Shown here: in pieces, positions 1 through 64,000 of the stretch
Layout of the letters: each line of letters begins with the position of its first letter
Position numbering within the stretch: position 1 is the stretch's first letter
Assembly (NCBI GenBank): GCA_964016885.1
Contig: OZ024741.1
Location: 107,818,001-107,882,000 of the forward strand
Origin: Eledone cirrhosa
Lineage: Eukaryota
Length of the DNA: 64,000 bases
Direction: 5' to 3'
Translations under genes and position numbers: made by a program
Notes under the pieces: generated by a model
What the model was told of the DNA's origin: nothing
Databases searched by the model: none
Seen by the model: only the letters and a program-made list of their open reading frames with translations

Positions 1-75
<75 letters not shown>

Positions 76-97
76 ACATATATATATATATATATAG
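1..97. repeat. (TA)n microsatellite; representative of dozens of (TA)n/(CA)n tracts across the window
   Basis: Direct dinucleotide repeat; similar tracts flank nearly every element below. Confidence 0.99.
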
Positions 98-1200
98 TAT
101 TAATTATACTATTTATGGTTATGTAAATACAAAAACTTTTTGCAGTTATATATATTTTTATACAAACCCTAAATAGTGGTAGGCAGTAATATATTGCTAC
201 CTTATTACCAGTAAGTTAAGTAGCTCAATGTAAAAACATCAGATGATTTACAGAGCAGTTATATGAAATATAAGAATCAAAGAACTGTTCAAAACATGTT
301 TATGCTTACAACTGTTTCCTCCAAACCGAGGTTTGGATTCTTCGGAGCAATTTATTAATGAATGAACACTTATATGACCTCCTTTTCACCCAAGAGACAT
401 ACAGATACATATGCAAATATTGTGGGTCAACATTCATTACAGCATTTAGAGTGGCAGTACACACTTAGAGATTACATTCATATTAAAAGATACAATCAAA
501 AATACAGGTTAAAATACAACATGAAAATAAGCGGTTATATAGTGCAAAGGTTATACGTGTGGCAAGCACGTGCGTCTTGTTTATATAGTGTGGCAGAGAG
601 TTACGTGTAGTAGAAGCACTTAAGTAGGTAAACAAGAGTGTTAGGTTGGTTGATCTGGTGACAAATTCTTTATATGATTGTTATAGTCTGTGTGTGGAGA
701 AATAATATAAGCATTAAAAATAGTGCAAGCATTAAAATATTGGTAATGCGAAGGGATGATATGGACTTCTTGTACTTCGACATTTTCATAGTCTGGGGAG
801 TGTATTTTTCAGATTATATGCCCCTCACATAATCTACGACGATTCGATATTGAGCGGTTGACAATCCAGTTAGAGAATCGTAGTCTGATGTTCTTTAGTT
901 CAATACAGGAGGATGTTACGTTTCGAGAATCGACATCGAAATACTACCCGGAAGTGTGTGTGTGTGGTTAAGGGGAGTTAATGCATGAGGGGAGGTAACT
1001 CTGAGGTTCCTATTACTAACTATTGAAATGTGTCTCAAAATAGACCCTAGCTTCTATGGTTATGCGCAATTTCTAAAAAAGTTCTAAAATTTAAAGTGTT
1101 TTAACTATAGAGTAGTCTATTAAGTTGTGCTGAAGTTGTTCGTATTATTATGGTGATTAACCCCCATCGTAGAGTGCCACAAATGAATATTATAGACGAC
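98..1200 (-). mobile_element. Degraded Penelope-like element 3' region
   Basis: Minus frame near 730-900 reads ...RRLCEGHII*KIHSP..., like a GIY-YIG C-terminus; HHR at 303-349; ends in TA tract; right boundary uncertain. Confidence 0.55.
303..349 (-). ncRNA. Type I hammerhead ribozyme, U4C core variant
   Basis: Minus: ugcu CCGAAGA a-uccaaac-cucg-guuugga-g GAAAC AGUU GUA agca. Confidence 0.75.
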
Positions 1201-1606
1201 GAGCGAGGATTCTAAATTAATGATCTCTGTGGTTGTAGTCTACTCAAAGGACCAGGCGCGGTGATTGCAGAATCACTTCAACACACAATGATCTCTGATA
1301 AGTTCTGGGTCATCGCTTGCTACATTGGATGTCGAAGGATAATCATCACCAGGGCCGACCAGAGGTCAATCCGCAGTCCTCATGACCCCAATCTGACCAT
1401 CAAATCATCCATATATGTACAACCCATAAAGTACCAGTAATACACTGGGATAATTGCTGGCCTTGTGCAAAAGTAGAAACAATTATATTTGTTATTGTTT
1501 TCGTTCTGTAACAATCTAAACTATAATAAAGTAAGAAGCGCGGGACTGCGTACGGTATATAATTTGTTATCCCCTTAGTAAAATAAGTTGGATTACTTTG
1601 AATAAA

Positions 1607-1787
1607 TAATTGTTTCTACTTTTGGCACAAGGCCAACCCAGTGCATTACTGGTACTTTATTTTATCGACCCCGTAAGGATGAAAGGCAAAGTTAAACTCG
1701 GCGGGATTTGAACTCAGAATGGCAAGGGCCGTAACTCTATGCGTCAAAGCATGGCTTCAGAGCCTCTACCGATACTGCCAATCCACC
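1607..1787 (-). mobile_element. tRNA-derived SINE with Meta-domain-like core
   Basis: Minus: A box TGGCAGTATCGG, B box GAGTTCAAATCC, core GCCTTTCATCCTTACGGGGTCGATAAAATAAAGTACCAG; many copies in window. Confidence 0.85.
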
Positions 1788-2094
1788 ATATACACAGAAA
1801 TTGAACGAAGACTGTGTTACACTCTCTTATGTAATCAGTAACTAATTCAGGACAACCGAGATGGTTCCAAAATTGAGGGGTTGTTTGCCCGGGCCAAACT
1901 CTTAAGTGGAAATAGGACAGCGTGTGTATGTGCGCGCGCTTGAGTTTGTCGGCATTCTTAAATTAGAGACACGTGTGTGTGTGTGTCACTGTTTTCAAGT
2001 TAGACATATATATGTGTGTATCCCTTTCTTTCTTTTTACACACACATATATTCACACAAACACACATACACATTGCGTGATCGACGAGTGGACA

Positions 2095-2760
2095 GAAGTC
2101 CCTCAAATTTATATACATGTGAATGGAGTTCTACTGAAGCAGTTAGAGAAATTCAAATATCTTGGAGCCGTGTTCATGAGTGATGGAATGCAGGAGGCTG
2201 AATTAAGTTCAAGAATTGCAAATTCTGATGCAGTAATGCGCCAGCCTCAGCATTCAGCAAACAGAAGAAGGGATAGGTGTAAAAGCCAAACTTGCTGTCT
2301 TCCTAGTATTCCTTCCAACTCTTATCGAGGATCATAAATTTTGAGTAATGACCAAAAGAATACAATTGCAAATAAAAGCGGCAGAAATGGGATTCCTCCG
2401 AAGGGTCTTTGGAGTAACGTTACTCGATAAAGTGCATAGCTCAGAGACCAGAGCGTCACTCTTGGTAGAGCGGCTACTTCTCTTAATTGAGAGATCACAA
2501 CTCTGATATTATGAGCATGTGGTTATAATGTCTTAGTAAAAATCGCTGGACACATTTTACAGGCAAGACCAACCGGCAAGAGACCCAGAGGTAGACCCTG
2601 AGCAAGATAGATGGATAACATCCATGAGCTTGGCTGGTCACGCTTTGGGATACAGATGGATAAGTCAGAGATGTTTGCTACTGACAGACTCGCTGGAAGG
2701 AGTGTTTGAGAAGGACTCTTCCCCCACGACCCTCTCAGAAATAAGTGGGTGAAGAAGAAG
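2095..2760 (+). mobile_element. RTE-clade LINE 3' fragment (pseudogenised RT C-terminus)
   Basis: LKQLEKFKYLGAVFMSDG motif, ...GKRPRGRP..., GAA-repeat tail; related to 59160-59828. Confidence 0.75.
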
Positions 2761-2842
2761 ATATTGTCAAATTACTTTTCAATTTATATATAACTATATG
2801 CATATATATTGGCGTATAATACCAACATGCACACTAGATATG

Positions 2843-2880
2843 CTAGCAGAAAACCGCCCATCGGGCGGTTTTTCTGCTAG
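2843..2880. repeat. Palindromic double Helitron-like 3' end
   Basis: CTAGCAGAAAACCGCCCATCGGGCGGTTTTTCTGCTAG; nearly same as 12651-12687. Confidence 0.6.
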
Positions 2881-3303
2881 TTGTATATAACTGCAATGGA
2901 AAGAAAAAATACGAAGAAAATATTTCTCAAGTAAAAGAATGAGTTGGAATTTTAAAATAAAATAAATTGATTATGAGAATAGATCTTTTTTCTCAAAATA
3001 TACGATTATTATATTAAAGGAAAAGAAATAGAAATCCAAATAAAGTCAAAATAAACGAAGTATTTTAAATATTTATTTTAATTACTTTTGGCTAACGGGT
3101 AATATTTTTACAAGATTTCATATGTATATATCTACTAAAATGTACGAACTTTGATAAAACCGACTGTCTGTTACCTGGGGCTAAAATTCGCTTTCAATCC
3201 TTTTCATCGAAGATGTTCTATGTATAGATTATTGAGGTAGGTCAATTTCATTGATTACAAAAGGCAAACATACACATATATGTATGCATATATATATAAA
3301 ATA

Positions 3304-3346
<43 letters not shown>

Positions 3347-3353
<7 letters not shown>

Positions 3354-3708
3354 GTGAAGTTTTTTTTACAAAATGAAAAATAACCGAGGTGTCCTACACG
3401 AGTGAAAGTATAAAGAAAAAGAGATGAAATCGAAAATGCAACTGGAGTCTTATTTTAAAAAAATATATATATATTTATTTGGTTCCTTTACCGGTTTCGC
3501 AGTTCTTCTGCTTTTCAAAAGGTGAGTTGAGATGGAGGGTCTGTGGTTTTTTTCACAGATGTGAGAAAAACCACAGACCCTCCATCTCAACTCACCTTTT
3601 GAAAAGCAGAAGAACTGCGAAACCGGTAAAGGAACCAAATAAATGTATATATTTTTAAAAAAAATAAGACTCCAGTTGCATTTTCGATTTCATCTCTTTT
3701 TCTTTATA
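3347..3708. mobile_element. Short PLE-type fold-back insertion (family A) with tail
   Basis: Arms 3409-3557 and 3560-3708 are reverse complements; unpaired tail 3347-3408; TA on both sides; HHR in each arm. Confidence 0.8.
3595..3632 (+). ncRNA. Minimal type I hammerhead, U3-A8 variant (copies 3485-3522 minus, 5974-6009 plus)
   Basis: ccuu UUGAAAA gcag-aagaa-cugc GAAA CCGG UA aagg; palindromic stem III. Confidence 0.8.
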
Positions 3709-3721
3709 TATATATATATAT

Positions 3722-3777
<56 letters not shown>

Positions 3778-4159
3778 TTGGGGGTGCATGTGTGTGTGTG
3801 AGTGTTTGTGTGATTGTGAATTTGCGTTTCTTTGAGGTTAGAGCGTTAGATTAACAGTCGTGAGATTATGACTTCGATTCCCTGACCGGGCGGTGCGTTG
3901 TGTCATTTCACTCGGCTGCAGAAACGATGTGCGACGTTCTTGGAGCTATAGTGTATCGAAGTTTGACTTTCTTTTGGTTAAGGTTGGTGGCATGCAATGT
4001 GTAGCCGAGAATACATGACCGACTGGTGGTCTTTCGCAAAAAAAAAATACTCTTCCTGGGCTTATGCCTCGGAGAGGAATCTTCTTGGAGCAATTCCCAA
4101 ATACCATGGTGACCGATGGGGGCCTTTATACACACACACACACATATATATATATATCG

Positions 4160-4333
4160 ACAGTCGACGACTTTCGTCAAATCGGACCGAGGAAACAATG
4201 TTTCCGTTGGTCTTTTAAATTGCTAATTCTATCTATCAGTCGCAACTCCAGGTAGAAGGAACAACGTGAAATAAAGTGTCTTGCTTAAGGGCATGACGCA
4301 TTGCCCGGTCCGGGAATCGAACTCACAACCACA

Positions 4334-4336
<3 letters not shown>
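4160..4336 (-). mobile_element. tRNA-headed SINE fragment (related to 57666-57872 plus)
   Basis: Minus B box GAGTTCGATTCC; shared body TTGTTTCCTCGGTCCGATTTGACGAAAGTCG. Confidence 0.65.
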
Positions 4337-4416
<80 letters not shown>

Positions 4417-4464
4417 TATATATATATTTATATATATATATATATATGAGGGGCAGGTTTGTGG

Positions 4465-4514
<50 letters not shown>

Positions 4515-4520
<6 letters not shown>

Positions 4521-4990
4521 GACGTAAAATAAGAAAATTATGAAAATTAACTTACTTCTTAAAATTTCACTCCAACTAATTAGTTTCTGTAAGGGAATAA
4601 ATATGGTTACATAACGCACCCATAGAGAATCCTTACGTAATCAGGGAGTCTATTCTCAGCTAAGCTCCCAGGCAATGCGTGGACACCGGGAACTTATATA
4701 AAAATAATTCAGTGGATGGAAAAAAGCGAGCGGGGACTAAATTCCAGGACATTGAAAAAATTCACTGCCTACTTGGTCAGTGGCAAATTCAAAAGAATCA
4801 ATCACGTGACACTGAAGTTAATCAGTGAGTGCCTGGGAGCTTAGCTGAGAATAAACTCCCTGATGACGTAAGGATTCTCTATGGGTGCGTTACGTAACCA
4901 TATTTATTCCCTTACAGAAACTAATTAGTTGGAGTGAAATTTTAGTAAGTAAGTTAATTTTCATAATTTTCTTATTTTACGTCTTTCATA
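4515..4990. mobile_element. PLE-type inverted-repeat insertion (family B)
   Basis: Arms 4515-4674 and 4830-4990 inverted; HHR in arms. Confidence 0.75.
4855..4935 (+). ncRNA. Type I hammerhead ribozyme (inverted copy 4569-4649 has CUGAUUA)
   Basis: acucc CUGAUGA cguaagg...ccuuaca GAAAC UAAUUA GUU ggagu. Confidence 0.85.
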
Positions 4991-5199
4991 TAATTGTTCT
5001 GCATCCCCTTGCATCGAACCACAAAGTTATTAAGACAACACATATATATTTGCTAGCATTGTTATGCATCTGTATACATATGTTGGTAGATATACTAATT
5101 CTTTATATTTATCTCCAAATTATTTGTTGAGCAAAAATGCCGAAATTACTACTATGGTTCATGGTAGTAGTTAGGCTCTTGTCTTATTAGCACTCCACT

Positions 5200-6136
5200 C
5201 CTCACTGATTAACCCACACATAACACCCATACACACATATAACACACACACACACAACTCCCTCCCCCATTTCTACTAATAGAATCACTTTCCTACACAC
5301 ATATACACACACAAAATATATATATTCTCTCCATCTTAACATACTCCCCCCCCCCACACACACACAAACATAACACCCAGATACACCCACACACACACAA
5401 CTTCCTCCTCCATTTCTACTAATAGAATCATCTTCCTATACATACACACACACACAAGCACACAAATAAACATACATATCTTTACTTTCTTTATTTCAAT
5501 AGAAAATCTGAATTCTGACACCCCAGCGAACCAACCATATTCACTGAACCAGAATAATTCGCCATCCCATTTCTCTTGACCATTATCTTTTGCTTGTCAT
5601 AAAATTCTCTAAAAGGCGACAAAATAAATTCCCAAATACGGGCGCAAAATTTAATGAACTTGTTTACGTGACAATCATAATTTCATTTATAACCAATCAA
5701 ATTATATTTATTTAAAAAAAAGCCTTCGTGAGCCCCATTTTATAAAGTAAAAAGAAATTCAAACACTCATATATGAAAAAACAACCTGAGCCCCCCTGTT
5801 TGAAGAACTTTGTAACGCGAACTGGCGCGAAATTTATTATAATTATTGACCAACCAATCAAATTACTTCTCTAAAAACCTGGTGTTTCGAGCCACTTTTT
5901 TCCATATTAAACAAGTAACATTCAAAGACCAACCAGATGTGAGAACAACCACAGACCGTCCATCTCAACTCTACTTTTGAAAAGCAGAAGAACTGCGAAA
6001 CCGGTAAAGGAACCAAATAAATATATTTTTTTTAAATAAGACTCCAGTTGCATTTTCGATTTCATCTTTTTTTCTTTATACTTTCACTCGTGGTAGGACA
6101 CCTCGGTTATTTTTCATTTTGTAAAAAAAACCTCAC

Positions 6137-6143
<7 letters not shown>
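5200..6143 (+). mobile_element. Family A PLE 3' region with HHR and full tail
   Basis: 5935-6143 matches the 3347-3708 element, including the identical tail end ...CTTTCTAA-(TA)n; left boundary uncertain. Confidence 0.65.
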
Positions 6144-6201
<58 letters not shown>

Positions 6202-7631
6202 AAAGTTTTATTTAAGATTGTTGGGTTACAACGAGTAAATATTTCATAACTAATATAAAAGCACTCAGCAGTTTCTGGAGTAGGTTTACGATATTAAACA
6301 AATGGAAACTATATTTATAAAACCATATTTATTTCGTTATATATATTTCTGGGATATCATATTAAAAATATGGTATGCCTTCCTCAGACAAAATACAATA
6401 CATAAGCTGTTTTATAAATAATTAGTGACATACCTTGTAATAATGCAACTTCCATTTAAAAAGTTGATTTGGTAGTGAAACTGTTATGACAGTTATATAG
6501 AAAGAAAAACGAAGATGGGAAGAAGAAGATGAAGAGATGTATGTAAATAAAAAAAAAAAATAAAAAAAAAAGAAGATGAAGAGATGTATGTAAAGAAAAA
6601 CAACGGAGCGAGATAGAGAGACAAGGAGAGAGAGAAATACATTGAGGAAGTGAAAAATATAGTAGGCTGCTTTTGGACAGATGATCATCGTATATGTGAG
6701 AGGTTAAGGGAAGGGATACAGTTAAACTAGTGTATAGGAGAAAAAGAAAGAAAGATGATATATTTAAAATATATTAAAAATATATTATGTCTCATCCATT
6801 TGAATTATCAATTTTTATGAATTAGGTATTATAATGTAAATATCAGTATTCATGAATGAGACACATATCCATAATGTGTGAAAAAATGACCACATGCTCA
6901 GTTTAAAAATTCTTAGGTCTATAAGCAAAATCTGAGATAAAACTTCAAACATAAGTATATATGCATTCTCGTGAAAAAAAGAGAAAAGAGAAGGTTATCT
7001 CAAATTCAAGTTGATAAATATAGACGCACATGTGAACCTACGTGATACGCTGCACCGATTCTTATATTTCATGAAAAACTTCAATGCGTTAGAAAAGATT
7101 CCACCCTACATACATTTACATACATATATACATATATATAGACATAAAATATATAAGATATACATTAACATCTAAAATAACATTCCAGCCTCACTTGCAT
7201 GATCATCGATCAAGCATAGAGTAGACAACAGATATCAATATTAAAATTAAAACGCCAAGAATATCTTCGTCGCTCCACAGAGTATCTAGGGACGCAAGAG
7301 AACATAGTATGCCACGCATATCGGTCATAGAATCAGAGTCAAAAGCAAACAAAACCAAAATTGTTCACCAAGCCTTATTTAGCAGAAATCAATCAAAACT
7401 TATTCTACAAATGCTCTTATATTTATTATAGAAGTTTATCCAGCTTAAAAAATGTATTCAAAAGATTGGGAACAACGCAAATTTTAGGGTAGTTTATTTA
7501 ATCTCATTAATTATATATTCATGCAGAAAGGTTTAAAAAAAAAAAAAAAAAAAAAATTGAAGGAATCGAAAGATTTATCGCCAAGTATCATAAATAGTCA
7601 AATACCTTAAGTAAATATACTACATTTTATA

Positions 7632-8432
7632 CTACATTTTAAATTTATATTTATATTTAAATGTTGAGTTCAATCTATGTCTGCAACAGCTGAATAAATT
7701 GGTTCGTAAATTAAGGGAATTTTTAGATTTTAATATAAAGAATATCTCCTCCGCGCAGAGGTCACATGTCTCAGAAGAGGAATTAAAAGGAATCCCTTTT
7801 GAGACTATATTCCAAACCATCGAATATCCAACTTTATCATGCTTAAGTTGCCAGAGTAACCCTGACAGCGATGTTGAGGATTTTTTATTTGGATCCGTGA
7901 AAGAATTTTTGTGATTATTATAGCGAAGTTTAAATTCTGTCGAGGTGGAACCAACATAATTAAAAGAATTTAAATCAGTTCTAACATTACAGTTGTATAT
8001 TATATTTTTAACTAAGCAATTGTTATTTAGCGGACATTTAGATCTATCTCTACAGTTACAGTTTTTTAGTTGAATATTGTTTAGGCTATTTTCGGTATTT
8101 TGGCTAGGTTTTAGATTCCTATTATTTATTCTATTATTATTTTGTGCTAAATTTTTGGTGGACGAGTACGTTAATTTTATAGTATGTCTATTAAAAATTG
8201 AGTGATACTTATGTGTTCTAGGGAAGCGTTTGTCAAGAGCATTAAAAAATAGTTTAGCGATGTGGGTTTTAATGTTTAGTGAGAAAGGGGGGGCAAACCA
8301 TATTATATTTCTAGTTCTATTTCTTTTCTGGTTTTTGAAATTATTGTAGTGCTTTCTATTATAGTTGTTAAAGTTGTTACTGTAATTAAAATTGTTGTTA
8401 TTTTGGTTAGTTTGTCTATTATCGATGTACAA
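7632..8432 (-). CDS. C-terminal fragment of PLE protein: linker plus GIY-YIG endonuclease
   Basis: IIWFAPPFS, CNC..CPL...CL, IIYNC..YVGST..FKLRYNNH, CDLC..E, CRH; homologous to the C-terminus of ORF 14188-16287. Confidence 0.9.
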   Translation of the reverse strand: MYIDNRQTNQNNNNFNYSNNFNNYNRKHYNNFKNQKRNRTRNIIWFAPPFSLNIKTHIAKLFFNALDKRFPRTHKYHSIFNRHTIKLTYSSTKNLAQNNNRINNRNLKPSQNTENSLNNIQLKNCNCRDRSKCPLNNNCLVKNIIYNCNVRTDLNSFNYVGSTSTEFKLRYNNHKNSFTDPNKKSSTSLSGLLWQLKHDKVGYSMVWNIVSKGIPFNSSSETCDLCAEEIFFILKSKNSLNLRTNLFSCCRHRLNSTFKYKYKFKM

Positions 8433-9540
8433 AATAAACTACCCTAAAATTTGCGTTGTTCCCAATCTTTTGAATAAATTTTTTAAGCTGGATAAACTTC
8501 TATAATAAATATAAGAGCATTTGTAGAATAAGTTTTGATTGATTTCTGCTAAATAAGGCTTGGTGAACAATTTTGGTTTTGTTTGCTTTTGACTCTGATT
8601 CTATGACCGATATGCGTGGCATACTATATTCTCTTGCGTCCCTAGATACTCTGTGGAGCGACGAAGATATTCTTGGCGTTTTAATTTTAATATTGATATC
8701 TGTTGTCTACTCTATGCTTGATCGATGATCATGCAAGTGAGGCTGGAATGTTATTTTAGATGTTAATGTATATCTTATATATTTTGTGTCTATATATATG
8801 TATATATGTATGTAAATGTATGTAGGGTGGAATCTTTTCTAACGCATTGAAGTTTTTCATGAAATATAAGAATCGGTGCAGCGTATCACGTAGGTTCACA
8901 TGTGCGTCTATATTTATCAACTTGAATTTGAGATAACCTTCTCTTTTCTCTTTTTTTCACGAGAATGCATATATACTTATGTTTGAAGTTTTATCTCAGA
9001 TTTTGCTTATAGACCTAAGAATTTTTAAACTGAGCATGTGGTCATTTTTTCACACATTATGGATATGTGTCTCATTCATGAATACTGATATTTACATTAT
9101 AATACCTAATTCATAAAAATTGATAATTCAAATGGATGAGACATAATATATTTTTAATATATTTTAAATATATCATCTTTCTTTCTTTTTCTCCTATACA
9201 CTAGTTTAACTGTATCCCTTCCCTTAACCTCTCACATATACGATGATCATCTGTCCAAAAGCAGCCTACTATATTTTTCACCTCCTCAATGTATTTCTCT
9301 CTCTCCTTGTCTCTCTATCTCGCTCCGTTGTTTTTCTTTACATACATCTCTTCTTCTTCTTTTTTTTTTTTTATTTTTTTTTTTTTATTTATATACATTT
9401 CTTCATCTTCTTCTTCTCATCTTCGTTTTCTTTCTATATAACTGTCATAACAGTTTCACTACCAAATCAACTTTTTAAATGGAAGTTGCATTATTACAAG
9501 GTATGTCACTAATTATTTATAAAACAGCTTATGTATTGTA

Positions 9541-9602
9541 TTTTGTCTGAGGAAGGCATACCATATTTTTAATATGATATCCCAGAAATATATATAACGA
9601 AA
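9541..9602 (+). ncRNA. Type I hammerhead ribozyme (sense copy 6332-6393 minus)
   Basis: uuuugu CUGAGGA ...cauauu/aauaug... GAAA UAUAUA UA acgaaa. Confidence 0.8.
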
Positions 9603-9644
9603 TAAATATGGTTTTATAAATATAGTTTCCATTTGTTTAATATC

Positions 9645-9692
<48 letters not shown>

Positions 9693-9818
9693 TAAAATAA
9701 CAGATTAAAGTTTAAGCAAAGAATCGGTGCTTTCACCCTTAACGGGATCTTCTGAGACTCATATATATTTATCCTTATCGAGCCCTCTTTGGATTTTAGT
9801 CTTCAAATTTATTATTAT

Positions 9819-9884
<66 letters not shown>

Positions 9885-10339
9885 AGATAGAGAGAGAGAG
9901 TGAGTGAGAGGGAGAGAGAGAGATAGACAACTATATATACATACATAAACATAGATATTGATACATCGATGTATTGGTCAATAACTGAGTAGACTGATAT
10001 ATAGAGATGATAGACATACAGTGAGATAGATAGTTATATCTATCCGAAGAGAACAACAAAGCCAGTTATTACTGCCTAAGAATATCTATGTCTGTTATTA
10101 TTCTTATATTATTTTCATCTAGCAGGTTTGAATCAAATAATTTGTGGAGCGATAATAGACAATAATTAGAAACTAGACAACACATCTCCAGACATGGTAA
10201 ATATAATAATTTACACATATATACTTACGTACTAACACATTTACCCCCCCCCCCCCACCCCACACATATATATACACACAAACGTACACACACACACCAA
10301 CATACATACACACTAACACCCAAACGTTCCCATACATAC

Positions 10340-10388
<49 letters not shown>

Positions 10389-10580
10389 GGAGTGATGTGT
10401 GTGCATAATTCATGTGCGTATGTAGAGGTGTGTATGTATTTGTGTATGTATGGGAACGTTTGGGTGTTAGTGTGTTTGTATGTTTGCGTATATATATATA
10501 TACATATATTCATGCGTACATGCACATACATGCGTATCTACTTATATATGTGCGCGCGTGTATGTATATATATATATATG

Positions 10581-10990
10581 TGTAGTAAGGTTGCTTGGAT
10601 GCGTCCTTAGGCGGTATGATGGTTGAGCACTCTATGCCCCTTCAGAGCAGAGTATAATAATATGGAAAACGAAGAATCAGTGATGCATCGGAACACGATT
10701 TATTAACGTATTGCAATTGTTTCTCCGGCGAACAGCTCGCGGTACGATCTATTTGTCTATCGAACCCGACTCTGGATTCGCAAGTTCCTCAGATACGTCT
10801 AGCGACTTCGAAGTAAATCTTCTGTCCGATGTATTCTGTCCCTTTGAGTTTCCTCCTGCTTTGAAGTCTCTAGACGTATCCAGAGTCAGGTTCGATCCTC
10901 AAATAGATCGTATCTCGGGCTGTTCGTCTGAGAACCAATTGTAAAACGTTAATAAATTGTGTCTCGATGCATCACTGATTCTTCGTTTTG

Positions 10991-10991
<1 letters not shown>
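10581..10991. mobile_element. PLE-type imperfect fold-back (family D) with tail; related stub 11871-11985
   Basis: 10666-10989 is an imperfect hairpin; degenerate HHR 10706-10798 minus (acguau CUGAGGA...GAAAC AAUU GCA auacgu). Confidence 0.7.
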
Positions 10992-11086
<95 letters not shown>

Positions 11087-11087
11087 C

Positions 11088-11814
11088 TGACGCCCTGGGA
11101 TGAAATATATTGTCTTTAATTCGTTGAAATATCCAAGACCCCCAGCAGACAGCTGATGACGGAAAATCTTCTCCCGTTCTTGCTTTCATCTTTTTATAAG
11201 TACACCTTATCCAGCAACTACATAGCCCGTTTATTCTTAAATTTATATCAAGTTTCGCTGTGACCTATCCGCTCTTCCTCCCTACCTATTTTATTGCTAT
11301 CAACTCTTCCCCTCTTCCTTCATCTTCCTCTCTCTCTCTCTGCTATCCACCTCACTGTTTCTCTCGCTTGCTCCTCTATCTTTCTCTTTCTCACTTAGTC
11401 TTGCGGAGGTCAGACGTTTTTTTTTCTCGTCCACACCAATCTCGAACTTGTGTTCAGCAATTGATGTCGACTTTAATTTTTCATTTTCTCCCAGTAGCTC
11501 ACACACATGTACTTCGGGTTTCCCTCTTCGGTTTGTTGCTTCCCGTTTTATTTCGCTTTATTTCGCTCTTTTTTCGCTTCTTTTTCCTTTTTCCTTCCCT
11601 CTTCCCTTCTGTTACTACATTTTTCTCTCCCTTTTCCTTTTTTCCAAATAACTTCCCCGAGTTATTGACGCCCTGGGGTGAGAGATATCGTCTTTAATGC
11701 GTTGAAATCTCCAAGACACCCAGCAGTCAACTGATGAAGGAAAATATTTACCCGTTCTTGCTTTCCTCTTTTTATAAGTACACCTTATCCATCAACTACA
11801 CACCCTGTTTATTC

Positions 11815-11817
<3 letters not shown>
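11088..11817 (+). mobile_element. Non-coding retrozyme-like element with ~150 bp direct repeats
   Basis: Repeats 11088-11238 and 11666-11817 (period 578), CT-rich interior, TA flanks. Confidence 0.75.
11090..11177 (+). ncRNA. Candidate non-circularly permuted hammerhead ribozyme (second copy 11668-11754)
   Basis: AUAU-A-uugucu ... GAA-AUAU ... agacag-CUGAUGA: UH strand, GAAA strand, CUGA strand in that order, with paired stems III and I. Confidence 0.7.
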
Positions 11818-11870
<53 letters not shown>

Positions 11871-11995
11871 CTGATGGTAGCTAAAATGCTTCCATAGGTG
11901 GTATGCCGGTTGATCACTCTATGCTCTTACAGAGCAGAGTATGATATAATATAAGATGCATCATTGATTTTTTCGTTTTCTATTATATATATATA

Positions 11996-13130
11996 CTAGC
12001 AGAATAGCCCGGCGTTACTCGGGATTTGCTCTAGGGTTCTTATATATTTGATATATATATTTATCTTTATTGAACCTCGTGAAATAAATACGTTTATTTA
12101 TATTTTGTTATTGTGTATGCAAAAATATCTGTACACGAATATATAATTATATATATATCTCCTTATAATATATAACCAGCAATTTCTCTGTCTGTCTGTC
12201 CGACGCGTAGAGAGAGAGTGAGAGTGAAAGAAAGAGACAGACTACAAGAGGGGGATAGCGGGAGGGAGAGAGAGAGAGACGCTGGAAGATGGGAAGAAGG
12301 AAAGCTATGTCTTGCTGTCTGCATTACGATACATATATATATATACACACACACACTGAGCGCGTCATAATGACGTAATGCAGACAGCCAGACATACAGA
12401 CAGATATTATAAGGGCGCAACGTTATATCTATGTATCTATCTAAAAAGAAAGACTAAGAATTATATAGAGAGAACGCTAAATCGCCTAATGCGGTCCCTA
12501 GGGCATTGAAAATTTGAAATAATCTTTGCTCAAAACACTCACAGGACCATAAGTATTACATGCCTAAAATTTGAAAACAATCGGTTGGATGGTTCTCAAG
12601 TTTTAGTGAGCTGACAGACAGACAGACATTCTCTGTTTTAGATATATAGACTAGCAGAAAACCGCCCCATGAGCGGTTTTCTGCTAGTCTATATATCTAA
12701 AACAGAGAATGTCTGTCTGTCTGTCTGTCACCTCACTAAAACTTGAGAACCACCCAACCGATTGTTTTCAAACTTTACACATGTAATACTTATGGTCCTC
12801 TGAGTGTTTTGGGCAAAAGATATTTCAAATTTTCAATGCCCTAGGGACCGCATTAGGCGATTTAGCGATCTCTCTCTATAATTCTTAGTCTTTCTTTTTA
12901 GATAGATACATAGATATAGCGTTGCGCCCTTATAATATCTGTCTTTATGCCTGGCTGTCTGCATTACGTCATTATGACGCGATCAGTGTGTGTGTGTATA
13001 TATATGTATCGTAATGCAGACAGCAAGACATATAGCTTTCCTTCCCCTCTCCCAGCGTGTCTCTCTCTCTCTCTCCCACTATCCCCCTCTTTTAGTCTGT
13101 CTGTTTCTTTCACTCTCACTCTTTCTCTTT
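11996..13130. mobile_element. Non-autonomous Helitron-like elements arranged as a palindrome centred at ~12669
   Basis: 5' TC start TCTATATATCTAAAACAGAG at 12688 (plus) and 12650 (minus); hairpin+CTAG ends at 11996 and 12651-12687; (CTGT)n near the 5' end. Confidence 0.65.
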
Positions 13131-13689
13131 ATAACTCACTCACATTAATACTAAAGGGTTAAGGTATTGTTCTCAAAATAAATAATATTAAATCTATGAG
13201 ATTTTTATATTATGTGAGATAAAGCCTTTACCATGAAAATAATATAGAATATATAGAGGAATGTAAATGCTAAAGGGTTAATTCCATCAGACCATGTGAG
13301 AGAGTTTATAATCACACACGCACACATACACATTCACGCATGCAAACGTACACAAACTCACACACACACGCGCGCACGTACACACACATGCAATAGTTAT
13401 TCCACTGTCATGTATCTTTGACGCATACAACTCTCAAAAGACGGCGTTTGTCACTCTCACTCTCTCTATCTCCCGCTATCCCCCTCTTTTAGTCTGTCTG
13501 TTTCTTTCACTCTCACTCTTTCTCTCTGTAACTCGTTCACATTTCTCCCCTCTATCGAAAAAACGGTGTGACGAATGGGGAGGAGGAGGAGGAGGAGTAG
13601 AGAGCCACCTCTTCACTTCGCCTCTCCGTTTCTTTCTCTCCCCTCTCACTCCCTCATTATGTACATACATTGGCCACTTCACTAATTCA

Positions 13690-13829
13690 ATCCCTAGGTC
13701 AGAATAATTTGAAATTCTTTTTGCTCAAAACACTTCCAGGGCCATACGGGTAACATGTGTAAAGTTTTAAAAAAAACGGTTGGGTACTTCTCGAGTTTTA
13801 GGGAAACAGACACACAGACAGACATCCTC

Positions 13830-13836
<7 letters not shown>
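13690..13836 (-). mobile_element. Additional Helitron-like 5' fragment
   Basis: Similar to 12495-12650. Confidence 0.5.
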
Positions 13837-13918
<82 letters not shown>

Positions 13919-14187
13919 GTATAGGATTATCCAAGATGCAGTGATGGTTAATTACTACACTGGATATGGTTGACGTACGGTAAGAGGTTACTCTACGAGT
14001 TATGGAAGAATTGTTCAAGAAACTTAGTTCCTGATCCTTCAGTATTCCGGAGTGTATATAAAGAATGAATAATAACAGGTAGACATCATAAAAAGGACGC
14101 GCCAATCACTCGTCTGAATCATATGGTTTTAAATCATGTAAAAAACCACCTACAAACCCTCACCTCGAAGCTTTCGAACAGGACTTA

Positions 14188-16287
14188 TTGAAAACTACCA
14201 TGAACATTAAGTTCAACAGACATAGAAATAATGAGCTGCAGAACAACATGAAAGCACTACTCCGAAGATTGCAAAATACCAATGGAATTGTTGTGAAAGC
14301 TGACAAGACTTCTAACGTGTATACCATGGATATCGATACGTATAATAACTTCATACGCAACGAACTACACAAAAAATATAGAAAAACAAATGAAACTACG
14401 CTAGCAAATATTAACAACGAGGCATACAAAGTGGTAAAGAATCTCAAGATAGACGATAGAACCGAGCCGATTATACCCGCTACCCCCACCTTCAACCTGA
14501 AGGACCATAAGGTAAATTTTGACTCTAACCCTAAGATTAGACTTATATGCCCTTCTAAATCAGACATAGGGAAAATTAGTAAACATATACTTGACAGAGT
14601 AATAACTCAAGTGAAAAAGAAAATTGAAATTAAATTATGGGGCAACACTAGCGAAGCAATTCGCTGGTTTAATAATGTTAAGAATAAGAATAAATCTAAG
14701 TTTATACAATTTTACATAGACGAATACTACTCTTCCATCTCACCAAGCACTTTACGTAAGGCCCTATCGTTTGCTAAGGCCAATTCCGACCTAACGGAGG
14801 ACGAAATTAATATTATTCTCGAGGCTAGAAAAACCATTATTAAGTTCGATAACTGCTACTGGGAACGTAAGGACAGACCCACAAATTTCGATATTACCAT
14901 GGGTTCCAACGACTCGGCAGAGGTCACGGATCTCGTGGGAATTTACATAGCCCACATATTACATAGTAGATTTAGTAATCTACAGGGGGGGATATATAGA
15001 GATGACGGGCTCTTATTAGTTAATAACTTGAATAACCAAAATCTTGAAAGGCTACGGAAAAATATTAGAAAATCTTTTAGTGAACTGGGCCTAAAAATAA
15101 CATACGAATACAATCTTAAGGTAGTAAACTTTCTGGACGTAACTCTTAATTTAAATACCGGACAGATACGACCCTTCCACAAGGTAAATGAGAACCTTAC
15201 GTATATTGACTTTAACTCTAACCACCCACTCTCCATGATCAAATCAGTTCCCCGGAGTATTTCTCTTAGAATCTCTCGCCTATCGTCTAACTCTGATATT
15301 TTTAGCGAACATGCTGAATACTACAATAATGCATTAAGGAATGCTGACCACCGGGATACAATAGAATACATCGATAGTAATTTCCACAACACACATAGCT
15401 CTACACGTAATCAAGGTATACGTAACCGGGGGACTAAAACACAAGCACACACACACTATACTACCAGACATACTAATAATAGAAGATCACCACCAAATAA
15501 ATCACGTTGTAGAAAGTATATCTGGTATAATCCTATTTTTAATGCCTCGATTAGTACAAAACTATCTCTTTCATTCTTTAAATTAATCAATAAACACTTC
15601 CCTAGTTCCCATAAGTACAGCAAAATTCTGAACTCCAAAACTATTAGACTATCATACTCCACGGCACCAAACCTTGAAGCATACATAAAAAAACTTAACT
15701 TAAGGCAATTAAACAACTCTACAAAACAAAACATTTTAGTAACAGATGGGCAGAACGCAATATCTGCCTCCCAACCACTAAATGGGAGACGGGTATTGCA
15801 CAACCCACCTGTACCGCTATCACAACCTATCCATGGTATACCCGCTACCCACAACAAAGCATGTAACTGCCATCTACCTGAAAGATGTCCATTGCAGAAT
15901 GAATGCCTAAAGTCCAACATTGTTTACCAATGCACGGTTGAATCGGACGACCAGAAATGGTATTATATCGGATCTACCACCACATCGTTTAAATCTCGCT
16001 GGTACCGTCATCGATTCTCAATCAAACATCAGAATCACCGTTTTGTGACCACGCTCGCCAACAAGACCTGGCAACTCCGTGAACACAACCAACAGTTCAC
16101 CTTAAAATGGGATATACTTTCCAGCGCAAATGCATATCGGAGTGGTTTGAAGTACTGCAGGTTATGTAACCTTGAGCTATTTTACATACTAAAATCCAAA
16201 AACAAACTACTTAACGATAGAATTGAACGATCATTATACTGCAACCACAAACTAAAAGCTAAATTCTCTCACTATAAAATAACTTAA
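14188..16287 (+). CDS. PLE reverse transcriptase with C-terminal GIY-YIG endonuclease (5'-truncated; frame open from ~14098; possibly Hydra clade)
   Basis: KADKTSN, LKDHK, ITMGS.DSAE, YRDDG, NFLDV, SNHP; VYQC..YIGST..FKSRW..H; CRLC..E, CNH. Confidence 0.95.
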   Translation: MKTTMNIKFNRHRNNELQNNMKALLRRLQNTNGIVVKADKTSNVYTMDIDTYNNFIRNELHKKYRKTNETTLANINNEAYKVVKNLKIDDRTEPIIPATPTFNLKDHKVNFDSNPKIRLICPSKSDIGKISKHILDRVITQVKKKIEIKLWGNTSEAIRWFNNVKNKNKSKFIQFYIDEYYSSISPSTLRKALSFAKANSDLTEDEINIILEARKTIIKFDNCYWERKDRPTNFDITMGSNDSAEVTDLVGIYIAHILHSRFSNLQGGIYRDDGLLLVNNLNNQNLERLRKNIRKSFSELGLKITYEYNLKVVNFLDVTLNLNTGQIRPFHKVNENLTYIDFNSNHPLSMIKSVPRSISLRISRLSSNSDIFSEHAEYYNNALRNADHRDTIEYIDSNFHNTHSSTRNQGIRNRGTKTQAHTHYTTRHTNNRRSPPNKSRCRKYIWYNPIFNASISTKLSLSFFKLINKHFPSSHKYSKILNSKTIRLSYSTAPNLEAYIKKLNLRQLNNSTKQNILVTDGQNAISASQPLNGRRVLHNPPVPLSQPIHGIPATHNKACNCHLPERCPLQNECLKSNIVYQCTVESDDQKWYYIGSTTTSFKSRWYRHRFSIKHQNHRFVTTLANKTWQLREHNQQFTLKWDILSSANAYRSGLKYCRLCNLELFYILKSKNKLLNDRIERSLYCNHKLKAKFSHYKIT

Positions 16288-16780
16288 CATTCGAACCCGT
16301 AACTACAACACCACTTTCTAGCTAACAACCTTCTCTTCTCCCCCACACTACAAGACAATACACTGCTTATCACTATACATGGTAACTCAGTACAATTCCT
16401 AGATTACTACTACAAAACCAAAAGTTCACTCACCACATATACTTTATCTGTCCCCTCTCTACCTATATATCTCTCTCTACATCCATTACACTCTCTCTCT
16501 CTCACCTTTGACCTACCTCCCTCTCAACATCTATGAACCTGACCTCTGGGGCAATAAATAATTCCGACCTCAACTATCTACGCATCTCTCCAAAAGTAAC
16601 TAATAAAACCCCTACCATAACATTTTGATTAAGATATCTACAAGCCACTCTCTCCTACTTCTCCAACCCCTGCATATCTTTCCTTCTCTCTCCATCTTCC
16701 CTACTTTTCTCTCTTCCTGTTCCACTCTATCTTCCCCAACAACCCCACTTAAGGGTTTTTACATTGTATATTTACCATTC

Positions 16781-16892
16781 TGCTCCGAGGAAACAGTGGT
16801 CACAGCATTGGATATTCGAGTTCTGCAAATACTTGTGAATTTGCACGTAGCGGAACTAGGCTGCAGTACCACCGTGGAAACACTTGTAAGCA
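16781..16892 (+). ncRNA. Type I hammerhead, U4C variant, ~85-nt stem II
   Basis: ugcu CCGAGGA aacaguggu...accaccgug GAAAC ACUU GUA agca. Confidence 0.7.
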
Positions 16893-16939
16893 CACGGAAT
16901 AAACTACCTTTTTATGATGTCTACCTGTTATTATTCATT

Positions 16940-16971
<32 letters not shown>

Positions 16972-16974
<3 letters not shown>

Positions 16975-17333
16975 AACTCTGGAATCCGGGGAGCATGCCC
17001 AGCTAACCTCAGTCTCTTCTGTGTCACTTTTGAGCTAACTTTTGGGAGGCTCCCACACAGCTCTGAGTTTTTCATCCTCAGTGTATACTGATTAATGTTC
17101 AAAGCCATCCTCAGTATACTCGTGTAGCACCCATCCACGATCTGAGTGTGTTTCTTGGTCAGTGTCCAAGTCTCAGAACCGTACAGCAGCACAGACTTCA
17201 CTACAGCAATGAAGAGGCGGATTTTCAGCTCTCCTCGAAGGTCCGACTTCCACACCGATATGGCAGCGATAATGAAGGACAGAGACCGCTGGAGAGAACT
17301 CGTCCATGGATCTCGGGAATTTTACCAGCACTA

Positions 17334-17334
<1 letters not shown>
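16972..17334. mobile_element. RTE-like LINE fragment with 5' inversion
   Basis: Minus 16972-17255 KIRLF..V.SVLLYGSETWTLTK; plus 17256-17334 MKDRDRWRELVH...stop. Confidence 0.7.
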
Positions 17335-17391
<57 letters not shown>

Positions 17392-17689
17392 TATGAGTGT
17401 ATAATGAGTACAATGGTAACAATACACGCATGTGTACATACCCACCATAAATAAATAAACACCTACAGTTGACAAACTCTCTCTCTCTCCTACAGTCAGC
17501 ATATTAATGAAGCGCTTATGTTTGTATGGATATTTGCGTACCTGTAAAATATATGCATTCATGTTCCAAACACACACACTTTCATACATAAAAGAACATC
17601 TATATATTTATTTATAACTTCGTCTCGTTTACCGTCTCTGAATATATATAATTGTTTCTACTTTAGGCACAAGGCCAGCAATTACCCAG

Positions 17690-18360
17690 TGGTTGCACAT
17701 GGATTAAATATGATCAAAATAGTCCTTCGTCAGTGATTTTCCAATGATGGTTGGAAAATCACTGACGAAGGACTATTTTCTTCATATATAACCCATGTGC
17801 AACCACGCAGTATTCTTCTTTCTTCTCGTGTTTTTTATATATATTTACCTCGGCTGCGTTTGTCTGTTTCTCTCTTACTGCTTCCCCGCTCTCTCTTTTT
17901 CTCTCACCTTCTCTCGCCCCCTCTGTCAGTTACACTTTCTCTCGACTGACTTCTTCCTCACACTTCCACTCACTCACTCTCTGTTTCTCCCCTTCTCCCT
18001 TCCTCCCGTTTGGCTTGTAGTGGGTCTCTTCTTGCTTACATCTCACACACATCGGACGCTCTGTACCTCTCTCGCTAATTAAATCCACCCAGCTTAAGCT
18101 GACCGACAACCATGTTGCTTGTTTATTTTCCTATCTTCGGTTTGCTTTTATCCTTCTATGTTGTTTACTTGTCCCCCTCGCTTTACGCGAATTACTGGTC
18201 CCAATAACTTTTTTAGTTATTGCTCGCACCAACCTGAGGTATCTGATTTTTAATACGATGAAATACCAATGATGGTTAGAAAATCACTGACGAAGGACTA
18301 TTTTGATCATATGTAACCCATGTGCAACCACGCAGTATTCTTCTTTCTTCTCATGTTTTA
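17690..18360 (+). mobile_element. Second retrozyme-like direct-repeat element with 5' fold-back
   Basis: Repeats 17741-17835 and 18266-18360 (period 525); 17690-17744 is an inverted copy; CT-rich interior. Confidence 0.75.
18224..18329 (+). ncRNA. Candidate non-circularly permuted hammerhead ribozyme with K-turn
   Basis: GGUAU-C-ugauuuuu ... GAA-AUACC-AAU-GA ... gaaaauca-CUGACGA. Confidence 0.75.
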
Positions 18361-18379
18361 TATATATATATATATATAT

Positions 18380-21354
18380 GTAGGAGGTGAGTTTTATTGT
18401 AGTACAATAAAGCAATGCAGATATCGGATAAGAAGCACTCTACAGTTTGTGGGACTGGAGTATGCATAATATAAGATCAAAAGATGGTTAAAGGAGTTCC
18501 ATATATTTTATTATGCGCATTTCAAAAACAAACATCATCAAACAATAATATTTGCGTTTTCATCAGATAAAACAGGAGAACATGATATGAAGGCTAAAAA
18601 ACACTTGTTGATAGTGCAGTTTTAAATCAACATATGAAAAGTGGTTTTAGATTGATGTGTGATATTGGGAAAAATATTTTATTTAGAGAGGGGGGGGGGG
18701 GGAGAAAAGGATGAAAAGGGAAGGAGATGAGAGGGAGAGATGGGTGATAGAGAGAAAGAGATAGTTTTTATAACTGAGAGGAGATATATTTTATATAGAG
18801 GGGTTGAAAACCGTTGGAAGATACTGTATAAATTAAAAATTTTGAAAATTAACGAAGGGAGGATATGTGCGAGGAAAAAATATTTTATTTAGGGAGGGGG
18901 GGGGGGAAAGGATGAAAGAAAGGGGAGGAGATGAGAGTGAAGGTGGAAAGGGAGAGATGGGTGATAGAGAGAAAGAGATAGTTTTTATAACTGAGAAAAA
19001 GATATAATGTTTTAATATAGAGAGGTTGGGAACCGTTGGAAGATAATGTATAAATTAAAGGAATTTGAAAATTAACGAAGGGAAATTATGTATGAAGATA
19101 GAGAGAAAAAAATAATAATTGTGGGTCAATATTCTAACGTCGATTTCAAAATTAGCAAAGAGAAAAAAAGGTTTATGTGTAGAAGGATTTGAGAAAAATA
19201 ATGTGAAGTTAAAGTTTGTATATTGAATTCATATGTATTAATAATGAGTTCGTTGATGGGGAGAAAAAAATAATAATAAATTAAGGATGAAATTGAGATT
19301 AAAAAGATTTATGATAGAGAGAAAATAATAATGATTGCGGATGAATACTCAAAATGTCAAAAACAAATGTTATTGTTTTACGAGAAGATAGAATGAGGGT
19401 AATGAGTAAACGAGTATTATAGAGTGTATAATGCCCTTTAAAGTAAGGTAGATGGGTATATTTTAAAGAATATATGAGTATATATTAAAAAAAATATAAT
19501 AATAAATTAAGGATGAAATTGAGATTAAAAAGATTTATGATAGAGAGAAAAAATAATAATGATTGCGGATGAATATTCAAAGTGTCAAAAACAAATGTTA
19601 TTGTTTTACGAGAAGATAGAATGAGGGTAATGAGTAAACGAGTATTATAGAGTGTATAATGCCCTTTAAAGTAAGGTAGATGGGTATATTTTAAAGAGGT
19701 GTATGTATATGTGCCTTTGAGAAAAGATTCTAAATTGATAAAGAATTGAATATTAACTGTATACTTTGTGAAAAGTTCTATGGAATTTATGCAGGCAGAT
19801 AGAAAACAAATCTGAGCGTCTATTTATTATGGATTCTAGGTTAGAGATAATGGTAAATTTTTCATTTAGGCAGAGATTACAGATTTTAGATAGAGAGCTG
19901 TTCAAGTATGTTCATACTTGAACAGCTCTCTATCTAAAATCTGTAATCTCTGCCTAAATGAAAAATTTACCATTATCTCTAACCTAGAATCCATAATAAA
20001 TAGACGCTCAGATTTGTTTTCTATCTGCCTGCATAAATTCCATAGAACTTTTCACAAAGTATACAGTTAATATTCAATTCTTTATCAATTTAGAATCTTT
20101 TCTCAAAGGCACATATACATACACCTCTTTAAAATATACCCATCTACCTTACTTTAAAGGGCATTATACACTCTATAATACTCGTTTACTCATTACCCTC
20201 ATTCTATCTTCTCGTAAAACAATAACATTTGTTTTTGACACTTTGAATATTCATCCGCAATCATTATTATTTTTTCTCTCTATCATAAATCTTTTTAATC
20301 TCAATTTCATCCTTAATTTATTATTATATTTTTTTTAATATATACTCATATATTCTTTAAAATATACCCATCTACCTTACTTTAAAGGGCATTATACACT
20401 CTATAATACTCGTTTACTCATTACCCTCATTCTATCTTCTCGTAAAACAATAACATTTGTTTTTGACATTTTGAGTATTCATCCGCAATCATTATTATTT
20501 TCTCTCTATCATAAATCTTTTTAATCTCAATTTCATCCTTAATTTATTATTATTTTTTTCTCCCCATCAACGAACTCATTATTAATACATATGAATTCAA
20601 TATACAAACTTTAACTTCACATTATTTTTCTCAAATCCTTCTACACATAAACCTTTTTTTCTCTTTGCTAATTTTGAAATCGACGTTAGAATATTGACCC
20701 ACAATTATTATTTTTTTCTCTCTATCTTCATACATAATTTCCCTTCGTTAATTTTCAAATTCCTTTAATTTATACATTATCTTCCAACGGTTCCCAACCT
20801 CTCTATATTAAAACATTATATCTTTTTCTCAGTTATAAAAACTATCTCTTTCTCTCTATCACCCATCTCTCCCTTTCCACCTTCACTCTCATCTCCTCCC
20901 CTTTCTTTCATCCTTTCCACCCCCCCCTCCCTAAATAAAATATTTTTTCCTCGCACATATCCTCCCTTCGTTAATTTTCAAAATTTTTAATTTATACAGT
21001 ATCTTCCAACGGTTTTCAACCCCTCTATATAAAATATATCTCCTCTCAGTTATAAAAACTATCTCTTTCTCTCTATCACCCATCTCTCCCTCTCATCTCC
21101 TTCCCTTTTCATCCTTTTCTCCCCCCCCCCTCTCTAAATAAAATATTTTTCCCAATATCACACATCAATCTAAAACCACTTTTCATATGTTGATTTAAAA
21201 CTGCACTATCAACAAGTGTTTTTTAGCCTTCATATCATGTTCTCCTGTTTTATCTGATGAAAACGCAAATATTATTGTTTGATGATGTTTGTTTTTGAAA
21301 TGCGCATAATAAAATATATGGAACTCCTTTAACCATCTTTTGATCTTATATTAT
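18380..21354. mobile_element. PLE (family F) as a near-perfect 2.9 kb palindrome plus tail
   Basis: Arms 18466-19910 and 19913-21354; the right arm begins with the GIY-YIG C-terminus KICNLCLNEKF..INRRSDLFSICLHK. Confidence 0.9.
21248..21314 (+). ncRNA. Canonical type I hammerhead (copies 18506-18572 minus, 56719-56785 plus)
   Basis: uuuuau CUGAUGA ...stem II... GAAA UGCGCA UA auaaaa. Confidence 0.9.
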
Positions 21355-22096
21355 ATATATATATATATATATTCAGAGACTGTAAACGAGACAAAGTTAT
21401 AAATAAATATATAGATGTTCTGTTATGTATGAAAGTGTATATGTGTGTGTGTTTGGAACATGAACGCATATATTTTACAGGTACGCAAATATCCAAACAC
21501 ACATAAACACAAACGCTTCATTAATATGCTGACTGTAGGAGAGAGAGAGTATGTCAACTGTAGCTGTTTATATATTTATAGATTGTTTCAAGCATGACAT
21601 GTCTGACCAACCTGACACATTCAGAAACTATAAAAACATTAAAAAACACACTTCTTAAACCATCACCGCGTCATTAATCCTTTCGTAGTTATTTCCATAA
21701 TAAACGTAGACATTTGTGACAAAATGGCGGTAGCTAAAGTAAAATATATTAATGGCCATTGTTAAAGTTGGGAGAATATCGTGAAGATATATGTATGACA
21801 ACAGTGATAATATAGAAATGGATATATTGTACACCTGTGTGTGTAAGTGTGCTTGTGCATGTGTTTCTGTGTGTGTGCGTATGTGTGTGTGTGTGGTTGT
21901 GGGTGTTTGTGTGTGTCATTTATGTAACAGCTTAATTATCACGTCATATAGAAGTTGAAATTGCAACTGCTGCTTTTAGAAGTCATTCGATGTTTTCAAA
22001 ATATTAGAAAGATCTTATGACTATGACTAACGGTTTTAATCGTTAGTCTTATTTCCTTTTATATATATATATATATATATATATAAATATATATAA

Positions 22097-22236
22097 CGAA
22101 GGAGTTGTGGTAAGGAACCAGATGGACCATAACGCACCAGAGTACTCAATACTCAGGGTAGTAGGATGGGTAATAGGAAAATATAAGATCCCGACGGCAG
22201 AGCTCAAGCCGCTTCGACGGCTATTTCTGGACTGAA
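22097..22236 (-). mobile_element. Family G PLE 3' end/tail fragment
   Basis: Matches 43512-43652 and 57419-57553. Confidence 0.7.
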
Positions 22237-22361
22237 GTATGTATCACAGCATTATCATTATAAAGTACCAGTAATGCACTGGATAATTGGTGGCCTTGTA
22301 CCAAAAGTAGAAACAATTATCCTTAAAGGACTCTAATATCTGAAACTGCTTCGCATTTTCT

Positions 22362-22440
<79 letters not shown>

Positions 22441-22445
<5 letters not shown>

Positions 22446-22925
22446 AGAAAATGCGAAGCAGTTTCAGATATTAAAATCCTTTAATGATAATGCTGTGATA
22501 CATATTTCAAATACGACAGTGGACACATGTTTCCGTGTTACCCAGTGCTGTGACATCATCAGACAGCTTCTTACATAATAAGGTTACGTTCCCGAGGCAA
22601 TCCAAATTGACTCGACAAGGGAACGGACAAAGCGGTTGTTCTTGAATCCTTCGCCCGTTCCCCTATGAGTCCCAATTCAACCCCACCGGTTTGCGCAGGC
22701 GCAAGTCCGAAGGAAGTTAACCATCCACTACCGCAAAACTCTACGAAACTCGCCTAGGCAAGTCCACCACACCCTAACGAAACAATCACCCCAATCCAGA
22801 TCTGTAATATGACACGGTTATAGTTTACTGCTAGTCGCCCTGCCAGTGGTAGTTGACCGAAACCTAGTGGTGGTGGCAGAGTATGAGTTTCAATAGGCCT
22901 CGATACTACCCCTAAATTATGCTTG
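22441..22925 (-). mobile_element. Degraded PLE endonuclease/3' end with HHR at 22516-22567
   Basis: Minus ...RSLVESIWI...; gcugu CUGAUGA ugucac...guaaca cg GAAAC AUGU GUC; stem I imperfect. Confidence 0.6.
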
Positions 22926-23689
22926 ATATATATATATATGTGTGTGTGTGTGTGTATGTATCCTTTATATAAATATATATATATATATATATATAACTAC
23001 ATAAACGGAGAAAGCTATTAGCGATACTCCGACCTGTTTCCAACTCACTCAACAAACATTATAAAATACCGGAGTATATTCCCAATTAAACGTTTGGAGT
23101 GCTAACTATATTGTATTGTGTGGATAATTGGCTGTATTATTTTAATGAGATATATTAAAGATCTCATATATATTTATATTTATATTAATATATATATCTA
23201 CATATATATGTGTTGTGTGTGTTTGTATGTATGAGTGTGTGTGGGGGATTGTTTGTATGTAAAATGTAAACAGAAATAACAAAGCAACTCACCCAGTACA
23301 ATGAAGATATATATTAGTTTAACGTATTGTGTCTTAACGTTAGAGATTAGAGAATACTGTGTTGGACTGGAATGTGATAAATCAAGTACAAAGAAATGAG
23401 AGGAGATGGAATGAAATACGAACAGAGTGTACATTACAGATAGAAAACGTAGGGATCATGACAGACATAGCGAATATAAGGAAATTCAGATCTTCAACCG
23501 ACTTCTCTAAATTCCCATTTTTTTCAAAAGTCACAGAGTCAGGAAACGAAAGCCTAGAGTCCTACCCCGGCAACACTACCAAATTAAGAAGGCATTTGAG
23601 AGAATAATGTGCGGGCACCGTGCTGATAGGCTAACAAGCAATTTGAACGAATAAAAAGATTGTAAAGAAATACCTGGGATAAAATAACG

Positions 23690-24162
23690 CTTTCTTATAT
23701 AGGCACAAGCCCAGAAATTTTGGGGTAGGGGAAAGACGATTAAATCGACCCCAGTGCGTGACTGGTACTTTATTTCATCGACCCCGTAAGAATGAAAGGC
23801 AAAGTTAACGTCGCCGGGATTTGAACTCAGATCATAAAGGACCGTAACTCTATGCTGCAAAGCATGGTGCCCGACCCTCTACCGATACTGCCAATCCACT
23901 ACCCTTACCCATGATAAAATAATCGACACAGACTGTGTGTCTGTGAACAACAGCAGTATATATGTCGACAGCAGTATATAATTGTTTCTACTTTAGGCAC
24001 AAGGCCAGCAATTACCCAGTGCATTACTGGTACTTTATTTTATCGACCCCGTAAGGATGAAAGGCAAAGTCAACCTCGGCGGGATTTGAAATCAGATCGT
24101 TAAGGGACGTAACTATGCTGGAAAGCATGGCGTCCGACCCTCTACCGATACTGCCAATCCAC
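23690..24162 (-). mobile_element. Two Meta-like SINE copies
   Basis: Same A/B boxes and core as 1607-1787. Confidence 0.85.
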
Positions 24163-24929
24163 AATACAACGTATATATCAACAGCAATGTATATATCAAC
24201 ACCAACTTTTTATGCATGAACAACAAATTTATATATATTGAGAACAGTGTAACTAGCAAGGGTATGGTATATATCACCAACAACAGCGTGTATATATAAC
24301 AATAAACAATGCATTTATTAACATCCGTTTACATATCAACGGTGTGTTTATCGATAAAATTATATACTTCAACAACTGTGTATATACCAACAGAAATATT
24401 AGTAGTTCATATAGCAACAACAGTATATAACTAAACCCCAATAGTGTATATATATCAACTCGAAGATGTGTATATTATATATCAACATGAACACTGTATA
24501 TATATCAACCCCAACAACATACATATCAATAACTACATATATAATAAAAATTGTTCAAATAACAACACCGTATGTATAAGAACAATAGTTTATATAATAA
24601 CACAGTATATATAATAACAACAATGCATATAACAATTACACTGTATATCAAGCAATAATATTGAGAAAATGTCAACACCATTATACGTTATAGAAGTCAT
24701 ATTATCCAATAAAGTCGTCATAATATAGCCAGCATGAAAGCTTGTGACCTAGTTCATATATAGGTTTCTAAATACTGAGAATAAACATATATTGTAGAAA
24801 ATTGTGGAATTCGGTCGGAACCATACCTTACGCTGCATAATGTATAACAAGTTGCAGTTTATTGTAACACACGACTAACTAAATCTGTTCTCTCTCTCTC
24901 TTTTTCCCTCCTATCTTTCTTTGTCAGAA

Positions 24930-25802
24930 ATAATTGTTTCTACTTTTGGTACAAGGACAACAATTTGAAGGTTACTGGAAGTCGATTAAATCGACTCCAT
25001 TACTTGAGAGGTACTATATTTTATCGACCACGAAAGAAAGAAAGCAAAGTTTACTTCAGTGGGATTTGAACATAGAACTCCAAGGGTAAGAATATATAAC
25101 GTGATGTATTATGTCCCATGCCTTCTCTATCAGAACTAATAATGGTTTCTTATATAGGCACAAGGCCAGCAATTTTTGGGGGGAGGGGAAAGTCGATCAA
25201 ATCGACCCCAGTGCGTGACTGGTACTTTATTTTATCGACCCCGTAAGGATGAAAGGCAAAGTTAACCTCGGCGGGATTTGAACTCACATCATAAAGGGCC
25301 GTAATTCTATGCAGCAAAGCATGGCGTCCGACCCTCTACTGATACTGCAAATCCACCGCCCGACTCTATCAGAACTAATAATTGTTTCTACTTTAGGCAC
25401 CAGGCCAGCAATTACCCAGTACATTACTGGTACTTTAGTTTATCGACCCCGTAAGGATGAAAGGCAAAGTTAACCTCGGTGGGATTTGAACTCAGACTGT
25501 AAAGGGACGTAACTATGCTAGAAAGCATGGCGTCCAACCCTCTACCGATACTGCCAATTCACCGCCCTATCAGAACTAATAATGACAACTAATTTAGTCA
25601 CCTGTATAACGAATAGTGGGGAAAAGGAATATTGATTATATCGATCCTGGATAGTGTTCTGATACTTTATTTCATCTGGCGCGGAAGAATGAAAAGCAAA
25701 GTTGAGCTCGGTGGGACTTGAACTCAGAATGTGTGTGTACAGACAGAACAAATAGCGCAATATCATTTTACCCGACACTCTTACCGGTTTTGTCAATCCA
25801 CC
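24930..25802 (-). mobile_element. Cluster of four Meta-like SINE copies
   Basis: Repeated core GACCCCGTAAGGATGAAAGGCAAAGTT; outer two copies degenerate. Confidence 0.8.
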
Positions 25803-26357
25803 CCCCCCCCCCCCCGTCTCCATAAGAAATAATAGTAAGTGAAATTCCACATAAAAATATAAAATAAAACTAGAGGAAATGTCTCACCCATTTATTTTTA
25901 TACACTCTTCTTCAACTAAGAAGTAAACAAGCATTTCGTGTCAGCCATGTTTACACCAGTGCAGTCGATAACACGAACAAGTGAAAAATGTTATTCGCAG
26001 ACAAAGTCAATATACCACGCTTGAATAATTGTTATGAGATATAGGTATGTCGTTAAGCGAAGCAATATATTTATTTATTGGTGAATAAATAATTAAAGAT
26101 ATGAACACAGAAGTTGAACTAACGATATAAAAAATGTATTGGGGTTCAAAATTATCATATAGCACCACCAGCAAGTTAGGTTGGCTCTTTTAAATATTAT
26201 ATAGCAACAGAAACAGTATGCTGGGTTTTATAATTGTTATATAGCGTTTCTAGCGATATATGTAACCAACCTACATTAAACATTTCAGTTTTGACTGGAT
26301 CTGTTCGCATTTAATACGGTATTAAACAAATAAATACCCTCGTTTTGTGTGAAACTA

Positions 26358-26438
<81 letters not shown>

Positions 26439-26857
26439 GGGTTACTCTTCAGTGCTACTGGTAACATGTAACCCAGTACAACATGTCGCATGGTCGGCTC
26501 GTCGGTGACTAAACCAGCAACCCCACTAAGTTTACTTCGCGAGGATGGTGATTTTGGACACCCTGCAGGACAAAAAACAAAACCTGACAATGGGCAGAAG
26601 AACTCATAAGAGTCAACGACCATAAAAAAATGTGTAAATATGTATAGACACATGTAGTTACCGATGATATTGATCTTTTCTTTTTTTCGAGTTATAGCTA
26701 CTGTCGCTCAGAAAGTGCGATTGGCTCAGTGCACAGTCTTTCCTCACTTTAAAAAAAACATCTTCAATCACAGGCATTGCACGATGGAATTAATTAATAA
26801 TTATTAATAATTGTGTATCGTGCAATGGCCATACTCGATAACGAGGGGGCAGCCATC

Positions 26858-26891
<34 letters not shown>

Positions 26892-27187
26892 AGGGGGGGG
26901 GGGGGGGCGTGTTTGTATGCAAATATGTATATATGTATGTACGTAAAAGGTAAACAGAAATAACAAATGAAATGACACACTACATTGAAGAAATATAGTT
27001 TAACGGTTGAAATAGCAACAAAAGACTCTAGTCTTTCATCAGATACTAGAGTTAGACATAGAAGGTAAATAGAAAGATAGTGAGTGGGAAGAGAAAGGAA
27101 TACGGAAAAATTGAGAAAAAAATGGAAAAATACACGTGCATACACAGTCTCAGCAATTTTAGAGATTCATGTTTGTGTGTGGGCGTA

Positions 27188-27272
<85 letters not shown>

Positions 27273-27388
27273 GCGGCGAAGATGCTTCGTCCTCGAAGAA
27301 CGCACCCTAATTTTGACAACCAAAAATTTGAAAAAACATAATAAACAAAGTTCGGCCTCCAGGTAGCATAGTAGAATGTTGAAATATG

Positions 27389-27470
<82 letters not shown>

Positions 27471-27544
27471 AGGTGTATTATTGGTTGTGTCATACGGTCC
27501 AATAAACTTTTGAATGCTATGCAGGTATTTTCACTCTAGATAGG

Positions 27545-30500
27545 AGATCGAAGCTCAAATTATGGTCAGGAACTAGTCAGGTAATTAACTGGTTTGAGAA
27601 ATCGCAGAATAAGAATAACACTAAGTTTATACAGTTCGATATCTCTAACTACTACTCTTCGATCTCTCCAATTCTTCTAGGTAAGGCCCTAAACTTTGCT
27701 AGCTTACACACCCACCTTACATCTGAAGAAATTAACATTATTCTCCTAGCTAGGAAAACCTTAATTGAGTTCAACGGTGACTTGTGGACTAGGAGAGATT
27801 GGTCGGACAATGTCGACATCACCATGGGATCCACACGGACTCGGCCCAAGTGACGTATCTGGTGGGTCTCTACTTCCTCGACTGTCGCGGAGTGGAAATG
27901 CCCCACTTGGGAGGTGGCATTTACCGTTTTGTTTACTGTGTCGTTCCATAATAATAGTATGGTAGAGAGGGTGAGGAAAAAACTAAGCAAATTCTTCAAC
28001 AACATAGACTTAAGTATAGTATTTGAAGAAAACCTAAAGATAGTTAATTTTCTAGATGTTACACTTAACCTCAATTCAGGACTCTTCCAACCCTACCACA
28101 AATCCAACGTGAATTTAAATTATGTCAACGCAAAATCGAACCACCCTAGAATAGTCACTAACGGTATTAACAAAAGCGTCTCTAGTAGAATTTCAGGACT
28201 ATCTTCCAATGAAGATACTTTTGATAGGATCTCGAATTACTATAATAACGCCCTGGAACGCGCGGGGCATAGCGGGGGAATCTCATTCAAACGTCCATTA
28301 AATAGTAGTAGCAACATTGCCTGCAATAGCTTAGGCCCAAATAGTGACACTTTAGTTAACAGCAGGCGGAAGGCGAGGGAGGATCAATATAGACTTCATG
28401 TCGATGGTACCAATGGAAACAACCACCGAAGTACAAACACAGGGTCCGAGCACCGTACTGCCAGCGGAAATTCTAATTGTAACCTTAATTGTAGAACTGA
28501 TAAAACAACCGTGGAACGTAAAATAGAACGGGGGTCGGGTAGAGGGAATAGGGATAAATGTAGGAGGCGCATAGTGGATATAAGCCCGGCTATCGAGGGT
28601 AATCCCAATAACTGCATGGGGTACACCGCCCAGTAGACTTGGGACGATTCCGAACACCATATGGACACCCCAGGACACCATCGACTCACGGGCAGTTATC
28701 AGTTCTAATAGACCAATAGCAACCAAGGAGACAGTAAACACTAGTATAGATAATAAGAACAAGAGGCATCGGACCAGAACAATCCTGTGGTACAACCCTC
28801 CATACTCCACCGGCCTGACCACGAGTATAGCTAAGCTTTTCTTTAGGATCTTCGACAAATGCTTCCCTACATCACATAGATACTATAAAATATTCAACAG
28901 GAATACCATCAAGCTGTCCTACTCCACAAGCAGTAACATAGCTCAGAATATAGCTAAGCTGAATTATAGTAGATTTAGGACCGCCCAAGGGGGGACTAGA
29001 CATGGCAGAACTAATGGCAGCTCTATGGATGAACGGACTCATACACGTGAGGCGAGTCGGGTCACCCCAACCCCTGGGAACTTACCCATCGAGCAGACAA
29101 GAACTGAGACCCGACACCAGAAGTACCGTGGTTCCTCTGAAACTACCCAGGTCGATAACAAAAAATGTAATTGCAGGAACACCGCCACTTGCCCCATTGC
29201 TGGGAAATACCTCACCAAAAACATAGTCTACGACTGTAAGGTCTCCACTTTAGATAGAACCTTCAGGTATGTTGGGGCAATTGTCACTGAATTTAAGGAT
29301 AGATGGTATAATCACCGCCATACCTTTAATAGATTAGATATAAAAAAGAATTAGTCTGGAAGCTTAAACAACAGAATATAGAGCACTCCTTATCCTGGTC
29401 CATAATTTTCTCAGCACACAGCCTTATAACGGCAGCACGGTGTCTGTAATTTATGTATAGCTGAAACCTTTAATATTATTAGAGGCGGCCCCCTATTAAT
29501 AAATAGGAGAGCGGATCTTTTCAGCAACTGCCACCATAGAACCTCGAAAACTTTCCGCAGGATTTTTGGAAAGTAACCTACCACTAACTCTTCCCTTTTT
29601 ACCTTGGCCATAGAATTCTCTCAATTAGCAAAAAACAGACAATCACACACTCAGTAGTAGACAGCTAAGATCGTTTGCGCACTTACAAATGGTACTCGGT
29701 TTGTTTCCACAGAGTTTTCACAGCTGAGTGCACATTTACCACTACTTTAGAATACATAGTTAGTAAATAGTTAGAATGATTACACACTCAGTTAAGACCG
29801 ATTACGCGCATTCACCATTACTTTAGAATACCCTAACCATTGAGTTCTCTCGGTTAGTAAATAGTTAGACGTATTACACACTCAGTTAAGACCGATTACG
29901 CTCTTTATACATGACTCTACACACAGTAGCCGGTTTCTTTAGACACGGAGTTCCCACAGTTATGACTGGCCACGATCCTATCAATTGAACACTACACTAG
30001 GTTTTGATCCGTGATAATCTAACCATAGAGTGCTCACGGTTACTGTTTGGACAATATTACTTACATGGGCAGCACACATCCTCGAGGTTTTGCTATTCAT
30101 TTTTACTTTATTTTATTTCTGTGTTGAGTAACACACCTCCATCACTCAAACACCTATCTTAAAAGCCCAAGGGCCCATATGACGGGCAAACGCACATACT
30201 GACACCTTAACTGAAATACCCAACCGTACACAGAGCCCCTTGGTGGCCTACATGGCGGTTGCTTGCACGCACAGATTTGGGGACTCAGATTCTCAATGGG
30301 ACAACGGCACATACAGAGTTCGATATGAGCTGACTACTTGCTCTTCACATGGATGTGTATATACCAAAACATACACTATTTACAATTCAATCGATACACG
30401 TATAGCAGAACATTGAACTGAATTACTTGCGTGTGTATAGAGTTGCGGTTGATCCAATTTCTCCAATTTACATCGTCAAATTGAGATTTGACCAATATAA

Positions 30501-30940
30501 CATTTGTTGTTTTGTAATCTAACTTTCGGTAAATACTATGTTGGTATATATATATTTTTTCTTTGACCTCGCGTCGGTGTGTGTGAGTGTGTGTGTACTC
30601 ACTCACACTAACTGTGACCGACTGTAATTCTAAAGATTTGATGTTGAGATTAGACCCGTCTTTTACAGCTATTGAGAGATAGAGACTTGATAGTTTTATG
30701 ACCCTATCTGAGGACGATAGTAGTCGGAGTGATTTGGCTGCTTAATCTTCATATGGGGGACAAAACTCTAGTGAGGGAACATCGTTAAATTTTGTCCCTC
30801 ATATCAAGGATTTGAAGACAATTCATTTTCACCTGACGAGATTAGTGATAATCGATCATGGCCGCACGATCGATATATCTCTTATTGAAACATGTGTCAT
30901 GATTAAAATGATTTGGAATTTATACCATGCCTTTGGATCT

Positions 30941-30948
<8 letters not shown>
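27545..30948 (+). pseudogene. Frameshifted PLE (family J): RT, GIY-YIG, 3' UTR
   Basis: KFIQFDI, DITMGS, NFLDVTLNL, SNHP, ILWYNPPYS, CNC..CPI, YVGA..FKDRWYNH, CNLC; stops and frameshifts. Confidence 0.88.
30823..30911 (+). ncRNA. Type I hammerhead ribozyme
   Basis: ucauuuucac CUGACGA ...aucgauc/gaucgau... GAAAC AUGU GUC augauuaaaauga; stem I bulged. Confidence 0.7.
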
Positions 30949-31034
<86 letters not shown>

Positions 31035-31560
31035 TATTAAATTAACAACGAAAATAAAAACAACAAAGTCAAGTTACTTTATTTATTCATATCATTGTTT
31101 AAGATCATATTGACATATTGTCTGATCTATAGCAGTTATATAACTGTATACTATCAGACCTCAAATATAGGTTCGATCAGACTGTCCTCTTCACAAGCAA
31201 TTGACTCAGCGAAACACAGAACTTTCACTGGATTTCACTGGATTACTCACCATAGGTTTACATATAAGGTACTGACCCTACCACCAGAGGTAGACCACAC
31301 TGAACAAAAAAAATATATATATATACATATATATACAAGCATGGATAATATATTGAGAGACTAAACTGGTGTATTCCAAAATATTGTACCAATGTAAGGT
31401 TACAGAAATATGGGATGATAAATCCAAGGATTCAGACGGAATTTACGTACAGCTTATTTATTAGTCTTATACGTGTTTCTACAAATTTGAATCTTTATTC
31501 CGTAAAAACATACGAAAAGCAAATACAAATGTTATAAATTCCGTCAAAATCCTTGATTTA

Positions 31561-31635
<75 letters not shown>

Positions 31636-31712
31636 TGTGTGTGTGTGTGTGTGTCTGTCTGTGTGTGTGTGTGTGTGTGTGCCTGTATGTGTGTGTGTGT
31701 TTGAGTGTGTGC

Positions 31713-31758
<46 letters not shown>

Positions 31759-34216
31759 GTGTGTGTGTATATGAATATCTGAATAGTGAGTGAAATGTGA
31801 AGGAGAATGATTTCAATGTTCTATTTGTATGAAAACTTATTTTGGTACGGTCGCAGCGGATTGAAAGATCATACAATAGTGTTTGGTTAAGGGTAGGGGA
31901 TTCTGTGGTAGACAAACTACGTACACAGAATATTTGATGAGGAACACAGCAGTTGTAATAGATTTCGAGTGTCGAAGCATGACAGCTATGTCGAATCCTC
32001 ATAGGAATTCTCTCCAATAATTAACAATATTCTTAATGTTTTCCTTTAACCATCTCGTTACCATGTTTCTAATGAAAAACATTCCTTAATATTTTCAAAT
32101 CATTTGGCAAAAAAATAAAAATAAAATTTGGAGAGAGTTATTAATATAAGAAACCTTCCATTATCAAGCTGCTATTTGGAATATAATGTAACAGAGATTC
32201 TTACATAATAGTTTGTATCGAAGAACCAGATGGAAGTTTCAGGCAGTTTGGTATCAGAAGAGTTAATCAGTGGTCTCTAAAGAAATTGAATACAAATGAG
32301 ATTGTATCTATTAATTTTCAGAAATGCTTCCAGAAATGATTTTACCGTTATCTGTTTTATTCTTAATTATGTCTTCATATGTGTGAGAGAATACAGAGCC
32401 AGATATCTTAAAATAAAGATTTCTATTATTAATGTTTAATAGAGGAATTTTCATCTCCACCTATATAATTTATTTGGAGAAAATTTGAAATGTCTAAAAG
32501 CTGCGAATAGCATGGAAACGGAGACAATTAATTCTTAAAAGTGCAGGAACCCTTAATAACTTGAAGTGAAACTCAACTGCTGTTTGTTTTACTGGCCGCA
32601 TGAGACTCCCACAATATAACAAAATAAATCATTAGGGAAAGCAAGAACATATTTTACAGCAAAAGGTTTTCAAAACAATACAAGACAAATTATACAATAT
32701 AAAAGTTACACCAAATATGTCATTTGAATTATTATTTAAAAAAAACAGTTTTCTGTCAAGACGTTAATATGTCATATTTTTGGGAAATTCTCATCCGCAC
32801 AGATATGTATATTTAATGAACAGTAATTCGATTTTTCAAAATATTCCCTCTGGTATCCTCAGATAATTATCTGCGCAGTTGAGGATATTATATATACATA
32901 GGGGAAGATATGTATTATTTAATATATCTATGTCACAAAACATTCTTGGGATAGGAAACAGCAACAAAACATTTTCAGACATCTTAACACACAGCCACAC
33001 GTATGTATATACATACTAAAACATAAAACTTTAGAAGTTTATTTTTGAGTAAAATATAGGATTAAAGGAATGTACTGTAAATATATGGACAAGGTATACT
33101 ATTCACATGAGCCTGTTTCAAATCTTACTAAATGCTACTAGTTGGCTCGAACATTATGATCTCAGCCCTAAAGAATACTCATTTCCCCCCGCAATCAAAG
33201 GTGGTATTTGAACTCATAAGGCCCATAACATTTCAAACATAAATCACCCTTGATCAGCATTTCATTTATTGACGTTAAAAAGGATCAATGTCAAAGTTGA
33301 CTTTGGCTGCATTTCAAGACAGAGCGTAGAAAGACGAAGCAAACACAATAAGATGTTTATTCCAACATTCTGAAGAATCTGCCAACCGAATCTGAATGTG
33401 ATGATACCACATTTAATTTTCTTTCATAATCCGGAGTTTAAATAGTCGTTATATCACACAAAAGAATTTGCGGTTCAAAGCTTGAGTTGTTTTATTTACA
33501 GCAACATTATCAATAGGAAATGCATGAATGCTACAACACAATGTGCTATTTCATCTATAAGCCGTATACCTCATGACTATTTCGGAAATCAATATTCTAT
33601 TTACGTGTAAAATTAAGTGTACAAAGCACATATATTTACATCATATCAAGAGATTTATAATCTATAGCACTTATAAAATTATACATAATATAGTTCTATA
33701 TATAGGGTATTGTATTTATAAATATAGGCAGACGTACATTCATGAGATTGTTTTTCTGTAAACGTGTAATGTTATATCTGTAGTCGCATACACAGAGACA
33801 TACACATACACTCTGTTTTTGGTATGTTGATTATTTCTCATAACACTAAAATATGTATATGCACAAACAGATACAGAAGCAGAAACACACATTTACACAT
33901 AGACAAAAACTCGCACACATGCACATACTTACACACATGGACACACTTACAAACAAGCACGCACACATCGACACAGACATACACACACAGACACAGGCAC
34001 AGACACACAGACACATACATATAATAGATAATGAAGCATGTGACAGAAAGCCGAAAGCTAAGAAGCGATGATGAGGAATTCAAACATTTAGTAAACTAAA
34101 ATAGTTGCTGCAAATCTGAAGTGGATAGAGCTGCACCTGGTTAACTCTTGTGGCTTCGTAGGTAATAAACAGACAATTGCCTTGTGAGAGAAGGTTGATA
34201 CACACACAGACACGCA

Positions 34217-34267
<51 letters not shown>

Positions 34268-34277
34268 GTATATATAT

Positions 34278-34555
34278 ATCTAAAGTCTAAAGTCTGTCTT
34301 AAGCCAGAAGTCTCATTTGGCCGGTGCTTATCCCGGTTTCATGGCGTGAAGCGACTGAGAGTACAAGACTCCCCCCTGGACAGGACGCCGGTCCATCGCA
34401 GGGTTAAACCTCCAGCTATTGCTGGTACTCATTTTCAGCTGAGTATACTGGAGCAACGTGAAATGATGTGTTTTGCTTAAGAACATAACACGCAACCCAG
34501 GAATCGAGCCCACGATCGTAAGTCCAACACCCTTACCACTAGGCCATATGCCTCC
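34278..34555 (-). mobile_element. tRNA-derived SINE with V-domain-like core
   Basis: Minus: TGGCCTAGTGG A box, GGCTCGATTCC B-like box, CCTGCGATGGACCGGCGTCCTGTCCAGGGGG, (CTTTAGA)n tail. Confidence 0.75.
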
Positions 34556-34886
34556 ACACACACACACATATATATATATACATATATATATTGCATGTGT
34601 GCATTTATTTTGTTTGTTTATATCACGTAACTTAGCTGTTCGCCAATTTCAGATCTTTAGAACTAGTAACAAACTCGAAAAAATATTTACTGTTGTCGAT
34701 ATGATCATCTAAAAAGCCTGCAAATTCCCCCCCCCCCCACCATTGCCGAAATCGGATGAACATATCAAATAATGAAATAAAAAAAAACCCATATATGGAG
34801 AAACTGACATGAAATGATGAGGCTTTGTCGGGGAAAATCATTATGTAGCCAATGACTGCTAAGTTAGTCAGCAGAATATTATAATC

Positions 34887-34946
<60 letters not shown>

Positions 34947-35027
34947 GTGGCCCCCAAAAATGTATACGCATGATTATATTTATGTTGAAATGTGCATATT
35001 TTTGGTGGGGGGCACACCGTTTATATA

Positions 35028-35133
<106 letters not shown>

Positions 35134-35143
35134 TGTGTGTGTG

Positions 35144-35290
35144 TAAGTATTTAGATGAGAGTATTTGATTGGCTTCTTCAAGCAAATGACGTAATGAAAT
35201 ATTATCCTTTTTGATATGATATCCGGTTCGTATGATATCAAACCAATAACATTTCGTCGATGAGATTTTTTGAAGGGTGGTGTATATATC

Positions 35291-35370
<80 letters not shown>

Positions 35371-35503
35371 TATATACACACGACCCTTCAAAAAATTTCA
35401 TCAACGAAATGTTATTGGTTTGATATCATACGAACCGGATATCAAAAAGGATAATATTTCATTTGCTTGAAGAAGCCAATCAAGTACTCTCATCTAAATA
35501 CTT

Positions 35504-35505
<2 letters not shown>
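35144..35505. repeat. TA-centred inverted duplication (~135 bp arms)
   Basis: 35144-35285 versus 35373-35505 reverse complement. Confidence 0.9.
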
Positions 35506-35584
<79 letters not shown>

Positions 35585-36155
35585 ATTTAGGAGAGAATTT
35601 GGTTGAAGTTGCTGTTTACTTAGAGGAAGTGTCATAATTCTATTGAGATTTAGTAGATGAGTGGTCAAAGCTGAATACGTCTAAATCAGGTGTCTCAAAC
35701 CCCGAGATCCCCTAATCTTCTAATAAAATTATAAAATGATATTAATATGTTTTAGTTAGACACAGACATGGATGTGTAGTTAAGAAATTCCCTTCGTAGC
35801 CACGTAATTTCTGATCCAGTTCCACTGCGTGGACTTCGGACAAGTGTCTTCTTCCATAGGATCACCTTGACGAATGACTTCTGAGTGAAAACGGCAAAGT
35901 TGACCTCGGCAGGATTCGAACTCAGAACGTAGAAATTAAGGAGAAATGTCTAACGTCATTTTATCCGAGGGTCTAACGGTTCTATTAACCCCCTGCTGAA
36001 ACTCAGTAATTTGTGATATTAAGGTAAATTCCATCTGGACGGACCTGAGACAAAAACAACAAAAACAACACCAACAACAGAAGCAGCGCTGAAGACCACA
36101 ACAGAAAATATTAATAGTTATACTATTTTAACTACGCTAATACCACAAATAACTT

Positions 36156-36196
<41 letters not shown>

Positions 36197-36505
36197 TTAT
36201 TACTACTACTACTATTACTACTATTACTACTACTACTACTGCTACTGCTGCTGCTGCTATTACTGAGGATATTGGGATATTGTCAACTAAGCATCCATGT
36301 GACTCACGTTTACTTTAACATAATACACACATGTATACACACACAATCATATATGTATGTACGTATATATGTATATATGTACGTATACATTCGTGGTTGT
36401 ATGTATTACTCACTTGATCATGTATTCCAACCCTGTATGTGACTCACTTTTACGATAAACTCATTCAACATACCCATGTTATATACTCCTCTATCTCTCT
36501 CTCTC

Positions 36506-36556
<51 letters not shown>

Positions 36557-36624
36557 ATTTATATATATATATATATATAGGAAAAGAGTCACGACCCCGA
36601 TGGCTGAGCTCTGGCCGTTTCGAC

Positions 36625-37225
36625 AGCACAAGGCTAGCAATTACCCCAGTGGATTACTGGTGCTTTATTTTATCGACCCCGTAAGGATGAAAGGCAAAGT
36701 TAATCTCTGTTGTATTTGAACTTAGAACGTAAATGGCCATAACTCTATGCTACAAAGCATATATCCTGCCAGTACTGCTCTTACACAAACATAGACACAC
36801 ACTTTATACATATATAATTGTTTCTATTTTAGGCACAAGGCCATCAAATACCCAGTACATTACTGGTACTTTATTTTATCGACCCCGTAAGGATGAAAGG
36901 CAAAGTTAACCTCGGCGGGATTTGAACTCAGATCGTAAATGGACGTAACTATGCTGGAAAGCATGTCCGACCCTCTACCGATACTGCCAATTCACCGCCC
37001 TTTATACATATATAATATGTGTGTGTATGCATGTATGCGTATTATTAAAACGGAGAGACGGTTCTGTTTCCATTCTTCAATTAATTATATAACATGTGCA
37101 ATGCACATTTCACACCTATTACACAAAGTTAACCTTGGCGGGATTTGAACTTAGACCATAAAGCGCCGTAACTCTATGCATCAAATCATGGCGTCCGACC
37201 CTCTACCAATACTGCCAATCCACCG
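36625..37225 (-). mobile_element. Three Meta-like SINE copies/fragments
   Basis: Same core as 1607-1787. Confidence 0.8.
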
Positions 37226-38069
37226 TCACATAATATGACATCATCAGTCAGGTGTAAATTATGTCTATGATGTGAATTGTTAGACGTAAGATGTTACTGT
37301 TCAAAATCTAGCCACACTATGATGCGGAGCAGAAAAGTCATTTCATTGTCCTTTGTCAGCTAGAGAGCGGTTTCAAATTGTCGCAGTGCCTTGATAGTAA
37401 TAGGGGGTCCTGAGATTAATTTGATTGATCGGAATTTTAGCTGTCATGTTCTTATAGTCATTTTGCTATAATACTCATGTAATATCAGTTTTTACTTATA
37501 CGGTTACCGTAGAGGTGGTGTGCAGTTGCATGATTACATCATGATTGCACCAAGATTTTGCATAGTTTGTTGATTGTGAAGATCAACATACACCCACCCA
37601 TACACACACATATCGCACACACACACACACATACACATACACTATATATACATGAATAAAAAATATATATATATACATGAAAATGGCAAGCGCGGCCCAT
37701 ATTAGATTAATACACATATATCAGCGCTCCCACAATATACTAAACCACTTAAAACAAGAAGACAGAATAAATAAAATACACCACTAACTGACTAACAAAG
37801 ACTATATCCGAAGCACGTTGGAATGAAAGTTCCACAAATGGGATTCTTTCTGCTTTGTATTTCTATATATATTCTTCCAACTACAAAGGATTTAACTGTT
37901 TTGATCTAGCAGGCCATATATCACCTTCAATCCTCCCCAACTAATGTATATTCCTATTATAATACCATGTGTCATTTTATTTACTTACTCCAAGCAAAAC
38001 AACAAAGCAATTAAAATGCAACTGTTTACTGAAAAGGAAATAAGACAAAGAAAACAGATAGAACATAAT

Positions 38070-38215
38070 TCAAGGAGAGAGATGATCAATGATGTCGGTT
38101 TTGAATTTTCGCCAATTGTAGTTGTCAGGAAAGTATGTAGCCAGAAGAGAATTCCATAGGTGAGATATGTGAGAGAAAAGACCTATTCAGCAGCCGATAT
38201 ATTTTTCTCAATCAT
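38070..38215 (-). mobile_element. Old CR1/L2/Jockey-type LINE 3' end fragment
   Basis: Minus LWNSLLATYFPDNYNWRKFK resembles the WNSLP..FP..YN...FK terminus. Confidence 0.5.
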
Positions 38216-39117
38216 ATATTCCCAAATAAATTCAAACTCAACACACTAAGAAACTTTATACTCTTTCTAGGGAAGCCCTCAAGACTTATTTTCGAAAGCT
38301 CATGTCATCCATAATGGGTATTGCATCCCATCTTTTTCATTAAATACTATTTGCAATCTTTCCTTGTCAGCCTCGTCTTTCTATCGCATGTTCTGTTGCT
38401 TGATTTATATGAATAGTGTGTTTCATGAAGACTAGAGTATTGCCATATATGACTTGGAAACATTTTAATATTTGTATATTCCATATATTCTAGATGAGAT
38501 AAACTTAAAATGGCATCCTTGAGTGCATTTAAAGAGCTCCAGTGTAATGTAAGAAATCAGACGACACGTTTACCGATTAATTTGTTTCCTCTTGATACTG
38601 ACTACAAAACGTTTTCCCCTGCATCTCTCATTCTAATTTCATTAGTGTGAAAGACTTTCCCTCTTTCTGTTAACTTATAAAACAAAATCCAAGGCTTGGC
38701 CGTTGGGTACTAATTCAAAGTCAAATATTCCAGCAATATCGATATGGATCGATAAAACACCCAGATATACTACATCGTTTGTCCTTAAATGACATGCAAG
38801 CAGTGCATTTAGCTTCCTAGATGGAACGCTGGTTTTCGTACTTCACATGTGCATGCTTGCTTACATATGTAATGGCGGCGATAGATTTCACCTTAATACA
38901 GTGGAAATTAAATGCTAATGCAAGCTAAGAAGATCGTTCTTATATCATAAACCATTTTCCCTATGTTTTTCTTTAATTAGTAACATGAGAAGACAAGGAC
39001 CACCTGTGAAAGGTGAGTATTTTATAAACACATACGCCTGCATTAGTATTTCAGTTCCATTACGGCACCCTAACGTTTCATCAAACTCTTGTATGATATG
39101 AACGCTACACATCACAT

Positions 39118-39563
39118 TAGCAGTATCGGTAGAGCATCAGTCACCATGCTTTGCAGCATATAGTTACGGCCCTTTAAGGTCTGAGTTCAAATCCCGCCGA
39201 GGTTAACTTTGCCTTTCATCCTTAGAGGGTCGATAAAATAAAGCACCTGTAACGTATTGGGGGCGATTTAATCGACTTTCCCCTTCACCCCCAAATTACT
39301 GGCCTTGAGCCTATACTAAAAATCATTATTATCATTATTATTATCATTATTGGTGGATTGGCAGTATCGGTAGAGGGTCAGACGCCATACTTTGCAGCAT
39401 AGAGTTACACCCCTTTATGATCTGAGTTCAAATCCCGCCGGGGTTAACTTTGCCTTTCATCCTTACGGGGTCGATGAAATAAAGTAGCAGTCACGCACTG
39501 CGGTCGATTTAATCGACTTCTCCCTCCCCCAAATTACTGGCCTTGTGCCTATACTAGAAATCA
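39118..39563 (+). mobile_element. Two Meta-like SINE copies in tandem
   Basis: A/B boxes, core, (ATT)n tails. Confidence 0.85.
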
Positions 39564-40289
39564 TTATTATTATTATTGTTATTATTTATCACAGCAATCG
39601 GAAACAGACATATAAATGTACACAGATTACATATATGAAAAGTATTGTTCAGTAACATCTTGGTCACTAATGTCGCAGAAATGTCAACCTCCAAAGTAAT
39701 TTTAACAGGTAAAAGTAAAATCGAAAGTAATTTTCACTTGTCTTTACCAGACATATGCGTATAAATAAATTTAAAATAAAAAGTAATTATGAATTATCTA
39801 TGAACACAACAATTCCATTTCATTCATGAAATAGCCATAGACCATCTTCAAAGGCAATTATCAGGGAATTATTAGAAATTTCCTTCCTGTTGGCTTTGCA
39901 GATCTTGATTTTTCAATATTATATAGACGTCTATGCTTTTAATACGCTTGATTAAATAATATAAATGGCTAGATTTACATGGACGTTTATGATAGAAATT
40001 CGTTTGAACACACATCTCTCGTTTTAGATATTACATTAACTCCATTTCTGATATAATCATTTCTTTCAAGTTATTTTACATGTATTCTATCGGATGCAAA
40101 GATACAATTCTTTGACACCTTTCAATGGCAAAGAATGGATATGAAATACAAAGGAAGCAGCGAAACGCACACTCAATTCATTTATTTAATAGTTTTCAAG
40201 CGATGGCATGAGATTCATTCTTTCTTTCTACAGCACCAACTGTCACGTTATGTCTAGTTATCCATTGTGTGAAGAGAGATGAAACTGAC

Positions 40290-40880
40290 TGCCTTGAGGA
40301 CTGACACCAGGTAGCAATGGTGGATCCTATCGAAGGTTTTCGATTGATCTAAGTCGACCAGGATCCCACTTTTGTCAGACCTCTGAGTACTCTCTATGGT
40401 GTATCGCACGTGGAGGTTGTCGTGGAGAACGGCTCACCAACTAGACACGTGACGGCAAACGCTAGCCCGTTTTCTAAAGGCTTCCTCAAGATTTTGAACT
40501 CTGCGTTTTTCAGTATCATGGACCTGAAGTTATCTATGTGATCCGCCTTATTCAGGACTTTTCTCTGTGGCGCCATCACCACTGGCCTCACAAAACAGGG
40601 AATTCTCTCTTTCTGTTGCCAGTTGATGTTGACGTCCAATAAACTTTCGCCAAACAAGTGCGGCTAAAGGTAAAGCGACTAGAGAAAACCATTCAAACAT
40701 CACTATTTGCTCCTCGTGCAGTCAGTTATTGCTTGTGTCATTGGTTATTCAGAGCATTTCACCTCCGTTGCCGAAAGTCGCAGTAGGCCGTCAAGATAGG
40801 CACTGAATTCCACTCTGTGATCCATCCTATCTCGTCCATAACGCCTCGGAGATGTGCCGCATATATCTGCTCGGAATCAA
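40290..40880 (-). pseudogene. Old degraded Tx1/L1-like RT fragment
   Basis: WQQKERIPCF...IDNFRSMILKNAEFKIL aligns with WQQNGRIPCT...ISNFRPITLLNTELQIL of ORF 60592-63375. Confidence 0.8.
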
Positions 40881-43222
40881 ATGATACGCGCCCGTCTTGT
40901 TTAGCAAATGGTAATAAAATGATAAAAATGAAGCGATTATTATTTAATGATTATGCGTAGTAATGCGTTTATTGATAATTTACGAATACGGGATCAAATG
41001 GGGGAGAACGATTATCCACATTATGAGACATTTTAATAGATACTTCATCAGAAAAGTCAATAAAAACTTATTTCTAGAAGCAAAACATTAAGAAAATTCA
41101 AAATGCAATAAATCACTGGAAGATAAATAAACGTTAGATTATTTACAAATAATTTCAAGAGAATTTCTTCAAAGTGACCAAATCTAATTTACTTATGTCT
41201 TTGAAAATTGGATCTTTTCCACAACTATCAGAAACAATTGAAGGAACTTCCTCGCGTTAAATAGTATATAAAAATAAATATGTCATCAAATTCAGCACCA
41301 ACTCTTAAGGGTCAATACGTTTGCTTTTCATCTCTAGTTAGATATTTAATACGACTATATAAAAAAAATTCAGTTAGCCCGAAGATCAATAACAAAACAA
41401 ACAAAAAATATTGTTTCTGAACAAATTACTATATTATTCATGCAAATTATTCCCACGAGAAATTGAATCCAAATTAGGGACAATGAATTATGTAATGCGA
41501 TGTGTGAAATATATAATCATATTTAGCGAAAGCCTATACCATCATAAATCATATTTGGGAAATAACATTTATAATGTTATTTGTTGGATTGTTTCCATAA
41601 GAATATATATAATAGTGGGTTGCCACAAGTTCAGATACATTCTCGGGTGCAAATCCCATCGATTCGTCCAAAAACCCGAGCGTTAACTCCCGCAACGCAG
41701 ATGAGTAAGATATGAAACTATACCAGACCTTGAGAACTCTTTCTTCTTCGGTTTCTGGACTGTAGCTTTCATCCCCGAAATCAGGATTATGAAATCACAC
41801 CTAGTTTATAAAATTCAAAACCATACGTCAGCAACCCGTCTGAGGAAAGAGTCCCGCGAGGTAGGGAGACTGTTGCAGCGGGAATCGCTGACCATTGTCC
41901 GCGGAAAGGACTTTGCTGTTCTGTCCGAAGGGCAGAGGCCCCAAACAACCTCGCCCTATGCCCTGAGCCCATCACCCCCTCCTCTTCCTTTCTCCCGTCA
42001 ACTTTGTGAGGGAAACTCATGTATTGAGTATAACCATTTATTCCATGATTAGAACATATTTCAAAAACACTTTGTGCGATGAAATGGCTGATGCAGCGGA
42101 TAGCACCGGCTGTTCTGCACAGCAATGGTTTCACCATTGTTTCCAGCCATTTAGGTATGCTGTTCAGCTGAAGGTGTAGAGTCTGTTCACCTCAACATTA
42201 TTTTGTCTTTTACTTGTATTTCAGAAATATAATAGACATTCATATACTAATACGTTTAGTCCTAAATAAACGATGCGTCTCTACATGGTTTTGGTTCATC
42301 TCACAGAAAAATTTTAAAGTTCCTATAGGAGTCTCACTTATTTGTATTCTATTCATAGACCGCATCAATGATTTCAGACAACAAAATTATTTCGTCAATA
42401 TTTTCATATACAAATTATGGACGTCTAGAAAAAGGAGGAAAATGTCATGTTTGTGAACATAGGCCTTCAGAAAGATACATTTGACATCGTATAATGCTCG
42501 CGTTAACGAGGTTATTATTTAATTAACAATATAGTACATTTGAATATATAAATACATTTTAACGGCTATTCCTTTTTATTTCCAAAATAGGAAATTAAAG
42601 CAATAAATATTGAAATTTCCTTCAGATAAACTGTTTCACAGTTATGTATAAAGAATTAGAAACATTATAACAAAATTAATAATAATCTGCCTCTTATTTC
42701 TAGTAAAACTATATATTTTTTCTACACAACTAGCCGTTTCGTAATTTTCTGTGCGTATCATGGCTTACACACATACATACATAATTAGGGTATATAAAGA
42801 CCTGGAGACGGAAGGTGGCACTGACCAATTTTCTCGTCCCTACTTGTTTATATGCTCTACTCATTAGACTATTTTACAAGAAACGTGCGTATATAACACA
42901 CACACACGCACACACACACACATACACACATATATATATATATTTATATATATACGTACTAAGATGTGTACTAAAGAGACATATCCACTCATAATACATA
43001 CATATGCGCACACGAACTTATTCAATTATTTACAAAATACCGAAAATTGATTTGACTTTAACATAAACATTTGGCCACTTTGTTAGTGTTTGGTCTGAAT
43101 TCTTTGAAGAACAATCTTGAGGAGAAAATACATAATGACACATACACACACGCACACACACATACATATATATATGTAGTTATATACCTATATATTTCTG
43201 TATATATATACACACACACACA

Positions 43223-43287
<65 letters not shown>

Positions 43288-43311
43288 ATATATACATATA
43301 CATATATATAT

Positions 43312-43342
<31 letters not shown>

Positions 43343-43344
<2 letters not shown>

Positions 43345-43652
43345 AAAAAAATTTAGTCCAGAATTAGCTGTACAAACCGCTTGAGCTCTGCCGTCGGAGT
43401 CATGCTTGTTCCTATATATATAAATATATATATATATAGGAACAAGCATGACTCCGACGGCAGAGCTCAAGCGGTTTGTACAGCTAATTCTGGACTAAAT
43501 TTTTTTTTTATTTTAGTCCAGAATTAGCCGTCGAAACAGCTTGAGCTCTGCCGTCGGGGTCATACTTGTTCCTATTACCCACTCTACTACCCTAAGTATT
43601 GAGTACTTTGGTGCGTTATTGTCCATCTGGTTCCTTACCACATTTCCTTCGC
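43343..43652. mobile_element. Family G PLE end in a triple fold-back
   Basis: Three alternating-orientation copies of a ~65-bp arm, the last followed by the tail. Confidence 0.8.
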
Positions 43653-43693
<41 letters not shown>

Positions 43694-44054
43694 GTAAAAG
43701 GTAAACAGAAATGACAACACAATCGGTACAGTATATACACTATTTATGTTACGCTGTTTACCAGTGAGTGGGACTAGTTATTCCGGTTAGTAAACGAGAG
43801 TGCAATAAATTAAATCTCTTGACATTATGCAGATCATCGTAGATGTGGTATCCGGTACTTAGTTCAGGAACGGCAGCGTTTTGAATCAGACGATAAAGAG
43901 CCAGAATAAATACTGCAATGGCAATGTATCTAACGCTCTACCAATTCTGCCAAACCACCACCTTCTGGAGATTAACGTAATATTAAAGGATAACGAAAAA
44001 GGATATTTGTAATAAATAAAGAACTTCGTTATATACTAACTGTCTGAACATGAT

Positions 44055-44217
44055 GGTATCGGTAGAGAGTGGAACGCCATGCTTTCCAGCATATAGTTAC
44101 GTCCCTTTATGGACTGAGTTCAAATCCCTCCAAGGTTAACTTTGCTTTCATCCTAAAATAAAATTCCAGTAATGTACTGGGTAATTGCTGGCCTTGTGCC
44201 CAAGGTAGAAACAGTTA
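44055..44217 (+). mobile_element. Meta-like SINE with internal deletion
   Basis: B box GAGTTCAAATCC; 3' GCTGGCCTTGTGCC. Confidence 0.75.
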
Positions 44218-44989
44218 TTAAAAAGCGGATTGCACTCTTTAACTTTTCTATCACTATAAGTGATGTATGTAGGTACAGTTATCTATTTGTTCCTATTCGC
44301 CTTATATTTTTGGCCTCCACGATCCTATACTACACACGTCACCAGTTGGCTCCACTGTATTTCTATAACTAATCATTTCATTTATTTTGTGAGTTGCATA
44401 ATTGCAGGTAGAAATATTATTTGACAAGATGAAAACAGGTGGTGATAGCAGTGATTTCGAATATATTGTCACAGGTGTCGTCATGTAATTATCGTAAAAA
44501 GTGTGTGCAATTTACAATACATAATTGGAAGCCTATTAAAATAGAAAAATAAAAGATGGGGAAAATACTGTGATTTTTCTGTAATAGATGTGATATTTGT
44601 AGAGAGGGGAAGCAGCTTTTTTGAAACTGTGGAACGAGTATACAATGTTTATTCACAGATTACATCGTGTAACAAAACATTTTTTTTTCTTTGTTTGTGG
44701 CTTGTAATCACTTTTTTGTGTTGCTTAGGTCTCCAAAAATAAAAAAAAGTGCTATTAAAAGTTTGGGATTGTAAAAATCCTAAGCTATTCACTAGAATTA
44801 TTTGTATGCTGGATTTTACATTGTATGTAAGTTTAATTTGCTTATGTTAAATGATTTTTTATATATGTTTCAGGTTAAATTAAAATTATAAAATAAAGAG
44901 TAATACCTAAAGAAAATTATAAAAGTGCAATAAAGTATAAAATTGTTAAAAAGTGGATTAAAGAGATTTATTGATACTGGGTTTTCGCA

Positions 44990-46390
44990 CGCTGAATAAA
45001 GGGTAAGTTGTGTTTTAAGCATTCGTCTCCAGGATGAAGCAGTGGATCTTGGTCAAGGAGGAAGTGCAGGTGACAAGTCAGAGAAGTCGGCACAAACCTT
45101 TCTCAGGCTTTTACACTCTTAGGGATGGCCTCTGCTTCTGCCATGACGTGCCTGGACTGTTTGACGTCATTGGGGTGCCGTTTGTGCCCAAGGAGTGGCG
45201 GCTATTTATAGACAGATCCACCACAAGTTTGAAGGCTGTCCTCCTCCACAATGGAAACAAGTTCTCGACACTGCCCCTAGCTCATTCAGTCTGCCTGAAG
45301 GAAGATTACTACAGTGTGAAAGTCCTCTTGGAAGCTCTGCAATACAACCAGTACAATTGGTAAATCATTGGAGACTTCAAGATGGTGGTTTTCCTGCTTG
45401 GACTCGAAGGAGTCTTTATCAAATTCCAATGCTTCCTCTACCTTTGGGACAGCAGAGCCACCTCTGACCACTACAAAAGAAAGAACTGGGAACAGCGAAC
45501 AGAATTTGTAGTTGGGACCCGGAACGTCATGTGAGAGCCACTGGTTGATCCCAGGATTGTGCTCATGCCGCCACTGCACATTAAGTTGGGGTTGATGAAG
45601 CAGTTTGTGAAGGCTCTCAACCAAGAATCAGCCGCTTTTAAGTAGCTTCTTGAGTTCTTCCCCAAATTATCTGAGGCCAAAATCAAAGGTGGAATCTTTG
45701 TTGGACCTCAGATAAAGAAGGTGTTTGAGTCTACCGAGTTCTCCAATAAGCTCAATAGGATTGAGAGAACAGCATGGAACTGTTTTAAGGCAGTTGTTAA
45801 AGACTTCCTGGGCAACTACAGAGCTGAAAACTACCAGCAACTGGTGCAGGATCTGATAAAGGCCTTTGACGCCATGGGATGCAGGATGTCGCTTAAACTC
45901 CATATGCTGGACGCTCACCTGGAAAAATTCAAGGACAATATGGGCGCCTACTCAGAAGAAGAAGGCGAACGATTCCACTAAGATGTGAAAGAGATAGAGC
46001 GGAGGTACCAGGGCCACTACAATGAAAATATGATGGGGGACTATATCTGGGGGCTAGTGCGGGAATGCGACCTGGACTACAACCGCAAATCCAGGAAACC
46101 CAGTCATTTCTGACATGTATAAGTTGCTTTATAAGTGTTATTTGTTTTTACTTGTTTGCTTTTGATAAGCTTGTGTAATAAAATAAATATATACTCTGTT
46201 GATTTAATTATATGAAATGATAAATTTAAAAAAAATGTGTCTTTTCTTGAAAAATATGAAAATTTCGAAATATCAAACTTCTCACCACAAACCCAAACTT
46301 CTGATTAAATAATAGTGTTTTTTTTATAATAATGGGATATAACAATGAAATGACACTTAGAACCGGGGAACAAAAAATATGTGACACGGT
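44990..46390 (+). mobile_element. Chapaev3/CMC-like DNA transposon remnant (transposase pseudogene)
   Basis: WRLFID, LLHNGN, PLHIKLGLMKQFVKAL, LSEAKIKGGIFVGPQI, MSLKLH, GERFH, RYQG; in-frame stops; ends ...CACGGTG; family label from motif recall. Confidence 0.75.
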
Positions 46391-46478
46391 GTTATCTGAC
46401 ACTTATACAAATGCATTCACACAGAAAGCGAAAAATATTTGTATGCACGTTTTAATGCATATGATGTATATTTGTATG

Positions 46479-46555
<77 letters not shown>

Positions 46556-46556
46556 G

Positions 46557-46863
46557 TATAGTATATTTAACAATATACTGTATGTTTAATTTAAAACATT
46601 TTGAAGACCATTCGTTATGAGTTTTAAAGTAGTGATTATGTCACTTACTTATTCTCGGCAAAACTATAACTATAATTCTCGACAGAAGCGAAGGGGTGAG
46701 TGATCTTGATAAACGCTAATGAGCGAGAAACAGGTCTCTCGATCACTCACCTTTGCTTTTGCCTAGAATAAGTAAGTAAGATAGTCACTAGTTCAAAGCT
46801 CATAGCGCATGGTCTTCAAAATGTTTTTAATTAAACATACAGTATATTGCGAAATATACTATA
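46557..46863. repeat. Diverged ~300 bp imperfect inverted repeat
   Basis: caatatactgtatgtttaat / attaaacatacagtatattg and further inner pairing. Confidence 0.8.
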
Positions 46864-47124
46864 TATACATTCACGTATACACCGCTATTTGAGAGTACTA
46901 ATGCTAATATATATCTATATTCACATAAATATCATATTATTTATTTATATTCATACAAGGAGTAAAAGCGCTACCTACGGTTTCAAGGCCCAAATGTGGC
47001 CATCTTCCTACCTTATATGAACATAAATACATAATACAATATATAAGCTCTCATATGTGCAGTTTTCCTTTTCCCTTTTTCACACTCACCCATATTTCAC
47101 TACACACACACACATTTATATATA

Positions 47125-47778
47125 AAACCACCACGAGAAATGGTGGCAGGTTGGATACCAACACACACACACAGATCCTTCTAAAATCAGCAGCACCAAC
47201 ACCACTACCAAAATAAGGGTAGAGGTCAGATATAATTTACAATAGCAAAAACAAACACTACAGATCGCCTCACCTCATAAAGAATTTCTATAGACTTTTG
47301 ACTGAGGAATGCTCTCACAACTGACCAATGGGTGGAGTGGATCTTACAAATATTTCTAACTTTGAGATTGGTTATAACACACACATTTTATTTGATTATC
47401 TTATTTTATTCTTTTATCATCTTATTCCTTCTACCCTTTTATCATTTGCTCGTATTATCTTAATTTCATTTCCTATTTTCTTCATTTTATTGCCTTTTAT
47501 TTCTTCATATGCTTGGCAATCCCCCCCCCCCCCCCCCACCACCACCACGAAAAATGGTGGCAGGATAGATGCAAGCACACACACACAGATCCTTCTAAAA
47601 TCAGCAGCAGCTGGAATTAAGCTGACTCCACCACCAACACCACTACCAACATAAGGGTAGAGGTCAGATGAACTTAACAATAACAAAAACAACCACTACA
47701 GATTGCCTCGTCTCAGAACGAATTTCTATAGACTTTTTACTGAGGAATGTTCTTACAACTGACCAATGGGAGGAGGGG
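47125..47778. repeat. Diverged ~220 bp direct repeat pair
   Basis: 47125-47340 versus 47540-47778. Confidence 0.75.
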
Positions 47779-48030
47779 ATGTCCTTTGACGCTGAAATTC
47801 GTTTGTTTAAATTCATATGATTCCAGTTCCTCAGTGAAATAACAACCCAACCAGGAACTAGGCATATCAGAGTATTGACAAAGTTAAACACCTCAACAAC
47901 ATGTGTACTCGTCTCTACCACACTAATTCGGACTGCAAAGATGGCTGTCACCGAAATATATATAGCAATAATAAACGAAGCCAAATTTTAAATATTGACT
48001 TATTTATTTTAGTTTATTTTATATTTATAT

Positions 48031-48065
<35 letters not shown>

Positions 48066-48637
48066 CTTATATATAACAACTAGAAATTGATTAACATATA
48101 AATAAACATATGAAACAATCACAGGGGATAATTTTTACAAGTGTGTAAGCACACATAGCTTGGTAGGTAACTAAATAAAGTTAACTAGAACTTCAAAAAT
48201 AGATACCTTATAATATGATTAATCTTCCCTGTATATATTCCATTAAAGAAATATATTTCACCAATTAATCGAATGGTAAACCACGGAAGCCGATACTTGG
48301 ATTTTCAACAAGGAAGAAGTCCAGCCATCTGTGTTTACGCATTAAGTTCAAATCAGCGACTGGCCAGTAACACATGCTGTATCTACTAAAAATACACACA
48401 TCATACCAGCTTCGTCCCAGTGGCGTGAATAGGGTTATCGACAACTAGAAACAGCAGTCAAGTCCTTTCAACAGAGTTAGCTCTACAATTAAGAAGCCGT
48501 ATTTATATATCTATATCCAAAATTAAGATAAATCAAAGTGAATTTAATCTAAATCAAAATTATGGGTGTCATGCCAGAAAGGCATGCGCCATATCACCTG
48601 TAAAATAAGCTCCAAGATTCTAATGAATAGGTGCGAG

Positions 48638-48716
<79 letters not shown>

Positions 48717-48746
48717 TATACACATATACATACATATATATGCATG

Positions 48747-48774
<28 letters not shown>

Positions 48775-48777
<3 letters not shown>

Positions 48778-51322
48778 ATGTGCCATAAAAAGCAAGGTCA
48801 CAATACTAATGCTCCCTGTGTATTTTCCCATTATAAATGCCCCACTTGGTAAAATAAAACATATTTTGTATAAAATAAATTATTGTGTGCCTTGCCTATA
48901 TCATGGTGATTATAGTGGAAAGTGTGATTATGTTGAATGAAATCATGAAAATGGGAAACCAAATATGACCATACAATAATTGTTTATTTTATTAATCCAT
49001 TATATTTAGTAAACCAGCTTTGAATATAAAGGCGTAAAAGGAAGAAACAAGTTCAATTAAGTTAACACCAGTCATATTTTTTTCAGAGTTTCTTTTTTGA
49101 AATCCGGGACTTTGCGACGATGAACTTCGACTACTTGAAGAACACACTGCTTCTCCTCCTCATTCTTGGTGATGGCAACACAATAAGTTATCAACTTGAC
49201 TGCTCTCTCTGCCTGATCGTTGACTACCTTGATATTGTGAACAACAGCACAGGCATTTTGATATGATGCTTGTGATGACCAAGCTGCAGGTGACAGCTCA
49301 AGCCAAGAATCGTTGAGACCAAGGAGATCGAATAGAAGCCTTGATTTCTTCCCAACTAGATGAGGCAGCTTCGTGGACGACTTCAACTCGGGAAATACTG
49401 GAGCACCACGGTCGAGAGGCCCAGACGTTTTCGTTTTGACAAGACGTTGGGCTATTTGTTTCTTCTCGGACTCTTGGACCGGACTTGAAAACAGCGCTAG
49501 CGGAATGGCTTCCTCAGTCATGTACCAAAGATGCCTGCTCAGAGCATGAGTGGCTGCCTGTGAGAGACCTCTGTCAACCTTACTGTACTGTGTCAACTCC
49601 ATGTAGAATTGAAGGTCATTGGATGGTTCATCAGCACACTTGACTGCTGTCAGCCAGTATCGCACGTAGAACAGAGCATTGAATATACAGATCCGGTGCA
49701 ACTTTTCCATTTTAGCTTGATCGTAATTGAGTCGCTCCCCAAATGCATACATCTTTGCACTATAGATGATTGTGGACATCCACCGAGCGTTATGATGTGC
49801 AGCAGGCAGCATCCAATGAATTCCACGAGGAGGGGTGAAACCAATCAACATCAACTCGGCACATTCTCGATAGTCGTCCCGTGGAAGAGAACTCATTTTC
49901 CCATCGCCGGATGTCAGCAAATCTTGAAGGAACTTGATGTTATCAGAACACAGACGCTTGAGTCTCCGGTCGACAATGTTCAATGTTTTAAAGTTGGTCT
50001 TGTCCGTGAGTGACACCCAATCTTTTATTAACTCCTTGAAATCTGGGGTGTCTGGACTGGACATTGCTCCGAATAGTTGTTGCCACACTGCACAGAAGAT
50101 ACGCTCCATGACATGGTGCCGACAAGCAAAATAAAACACCTTTTTGTTGAGTATCTCTTCTAGTTTCACGCAGGCACCATTTTTCCATCCAGAATTCGAA
50201 GCAGTTGTGTCGAAGACGAAGCCCACCACAGACCCATCAACATTCCAATCTTTAACAAGATCAAATGATGCTTTGGCTCGGGTGGTTCCAATGCCATCAG
50301 GAATTATGGGAACACCGAGGAGTTTACCTTCTCTGAAGTCTGGAGTTCCAGCAACTAGCACACCTAGCCTCTCGTGGTCACCAGGAATTATTTTGCCATC
50401 CCAATGCAAGGTAACAAAGTCTGGTACAGCAAATGTTTCCTTAATGTGTTTAGCCCCCACAGTTCTCATCTTCTTAGCAGCACGTCTGCTACTATTCTTG
50501 GAGAGAGTTGTGACAGTCCCACCCGCACTCAGTTCAATACGTAGAAGTTGTGCTGCTACAGATCCTGACAAACGCTTTCTATGGTTCTCTGACTCTCGAC
50601 GAGTCACAGAAACCTGATCACGCTTAAACTTTGAAGATACCTTTTTCTGGTAACCATTGTCTTCAGCACCCAGAGATACTTTTTTCTGGCAACGCAGAGC
50701 TTCGAGAAATGTAGCATCTTCTATTTTCTGTTCATTATTACGAAGACGGTCTTTCAAAATTTTCTTTTCAGCATCAGTATGTGCAATGTAGAAATACGTA
50801 TCCAATTCAGAAATAAATAGTGCTTCCTTTTCTTTGTTTGACTTAGAACCTTTGTATTTTGTAAATTTCTGTATTCACTGTACATGTTCATAATTTTCAG
50901 TTTCACTTTGTCTTTTCGTTGAGTCGCCACACCAGCTTTTTCCCACTGACTAACTACTTCCATCAGAAGCCTATCCACAATAGCACAATTGAAGCTCGCA
51001 TGCTTTTCGTGTTTCATAGGACCATCTTTCAGGTAGAAGAAATATCTTAGAACATCCCCTTTGTTGGTATTTTGTTTGGTGAAAAGGATGTAACATATTT
51101 CCCCAGGAGCCATATTTCTCGATCATCACAACGGAGCGAGTAGCTACAACTAGGCCCACTGGTTTCCGCCATTATTCTGCCAATATTAGGCAAGGCTTAA
51201 ATTGGTCTGAAATAATCAAAATTACATTATCAATTGATAATATACAAAATGGCATGAGAAAATGCATAGGGAGCTAAGAAAAAAGCACTTTTGTGTAAAA
51301 TGTGGGATTCTGGAACATCCTA
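48775..51322 (-). mobile_element. hAT-superfamily (hATm-like) DNA transposon
   Basis: 5' end TAGGATGTTCC at 51322; transposase ORF; no matching TIR seen at the left end. Confidence 0.7.
49072..51172 (-). pseudogene. DDE transposase, frameshifted N-terminus, 577-aa open C-terminal part (49072-50805)
   Basis: LHWDGK, FDTTASNSG, ACRHH..E, RDDYRE, ARWM, RHLWY, VVNDQAERAV. Confidence 0.85.
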
Positions 51323-51332
51323 ATATATATAC

Positions 51333-51407
<75 letters not shown>

Positions 51408-51627
51408 GGGGTAACAAATAATAGTTAAATGCAGTCCACTTAGATATAGTCCAGTTATGGTATTCCAGGTAGTGGATGATATTAACGCTTGGCTTGGTTT
51501 GACTCAACAAGGCGTTTTCATAGTGATGCTGCGGGTATGCTGTAATTCCTATGTTGTAACCACTTGGAGTAATAATAAATCAGGAAAGAAGGTTGACATG
51601 ATTTGCTATACAAAAAAGGTTTTTAAT

Positions 51628-51746
51628 CTCATAGCTGACAATTGTTTCTCTGAACTGGTAGGTCTAGATATCGCTATTCGCTTATTTTCACGTTACTCGA
51701 TCGCCAATACAAAATTATAACCAGTCAGATCTTCGGAGCAAGCGAG
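51628..51746 (-). ncRNA. Type I hammerhead, U4C variant, long stem II (inverted copy 53736-53850 lacks GAAA)
   Basis: gcu CCGAAGA ucugacuggu...accaguucaga GAAAC AAUU GUC agc. Confidence 0.72.
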
Positions 51747-52117
51747 AATGAAGAGAATACACAGGCAAGAAAAGAATATACAGGCTACTATATGAAGTAG
51801 TAATGGCATTCAATTAGAACAATAACAACAATTACAACAATGATATTAATAAATTATTTGAGGAGACCCTGACATTACTTAGGTGGGGGGTATGATGTAT
51901 CTAACATTACGGCGTGTAAAACTAGCTGTCATGAGGCAAAAGTAAGAGTTTGGCATGTACAGAGTATCGAAGTGTGTATCAATTTTAAATTATAAAGATA
52001 AGCCAGTGTTTACAGTCTTTCTTTTCATCTTCAATAGCATACATGAGTGGGACGACACTGTCAAAGCTAAATAGTTGTTGAGTTAATACAGAGGTTAATG
52101 AAGTAATATACGCATAT

Positions 52118-52203
<86 letters not shown>

Positions 52204-52516
52204 GCATGTGTACATAGACACATACATACACATCAATATACACTCGTACAAAAATATACATACATACAAAGAGAAAAGCGTGCTAATTGTAATTATGGCA
52301 AAAGGAAGGTAAAGTTACATTGTAGTAGTGATTTGAGAAAAACTAGGATTTAGGATCAAATGATGGCAGCAGCTGAGAAGGAATAAGTTTGTGGGTTGAT
52401 GAGGTACTTACAGACATTTGTGTGGTATAGACTTGTGAAGGATATAGTATACTTAATGAATATATTTCTGTGGGTAGTAGGTATCCTAATTTAAAGCTAT
52501 GTTGTGTTGGTTCGAT

Positions 52517-52922
52517 TCACGGAGGTTTGAATCTTATGAATTTAGTGGCAATTCTATGTCTACAGAAGATAGATCTTTCTAACTTATTGTTAAGTAGCCT
52601 TTTTACATTTTTGAGAATATATAATAGCTCAAGATCACATAGCCCGCAGTGGGACATCCCTGTACTATAGGTTTTAGCAGCCGACAACTTCGACCAGTTG
52701 ATACTGTAGTTAGTGCTGCTGTCCTTCAGTTCCCATATTTTTTTGGCGAGGGTTGTGGAACCCATAAGTGCACGGTTTTTCATTGAGTGTCTGTGCACAT
52801 ACCATCTTTTTTTAAAAGAACCCGCGGTGGATCCTATGTAATTCCAGGTGGAGTTACCCGAGACAACCGTGCACATGTACACTAGGCTCGAATCGAGACA
52901 TCTGTTCGCCAATGGGCACCTA
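52517..52922 (-). CDS. PLE GIY-YIG endonuclease fragment
   Basis: CPL..RCL..LVYMC..YIGSTAGSFKKRWYVH..CGLC..E..CRH. Confidence 0.88.
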
Positions 52923-53258
52923 TCATAAGATTCAAACCTCCGTGAATCGAACCAACACAACATAGCTTTAAATTAGGATACCTACTACCCACAGAAATAT
53001 ATTCATTAAGTATACTATATCCTTCACAAGTCTATACCACACAAATGTCTGTAAGTACCTCATCAACCCACAAACTTATTCCTTCTCAGCTGCTGCCATC
53101 ATTTGATCCTAAATCCTAGTTTTTCTCAAATCACTACTACAATGTAACTTTACCTTCCTTTTGCCATAATTACAATTAGCACGCTTATCTCTTCGTATGT
53201 ATGTATATTTTTGTACGAGTGTATATTGATGTGTATGTATGTGTCTATGTACACATGC

Positions 53259-53364
<106 letters not shown>

Positions 53365-53900
53365 ATATGCGTATATTACTTCGTTAACCTCTGTATTAAC
53401 TCAACAACTATTTAGCTTTGACAGTGTCGTCCCACTCATGTATGCTATTGAAGATGGAAAGAAAGACTGTAAACACTAGCTTATCTTTATAATTTAAAAT
53501 TGATACACACTTCGATACTCTGTACATGCCAAACTCTTACTTTTGCCTCATGACAGCTAGTTTTACACGCCGTAATGTTAGATACATCATACCCCCCACC
53601 TATGTAATGTCAGGGTCTCCTCAAATAATTTATTAATATCATTGTTGTAATTGTTGTTATTGTTCTAATTGAATGCCATTACTACTTCATATAGTAGCCT
53701 GTATATTCTTTTCTTGCCTGTGTACTCTCTTCATTCTCGCTTGCTCCGAAGATCTGACTGGTTATAATTTTGTATTGGCGATCGAGTAACGTGAAAATAA
53801 GCGAATAGCGATCTCTAGACCTACCAGTTCAGACAATTGTCAGCTATGAGATTAACAACCTTTTTTGTATAGCAAACCATGTCAACCTTCTTTCCTGATT

Positions 53901-53948
<48 letters not shown>

Positions 53949-53958
53949 AAGTGTGTGC

Positions 53959-54093
<135 letters not shown>

Positions 54094-54231
54094 TTAAAGC
54101 CTTTGTTGATATGTAATCAACAGAGTTATGAACACAACATATACGAAGTACTCGACAAAAACATTATCTGGAGTATTATGATAATAATAGTAATAAACGA
54201 AAGATATAACACTATAGCATCACTATTTATG

Positions 54232-54285
54232 TCATTATATATATTTCTGGGAATATAAATTATACCATGTCTTCTTCAGACAAAA
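54232..54285 (-). ncRNA. Type I hammerhead (family C-like)
   Basis: uuuugu CUGAAGA ... ccca GAAA UAUAUA UA auga. Confidence 0.6.
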
Positions 54286-54499
54286 TACTATATTAGATGT
54301 ATAAAATGTTATATGACATATTCACAAGAGGGACCTTATGTTATCAATTCCAAATGGAATACCCATTTGGAATTGATCTCATAAGGTCCCTCTTGTCATG
54401 AAGCCCTCTTGACATCAAGCCCATTCTTATCATCAAGCCCTCTTTGTCACCTGTGAGCAGCAAATGTTGGGGAGAGGCATGATCAACCATAGACCTCAT

Positions 54500-54940
54500 C
54501 TGCTCCCAGTGACAAATATTTTGTTACGGTGTGAAAACATTCTCTTGTACTGTTCCTTGTGTTTCTCTTGTGGTTGTGTAACGAAAAAGACCATGTCACT
54601 GGCTCTGAATAAACATTCATTCGCTTGTAGGTGTTATTTCCGTAATAGGCAGCACATGTCTATTCAAGAATATTTTGGGGATGGTCTTTCTTTGACAGAA
54701 ACAAGTTGTTCCTTAGTAGTTAGAGCATTCAAATTTCTTCGGTTTTTTCTCTAAATGGTGATGAGACTGCATATACGAATATCAGATAAAAGGTTCATAT
54801 GCTGAATATGAAGGAATGATGCTGAGGCTATGAAATTTTGCATACATTCATATTAATAACTACATTGTGTAATTGTAGGGACTCTGTTGAAAAATAAATC
54901 TCATTTGCCCATTCTATGAGAGGATCTTCGTCAGCCCATT
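54500..54940 (-). pseudogene. Old RTE-like RT fragment
   Basis: Minus ...FRASDMVFF..QPQEKHKEQ resembles RTE DMIF..RQLQEKCREQ. Confidence 0.5.
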
Positions 54941-54959
54941 AATCTTTCAGCCGATTCAC

Positions 54960-55090
<131 letters not shown>

Positions 55091-55277
55091 TTGAAATAGG
55101 ATGAAACGAAATTTCATTTCTCACTCTTAGTACGGCACTTAAAAAAAAAAAAGGTGACGTGGTGGCCTTAACACCGTACGGCATAAATCAGGCTGTCCGT
55201 TTGTTTACAAACGGACAAAGCGGGCGTTATAATAAACGTCCGCTAAACTGATACGTACATATATATATGTGTACCTG

Positions 55278-55313
<36 letters not shown>

Positions 55314-55377
55314 TACTACTGTACGTCTGTATACATATATGTATGTACGTATACATACATACTTACATATATATATA

Positions 55378-56817
55378 TTCTTCTGCATCCTCATACTTGA
55401 ACAGCTCTCTATCTAAAATCTATAATATCTGCCTAAATGAAAAATTTACCATTATCTCTAATCTAGATTCTATAATAAATAGACGTACAGATTTGTTTTC
55501 TATCTGCCTGCATAAATTCCATAGGACTTTTCACAAAGTATACAGCTAATATTCAATTCTTTATCAATTTAGAATCTTTTCTCAAAGGCACATATACATA
55601 CACCTCTTTAAAATATACCCATCTTCCTACCTTACTTCAAAGGGCATTATACACTCTATAATACTTGTTTACTCATTACCCTCATTCTATCTTCACCTTG
55701 TAAAATCCTTCATAACATATACATTTGTTTTTTTGACGTTAGAATATTCATCCGCAATTATTATTATTTTTTCTCTCTATCATAAAACTTTTTAATCTCA
55801 ATTTCATCCTTAATTTATTATTTTTTTCTCCCCATCAACGAACTCATTCTTAATACATATTAACTCTTTCTTCGCACATATTATCAACTCCTTCAATATA
55901 CAAACCTTAACTTCACATTATTTTTCTCAAATCATCTAATACACAAACCTTAATAATTTTTTAATACATATTAACTCTTTCTTCGCACATATTATCAATT
56001 CCTTCAATATACAAACTTTAACTTCACATTATTTTTCTCAAATCCTTCTACACACAAACCTTAATAATTTTTTCTCTTCGTTAATTTTGAAATTGCCACA
56101 ATACTTATCAACATACATCTTTTTTGACGTTAGAATATTCATCCGCAATTATTATTTTTTCTCTCTATCTTCATACATAAACTCCCTTTCTTTCCTCGTA
56201 CATATTTTTCCCTTCGTTAATTTTCAAATTCTTTTAATTTATACATTATCTTCCAACGGTTCTCAACCTCTCTATATAAAACAATATATCTTTTCTCAGT
56301 TATAAAAACTATCTCTTTCTCTCTATCACCCATCTCTCCTTCTCCACTTTCACTCTCATCTCCTCCCTTTTTTCATCCTTTCCACCCCACTCCCTAAATA
56401 AAATATTTTTCCTCGTACATATTTTTCCCTTCGTTAATTTTCAAATTCTTTTAATTTATACATTATCTTCCAACGGTTTTCAACCTCTCTATGTAAAACA
56501 ATATATCTTCTCTCAGTTATAAAAACTATCTCTTTCTCTCTATCACCCATCTCTCCCTCTCCACCTTCACTCTCATCTCCTCCCCTTTTTCATCCCCCCC
56601 TCTCTAAATAAAATATTTTTCCCAATATCACACATCAATCTAAAACCACTTTTCATATGTTGATTTAAAACTGCACTATCCACAAGTGTTTTTTTAGCCT
56701 TCATATCATGTTCTCCTGTTTTATCTGATGAAAACACAAATATTATTGCATGATGATGTTTGTTTTTGAAATGCGCATAATAAAATACATGGAACTCCTT
56801 TAACCATCTTTTGATCT

Positions 56818-56824
<7 letters not shown>
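55378..56824 (+). mobile_element. Family F PLE, single unfolded copy
   Basis: Homologous to 19913-21354 with different internal tandem duplications; HHR 56719-56785. Confidence 0.88.
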
Positions 56825-56868
<44 letters not shown>

Positions 56869-57195
56869 ATATAAATATAGTTTTGTGTGGCTTCTTAACA
56901 CATTGTTTAGCTCTGGTTTTTAACTCTTGAGCACTTTGCCAGTATCATTTCTGATTTTTGCGTTTCGCTTCGCTTTTCCTGCCCGCCGAAAATGCGATTC
57001 TCGCTGAATCTTTATTTGTATTAACCTCCCTGTCTTACAATTAACTTGTTAATAATTTCTCTTGACAGGTTAATTGTATAAGTTTATTTTAAAACTACTC
57101 GGTTGAGGACTTATTCGATTTGTTCTATTTATGTTATATTTCGCATGATTTACACTTACTGAATTACTTTGCCAAAATCTCGCTGAATCTTTATT

Positions 57196-57229
<34 letters not shown>

Positions 57230-57418
57230 GAAAACAAGACCATACTATAAATAGAAGCAGTCAAAACGACCAAATTTTATCTCGACCAAGAGGAGGATAA
57301 TAATAATAAAGTATATATCCCTACACGCAAAAAGCGTCTAGGGACACATGTATTGTCCAACCATATGCCAATGTGGTTCAATGGCTGGTTAATACTTATA
57401 TATATATATATATATATA

Positions 57419-57611
57419 GCGAAAGAAATGTGGTAAGGAAACAGGTGGACCATAACGCACCAAAGTACTCAATACTTAGGGTAGTAGAGTGGGTAATAGG
57501 AACAAGTAAGACCCCGACGGCTGAGCTCAAGCCGTTTCGACGGCTAATTCTGTACAGAATTAGCCGTCGAAACGGCTTGAGCTCAGCCGTCGGGGTCTTA
57601 CTTGTTCCTAT
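57419..57611. mobile_element. Family G PLE end: loop-less hairpin plus tail
   Basis: Perfect palindrome centred on CTGTACAG (~57553). Confidence 0.8.
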
Positions 57612-57665
57612 ATATATATATATGAATATATATATACATATATATATACATATATATATATGCAG

Positions 57666-57872
57666 TGAAGGCGTGTGGCTGAGTGGTTAGAGAATTGGAT
57701 TCACAATCTTGAGGTGTGTGAGTTCGATCCCAGGGCGATGCGTTATGTCCTTGAGCAAGATACTTAATTTCACGTTGCTCCTTCTATCTGAAGTTGCGAC
57801 CGATAGATAGAATTAGCCACTGGAAAGATCGACTAAAATATTGTTTCCTCGGTCCGATTTGACGAAAGTCGA
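57666..57872 (+). mobile_element. tRNA-headed SINE
   Basis: TGGCTGAGTGG A box, GAGTTCGATCCC B box. Confidence 0.7.
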
Positions 57873-57875
57873 TCG

Positions 57876-57972
<97 letters not shown>

Positions 57973-58020
57973 AAGAAGTGTAAGTCAACAATTTAAAATT
58001 CCCTTCGTTTATACATATTC

Positions 58021-58079
58021 GCTGTTATATATATTTCGGTGATAACTATTAGACAACAGCTATGACCTCATCAGACAGC
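58021..58079 (-). ncRNA. Canonical type I hammerhead ribozyme
   Basis: gcugu CUGAUGA ggucauagcu...aguuaucacc GAAA UAUAUA UA acagc. Confidence 0.9.
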
Positions 58080-58414
58080 TAGGATTGGAACAGAACAAAC
58101 AGAAAAAACATAACGATGAAATAAAGTTTGCTTCTGTTATTTCGATTTTTTTTATATGCTCAGTGCTGAAGTATGGTCTTCTTTTCACAAAGAACTGGTA
58201 TATATATATTAAAATCTAGAAGACGGTAATTGACGGTCAAAGAATCATCGCCTCGGCTTACGTTTTCTTTCTGTCTTCTGTCGTACTAAACTGAACTCAA
58301 ATGTAATTTATAATGATTGCCTATTGTTATATTTATTTTAATTGTGTCGATTAAATTTTAAAGGTGTCAATCTTTTCCAAATGTTACTTATGTCGCCCGC
58401 AATTTGCCACAAGA

Positions 58415-58454
<40 letters not shown>

Positions 58455-59159
58455 ATATATTCAGCCTATGTATTTTCGAACCGATCCCCGTATATATTCC
58501 TTTAAAGTGTTTAAGTTTTTGGATAATTAGCTTACCCCTCAAGTCTCACGCACATTACAATTGCGCACAATTTATAATTTAAGTGAGGTACATATTACAC
58601 ATACGCACGTTTCCACCCCCAGAAATTCGGAACACAGGTATTGCTGCTATTGTTTTCGAAAAGGGGCTTTCCACTGTATTAAAACAACATTTAGTGGGCT
58701 AACGGTTTTTTCGTAATTTAGTCCTGATCCCCGAAGAGATGCCAGTTTTGCAACAGCTCATCCACTACACAGTGGGGGCCATAACTGGACCCTGTAAACT
58801 AAGGTCACTCAAACATGTTAAGTGTACAAAATTCTAAATATAGTATATATATATATAATTATATATATTTCATCTTTTCGGCTATCAATGCGCATTGTCT
58901 CTTATTTCAAACGGTTCAGCACGTGCTAAACACATGCCCTGTTTCTTTCATTTACCAAATATAGATTTCAGTATTTATTATTTCCTGTTTACATACAAAG
59001 AGACAAACGCGCATAAACCTTCACACACTAACAAACACACATACATATATATAAACAATTTTAGATTTGGCCATATAGAATATGCGTAGTAGATGTTTGT
59101 TGGCACACATGTATAGAGCCTCGTTGTTCGTTACTATTGTCAGCTACATCCACATGTTT

Positions 59160-59828
59160 TCTTCTTCTTCTTCTTCTTCTTCTTCTTCTTCTTCTTCTTC
59201 TTCTTCTTCTTCTTCTTCTTCCAGTGAGGGTCGTGGGAGCACAGTCCTCAAACACTCCTTCCAAAGGCTCCTATCAAAAGCAACAGTCTCTAACTGATTT
59301 GGCTGCATCCCCAAGCGAAACCAGCCATGTTCATGGACGTTATTCAACACTTTTCCTTGGGGTCAACCCCTGGGTCTTCTGCCGATTGATTTTACTCGTA
59401 AAATCTGTACAGCGATTCGTTCCTGAGATATTTTAACCACATGACCATAGTATTGGAACTCTGATCTCTCCATTTGGAAAAGTAGCGGCTCTACTCGGAC
59501 CGCCACTCTGATCTCTGAGCTACGCAGTCTGTCGAGTAACGTTACTCCAAAGACAAATTTTTTACTTATTTCAGCCTCCTGCCTTCCATCACTCGTGAAC
59601 ACGACCCCAAGATACTTGAGCTTCTCTACCTGCTTCAGTAGAATTCTTGTACTCATGTAGAGAGTAGTGTACAGGCTTCCTTGAGAGGACTAGTGTCTCA
59701 GTTTTCGCAGCACTATTTTTTATCCCAGCAATCCAGCACGCGGCCTCAAACGTATCAAGTGCATGTCGGAGATCAGTTTCCAGCATCATGTCATCTGCAA
59801 TTTCCACCCAACTTATTGTACATCCCCC
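59160..59828 (-). mobile_element. RTE-clade LINE 3' fragment with (GAA)n tail
   Basis: IADD, KQVEKLKYLGVVFTSDG, GRRPRG; TTC tract 59160-59221. Confidence 0.8.
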
Positions 59829-60195
59829 ATATATATATATATATATGGTGGATGTACAATAAGTTGGCTGGAAATTGCAGATGACATATATATATACTTT
59901 TAAAAATTATCAAAGAACGGACAAGACAACCAACGGAAAGAAAACAAAACGAAAACATTTTTTTAAAGGGGAAATCTTAAGAAATTATCTTTAAAAAATA
60001 AATATACAAACGGAGGTCACAGAAATCCCCGGTCATCGACCGTTGAGATGGAATTAGGCTGTTTTGACCCTATCAACGGTACTGCTGGTTCAAACGTTGT
60101 CCAAGGGACTAACAGACGAAAGACAAGTATCAATTTATAGCCGTTAAGCTACAGAGGGAGAGACAGAAAGAGAGAGAGAGAAGGAGAAAGATATA

Positions 60196-60304
<109 letters not shown>

Positions 60305-60326
60305 CTAGCTAGATGGATAGATAGAT

Positions 60327-63300
60327 ATATTTCTTTTATTTGCCACTAGGGCATCAAAAGTGGGACAAGTACAAAGGGGGGAGTTTACACAAAAAGGCGT
60401 CCTCAATAAGGAGGAGGCAATAACAAAATATAAAAATAAAATAAGATATAACAAAAAATAAAATTTTTAACAAAATCCTCAATAGAGAGGAGGCGCCTTG
60501 GGGGGTCGCACACACCCCCGAAAAAAGTGTGCAACCCTTCTCCTCAGGAGCACAGAGAAGGGGTGCTCCCTTGGTCTTTCATCTTCCTCACCTATAGTCT
60601 GATGTAGAGTGAAGGCCCATTCACACGGGCCATTCTCGCCACTTTCACCCATCTTTCATAGAAACGGCTGGGGTGCAGCACCTCTCTCTCCATCCTGATC
60701 CTTCTTCCGAAATGATATCGGAAGAAACGGACCAGTTGTTGGCCAGAGAGAAAGGTGCCTGACCTCAGTCCTTTCAGACGCGTCCACCATACAACCTCTT
60801 TCGCCATGGCTATTACGCACAGAAACACCGCCTCTGCTTCATCTTTGAAGGGGGGAGGCGGCTTGATCATTACAATAGACTCGGTGGTCAACCGGATCGG
60901 TTCCACCCTTGACAGCAGTTGTTCGACATAGCCCCACAGATCGGCTACGCCCGAGCAGTGTACCAATGCGTGTGCAACGGTTTCCTCGTCGCACACGCAT
61001 CTGGGACAGATCTTTTTGGCGGGGTCCCTACCCGGGCGCCCGTGTCTGTAGAGCCTTTCTCGAACGGGTAAAGCCCCTCGGTAGCACTGCCAGGCCAGGG
61101 ACTTCTGGAAGTTGTCCATAGGTCCCGGGCTGAATGTCCTACCGAACAGGCTGGCCAGTTCGTCCTCCTCCATGTCTAGGGCTTCTCCGAGGGCGTCGTC
61201 GCACCTGCTGCGTACCAGCCCTCTATAGAATGTTGCGGTGGAGTCTCCACTGATAACCGGATCCGCCTGCCAGAGGGCGGTGAGCGCCTGGGCACACCCA
61301 GTGTGCCAGGCGCCCAGTTTTCTCGGTCTTTGCTTGACCCAGGATTGCAGCTCGGTGAGTGAGACGAGTCTGGGAAAGGTTCGCCTCACAAACGAGGCCC
61401 ACACCGGTTGTCCGGTGAGGAATACGTAGAGGTGCCGTAGCCTTAATGCGTGTTTACGCATCATTAGCCACGGCATCCCCAGCCCTCCTTTCGAAGGGTG
61501 TTGACAGCAGATGGATCTCCTCACCATAGGAGCCCGCCTCTTCCAAAGGAATTGGAAGAGCGCGCGCTCCATCTTGGTGAGGGTTTCCCTTGGGCAGGGC
61601 ACTACGGTCAGGCGGTAGTAGATGACGGACGCTATGTAGGTGTTTGCCACCTCCGCCCGACCTTTCAGGGATAGTTTGCAACTGGCCCACTTCTGGGTCA
61701 GTGCAAACACCCTGTTCGTAACCTCCGCCCAGTTTTTCTCCACCTGGAGGTCCGGTCCGAACCAGACCCCGAGCAACTTCACCGGGCCCTCCGTCCAGCG
61801 TCCGACGACGCCATCGGAGGGCATCGGTCTGCCCCTCCACGTGCCGAGTTGCAAACCGATCGACTTGTCCCGGTTCAGCTTAGCCCCTGTGAACTTTTCG
61901 TACTCCTCCAGTAAGGTGCCGACCGCCTCGATTTCGGAGGCCGTCGACACCATTACTGTCACGTCATCGGCGTAGGCCGACACCGCTTTCCGCAATCCCG
62001 GTTCCAAAGGGATGCCCTGCAACAACTCCAACTTCCGCAGTAGTGGCTCGAGAGTCAACACATACAGAAGGGAGGAGAGAGGGCACCCCTGTCGGATGGA
62101 CCGCGCGATTTTGAACGGCTCCGAGAGGTAGCCGTTCACCTTGACCCTAGAGCAGATGCGGCTGCTGTGCATAGCAGTGATCCAGCCCCTGAAAACGGGT
62201 CCGAAGCCTGCCGCCGCTAGCACCGCATCCAGGTAACCATGGTCGACCCTATCGAACGCCTTAGATTGATCCAAGTTGATCAGAGCCCCACCAAAGCCGG
62301 GTTCGTTCCCAACCCTCTCTATGATGTATCGCATGAGGTGGAGGTTGTCATGGATGGACCTGGACGGGATAGCGCATGTCTGCACATCTCCCACCAGGTT
62401 GCCCACGACAAGCGCCAACCTCTTTGCTAGCACCTTGGCCAAAATCTGTAACTCTGTATTTAGCAGAGTTATGGGCCTGAAGTTACTTATTTCGTCCCCC
62501 TTGTTCTCGTCCTTCCTCACTAGCGTGACTACGCCCTTGGTCACAGTACAGGGAATTCTCCCATTCTGTTGCCAGTTGCAGTAGACCGCCTCGAGGAGAT
62601 CGGGGAACAAGTCCGGCATAGCTAGATATAATTCGTAAGGAAGACCATCGAGACCCGGGGATTTGCGTTTGCCGCATTGGCTCAGCACGTCCTCTATCTC
62701 AGCGGCCGAAATCGGCTCCTCGCAGGACTTCGCCTCCCTGTCCGAGAGGCGCGGCAGGCCGTCGAGGTATGGACCGAAGTCCACGTTCCCAACCGGCTCC
62801 CCGCCCCTCCCGAACAGTCGGGCAAAGTGCCTTTGAAAAGCCTCACACATCTGCTTAGGCTCAAGAATCGCCCGTCCATCCAGGTCTCGCAAAGACCGGA
62901 TGGTGGATTTAGTTCCACTGTTGGCCTCTGTCACGCGGGCCCAGCTAACAGCTTTGGTCCCCTCGTTCCCTAGAGCACGTATTTTACTTCGGACAACGCA
63001 GCCTTCGTGCTTCGCGTCGAAAAACTGGCTCAAAGCCGTTCTCGACGCTAGCACTCTGGCCACGTCGCCGCTTCTAATTGCCTCTTCTACTCTATCTATT
63101 AGCTCCCTTTCCTTCCTATTCCTATCCGCAGCTAGAACCTTACTAAATTCTATCGAGACTACTCTAATCTCTCTCTTTAGAGATACCCACCACCTGCTGT
63201 TGACGATCGCTCCAGTCAACCGTTCCTTAACTAACGTACTAATCCGATTCCTGTAGGCTCTACTTGCCGGCAAGGACAAGTTGAGCTTCCAGTAACCGGG

Positions 63301-64000
63301 GCCCTGTCTATGAGTTCTGTCAAGGTTGACCATGCAGGTCACTAATTTGTGGTCTGAATAGCCAACCATGCGCATTTTTGGACAACTTAAAAAGTCCTTA
63401 TCCTTAATTCTAACTAAGAACCTATCTAGGTACGACCTAGATGATCCGCTACGATTTGCCCAAGTCCAGGTTGGCGCAGTCGGAAAATCTAGTCGATATC
63501 TATCGGCCAGGTCAAATCGACCGATTAACCCTTTGAGGCTATTACACCCCTCTCTATCGGGGCAGGCCCTACGTAGTCCCAGCGTGCATCTAGGATACCA
63601 TTCCAGTCCCCCACTAATAGCAAGGAGCGGGACGTCCCCAGAAAAGTCTCCAGACGATGGAAGAAGTCCGGCCGCATTGACCCGAAAGGGCCGTAGGCGG
63701 CTACCAACCTAAACGCTCCGCCTTTACCACTGCCAAGGTCCAGAACCACTAGTCGACCCTCCGGGTCCAAATGTACCATCTGTGTTGCGAGACCCAGATG
63801 TTTTTGCAGCAGAACGACAACTCCACCCCCACCTCCGGGCTGACAGAGAGATGCGTGCATCTCAAAGTCATCAAAGGTGGGGGCCAGCTGTCGCACGTTG
63901 CTGATCCGGGCCTCGCAAATAACCATCACATCTATACGTTGTGACCTGAGGTCATTTAGAAGCATTGCTTGCTTCCAAGTTGAGCCCAGGCCACGCGCAT
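60327..64000 (-). mobile_element. Tx1/L1-clade LINE (ORF2 and 3' UTR; continues beyond window)
   Basis: APE endonuclease (ICE, YGP, GDWN, LDR, SDH), RT, Cys/His C-terminus; AATAAA near the 3' end. Confidence 0.9.
60592..63375 (-). CDS. LINE ORF2 reverse transcriptase (N-terminal APE part frameshifted, 63525-63965)
   Basis: KSPGLDG, FRPITLLN, LDQSKAFD, RQGCPLS, YADD, CPRC..ET..HALVHC. Confidence 0.93.
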   Translation of the reverse strand: MRMVGYSDHKLVTCMVNLDRTHRQGPGYWKLNLSLPASRAYRNRISTLVKERLTGAIVNSRWWVSLKREIRVVSIEFSKVLAADRNRKERELIDRVEEAIRSGDVARVLASRTALSQFFDAKHEGCVVRSKIRALGNEGTKAVSWARVTEANSGTKSTIRSLRDLDGRAILEPKQMCEAFQRHFARLFGRGGEPVGNVDFGPYLDGLPRLSDREAKSCEEPISAAEIEDVLSQCGKRKSPGLDGLPYELYLAMPDLFPDLLEAVYCNWQQNGRIPCTVTKGVVTLVRKDENKGDEISNFRPITLLNTELQILAKVLAKRLALVVGNLVGDVQTCAIPSRSIHDNLHLMRYIIERVGNEPGFGGALINLDQSKAFDRVDHGYLDAVLAAAGFGPVFRGWITAMHSSRICSRVKVNGYLSEPFKIARSIRQGCPLSSLLYVLTLEPLLRKLELLQGIPLEPGLRKAVSAYADDVTVMVSTASEIEAVGTLLEEYEKFTGAKLNRDKSIGLQLGTWRGRPMPSDGVVGRWTEGPVKLLGVWFGPDLQVEKNWAEVTNRVFALTQKWASCKLSLKGRAEVANTYIASVIYYRLTVVPCPRETLTKMERALFQFLWKRRAPMVRRSICCQHPSKGGLGMPWLMMRKHALRLRHLYVFLTGQPVWASFVRRTFPRLVSLTELQSWVKQRPRKLGAWHTGCAQALTALWQADPVISGDSTATFYRGLVRSRCDDALGEALDMEEDELASLFGRTFSPGPMDNFQKSLAWQCYRGALPVRERLYRHGRPGRDPAKKICPRCVCDEETVAHALVHCSGVADLWGYVEQLLSRVEPIRLTTESIVMIKPPPPFKDEAEAVFLCVIAMAKEVVWWTRLKGLRSGTFLSGQQLVRFFRYHFGRRIRMEREVLHPSRFYERWVKVARMARVNGPSLYIRL

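Follow-up and report, generated by a model that had tools for sequence, protein, structure and literature searches.

A predicted noncircular hammerhead ribozyme with a kink-turn helix and a four-way junction in a likely Naiad-derived retroelement of Eledone cirrhosa

The window analyzed here, 64,000 nucleotides of Eledone cirrhosa DNA (assembly GCA_964016885.1, contig OZ024741.1, positions 107,818,001 to 107,882,000 of the forward strand), carries at 18197-18299 of its plus strand a predicted type-SGC hammerhead ribozyme of seven helical elements, in which the full catalytic core is laid out in the block order cleavage site-GAAA-CUGAnGA (S-G-C). We consider it probable that this caged, noncircular hammerhead would cut itself after C18243 and process the RNA of a non-autonomous retroelement likely derived from Naiads. 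Noncircular hammerheads, earlier known from environmental sequences only, are here found in more than 20,000 copies in the genome of an animal, and the architecture predicted for them was not encountered in print in a literature available mostly as titles and abstracts.

Core and fold of the motif

The CUGAnGA, GAAA and UH elements required of a hammerhead core are all present (Table 1). So are the stem III proposed in a previous sequence-only reading of this DNA (GGUAU/AUACC, at 18238-42/18263-67) and, after stem I, its CUGACGA at 18287-93; the extent given there, to 18329, was too long, the motif ending at 18299. A descriptor combining the site-GAAA-CUGAnGA order with paired stems I and III matched the window twice, with predicted cuts after 11109 and 18243. 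In 100 dinucleotide shuffles it matched 0.03 times on average and never more than once, and no shuffle (0/100) equaled the stem lengths of the 18243 copy. Of the 11.1-11.8 kb family, the copy at 11.7 kb was missed by the descriptor because of its two stem I mismatches; it is 56% identical in register to the family-2 motif. All three window copies share TTAATNCGNT before GAAA, as had been claimed. An Rfam scan of the window returned no ribozyme or hammerhead family among the matches listed (150 of 216), and a type II (GSC) reading from the GAAA at 18260 was rejected on inspection, no stem I hairpin being found.

Two changes are private to the window copy, A18255 and A18278 (G in the family), each giving a C.A mismatch, and this copy may therefore be less active than its relatives. 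Three contig sets from one sequencing sample confirmed the family variants and yielded nothing further.

Table 1. Positions in the window of the predicted ribozyme, its related copies and the carrier element
Feature	Position	Strand	Remarks
Closing helix P0, 5' strand	18197..18201	+	pairs with 18295-18299
Hairpin H, 7 bp, arm of the stem II four-way junction	18202..18222	+	from pair counts
Distal stem II (IIb), 5' strand	18224..18228	+	pairs with 18254-58
Helix beyond the K-turn, 5' strand, and K-turn UGA	18229..18237	+	by connectivity, would equal the I-II interaction helix of Eckert et al.
Block S: stem III 5' strand, U16.1, H17	18238..18243	+	cut predicted, by analogy, 3' of C18243
Stem I 5' strand, 6 conserved bp	18244..18249	+	two more bp possible in the window copy
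UUAA linker, stem I to stem IIb	18250..18253	+	conserved at 96-100% across 80 full copies
IIb 3' strand and U11.1	18254..18259	+	A18255 private, G in the family
Block G: GAAA and stem III 3' strand	18260..18267	+	from sequence and pair counts
K-turn: bulge AAU and GA-U; 3' strand of the helix past it	18268..18279	+	A18278 private
Block C: stem I 3' strand, CUGACGA (18287-93), A10.1 (18294)	18281..18294	+	A18294 pairs with U18259
Closing helix P0, 3' strand	18295..18299	+	pairs with 18197-18201
Family-1 copy, 5'-truncated	11085..11170	+	predicted cut after A11109
Family-1 copy, 578 bp downstream	11641..11743	+	two stem I mismatches; predicted cut after 11687
Inverted 5' segment, Penelope-type fold-back	17689..17744	-	pattern as in the Fig. 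2 legend of PMC8557442
Host element, 1.2 units of a 525-bp noncoding tandem repeat	17741..18358	+	
(TA)n tract at the defined 3' end of the element	18359..18379	.	family-2 3' ends

Pairing was counted in 15 real copies from different clusters, out of about 100 collected: 92.6% of the 524 cells are paired, and a double change is seen in 19 of the 35 pairs. In stems I and III, next to the core, 97-98% of cells are paired and double changes are present (stem I, 97.8% with double changes in 5/6 pairs; stem III, 2/5); the helix 18229-34/18274-79 beyond the K-turn reaches 94% (5/6), hairpin H 94% (3/7), IIb 85% (1/5) and P0 84% (2/5), and the lone 10.1-11.1 pair shows a double change as well (1/1). 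None of 500 shuffles scored as high on four of five pairing measures and slid controls paired at 27-49%, whereas the fifth measure, further pair types, did not rise above the shuffles (293 of 500); since the subfamilies are related, this control overstates significance and the pair counts are not probabilities. The two window families do covary as claimed, and the covariation extends across many more subfamilies. The sequence-only pairing scheme is likewise confirmed, but it lacked both P0 and the 10.1-11.1 pair, which forms in 102 of 107 distinct copies (A-U in 50, G-C in 25, G-U in 19 and U-A in 8, with 5 unpaired) and in 72 of 80 full copies chosen by their 3' half.

The core itself is retained in most copies. 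Among 80 full copies chosen without block S, U16.1 is found in 75 and an H17 other than G in 78, stem I forms five or six of its six pairs in 77, and four or all five pairs of stem III form in 74; among copies chosen without block C, CUGAnGA occupies the expected place in 20 of 23.

Stem II departs from the ordinary form. The five bases after 10.1 pair with the strand 5' of the hairpin, and stem II therefore consists of one core pair followed by a four-way junction of P0, hairpin H and IIb. The hairpin previously described as preceding the motif is there, with its counterpart at 11647-67, but the description was incomplete, as it is actually an arm of this junction. Similarly, the upstream helix read as UCGC/ACGA is in place, but one of its pairs in that form is a C.A mismatch confined to the window copy; the family reads UCGCA/UGCGA. 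The proposed 8-bp stem I can be drawn, with UGAUUUUU at 18244-51 pairing with GAAAAUCA at 18279-86, yet only 6 bp are conserved: pairs 7 and 8 are in competition with both the UUAA linker and the helix of the K-turn, and some subfamilies cannot form pair 7.

On the other side of the core, stem III would extend past the K-turn as a helix of 6 bp, joined at its far end to IIb and stem I. The K-turn helix and the four-way junction would stand in for the contact usually made between loops I and II. The box C/D K-turn recognized earlier is formed here by UGA at 18235-37 with AAU-GA-U at 18268-73, and its sequence fits what we take to be the box C/D consensus, namely a 3-nt bulge, tandem G.A/A.G, U.U and then Watson-Crick pairs. 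The tandem GA is found in 11 of 11 subfamily representatives and the U.U is not universal. The K-turn is nevertheless not obligatory: in family 7 (L253) its place is taken by three Watson-Crick pairs and a plain 3-nt bulge, from which it follows that the bend is conserved and the K-turn itself is not. Family 7 keeps its helices in new sequence (III 5/5, I 6/6, IIb 5/5, P0 7/7, and an 11-bp hairpin) and is without the lone pair (A.C), both bases pairing with 5' strands instead. Diverged families of the window motif lie at L253 1525-1650 and at L239 about 5740-5850, and in L253 the junction is displaced by one pair, resembling a four-way junction that has undergone branch migration.

It is important to note that the minimum-energy single-strand fold differs from this model, with a nested structure preferred (z -1.34) by a program that cannot score crossing helices; as computed, this preference counts against easy folding of the caged model.

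Might the motif be a product of chance or a dead relic, its likeness among copies reflecting recent repeat amplification and not selection on the fold? Young families are indeed 96-99% identical inside, which makes within-family conservation uninformative, and individual copies have decayed. Between subfamilies, however, compensatory changes occur in every helix, four pair types alternate at the lone 10.1-11.1 pair, and the window architecture recurs, by eye, in Naiads of three phyla. We regard this explanation as exceedingly improbable and largely refuted.

Carrier element and proposed RNA processing

The predicted ribozyme is carried by a tandemly repeated noncoding unit of 525-529 bp in family 2 and about 525-630 bp across element families, each family-2 unit with one hammerhead and the 5' ends varying. 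In the window the element spans about 17689-18358, its inverted 5' piece included, and its first unit is 5'-truncated inside the ribozyme, with CUGACGA at 17762-68. The first (TA)4 follows the C block by 71-85 nt in all 39 family-2 copies measured. The family-2 unit has no recognizable coding frame, and no ORF combining an N-terminal GIY-YIG with an RT was found in it. Adjoining the 5' end of the element, 17648-17689 is a short piece of a very abundant repeat, which has the highest summed depth and many matches in the window; in a copy elsewhere, at L036 218-337, internal element sequence is fused directly to the region of the predicted cut, where the two have a short word in common.

Across the 3.0-Gb genome, a pattern of blocks S and G gave 7,133 matches (14 in the control) and one of blocks G and C gave 24,051 (219 in the control), while DNA searches with four families returned at least 1,215, 1,857, 1,704 and 1,412 first-look candidates. 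A scan of metagenome contigs gave 44 matches, none of them paired (0/44) and all attributable to chance, and one of viral sequences gave none.

We propose that the RNA of each unit would fold as a single caged hammerhead and cut after H17, that read-through transcripts of tandem units would be resolved into ~525-nt monomers, linear or circular, and that a Penelope-type RT/GIY-YIG protein would copy these monomers in trans into (TA)n sites. The copying of unit-length RNA by a Penelope-type protein follows the mobilization by Penelope-like elements that has been proposed for animal non-LTR retrozymes (PMC7229834; 10.64898/2026.07.22.740005).

The 5' ends of genomic copies offer a possible footprint of such cleavage. 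In 100 copies chosen by their 3' half, 11 of the 16 5' ends scored between -45 and +15 lie downstream of the predicted cut (P=4.5e-4), the ends having been called by eye and four unassigned matches excluded. Without six junctions in TA runs the figure is 5 of 10 (P=0.09), and none of the 16 falls exactly at the cut. In a separate set of secondary copies, five 5' ends lie between -6 and +2; a further tally is confounded by TA microhomology. Stalling of the RT on structure would also explain this pattern.

The units being tandem, the core could alternatively be assembled between two of them, or between two molecules, in ordinary circular topology as in minimal Penelope hammerheads, and Penelope-like element hammerheads are reportedly active as dimers. 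This arrangement appears very unlikely to us, as stem III is not palindromic and all seven helical elements, including the helix joining the 5' and 3' ends, close within 103 nt. Published type SGC ribozymes (HRIMA-1 and variants), moreover, cleave in vitro as monomers (PMC10085705).

A more serious alternative, though still an unlikely one, is that the fold is real and selected but that its cleavage is slow or depends on a protein (an element ORF product, or Snu13 on the K-turn), the structure serving mainly as a platform for recognition and priming by the RT. For the hammerhead of the Penelope element PAc, in vitro cleavage requires protein and is dispensable for insertion, uncleaved RNA being the insertion substrate (PMC11167929). 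Consistent with a platform, the cut site is spanned intact in 80 of 100 copies, the 3' end has a set position about 75 nt beyond the core, and the minimum-energy fold is unlike the model. Against it, the whole catalytic core, with U16.1 and a non-G H17, is kept across families about 44% apart, as selection for catalysis predicts, and the plain bulge that replaces the K-turn in family 7 indicates that a K-turn protein is not essential.

Likeness to Naiads and the search for an autonomous partner

Naiads were reported without a canonical hammerhead, with only unexplained "core" and "half core" marks (Craig et al. 2021, PMC8557442), and (TA)n is a common Naiad target, with tandem and inverted 5'-truncated insertions (PMC8557442). 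We parsed by eye the last ~280 nt of 53 of the 54 Naiad consensi in the supplement of that paper. Naiad_Obim and Naiad_Ovul end in the fold found in the window, complete with K-turn, hairpin, IIb and P0, and their hairpin has the 8-nt loop common to several subfamilies here; their linker is shorter, however, and 10.1-11.1 is a U.C mismatch in both. Three Acropora consensi, one from Beroe and, more weakly, one from Euprymna show, again by eye, the SGC order without a K-turn, and the lone 10.1-11.1 pair is absent in both octopus and coral Naiads. In seven nematode consensi (six ends and one Pristionchus passage, by eye) the order is instead CSG with an ordinary stem II, a type published from two metagenome sequences only (PMC10085705). 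The remaining 40 of 53 ends hold no parseable motif in their last ~280 nt; a few arthropod ends show, by eye, a core with its context cut off, and no core was noticed by eye in the last ~280 nt of bivalve and hemichordate ends.

The element described here thus shares with Naiads (PMC8557442) the (TA)n preference, the tandem and inverted 5'-truncated insertions and the octopus 3'-end fold, but it has no ORF, and narrow tests of the genome found no autonomous Naiad. Of two narrow Naiad-derived patterns run on the genome, one gave a single chance match and the other none. The window motif is absent at the 30 GIY-YIG loci examined, out of at least 150 listed; those among them whose frame stays open through the domain are elements with a C-terminal EN, as are five long-ORF loci, and 18 stretches of 7-10 kb around diverged motifs contain no linked Naiad ORF. 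Naiad descent therefore rests on the likeness of the 3' ends, which makes the element a likely Naiad-derived non-autonomous retroelement and would also point to a cephalopod host.

Elsewhere in the window, a 731-aa Penelope-like open frame at 14092-16287 (+) has, by eye, RT-like and C-terminal GIY-YIG-like motifs, and fragments related to it occur at 7632-8438 (-), 27854-29354 (+) and 52517-52972 (-). About 1.4 kb of unrelated repeats separates the end of this frame from the element downstream. A Pfam search with the four Penelope-like ORFs of the window found nothing. A 1038-aa frame with LINE-type RT motifs occupies a GC-rich stretch at 60592-63708 (-) and has a close copy in L159, and a 600-aa open frame at 49072-50874 (-) presumably resembles a DNA transposase. 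Near-perfect long inverted repeats with weak Rfam microRNA scores at 3518-3599, 12627-12711, 19869-19953 and 35216-35445 are probably fold-back ends of repeats. From 58074 downward (-) there is a loosely matching candidate for a canonical type I hammerhead, its stem I having 5-6 bp.

We incline, if only slightly, toward the view that the closed-cage hammerhead is a new architecture, in which stem III turns back at a K-turn and so locks stems I and II, with stem II formed as a four-way junction, and that it is the missing ribozyme of Naiads across animal phyla, in SGC order in cephalopods, corals and ctenophores and in CSG order in nematodes. The SGC motif likely explains why Naiads were reported without hammerhead RNA: the puzzle of their proliferation without the canonical ribozyme gains a testable answer, and standard descriptors are suggested to miss the motif. 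If the proposal is true, noncircular permutation would be the norm for an ancient clade of retroelements and not an environmental oddity, and host Snu13 would possibly tune cleavage; should Snu13 bind, the motif would be a natural protein-tunable hammerhead.

Comparison with known hammerheads and retrozymes

Eckert et al. (2023) treat the hammerhead as three blocks, C, G and S, among whose arrangements type SGC is noncircular (PMC10085705); their noncircular types came from environmental sequence data, the genomes of known organisms yielding only one bacterial type-GCS candidate. The permuted topology noticed in the sequence-only reading is this published type SGC. In a literature seen mostly as titles and abstracts, with subscription papers largely out of reach, Eckert et al. 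is the sole source found on type SGC and no noncircular hammerhead was found in an animal genome or in Naiads, while PMC13725137 and PMC10162972, in the parts available, add nothing on noncircular animal hammerheads. The word "kink" is absent from the text and supplement of PMC10085705, so far as these were available.

The window motif does not follow the circular order of canonical types I, II and III (CGS, GSC, SCG). Its blocks run S, G, C with crossing stems, and the far ends of stems I and II are tied by the helix 18229-34/18274-79, which from its connectivity we infer to be the equivalent of Eckert's I-II helix. Block C is not uninterrupted, only one stem II pair following CUGAnGA where type SGC has several. 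Given this one-pair stem II and the four-way junction, we class the motif as a variant of type SGC. A natural hammerhead with a one-pair stem II has been reported to cleave fast (PMC3088659).

Like the animal non-LTR retrozymes (PMC7229834; 10.64898/2026.07.22.740005), the element consists of noncoding tandem units of low GC with one hammerhead each. Those retrozymes, however, carry canonical type I ribozymes in 150-450 bp units, with cleavage and circular RNA demonstrated, whereas the units here measure about 525-630 bp and the predicted ribozyme is noncircularly permuted. Type CSG of Eckert et al. (2023) belongs to the same cyclic class of block order as the window motif but its stem II has several pairs in the ordinary way and it lacks a K-turn cage; the order in the window motif is SGC.

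With published type SGC the motif shares the S-G-C order, the intact core, the short linker between stems I and II and the extra I-II helix. How stem III reaches that helix was left open by Eckert et al. (PMC10085705), and the K-turn or bulge would be a natural solution, in what is moreover a compact target for crystallization. The difference here is that the extra helix is joined to stem III on both strands through the K-turn or bulge, that strands from the 5' end complete a four-way junction, and that the motif is genomic, in more than 20,000 copies.
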